Part shown: positions 1 through 11,721 of the stretch, piece by piece | How positions within the stretch are numbered: the stretch's first letter is position 1 | How the letters are laid out: the number at the start of each line of letters is the position of its first letter | IMG/VR virus record: IMGVR_UViG_3300029922_002860 | Source: a virus | Taxonomy: Duplodnaviria; Heunggongvirae; Uroviricota; Caudoviricetes | Strand: one strand, 5' to 3' | Length of the DNA: 11,721 bases | Notes under the pieces: generated by a model | The model's database searches: none | The model's input: the letters and a program-made list of their open reading frames with translations, nothing else | What the model was told of the DNA's origin: nothing | Program-made: the position numbers and the translations under genes

Positions 1-948
1 GAGGTTCTCGTCCGAGAAACCAAGCTGGGGAAGGGGCAGCGTGCTCTTCTGCTTGTCGAGAATACGCATGACCGCGCCTTCGCCGTGGTTGAGGGGAGCT
101 GTCGATACGCGCAAGTCGATGTCGAGGCTCTTCTTCGTGAACTGCTTGAAGACGATGCGTCCATCCTGGGGCAACCGACGCTCGGAGATGTCCAGGTTGC
201 ACATGATCTTGATACGGGCGATCAGCGACGGCCCGAACTTTCGCGGAAGCCTCAGGTATTCGCGGGTCCCGCCGTCCACGCGGAACCGGACGACAAGCTC
301 CTTTTCCTGCGGAGACAAATGAATGTCCGATGCACCCTGGAAGTATGCGTCCTCAATGATCTTCGAGGCCATCGCGACAACGGGGCCGGAGTCTTCGCCA
401 AGGTTTTCGCCTGAATCCTCCTCAACTTCGGCATGCCCGAATTCATCGGCTATTCCCGCGAGGACCGACTTCAATTCAGCGCCGCCGTCGTTTCCTGACG
501 GCTGCGTGAGCTTCTTTAATCGCGTCTCAATATCCGCCGATGGGACCGCGATAAAGAGCGGGGTGAGATTGGAGATGCCTTTGATCTCGTCCCTCAGGTC
601 CGTGGCTGCGGTGAAATGGTCCGCCCCGGCGTGAATCAGGAGATACTCGCCAAGTACGCCCATCGGGATGATCTTCTGTGCGGCACAGTAGTCCATCGGG
701 ATGTGTTCGAACGTCTTTGCGGTGACCTTGCCGCGCGGCATCGAGGTGGCCAGGATTCCCATGCCGCGCATACGGGCGATGTGCAGGCAAAGCGGAGTGA
801 TGGCGTAGTCCGTGGCCAATAGCGTCTCGAACGACTCCATCGTCGGCTGCCCCTCGATCTTCTCCAATGCAGCGACCTGGGGTTGCTGGAGCAGCCCGAG
901 TGTTGCGAGGCGAGCAACGGTAGTAGACTGGAGTCGGGTTAGCGGCAT
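1..948 (-). CDS. pilB: PilB/GspE-family type IV pilus / T2SS assembly ATPase, N-terminal part (runs off the left end of the window)
   Basis: Hand translation from ATG at 948 is open to base 1: MPLTRLQSTTVARLATLGLL...TFEHIPMDYCAAQKIIPMGVLGEYLLI (T2SSE_N-like) ...GPVVAMASKIIEDAYFQGASDIHLSPQEKELVVRFRVDG...RIKIMCNLDISERRLPQDGRI...DLRVSTAPLNHGEGAVMRILD. ASDIH, RFRVDG, LDISERRLPQDGR and DLRVST are hallmark PilB/GspE motifs. Walker A lies beyond the window, so PilB versus GspE is not resolved. Confidence 0.93.
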   Translation of the reverse strand, partial: MPLTRLQSTTVARLATLGLLQQPQVAALEKIEGQPTMESFETLLATDYAITPLCLHIARMRGMGILATSMPRGKVTAKTFEHIPMDYCAAQKIIPMGVLGEYLLIHAGADHFTAATDLRDEIKGISNLTPLFIAVPSADIETRLKKLTQPSGNDGGAELKSVLAGIADEFGHAEVEEDSGENLGEDSGPVVAMASKIIEDAYFQGASDIHLSPQEKELVVRFRVDGGTREYLRLPRKFGPSLIARIKIMCNLDISERRLPQDGRIVFKQFTKKSLDIDLRVSTAPLNHGEGAVMRILDKQKSTLPLPQLGFSDENL

Positions 949-949
949 T

Positions 950-1501
950 TCAAGTGACGGCCGGTGCCGGCAGCAGGGACTTGGCGACAGGCTTGGCGAA
1001 GGCGGCTCGCACCCATGCCTCGCGTAAGTTTTCCAGGGTTGTCGAATGCCAGACTATGCCCCTCCCGAAGACGCCTTCCCAGTACGTGCGCTCCTGCTCA
1101 GCGAGAAAATGCGATGTGGCGATAAACACCAACCCACCGTCCTTGTCGAACGGCAGTGAACGAGTGTCCACGCATTGCTCCCTTGTGATGCCCTTCAGTA
1201 GTTCCTCGTTGAAATCCATGAAGGCCAGATTAACCGGGGGTACGTGGAAGTGCTCCATCGTGTACCGAATGAGATCCTCCTCCTTGAGCGCACGCTGCTC
1301 ATACACGAGCACGTCGAGAATGCTAAAGCCTATCAGCACGTTGCCCTCCTCCCCCTTGTCCCTCCGCAAAACAAAGCTCTCGTTTGCTGACGTAAGTTGG
1401 TCTGTCGAAACCGAGAAGTGGGGGGTGTCGATCTCGACAAGCGCAGCAGCGAGGTGACGATCAACTCGGGACGAAATTGCTGAGGGAGGTGTGCGCGCCA
1501 T
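950..1501 (-). CDS. Stand-alone T2SSE_N/MshEN-like domain protein, pilus-associated hypothetical (183 aa)
   Basis: ILDVLVYEQRALKEEDLIRYTMEHFHVPPVNLAFMDFNEELLKGITREQCVDTRSLPFDKDGGLVFIATS follows the pattern of the PilB/GspE N-terminal domain. Its stop (950-952) is 1 nt from the pilB ATG (TGA-A-ATG), implying translational coupling. Confidence 0.75.
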   Translation of the reverse strand: MARTPPSAISSRVDRHLAAALVEIDTPHFSVSTDQLTSANESFVLRRDKGEEGNVLIGFSILDVLVYEQRALKEEDLIRYTMEHFHVPPVNLAFMDFNEELLKGITREQCVDTRSLPFDKDGGLVFIATSHFLAEQERTYWEGVFGRGIVWHSTTLENLREAWVRAAFAKPVAKSLLPAPAVT

Positions 1502-1508
1502 GGGCCGT

Positions 1509-1548
1509 GAAATAAGTTAGCCGCCCTCGAAGGAGGGCAGCGGGCTAA
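1509..1548 (-). terminator. Stem-loop with short U-rich tail in the leader of the pilus operon (possible terminator/attenuator)
   Basis: Plus strand: ttagcc-gccctc-gaag-gagggc-agcg-ggctaa (1517-1548), two nested perfect 6-bp stems. On the minus strand it is followed by CTTATTT. Confidence 0.55.
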
Positions 1549-1569
1549 ATGGGGCTGAAGGCACACCTA

Positions 1570-1577
1570 AAGTATGG
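1570..1577 (-). promoter_or_regulatory. CCAT motif copy (CCATACTT), putative -10 element
   Basis: Minus strand CCCCATACT-TTAGGT-GTG: 6 nt before a GTG (1564) that opens a 15-codon uORF, and 69 nt upstream of the ATG at 1501. Confidence 0.55.
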
Positions 1578-1748
1578 GGTGAAACCGTCTGGGAAGCCTT
1601 TTTGTGGGAGCGCCGACACGCATTCGTTAAGGACATGAAATGCGCACCGTCGCTCCACGGGCGACTCACGAAGCCCCGTTCCGGGGGTTCCCTCGACCGG
1701 AGACAGTTAGATGGCGATGCCGGGAGGCACAGGGTCATGGCATCCAAT

Positions 1749-1768
1749 GCCCAATTCCGCGATTGGGC
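1749..1768 (-). terminator. Hairpin just after the stop of the 140-aa gene
   Basis: gcccaat-tccgcg-attgggc, a perfect 7-bp stem 6 nt downstream of the TAA at 1775-1777. The U-tail is weak. Confidence 0.4.
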
Positions 1769-1774
1769 GGAACC

Positions 1775-2197
1775 TTACGAGGACAGGGCGGGGACCGTCA
1801 CCGTAGGGCCGGCGGCGGTGGTCGGCTTGGGAGGAGCCGCTATTGGTACGCGAGGGGCAGGGGCGGGAGTCGCAGCGGCGTGCATGGCCGCCTTGAGCTG
1901 GCTCAACTTACTGGCCTCTTCCGGGTGGGATTCGATGGCCGCAGAGAAAAGGACATCGTCGCGTTTATCGGTCAGCTCCTTGATCTGGGCGTTTAGGTCT
2001 TTGACCACCTGGGAGGATGCGGCCGTATCCTGCAAAATCTTCTGGGCCTGAAGGTAATCGTTCATCGGGAGCCCATACGGCTTCATTTCGCCCGGGGCAT
2101 TCGCCCCCTTCGGGCCATCGGCCGCCCTCCCGAAACTGGCGATGAGGGGCATGGCGACAGCCGCTACGATAAAGGTGCGAAGGATAGATGACTTCAT
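1775..2197 (-). CDS. Secreted/periplasmic helical hypothetical protein with Pro/Ala-rich tail (140 aa)
   Basis: Sec-type signal peptide MKSSILRTFIVAAVAMPLIASFGRA|AD, an amphipathic helical middle (VVKDLNAQIKELTDKRDD) and a PAPAPRVPIAAPPKP tail. A motif copy lies 6 nt before the ATG. Confidence 0.8.
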   Translation of the reverse strand: MKSSILRTFIVAAVAMPLIASFGRAADGPKGANAPGEMKPYGLPMNDYLQAQKILQDTAASSQVVKDLNAQIKELTDKRDDVLFSAAIESHPEEASKLSQLKAAMHAAATPAPAPRVPIAAPPKPTTAAGPTVTVPALSS

Positions 2198-2202
2198 GTC
2201 CT

Positions 2203-2210
2203 AATTATGG
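2203..2210 (-). promoter_or_regulatory. CCAT motif copy (CCATAATT), putative leaderless -10
   Basis: Minus strand CCCCATAAT-TAGGAC-ATG(2197); 6-nt spacer. Confidence 0.65.
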
Positions 2211-2274
2211 GGGGCAGCGGGGCGAGAATGCAGCGCCGGCAACCGCTGCCTGGTGCCGGACCCGGCCTTTGCCC

Positions 2275-2281
2275 AAGATGG
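2275..2281 (-). promoter_or_regulatory. CCAT motif copy (CCATCTT) just after the helicase stop
   Basis: Minus strand TGA-TCGCCCCATCTTGGGC. The motif sits in the loop of a GCCC/GGGC hairpin, 77 nt upstream of the ATG at 2197. Confidence 0.45.
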
Positions 2282-2286
2282 GGCGA

Positions 2287-3513
2287 TCATGCGGCGCATA
2301 AACGCATGGTTCCTGCATGGACTCGCCCACTGCGCTTGGTGGGTATAGGTTCCCCGAGGACGAAATCGGGGGCAGCCTCATCGAGGGAGGCCACCGCGGT
2401 TGCGGCGAGTTTGCGTGCGCGTTTCGCGCGAGCCGCCTTGTTGCGGAGTCCCCCAAGGGACGATTGGCTCTTGGGATCGAGCGTGAAGGTCTGCGTGTTC
2501 ATCTTCCGGTCAGCTTCGCGGATAGCCTCAAGCAGAAGCTTCGTGTTCGGGGTCAGGGAGAGCCAAAGGCCCGGACCTGCCTTCGAGTAACTGATTTGCG
2601 GCATCGCCGTGCGGCCGAAATTCCACCCCGTATGCTTCGACTGGACGATGTTCTTGAGCGGAAGCCCCGGGAACTTGCGCAGAACCCGCCCAGCCATCTG
2701 GATCGTCGGCCCCTTATCCGAGTCCCTAACAAACACAGTCGCAAGGCTCGGGCAGTCCCAACCCTCTGAAAGCACCATCATGTTGATGAGAACGTCCAGC
2801 TTGCCGCTCTCGAAATCGGCCAACTGCCGCTCCCGATCCGTGCTCGCCGTGACGACCTCGACCGTGACTCCTCCCGCAAGAAGCAGGCTCTGGCACTCAT
2901 AGCACTCCTCCGAGGTCCGGAAGAAGATTGCGGTACGGCCCCACGTATCAATGCGCTCAAAATAAGCCTCGGCAACGCTCCTGGGGGTGTACTCGTCAAG
3001 TTGCCAGTGCGCGTACGGCGAGAGGTATCCGTCCTGGATCAGCCGATGGTACCCCGCCTCTTGGATGATCCGCTGGAAGCAGAGCTTGAGGTTGTCGGTT
3101 CGCATAGGCGTGGCCGAAAGCCCGATGGTGAACGCCGGATTGCAAATGTCCCACAGGGCGACACAGGTGTCGGCAGCGGAATGGTGCGCCTCGTCCAAGA
3201 CAAGGACCACTTTCTCGAATGCGCCCATCTTCTCCTCGATGTGGCTATCGAACGCGGAAATCGGAACAAGGTTCTTTGCTCCAACCATCAGGTTATCCCT
3301 GACCACCTGATCGAGAAGGGTGCGGCGCATCGCGACCCAAGCGATCCCCACCGCGGGGTCATCGGCCTGCAACGCCTTCGAAGCCCTCAACCCCATGACG
3401 GTCTTGCCGGAACCCGTCGGGCTAACGATCATGACGGATTCCAAGCCCTCGTCATACGCACCGAGAGCTTTTTCGTGGACGGCGTCTTGATACGGACGTG
3501 ATTCGAGAAGCAT
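2287..3513 (-). CDS. Superfamily 2 DEAH-box helicase (ResIII + Helicase_C type, RadD/YejH/Irc3-like), about 408 aa
   Basis: Q motif RPYQ, Walker A SPTGSGKT, DEAH (LDEAHH), motif III SAT, motif V LSEGWDCP, motif VI QMAGRVLR. Start placed at ATG 3513 (MLLESRPYQ) because the longer track start overlaps the upstream gene and a motif copy precedes 3513. Confidence 0.93.
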   Translation of the reverse strand: MLLESRPYQDAVHEKALGAYDEGLESVMIVSPTGSGKTVMGLRASKALQADDPAVGIAWVAMRRTLLDQVVRDNLMVGAKNLVPISAFDSHIEEKMGAFEKVVLVLDEAHHSAADTCVALWDICNPAFTIGLSATPMRTDNLKLCFQRIIQEAGYHRLIQDGYLSPYAHWQLDEYTPRSVAEAYFERIDTWGRTAIFFRTSEECYECQSLLLAGGVTVEVVTASTDRERQLADFESGKLDVLINMMVLSEGWDCPSLATVFVRDSDKGPTIQMAGRVLRKFPGLPLKNIVQSKHTGWNFGRTAMPQISYSKAGPGLWLSLTPNTKLLLEAIREADRKMNTQTFTLDPKSQSSLGGLRNKAARAKRARKLAATAVASLDEAAPDFVLGEPIPTKRSGRVHAGTMRLCAA

Positions 3514-3518
3514 GTCCC

Positions 3519-3525
3519 AAGATGG
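3519..3525 (-). promoter_or_regulatory. CCAT motif copy (CCATCTT), putative leaderless -10
   Basis: Minus strand GTCCCATCTT-GGGAC-ATG(3513); 5-nt spacer. It also forms the hairpin GTCCCA-TCT-TGGGAC. Confidence 0.6.
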
Positions 3526-3541
3526 GACCCCGGAAACCCGC

Positions 3542-4873
3542 CTAAACCATCCTGACCGGGGGCCTCGGAACCCGGGCGGGCTCCTCGGAGCCTGCATCGA
3601 CCAGGGCCGGAACCTCGCCCATTTCCTCCCGCAAGAGCGCAGTGCCGTCCGACTCGGCGGGGTCCGAGGGCTTTTTGCCTCCATCGGCAGGGGCGGCGAC
3701 GGCCTCCGTCTCCTTACGGGGACCCTTCGACTTGCGCCGGGGGAAGCTGCGGCCCGTTATGACGTTCCCAGGCTTCACGGCATCCTCCGCGAGATACGAC
3801 TCCATCGTGGTTCGCCCGCCTTCGCTCTCAAGGGTGCCTTCAAGGTCGAAGCCGGAATCGTCGGCCAGCAGCCCGCCAATCCACTCGTAGATCGAATCCA
3901 CCTTGCCCTTGGCCTCCTTGCTGGCAATTTCCGCGCCGAGCATTATTAGGTCGGCCACCGAGAAATTAGACGGGGCGCGCACGAGCCTCTTCTTGCTGAC
4001 GACGCCAAGCGAGGAGAGGCCGAAGCGGCTGGCTTCGTCGTAGGCGAAGCGGCTCAACCTGGTCCGTGCAACGTCTGAGACGGACGCATTCGTGACGGCC
4101 TTCTCAAACTCAAGGAACTCCGCGAGACTTGCGCTCGCGCTGTGGGCGGCCTCGATGCGCGTAGCGAGCGTACCGAAACCCTCCTCGTTCGAGAAGCCTC
4201 GGGTGAAACGGGCAAGAGCAGAGACGTATTTGCCGCTCTCCTCCCCGATATTGGCCGAGGAACAGAACGCCTTGGACTGCGCACGGAGGGATACGCCGCG
4301 AGAACGCAGGGCGAGGGACAGCCATGCCGTGGGCTTTCCCCAACCGTCCACAGAGACCCGGATGGTCATGTTAGGGGAGAATTCCAGATCGAAGAAGGAA
4401 AACGGCTTGTGCCTATCGGAAACGTCATAGGTCACCCGAAACTCGCCGTCGCCGTCATAATCCCCGAGGGTGCCTGCGGCCCCCAACATTTCCATGTACT
4501 TCTCAAGGTGCGGGAGCGCGAAATGGCGCTTGGTAAAGGGCGAGACGGCCAGGGCCTTCGTGCGCCCCCCGGTTCGGTCGATGGCAATAACCGCCTTGTC
4601 GCCAACCTTGTGGCGCGCTATGCCGCGAGCTATGACCTCGTCCGGGCTGAAAAGGTTGAACACGCTCGGGCTCTGCCCAAGAAGCGTGGCGAAGGAGACG
4701 CCGAAGCGTGAGGTGTACTCCATCTCTTCGCCAGCGATATTGACCTTGGTCACAACCACGCCGCCTGTCGAAAGCTTGTCGGCGTCAAAGGTCAGCTTGA
4801 CGCTCGGGAGGTCGAAGGAGCGGTACTCAATCATGGCCCCACCGAAGGTGAATGTTTGGCTGTAGTGTTCCAT
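3542..4873 (-). CDS. DUF932-like hypothetical protein (443 aa) with low-complexity charged C-terminal tail
   Basis: Long ORF in the operon-like run. Segments YTSRFGVSF, VSVDGWGKPTAWLSL, GFSNEEGFGTLATRIEAA, FGLSSLGVVSKKR and WIGGLL...FDLEGT resemble, from recollection only, a PVC-phylum family annotated as DUF932-domain that neighbours DEAD/DEAH helicases. The CDS is solid; the family call needs an HMM search. Confidence 0.6.
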   Translation of the reverse strand: MEHYSQTFTFGGAMIEYRSFDLPSVKLTFDADKLSTGGVVVTKVNIAGEEMEYTSRFGVSFATLLGQSPSVFNLFSPDEVIARGIARHKVGDKAVIAIDRTGGRTKALAVSPFTKRHFALPHLEKYMEMLGAAGTLGDYDGDGEFRVTYDVSDRHKPFSFFDLEFSPNMTIRVSVDGWGKPTAWLSLALRSRGVSLRAQSKAFCSSANIGEESGKYVSALARFTRGFSNEEGFGTLATRIEAAHSASASLAEFLEFEKAVTNASVSDVARTRLSRFAYDEASRFGLSSLGVVSKKRLVRAPSNFSVADLIMLGAEIASKEAKGKVDSIYEWIGGLLADDSGFDLEGTLESEGGRTTMESYLAEDAVKPGNVITGRSFPRRKSKGPRKETEAVAAPADGGKKPSDPAESDGTALLREEMGEVPALVDAGSEEPARVPRPPVRMV

Positions 4874-4879
4874 GTGTCT

Positions 4880-4886
4880 AAGATGG
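4880..4886 (-). promoter_or_regulatory. CCAT motif copy (CCATCTT), putative leaderless -10
   Basis: Minus strand TGA-CTCCCATCTT-AGACAC-ATG(4873); 6-nt spacer, inside a 16-nt intergenic gap. Confidence 0.62.
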
Positions 4887-4889
4887 GAG

Positions 4890-6029
4890 TCAGTCTTGGC
4901 GCATGGGCATGACCAGCGCGGCGTACCCCTCGGAGTCGAGGCGGACGGGGCAGGCCGTGCTGCCCACCGTCACGGCCACATTCGATGAAGGGACCCCGGC
5001 GATGGCCTCACAGAGAAACCGAGGATTAACCCCGACTCGGCCTTTCGGCCCGGTTACTTCCGCCACGAGTGTGTCCGCGGCCGCCGTCTCGTTACCTTTC
5101 CCGCTCCCAGAGAAATCTAGTCCCGACTCGGACCACGCCATGGTGATCGAGGGGACTTCCCCGTCGCAGGCAAGGGACACGCGCTTTGCGGTTTCGCCCA
5201 AGACGATACTCGGGACTGAGAATTTTGCAGGGGTCATCAGGGCGGCGCCCAAGACCTTGTCGATGGGAGGAAACAAGCCCTCCGTGTTCGTTGCCTGGAA
5301 GATGAAGGACGGAATCCCCTCAGGCGCTTCCGGAGTAAATTCTCCAGTGGTGAGGTTCCCGCAGACGTTCAACTGGAGCGTCCCTTGCGCGCTCCGCATG
5401 ATTCGGGCAAGGGCAAGGACTGCCGGACGCGCAAGGACCACAGATTGGGTGGCTTCGCTCGGGGTCGTCAGGCTAACCGTGCGTTGCGCCAGTCGGCGTC
5501 CGTCGGTGGCGGTGAAGACGATGCGGTCCTTGTTGAAGGCGATCTGCACTCCGCGCATAGTCGGCCGGTTCTCGTCGTCGGACATCGAATGCATGACGGA
5601 ACTGAGGCCGGAGCCGAAGGACTCTCCAAGCAGTTCCCATCCTGGAGTTGCGGCGAGGACCGCAACAGGGGAAGGCAGCGCCTCGTAGGGAGTCACAGCC
5701 GTGATGCGAAAGGTGCTCCGGCCCGCCTTCAGAACCAAGGCCGACAACCTTCCTGGACCCGCTGAAATCGTGAGGTCTCCGTCGTCGAGTTCGCGTATGA
5801 TGGGGGTCAGAAGCTTGGCAGGGATGCAGCAGCGGATGTCGCCAGCCGTCGAAGCAGCGACTGACGTTTCAAGGAAGAGCGCAAAGTTGCACGCCGCGAC
5901 CCTTATACTGCCGTTGGCGGAATGGACACGGAACGCATCAGCCCCGGACTTCGCCCCTGCGGCCAACGCCGGAGCAACCAACGAGAGTGCTTCGAGGAGC
6001 CGGGTTTTTGGGATTGTGACGCTGGGCAT
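4890..6029 (-). CDS. dnaN: DNA polymerase III beta sliding clamp, divergent accessory copy (379 aa)
   Basis: Typical length and clamp motifs: IPAKLLTPIIREL, SDDENRPTMRGV, ATDGRRLA, EGLFPPIDKV, GVNPRFLCEAI and C-terminal ALVMPMR. No dnaA, recF or gyrB neighbours. Confidence 0.92.
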   Translation of the reverse strand: MPSVTIPKTRLLEALSLVAPALAAGAKSGADAFRVHSANGSIRVAACNFALFLETSVAASTAGDIRCCIPAKLLTPIIRELDDGDLTISAGPGRLSALVLKAGRSTFRITAVTPYEALPSPVAVLAATPGWELLGESFGSGLSSVMHSMSDDENRPTMRGVQIAFNKDRIVFTATDGRRLAQRTVSLTTPSEATQSVVLARPAVLALARIMRSAQGTLQLNVCGNLTTGEFTPEAPEGIPSFIFQATNTEGLFPPIDKVLGAALMTPAKFSVPSIVLGETAKRVSLACDGEVPSITMAWSESGLDFSGSGKGNETAAADTLVAEVTGPKGRVGVNPRFLCEAIAGVPSSNVAVTVGSTACPVRLDSEGYAALVMPMRQD

Positions 6030-6034
6030 AACCT

Positions 6035-6041
6035 AAGATGG
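6035..6041 (-). promoter_or_regulatory. CCAT motif copy (CCATCTT), putative leaderless -10
   Basis: Minus strand TCGCCATCTT-AGGTT-ATG(6029); 5-nt spacer. A small hairpin (gaggc-aattctg-gcctc, 6043-6059) overlapping the upstream stop precedes it. Confidence 0.62.
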
Positions 6042-6057
6042 CGAGGCAATTCTGGCC

Positions 6058-9000
6058 TCAGAAACCTGCGACAGGATCGAAGGTCGGCGTTGTTGACGGC
6101 TCTTTGAGCGGCGGGAAGCGGCGTTCGTCGGTGCCGGGGAATGCCTGGTTGCGTGCGGGGCGAGCTTCGGCCGTCAAAGAGGTGCGAACGTCGGCAGCGA
6201 TGCCCTGATAGTCGATCTCCGGGGGCCAGCGAGACGGGTCGTTGTCCATGGAGTTCCCAAGAACCCCGAGCCAGTGGGTGCGCGCGGAAGCGATTTCCTT
6301 GCGCGACAAGCCTTGTATCAGTGCGCGGAAGTGGGGCCGCCCCTCGATTACCGACAAGGCGCGCCGGGCGTCCGCCCCGTCTCCGGCCGGATCTGGAGAC
6401 CCGCCAATGAGGCTTTGAACGGCCTCAGAGTGGTGGAGGTGCTCGGCCAACCGAGGGAATTTGTGAAGGCACTCGCGCCACCGGTCCTCATGACCCCTCG
6501 GGATGGTCCCGGAGATGCGGGTGTCCGGGTTGGCAGTGAAGAAGCGTTCGCGCTCGGATGCGTCGGGGAAGACCTGCCGGCAGCGGGCTGCATATTCCTC
6601 GTCCTCCGGAGTACGCTCGGTCAGCAGCGACGGAGGGTCCTTGCGACAGAGGGTCGGGGGGAGGTTGCGGAGGCTAACCGCGTCCCGGGTCATCTCGACT
6701 GCCCCCGGGAGGCAGCAGATGTCGAAAGTGCCGTCGTCGTTGGGCGTCTGTTGCAGGGCCGAGTCAAAGTATTGCTGGGCAACCATGGCCTCGGGAGCCG
6801 TGAGCGGCCAAACCTCCATGCGGCCCATGTGGCGCTCGGCCTCGTGAACCAGCCCCTTGTCCCGGTCCTTGGCGCTGAGCCCGGGGACGACGAATATCCC
6901 CATGTCGGAGTATTTCTCCGCCAACGCGCGGACCCCTATGAGGCGCATGGCCATGTCCGTCTGGGTGTTCGCCATGGTGTACGGCATTTCGAGGACCACG
7001 ACGGGACGGTTCCGCTGACCGGAGTGAAGAAGCCGGACAATGGACCTCCCCACGACCCTGTGGGAACCCGGGTCAACGAACTGCACGAGCTTCGAGTGGG
7101 CATCAGCCAGTACGGAGAGTCCCGCCCCGGCCTCTTTGCCGTAGCTAAGAAGGGCGTGACAGGTCTTTACCGGATAGTCGCCGTGCCTCAGGAGTTCGCC
7201 AAAATCGCTGCTCTCGCGGACGGAGAGGGCCACCCCCAGGGTCTCGCCGTACCACGCGCGGTCCTCGCGCCACCGGGCGATCAGTTCGGGCGAGGCCCCG
7301 CTGAGCTGCCGCTTCGACATGTGGTGGGTGTACTTCCATTCCTGAAAATTCCCGTGGGCATATTCGCGGATGCCATAGGAGATGACCCTCTTGGCCTTTT
7401 CCCGCATCGCGTAAGATGTGACGCGGGTCGCCTCGTCCCGAGTGACAAGGATCGACGCCAGAAGAACCTTGGCCTGGTGGGCGTCATGCAGCGTGTTGAG
7501 GACGGTCGGGTCGGCTACCGCGACGCCGGCGGCAAACGCACTGGCCGGGGCGTGGGTGGCGTCCGTGAGCAGGCGCATGATCCGCTCCTCCTGCGAAAGT
7601 TGCCCGGAGATCGCCAGGTCCTTGCGCGCCTCGCGAAGCGACGGGGTCTTTTCAACGGCCATCATCACGTAGCTCGGCTCGCCCTCGGCGAGGTCGTTGC
7701 GTTCGTGATCGTGCGCGGCAATCAAGGCGAACAGGGACCTCAACTCTTTCTCCCGGCCCTTGGCGCTATCGCCCGGATTGTACCTGCCCACGAGATCGAG
7801 GACGGACGCGTCCGGGCAGTGGCCGGCACGCGCACCGGTCTCCAAAATGGACAACATTCGGTGCTCTACATAATAGAGCCCGCGAACAGAGCGGAGGTCC
7901 TCCTGCACACGGGTGAAACGGGACTGCTCCGCACTTGTGAGTCCGAAATCGAAATCCCCAGAAGTGCCTTCGCCGTGAACACGGAAGAACAGGCGGGACT
8001 CGATGGCAGTCGATGGGAAGATCAGATCGCTGCGGCAGAGTTTTCCGACACTCTCGGGTGTCAGGGGTTGGCAGCGGCGAAGGATGGCCGCCAAGGTCTT
8101 ACCAACTGTCTCGCGCTCCTCCCCGTTCACCAGGGGAGAAATGCTCTCAGCAATGTTCGTGGCCAGATTTCCGTCGCTCAGCTGGCCGGCATTCGACAGG
8201 CACTGGCGAAGGACCGCGGTGCGGTCGCTAACCGAGAGAAGCGTGGTTTGCGCGGCGTCAATGGCAGCCGAGCGAACCGCAATTGCCTTACGCTCGGGGG
8301 TGTCTTCGGTTGATTCGATCAGGTACTTGGCGGCGTTGTTTTCCTGAGACCACCCTGCCGTGACCATCCCATCGCATGCGAGGATGAGCTGGGCGATAGC
8401 GTTCTGGGGGTGGTTGTAGCGCATCGCATTGGCCCGAAATTCCATGTACTCCTCGGGGCGCATGCTGCTGTGGAGGAAGTGGGCGGAGAGTGTCTTTGCC
8501 GACTGTTGCGTGGCGACCGATGTGCGCAAGCCGCCGGGTTCGGTCGGGGGAGAGAGTAGTGCGCTCGTCAAAATCCAACTGTGGGGACTCTTCATCCAGT
8601 CCGCTTCGACAAGGAGTCCGGACGTGACCGCAAATTTCCGCAGATGGGGCCGCTCTCCTGCGAATGCCAGCACGTTTCGCCTTAACGCCTGCCGCGCGAT
8701 GGTCATGTCGCTGCCGGAAAGGATGTCCGTGCGAATGGGCCATTCGCCTAGGTCGAAGATCCCCAGGGCCGAATGATGCAGGAAGCTGGTTTTGTTGAGG
8801 TGTACAGGCGGGGAAAGGAGCGAGGAGCCCTTGGCCTCGCCGTAGCCCTCCTCCAGCGCAAACATGTCGGCGATCAGCGCCGGGTCCCGCCTTGCAAATG
8901 CATGGGCAAGGTCGAGCCGGTTGGTTTGGTTGATCTGCCAGAGATCCGAACCGGGACCGGAGTACGATGCATTGGGATTGGCCAGAGCCGCGGCTGCCCT

Positions 9001-9522
9001 CTTGTAGATGTCGTCAACCCCCATGCTTCGCGTCTGCTCCCAGTAGATGCCTACAGCCGGGGCGAAGCAGGTTTCTCCAAGGGTCTGCCAGTTTGCATTA
9101 ACCCGGGGAGACGAATCCGCGTCCACCCCGATGATACGGGGTAGGGGCAGGGCGCGTTGGGCTGTGAATTCGCATCCAACCCAGACGGCGAGGCGCATCC
9201 AGGCGTCCGACTGTTCCTTGCCGACAGCCTCGACCCACGCTGCGGGTTTTGGCGGAGGAGGCATCAGGTTCTCTGTCTCTGCCGAAAGACCCGGGGGGAG
9301 CATGCTCCATCCCTCGCTCAGACTTACGGCTGTGCCTACCAAGAGCGTCGCGTACCGGCCAACCTCCGGCGAAGTGCCTTTGACGCCTGCACCCTGGGTC
9401 TGGAGGAAGTTGATCGAGTCCGCCCGGTCCGTGACCAGGCTATGGCCAATAGCCTTTGCCGCGATGCTTCGAAGTATAGCCGCCCCTTGCTCAGGGAGGG
9501 GTATTCGGCAAAGGGCTTCCAT
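6058..9522 (-). CDS. Large hypothetical protein (1154 aa) with a possible PcfJ/GNAT-like module at about 6900-7370
   Basis: 3.4-kb uninterrupted ORF, co-directional, with a motif copy before the ATG. Segment GNFQEWKY...RQL...W...ESSDFGELLRHGDYPVKTCH...LADAHSKLV...VVGRSIVRLL...PVVVLEMPY resembles a recurring uncharacterised module (recollection). The CDS is solid; the domain call is weak. Confidence 0.8.
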   Translation of the reverse strand: MEALCRIPLPEQGAAILRSIAAKAIGHSLVTDRADSINFLQTQGAGVKGTSPEVGRYATLLVGTAVSLSEGWSMLPPGLSAETENLMPPPPKPAAWVEAVGKEQSDAWMRLAVWVGCEFTAQRALPLPRIIGVDADSSPRVNANWQTLGETCFAPAVGIYWEQTRSMGVDDIYKRAAAALANPNASYSGPGSDLWQINQTNRLDLAHAFARRDPALIADMFALEEGYGEAKGSSLLSPPVHLNKTSFLHHSALGIFDLGEWPIRTDILSGSDMTIARQALRRNVLAFAGERPHLRKFAVTSGLLVEADWMKSPHSWILTSALLSPPTEPGGLRTSVATQQSAKTLSAHFLHSSMRPEEYMEFRANAMRYNHPQNAIAQLILACDGMVTAGWSQENNAAKYLIESTEDTPERKAIAVRSAAIDAAQTTLLSVSDRTAVLRQCLSNAGQLSDGNLATNIAESISPLVNGEERETVGKTLAAILRRCQPLTPESVGKLCRSDLIFPSTAIESRLFFRVHGEGTSGDFDFGLTSAEQSRFTRVQEDLRSVRGLYYVEHRMLSILETGARAGHCPDASVLDLVGRYNPGDSAKGREKELRSLFALIAAHDHERNDLAEGEPSYVMMAVEKTPSLREARKDLAISGQLSQEERIMRLLTDATHAPASAFAAGVAVADPTVLNTLHDAHQAKVLLASILVTRDEATRVTSYAMREKAKRVISYGIREYAHGNFQEWKYTHHMSKRQLSGASPELIARWREDRAWYGETLGVALSVRESSDFGELLRHGDYPVKTCHALLSYGKEAGAGLSVLADAHSKLVQFVDPGSHRVVGRSIVRLLHSGQRNRPVVVLEMPYTMANTQTDMAMRLIGVRALAEKYSDMGIFVVPGLSAKDRDKGLVHEAERHMGRMEVWPLTAPEAMVAQQYFDSALQQTPNDDGTFDICCLPGAVEMTRDAVSLRNLPPTLCRKDPPSLLTERTPEDEEYAARCRQVFPDASERERFFTANPDTRISGTIPRGHEDRWRECLHKFPRLAEHLHHSEAVQSLIGGSPDPAGDGADARRALSVIEGRPHFRALIQGLSRKEIASARTHWLGVLGNSMDNDPSRWPPEIDYQGIAADVRTSLTAEARPARNQAFPGTDERRFPPLKEPSTTPTFDPVAGF

Positions 9523-9527
9523 AGTAC

Positions 9528-9535
9528 AAGTATGG
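9528..9535 (-). promoter_or_regulatory. CCAT motif copy (CCATACTT), putative leaderless -10
   Basis: Minus strand ACGCCATACT-TGTACT-ATG(9522); 6-nt spacer. Confidence 0.65.
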
Positions 9536-9542
9536 CGTGACC

Positions 9543-9630
9543 CAGGTAGGGAAATCGCCAGGGCCTCCCTCTGGGGGACCTAAGGCAGGTAGGGGCGTCC
9601 GAGGGGGGAGGCCCCCGGGGGGTGGGCAAA
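9543..9630. repeat. G-rich intergenic spacer with a direct and an inverted repeat
   Basis: caggtaggg at 9543-9551 and 9586-9594; gggcctccc (9561-9569) and gggaggccc (9606-9614); several G runs on the plus strand. Confidence 0.45.
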
Positions 9631-10566
9631 TCAGGCCCGGGCCAAGTCAAAAACGCCTTCGGAGAACTCAGGGAAGGCCGACAGCTCGTCGGGGAATTCC
9701 TTGCGCAGTTCAGGGGCGAGAGTTAGCAAGTTAGTGAGGTAGCGGTGGCAGTCCCTGGCCGCTTCCATCGCGCCGCGATTGCGATGGTACTCGTACTGCC
9801 AGAGCCACGACTCAACGGTCACAGCCCAGCAGTGCATCTTGGAGTGATCCACACCCCCAGTGCGCGAACGGTGCGGGAACCACAGTTCCGAGAAGTCATG
9901 ATAGAAGCCCGAGAACCGCTTGAGCTGCATCGTAAGCTGAGCCAGGTCGCAATACGCGCCCTCTGAGTGGTAATTGGCCATTCCGCATCCGAAGTTGATA
10001 CCACAGGCTCCGAGATGCTCCAGATCGGACACGCACGAGTAGGACCCGTGGCCAACTTCAAACCCAGCTCCCGTGAGAATTCGGTACAGATGGGGGTTGT
10101 CGTACTGGTAGCAGACCACGTCGGTCCCTTTGCGGTCGAACGAGAATATCCAGTTGTACGGTTTCCTCGTGTGGACGATGGCCGCGGTGGAGGCCGCCTG
10201 CTCCTCGTCCGTGGTCAAGAGGAGGTCCACGTGAAGATTCATCGCGGGCAGGACCTCAAGCCCGAGGTAAACCCCAAGACGATTGTCCAGCCCGGGGTGG
10301 AGGAGACGGTTCTTCTCCGAATCGAGCACGACCACGGCTCCCCGTAGAGGAAGAACCGTGTCCACGTGGGCGACCATCAAGACCGGGCTGTTCCGCTGGA
10401 TCAGGCAGGCACAGTGGGTGCCGCTCCCGAATTTCTTGTAGAAGATCGGGCCTGTCACCTGGCCGTGCCGATTCAACTGCGCGAAGTCCTCGGGGTTGTG
10501 CGACTCCATGTTCGCGATCCGCCCGAAGCGACCGAGGTCAAACTGCGGAGGGAGGATCTCGGGCAT
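9631..10566 (-). CDS. Binuclear Zn exopeptidase/amidohydrolase of the M28/M20/M42 (clan MH) fold (311 aa)
   Basis: Metal-ligand pattern in the expected order: AHVDTV (HxD), GLDNRLG (D), TDEE (catalytic E plus ligand E), SFDRKG (D), NYHSE (H). No signal peptide. Starts 2 nt after the upstream stop. Confidence 0.85.
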   Translation of the reverse strand: MPEILPPQFDLGRFGRIANMESHNPEDFAQLNRHGQVTGPIFYKKFGSGTHCACLIQRNSPVLMVAHVDTVLPLRGAVVVLDSEKNRLLHPGLDNRLGVYLGLEVLPAMNLHVDLLLTTDEEQAASTAAIVHTRKPYNWIFSFDRKGTDVVCYQYDNPHLYRILTGAGFEVGHGSYSCVSDLEHLGACGINFGCGMANYHSEGAYCDLAQLTMQLKRFSGFYHDFSELWFPHRSRTGGVDHSKMHCWAVTVESWLWQYEYHRNRGAMEAARDCHRYLTNLLTLAPELRKEFPDELSAFPEFSEGVFDLARA

Positions 10567-10568
10567 GG

Positions 10569-11177
10569 TTACTTCGCCAGCGAATTGATGCCGTTCAGGT
10601 CGAAGGGGGCGAACTCAGTCGTGCCCTTCATGAATTCCTTCACGGCCAGCACGCCGGCGTTGTCGCTCTGGAAGAGAGCGCATTCACCTGTGCCCCGCTC
10701 GTATCCGACGATCCAGCGGGACATGCGCGCCGAAGACTCCGAGTCCTCGGCGATGGGGGTCACGTAGAGCTTGCTCCGGATGACATCGGTGGACAGCCCG
10801 CGCTCGCGAAGCAGCCGCTCCAGCTTCTGGTAGAGGCCGGTCAGGGGGCCGAACATCTCCACGGGAACCCGCAAAGTCAGCTCGTCCTGGACATAGAAAG
10901 TGGGAGTCGTCTCGCCGCGGAAGATCACGAAGCCCATCACGAAACGCTTGGAGGGCTCCTTGCCCGTGCGGCGCTTCAGGATCTTCTCGATGGACTCCAT
11001 CGGGCGGCTCTGGTCGAAGACCTTGCCGTAGAGCCTGCCGGTCTTGATGGCCTCGGCCTCGCTGGCGGGCATCGTGATGAATGCATCGTCGATGCACATC
11101 TCCTCCAGCAGGTCGCCACGGTAGGCGAACTGGAACGGAGGCTGGATGCCTGGCTCAAGATTGCGGTTGGGGTTCAT
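10569..11177 (-). CDS. Hypothetical protein (202 aa)
   Basis: ORF with strong C/G-ending codon bias, coupled to the peptidase gene (TAA-CC-ATG). No recognisable motif. Confidence 0.8.
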   Translation of the reverse strand: MNPNRNLEPGIQPPFQFAYRGDLLEEMCIDDAFITMPASEAEAIKTGRLYGKVFDQSRPMESIEKILKRRTGKEPSKRFVMGFVIFRGETTPTFYVQDELTLRVPVEMFGPLTGLYQKLERLLRERGLSTDVIRSKLYVTPIAEDSESSARMSRWIVGYERGTGECALFQSDNAGVLAVKEFMKGTTEFAPFDLNGINSLAK

Positions 11178-11227
11178 CGCGGTGGAAGTTTTTCGAAAGG
11201 AGAAAGCCGATGCCTTCTGAGTGTTTT

Positions 11228-11234
11228 AAGATGG
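11228..11234 (-). promoter_or_regulatory. CCAT motif copy (CCATCTT)
   Basis: Minus strand AACCATCTTAAAA, 50 nt upstream of the ATG at 11177. A TATCTT variant lies 15 nt further upstream. Confidence 0.5.
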
Positions 11235-11266
11235 TTGATTGGAAGATATTGTGGTCTGTCACTACT

Positions 11267-11354
11267 ATTCTACGGCCGAAAGTACCCCCAGACAGTAGAA
11301 AAAATGCGCTCCCCCTGCCGATTTTTACAATACCACTCTCAAAAAGGGCCACAA
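11267..11354 (-). promoter_or_regulatory. AT-rich region with two sigma70-like promoter candidates
   Basis: Minus strand TAGAAT (11272-11267) with a weak -35 CTGTCT at 17 nt; and TG-G-TATTGT extended -10 (11335-11327) with TTGTGG at 16 nt. Confidence 0.4.
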
Positions 11355-11511
11355 AATACGACAAAATGGCTGTGTTCAACGGGGTGTGGTTAAGCCCGTC
11401 GGTGCCAAAGAACCGACCTTCCTTGAAGTAGAATCCCAGATGAGATGGGACCTTCCTGGCCACCGGGGAGGAGACAGACACCAGAGGGGTCAAGGCGGGG
11501 TCCTCGACGAA

Positions 11512-11529
11512 GCTCCTAAGAAGAGGAGC
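11512..11529 (-). terminator. Hairpin after the stop of the right-hand partial gene
   Basis: gctcct-aagaag-aggagc, a 6-bp stem 15 nt downstream of the TAG at 11545-11547. Weak U-tail. Confidence 0.3.
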
Positions 11530-11544
11530 GGACGATTCCATGGA

Positions 11545-11721
11545 CTAGGCCCGCCGCCTCTTGGGTGGTGGCGCGCTGGCCTCTTCAATGAGAGTGGCGA
11601 TGCGCTCCATTTCCCCTGAGTCGAACGGGGCTGGGCTGTTGAGGATGTAGAAAATCTTCAGGTCTGTGACAGGGCCGTCGCTCTCCACGACATAACAGGG
11701 GAGGGTGCGGACCAGCTTCTC
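11545..11721 (-). CDS. Hypothetical protein, C-terminal 58 aa (runs off the right end)
   Basis: Hand translation: EKLVRTLPCYVVESDGPVTDLKIFYILNSPAPFDSGEMERIATLIEEASAPPPKRRRA*. Same strand and codon style as the other genes. Confidence 0.7.
   Translation of the reverse strand, partial: EKLVRTLPCYVVESDGPVTDLKIFYILNSPAPFDSGEMERIATLIEEASAPPPKRRRA

Follow-up and report, generated by a model that had tools for sequence, protein, structure and literature searches.

Leaderless genes of Actinobacteria and of the Deinococcus-Thermus group are transcribed from promoters whose -10 box, TANNNT, lies about 6-7 nt before the start codon. This box is the housekeeping -10 element of the host and is used genome-wide. 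Promoters of the -10-only type, having no -35 element and repeated before many genes, are also found in phages: the late promoters of T4 (TATAAATA) are read with gp55, gp33, and the clamp, and the middle/late promoters of phiEco32 are read by the phage sigma factor gp36. The motif described here, cCCAT(C/A)NT, belongs to a giant peat-bog mobile element, in which CCAT-C/A-N-T stands 5-9 nt before the ATG of about 40% of genes (48.9 kb examined). Like the box of Actinobacteria and Deinococcus-Thermus, it is a -10-like hexamer (A at position 2, T at position 6) right before an ATG without a Shine-Dalgarno sequence, but its first C, following CC, is invariant, and it is confined to the mobile element and its relatives. 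With the T4 and phiEco32 promoters it shares the -10-only layout, the repetition before many genes, and the setting, that is, a mobile genome with its own sigma-family genes, whereas its sequence is unrelated to theirs and the element is more plasmid-like than a lytic phage.

Three further promoter types show partial likeness to the motif. The -10 element of the Escherichia coli sigma-32 (RpoH) promoter is CCCCATNT (PMC6687850), and the element motif likewise has a C-rich run and then AT at the -10 position. However, the TTGAAA-type -35 required 13-17 nt upstream of CCCCATNT is absent from the element sites, and the conserved final T of the motif lies one position further on. With this defining -35 missing, and with the 48.9 kb examined showing no rpoH-like gene, the sigma-32 comparison made in the original prediction stands as a resemblance only. 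The sigma-28 (FliA/WhiG) promoter has the form TAAA-N15-GCCGATAA (PMC12784957). Class A of the element motif (cCCCATAAT) is one core base from GCCGATAA, and the element has a FliA/WhiG-like gene, but the G at -12 that is contacted by sigma-28 is invariably C in the motif, and the element sites share no TAAA -35. Finally, GGGA directly downstream of the -10 is a known basal promoter element in Thermus aquaticus (PMC3526302), and similar G-rich bases directly follow the hexamer in the CCATCTT class of the element, where they could compensate for the missing -35. The T. aquaticus GGGA is read by region 1.2 of the housekeeping sigma factor beside TATAAT, whereas the element hexamer begins with C.

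The window, that is, the whole stretch of 11,721 nt initially analyzed, contains eight copies of the motif at the places originally claimed, all of them between genes and on the minus (coding) strand. Five copies directly precede an ATG, as had been proposed. The distance is 5 nt for a 140-aa protein (ATG 2197; CCATAATT at 2203..2210), an SF2 helicase of 408 aa (ATG 3513; CCATCTT at 3519..3525, then GGGAC), a DnaN-like sliding clamp of 379 aa (ATG 6029; CCATCTT at 6035..6041), and a 1154-aa orphan protein (ATG 9522; CCATACTT at 9528..9535). It is 6 nt for a 443-aa protein (ATG 4873), whose CCATCTT (4880..4886) occupies the 16-nt gap behind the stop codon of the clamp gene. The copy at 3519 lies inside a perfect 6-bp palindrome with a folding energy of -8.8 kcal/mol. 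The 140-aa protein has a signal-peptide-like stretch at its N-terminus; the public gene call begins 45 nt further in, and with that start the hydrophobic N-terminus would be lost.

Three copies in the window lie further upstream. CCATCTT at 2275..2281, with its first C 84 nt upstream of ATG 2197 and no start codon within 9 nt, is a second, leadered copy for the 140-aa gene. The copy at 11228..11234 (CCATCTT) begins 57 nt upstream of ATG 11177 of a 202-aa protein, and its leader has neither a Shine-Dalgarno sequence nor a start codon near the motif. The first C of CCATACTT at 1570..1577 is 76 nt upstream of ATG 1501 of a 183-aa MshEN-like gene. The GTG reported to follow this copy is present, but at a distance of 5 nt rather than 6, and it opens an ORF of only 15 codons (1517..1564, minus strand). 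A terminator-like site is made up of the 3' half of this mini-ORF, which folds into a GC-rich hairpin of 9 bp (1541-1520), and the T-rich tail behind it. The mini-ORF is a candidate leader peptide with a terminator, and might conceivably act as an attenuator. Assembled contigs of a peat metatranscriptome run (X1) cover 6% of the stretch in six short pieces unable to show transcript starts; one of these RNA contigs crosses the 1570 copy, and may represent read-through or DNA carry-over.

The motif is missing at both coupled junctions of the window, in agreement with the original prediction. The stop codon of the 183-aa gene lies 1 nt before the ATG at 948 of a gene for a PilB/GspE-like ATPase (948..950, minus strand), and that of the 202-aa gene lies 2 nt before the ATG at 10566 of a peptidase-like gene (10566..10571, minus strand). 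CCATCTT occurs six times in the window against 1.33 expected (at least six in 2 of 200 shuffles); five of these are coding-strand copies between genes, and the remaining one (3225) lies within the helicase gene in antisense orientation. Strict coding-strand copies within coding sequences of the window number zero, as the manual scan had indicated.

The window was extended to 48.9 kb of its metagenome contig, for which 44 gene starts were independently called. Measured from its first C, CCAT[AC]NT lies 12-16 nt upstream of the start codon (modes 12 and 13) at 16 of these 44 starts, against 0.08 expected (binomial P 4.8e-33), so the positional enrichment elsewhere on the contig that had been set as a test is present. 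All 16 motif genes start with ATG, and GTG opens 3 of the 28 other genes; two further genes have an in-frame ATG 13 nt past a motif copy. Each of the 18 start-proximal CCAT words continues as (C/A)NT, yielding the hexamer CAT(C/A)NT, in which A is the second base and T the sixth. The consensus cCCAT(C/A)NT is usually followed by T or G and then by G. This downstream bias is partial, with G as the first base after the motif in 10 of 27 sites and as the second in 16 of 27, and in the CCATCTT class the hexamer is often directly trailed by GGGA, GGGG, or GGGC.

Roughly ten leadered copies, also oriented, are located 51-130 nt upstream of genes, about half of them without a start codon within 9 nt. 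Every start-proximal copy and the ten listed leadered copies face the downstream gene. The 104-nt gap of a divergent gene pair contains one copy per strand, and these support a promoter function because such a gap must hold a promoter for each direction. Uncoupled genes (with gaps of 11-36 nt) lacking the motif also occur. The longest contig of the element here is 261 kb, and the element carries a tRNA array with a near-complete tRNA set as well as LexA-like and ParB-like DNA-binding genes. The motif was rejected as a promoter of the tRNA array because no sub-array has a copy consistently spaced ahead of its first tRNA. Copies adjacent to tRNAs were dismissed because they consist of the encoded CCA end and a T-rich spacer, and T-rich spacers are seen at the tRNAs of the host lineage too.

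The PilB/GspE gene, which is 60-63% identical and syntenic, points to Opitutaceae (Verrucomicrobiota) as the host lineage, this assignment resting on one captured two-gene unit; an oxidoreductase gene considered as another host indicator was uninformative. The density of the motif plus ATG is 164-450 per Mb in the element and 2-3 per Mb in Oleiharenicola lentus. Among 81 genomes of the phylum Verrucomicrobiota, the 8-base form does not exceed about 16 per Mb, a stricter form remains under about 8 per Mb in 121 genomes of the order, and the loosest form attains 48-74 per Mb in the five richest genomes. Altogether the motif plus ATG is 10-60 times rarer in O. lentus and about 200 phylum and order genomes than in the element, with no outlier near the element density, and judged against these genomes of the presumed host lineage, the motif appears to be an element-specific signal and not one equally common in the host lineage. 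In an unbiased stop-to-stop test of long frames, the motif plus ATG was found in 15 of 201 frames of the element and in none of 1620 from 422 kb of O. lentus. The upstream regions of O. lentus tRNA genes were taken as the host reference, since in that genome TTGACA-N16-18-TANNNT is less frequent than the same pattern reversed as a control. Of the 26 tRNA regions, 11 contain TTGAC (background 3.6%), the -10 is like nACTnT, and the motif is found in none of the 26. The resulting housekeeping pattern, a TTGAC(A/G) -35 about 17-18 nt before a weak nACTnT, does not fit the element sites.

The claims that the motif genes share no -35 and have no Shine-Dalgarno sequence were both borne out. A -35-like hexamer 16-18 nt away was found in 1 of 28 element sites, against 3% by chance, and no conserved column was observed upstream of the motif, only a weak T-rich patch at 15-18 nt. 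Consensus sigma-70 promoters number 0 in the window against 2.5 expected. Shine-Dalgarno sequences are lacking in the element and in O. lentus alike. Nowhere in the O. lentus 16S rRNA, whose 3' tail is the canonical CCTCC, does the complement of the motif occur.

The word is retained in three diverged relatives of the element (L009, L037, and L038), the flanks being unalignable. In L009, CCATCTT precedes both the clamp gene (42% identical) and the homolog of the 443-aa gene; L037 has two start-proximal copies; and in L038 a class-A leadered copy (CCATAATT) about 97 nt upstream occupies the place homologous to that of the 1570 copy. Searches of viral contigs with the 1154-aa protein gave no match, scans of genome contigs for the element found nothing, and a scan of metagenome contigs yielded one remote, unrelated DnaN locus without the motif.

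We consider it probable, at roughly 0.6, that the motif is a -10-type promoter specific to the element, that it works without a -35, and that it yields leaderless or near-leaderless mRNAs. The original prediction of a -10-type, -35-less, non-host promoter is favored by the position and orientation of the copies, the ATG-only starts, the copies in the divergent gap and those with long leaders, the conservation in relatives, and the absence of the motif at such density from about 200 Verrucomicrobiota genomes; from the sequence we infer that the motif is a promoter and that transcription begins at the first base of the ATG. The box cCCAT(C/A)NT would then serve as the -10-type core element in a class of promoters peculiar to the mobile element, which is giant and plasmid- or phage-like. 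The hexamer CAT(C/A)NT keeps A at 2 and T at 6, the key -10 positions; it has an invariant C where sigma-70 boxes have T, its upstream edge is rich in C, and its discriminator is G-rich and GGGA-like. As the 3' end of the motif is mostly 5-6 nt (range 5-9) before the ATG, RNA polymerase would start at or near its A, and the leaderless or near-leaderless mRNAs would need no Shine-Dalgarno sequence. Copies about 50-130 nt upstream would yield leadered mRNAs, and genes that are joined by 1-2 nt or overlap, and are without a copy, would be co-transcribed with the previous gene.

Some observations speak against a promoter. For copies in gaps of 16-28 nt, the remainder of the promoter would fall within the preceding gene, and terminators are absent between the units. 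The start codon's A comes only 6 nt past the hexamer in the CCATCTT class, one under the usual optimum. A few intragenic sense-strand copies also exist, all of them outside the window.

The proposed search of the contig for a sigma factor or RNA polymerase was partly successful, revealing two sigma-family genes but no RNA polymerase in 48.9 kb. Of the two, which are located 15-23 kb from the window, one is FliA/WhiG-like (238 aa); the other is a divergent ECF-like sequence (225 aa) and is itself preceded by CCATCTT, 7 nt, and then ATG. In region 2, the FliA-like sigma factor still has the conserved residues of ordinary sigma-28, and another gene of the element is preceded by a near-canonical sigma-28 promoter (TAAA, 15 nt, GCCGATTA); for these reasons the FliA-like factor is a less likely candidate, and probably not the reader of the motif. 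We infer that the reader is a sigma factor other than the housekeeping one, perhaps encoded by the element. The 1154-aa orphan was rejected as an RNA polymerase: it matched nothing in Pfam, PHROG, or PDB and nothing informative in the Atlas, and it lacks a three-aspartate catalytic motif. Homologs of gp55, gp33, and gp36 were not found by Pfam or PHROGs in 48.9 kb. Both sigma proteins lack a clamp-binding motif at their C-termini, and a DnaN-like clamp is present on the element. It is a doubtful proposition that the element has a self-contained expression grammar, with an element-encoded sigma factor, a C-initiated -10 without a -35, leaderless mRNAs, and its own tRNAs, which would make it independent of host rules. 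In a bolder version, the orphan sliding clamp would activate these promoters and couple them to replication, as in T4 late transcription.

The motif might instead act in RNA, as a non-Shine-Dalgarno translation-initiation signal at which ribosomes or initiation factors land on each cistron of polycistronic mRNAs. Its location 5-9 nt before the start codon is the classical distance of a ribosome-binding site, it is missing exactly at translationally coupled genes, and a ribosome-binding signal would also show both this spacing and this absence; the lack of Shine-Dalgarno sequences in the element and O. lentus points the same way. We nevertheless consider such a signal unlikely, given that no part of the O. 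lentus 16S rRNA, including the 3' tail, is complementary to the motif, that the host lineage, which would supply the ribosomes, does not put the word before its own genes, and that uncoupled genes without it occur. The roughly ten oriented copies 51-130 nt away, about half of which have no near start codon and one of which is position-conserved in L038, are similarly unexpected for a translation signal. It is also improbable that the motif is an ordinary -10 box read by the host holoenzyme, with a housekeeping or alternative host sigma factor, and hence not element-specific. CATAAT and CATACT do match TATAAT at 4-5 of 6 positions with the key A and T retained, in O. lentus a candidate rRNA promoter has TTGATA and CATGTT separated by 16 nt, and the comparison genomes come from the presumed host lineage rather than from the host itself. 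Yet the invariant first C and the preceding CC are not seen in the O. lentus tRNA promoters, which depend on a strong TTGAC -35 with no counterpart at the element sites, and the rarity of the motif plus ATG among the Verrucomicrobiota genomes argues against a host box.

Cleavage of polycistronic transcripts into monocistronic leaderless mRNAs at a processing site or small hairpin would account for the copies that lie in perfect short hairpins, two of which fold at -8.8 and -11.0 kcal/mol, as well as for the RNA-library contig spanning the 1570 copy and for the tRNA 3' ends in the array, where CCA is likewise followed by TCTT or TTTT. Between divergent genes, however, copies face both ways where no upstream transcript exists, and the tRNA cases are explained by the encoded CCA and generally T-rich spacers. 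The hairpin alternative mentioned in the original prediction is weak, since folding energies of -5 kcal/mol or better were obtained for only 9 of the 28 copies (mean z-score -0.5), and we regard processing as very unlikely. The same low likelihood is assigned to an operator of a DNA-binding repressor or activator that overlaps the start sites and is not a core promoter. Part of the consensus CCCATCTTGGG is palindromic, two head-to-head copies (merged 32863/32874) make up one perfect palindrome of 16 bp, and the LexA-like and ParB-like genes could provide such a regulator, but the downstream half of the consensus is merely a G-rich bias, the strict orientation to the downstream gene is unexpected for a palindromic operator, and the fixed ATG spacing over 18 genes better fits an element that defines the start site.

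The promoter grammar of Verrucomicrobiota, giant plasmids, and huge soil phages is almost unknown. The promoter reading predicts that about 40% of the genes in 48.9 kb are transcribed from a box of 8-10 nt directly onto the start codon, and this box differs from the -35-dependent promoters of the host lineage. If this is true, gene-start calls on such elements could be corrected (two public calls here appear to miss a motif-proximal ATG), transcription units could be mapped from sequence alone, and a sigma/promoter pair with unusual -12 specificity would be usable as an orthogonal expression part. Should a host sigma factor be the reader, Verrucomicrobiota would still gain, with this motif, a first defined class of leaderless promoters, and if the grammar based on an element-encoded sigma factor holds, the element would provide a natural orthogonal, possibly broad-host-range expression system in this phylum.

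All genes of the window lie on the minus strand. Read in the direction of transcription, the series opens with the end of a ParB-like protein gene and continues with the gene of a 202-aa protein, which is coupled to that of a peptidase-like protein. Next come a 1154-aa orphan (window 6058-9522), the DnaN-like sliding clamp, and a 443-aa protein, followed by an SF2 helicase and a secreted-looking protein of 140 aa (window 1775-2197). The last two genes form a coupled pair, encoding a 183-aa MshEN-like protein and a PilB/GspE-type ATPase (window 1-1501). For the 1154-aa protein, no relative below 100% identity was detected among 5.8 billion proteins, and no match was found in Pfam, PHROG, or PDB. 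The exact proteins of the window recur on many peat metagenome contigs, the longest being 260,824 bp. Five overlapping loci from one 71.7-kb JGI contig were joined into a 48.9-kb neighborhood, which contains Rad52-like, SSB, LexA-like, HNH, PAS hybrid kinase, and two sigma-family genes, as well as a tRNA array with at least 40 genes, situated some 8 kb away from the window (L006:14904-20432). The element is giant and plasmid- or phage-like.

The PilB/GspE-like ATPase shares 60-63% identity with the chromosomal GspE of Opitutus, Oleiharenicola, Lacunisphaera, and other Opitutaceae. In Oleiharenicola lentus, whose genome stands in for the presumed host lineage, the gspE gene follows a 174-aa gene after a 2-nt gap and adjoins ftsZ and obg; the element's pair of the 183-aa and ATPase genes (window 1-1501; L015:9474-11725) mirrors this arrangement. 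Because of this identity and the mirrored gene pair, the element is apparently tied to Opitutales, through this one unit only, which looks as if it had been captured from the host lineage and provides the best evidence obtained on the host.

Eight copies of the motif, CCATCTT or CCATA(A/C)TT, were originally reported in the window (1570, 2203, 2275, 3519, 4880, 6035, 9528, and 11228), and all are indeed intergenic and on the coding strand; counting both strands of the window, CCATCTT occurs six times versus 1.33 expected, the sixth occurrence being antisense within the helicase gene. In five copies the final TT is 5-6 nt from an ATG, whereas copies 2275 and 11228 have no start codon close by. 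Copy 1570 does precede a GTG, as proposed, but this GTG opens merely a 15-codon ORF. Both genes lacking a copy begin 1-2 nt past an upstream stop. The positional enrichment extends well past the window: among the 44 starts in the 48.9 kb, taken from independent calls of public assemblies, 16 have the motif in the form CCAT[AC]NT with its first C 12-16 nt before the ATG, compared to 0.08 expected (P = 4.8e-33), and in two more genes a copy is followed 13 nt later by an in-frame ATG. All 16 motif-bearing genes start with ATG, whereas GTG is used by three motif-less genes. The motif falls into two length classes, CCAT-C-TT and CCAT-A(A/C/G)-TT, and in both the TT is mostly 5 nt before the ATG. 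The public calls for the 140-aa gene start 45 nt inside the motif-proximal ATG at 2197, which gives the protein back its signal-peptide-like N-terminus. The ART-PolyVal gene (L011:17232) shows a comparable displacement, by 9 nt. The original observation is thus confirmed and extended beyond the window.

Two further arrangements involve the motif. Upstream of the 183-aa gene (window 1517-1577, minus strand), 5 nt separate a copy from the GTG-started 15-codon ORF, whose end overlaps a 9-bp GC-rich hairpin with a T-rich tail directly before the gene, a layout that, judged from sequence, resembles a leader-peptide attenuator. At the end of a 180-aa gene (L006:13620-13640), the perfect 16-bp palindrome CCCCATAATTATGGGG consists of two head-to-head copies of class A (the cCCCATAAT type) and adjoins the gene-free region preceding the tRNA array.

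The motif is a trait of this element family, since copies are kept in three loci of diverged relatives. In one of them (L009), the clamp is 42% identical, and CCATCTT precedes both the clamp and the next gene, a homolog of the 443-aa protein; the spacer after CCATCTT is 8 nt compared to 5-6 nt, and the flanks are unrelated. The other two (L037 and L038), with PilB homologs 68-69% identical, have two copies close to starts and a leadered one, lying farther upstream. L009 also carries an additional 95-aa gene behind the clamp, an insertion with a 36-nt C/A-rich spacer that lacks the motif (L009:1500-1536).

Alignment of the flanks of 27 oriented copies revealed enrichment of C at the two to four bases directly upstream, T or G and then G after the motif (GGGA, GGGG, and GGGC are common downstream of CCATCTT), and slight T-richness 15-18 nt upstream. 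As originally noted, there is no -35 box: a TTGACA-like hexamer at 16-18 nt is found in 1 of 28 sites, no different from random positions (3%), and a consensus scan of the window yielded no sigma-70 promoters versus 2.5 expected. Likewise, no Shine-Dalgarno sequence is visible before any gene examined. Copies touching tRNA genes consist of the encoded CCA and a T-rich spacer, as in O. lentus tRNAs; the array spacers (L006:14904-20432) are very short and T-rich, many beginning with TCTT or TTTT, so CCATCTT and CCATTTT words arise there by chance where CCA ends meet such spacers.

The search for sigma factors suggested by the original prediction produced two candidates in the 48.9 kb. One is a 238-aa FliA/WhiG-like protein with regions 2-4, about 15 kb from the window, scoring 148.7 bits where the family cut-off is 189.6, with WhiG and FliA as its nearest solved relatives. 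The other is a very diverged 225-aa ECF-like protein, about 22 kb away, in which region 4 alone is recognized; CCATCTT stands 7 nt before the ATG of its own gene (L039:10540-10570), and the word in front of the FliA-like gene is another one, CCCCTATACCC (L039:3590-3610). Class A is one core base away from the sigma-28 -10 box GCCGATAA (PMC12784957). However, the FliA-like protein retains the usual region-2 residues, and another gene, encoding a 260-aa protein, is preceded by TAAA, 15 nt, GCCGATTA, 5 nt, and ATG (L003:2584-2640, minus strand; about one match expected by chance), a near-canonical sigma-28 promoter and possibly the target of this factor; therefore the motif was not assigned to it. 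The conserved final T and G-rich discriminator recall contacts of region 1.2 of housekeeping-type sigmas (PMC3526302), and the host sigma A may be the reader.

That the motif is simply an ordinary host promoter is nonetheless unlikely, as it is far rarer next to ATG in the genomes of O. lentus, the phylum, and the order. CCATCTT-N5-6-ATG occurs at 184 per Mb in the element and 2.8 per Mb in O. lentus; for CCCATMNT-N5-6-ATG the densities are 164 and 2 per Mb, respectively, with at most about 16 per Mb in 81 genomes of the phylum. The stricter CCCATMNTT-N4-5-ATG gives 82 per Mb versus under about 8 per Mb in 121 genomes of the order, and even the loosest form, CCATMNT-N5-7-ATG, gives 450 per Mb versus 48-74 per Mb, with scattered hits, in the five richest genomes. 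In an identical test of long frames, motif and ATG were found in 15 of 201 frames of the element and in none of the 1620 frames from 422 kb of the O. lentus genome. Upstream regions of O. lentus tRNA genes contain TTGAC 39-65 nt before the tRNA (11/26 versus a 3.6% background), followed after 17-18 nt by a weak nACTnT box, and never the motif (0/26). These densities, frames, and tRNA promoters indicate that the element sites differ in architecture from those of the host lineage, with a putative strong C-initiated -10 and no -35. Tracts of TTGAC(A/G), 17-18 nt, and weak nACTnT occur upstream of both tRNA and rRNA genes of O. lentus (L042-L070; L040:1170-1340), where one rRNA promoter candidate has the -10 CATGTT; genome-wide, the E. 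coli-type TTGACA-N16-18-TANNNT is less frequent than its reversed control.

The motif's distance of 5-9 nt from the start and its absence before coupled genes would suit either a promoter or a ribosome site, yet we give a translation signal acting at the RNA level little credence. About ten oriented copies are 51-130 nt from the next start, and about half have no start codon within 9 nt; for the leadered copy upstream of the 183-aa gene, a relative carries a class-A copy in the corresponding position, within sequence that otherwise does not align. A 104-nt gap between divergent genes, where a promoter must exist in each direction, contains two copies facing opposite ways, whose distances to their own ATGs are 13 and 14 nt. 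Some uncoupled genes lack the motif, so translation does not depend on it. The host-lineage 16S rRNA has an ordinary CCTCC tail, and the complement of the motif is absent throughout it, while ATG-only starts are consistent with 5'-terminal start codons. Together, these observations favor a promoter. A processing site or a regulator operator, readings originally linked to hairpins at two copies, both seem quite improbable. The hairpins are real for a few copies (-8.8 and -11.0 kcal/mol) but not general: only 9 of 28 copies reach a folding energy of -5 kcal/mol or lower, and z-scores average -0.5.

We infer, with a probability of roughly 0.6, that the motif represents a class of -10-type promoter that works without a -35 box and is specific to this family of elements. 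Single-box promoters that belong to mobile elements and give leaderless mRNAs are known in kind; this sequence, with C at -12 and in Verrucomicrobiota, appears undescribed in the literature searched. Transcription of about 40% of the genes is predicted to start on or next to the ATG, and for other genes it would start farther upstream.
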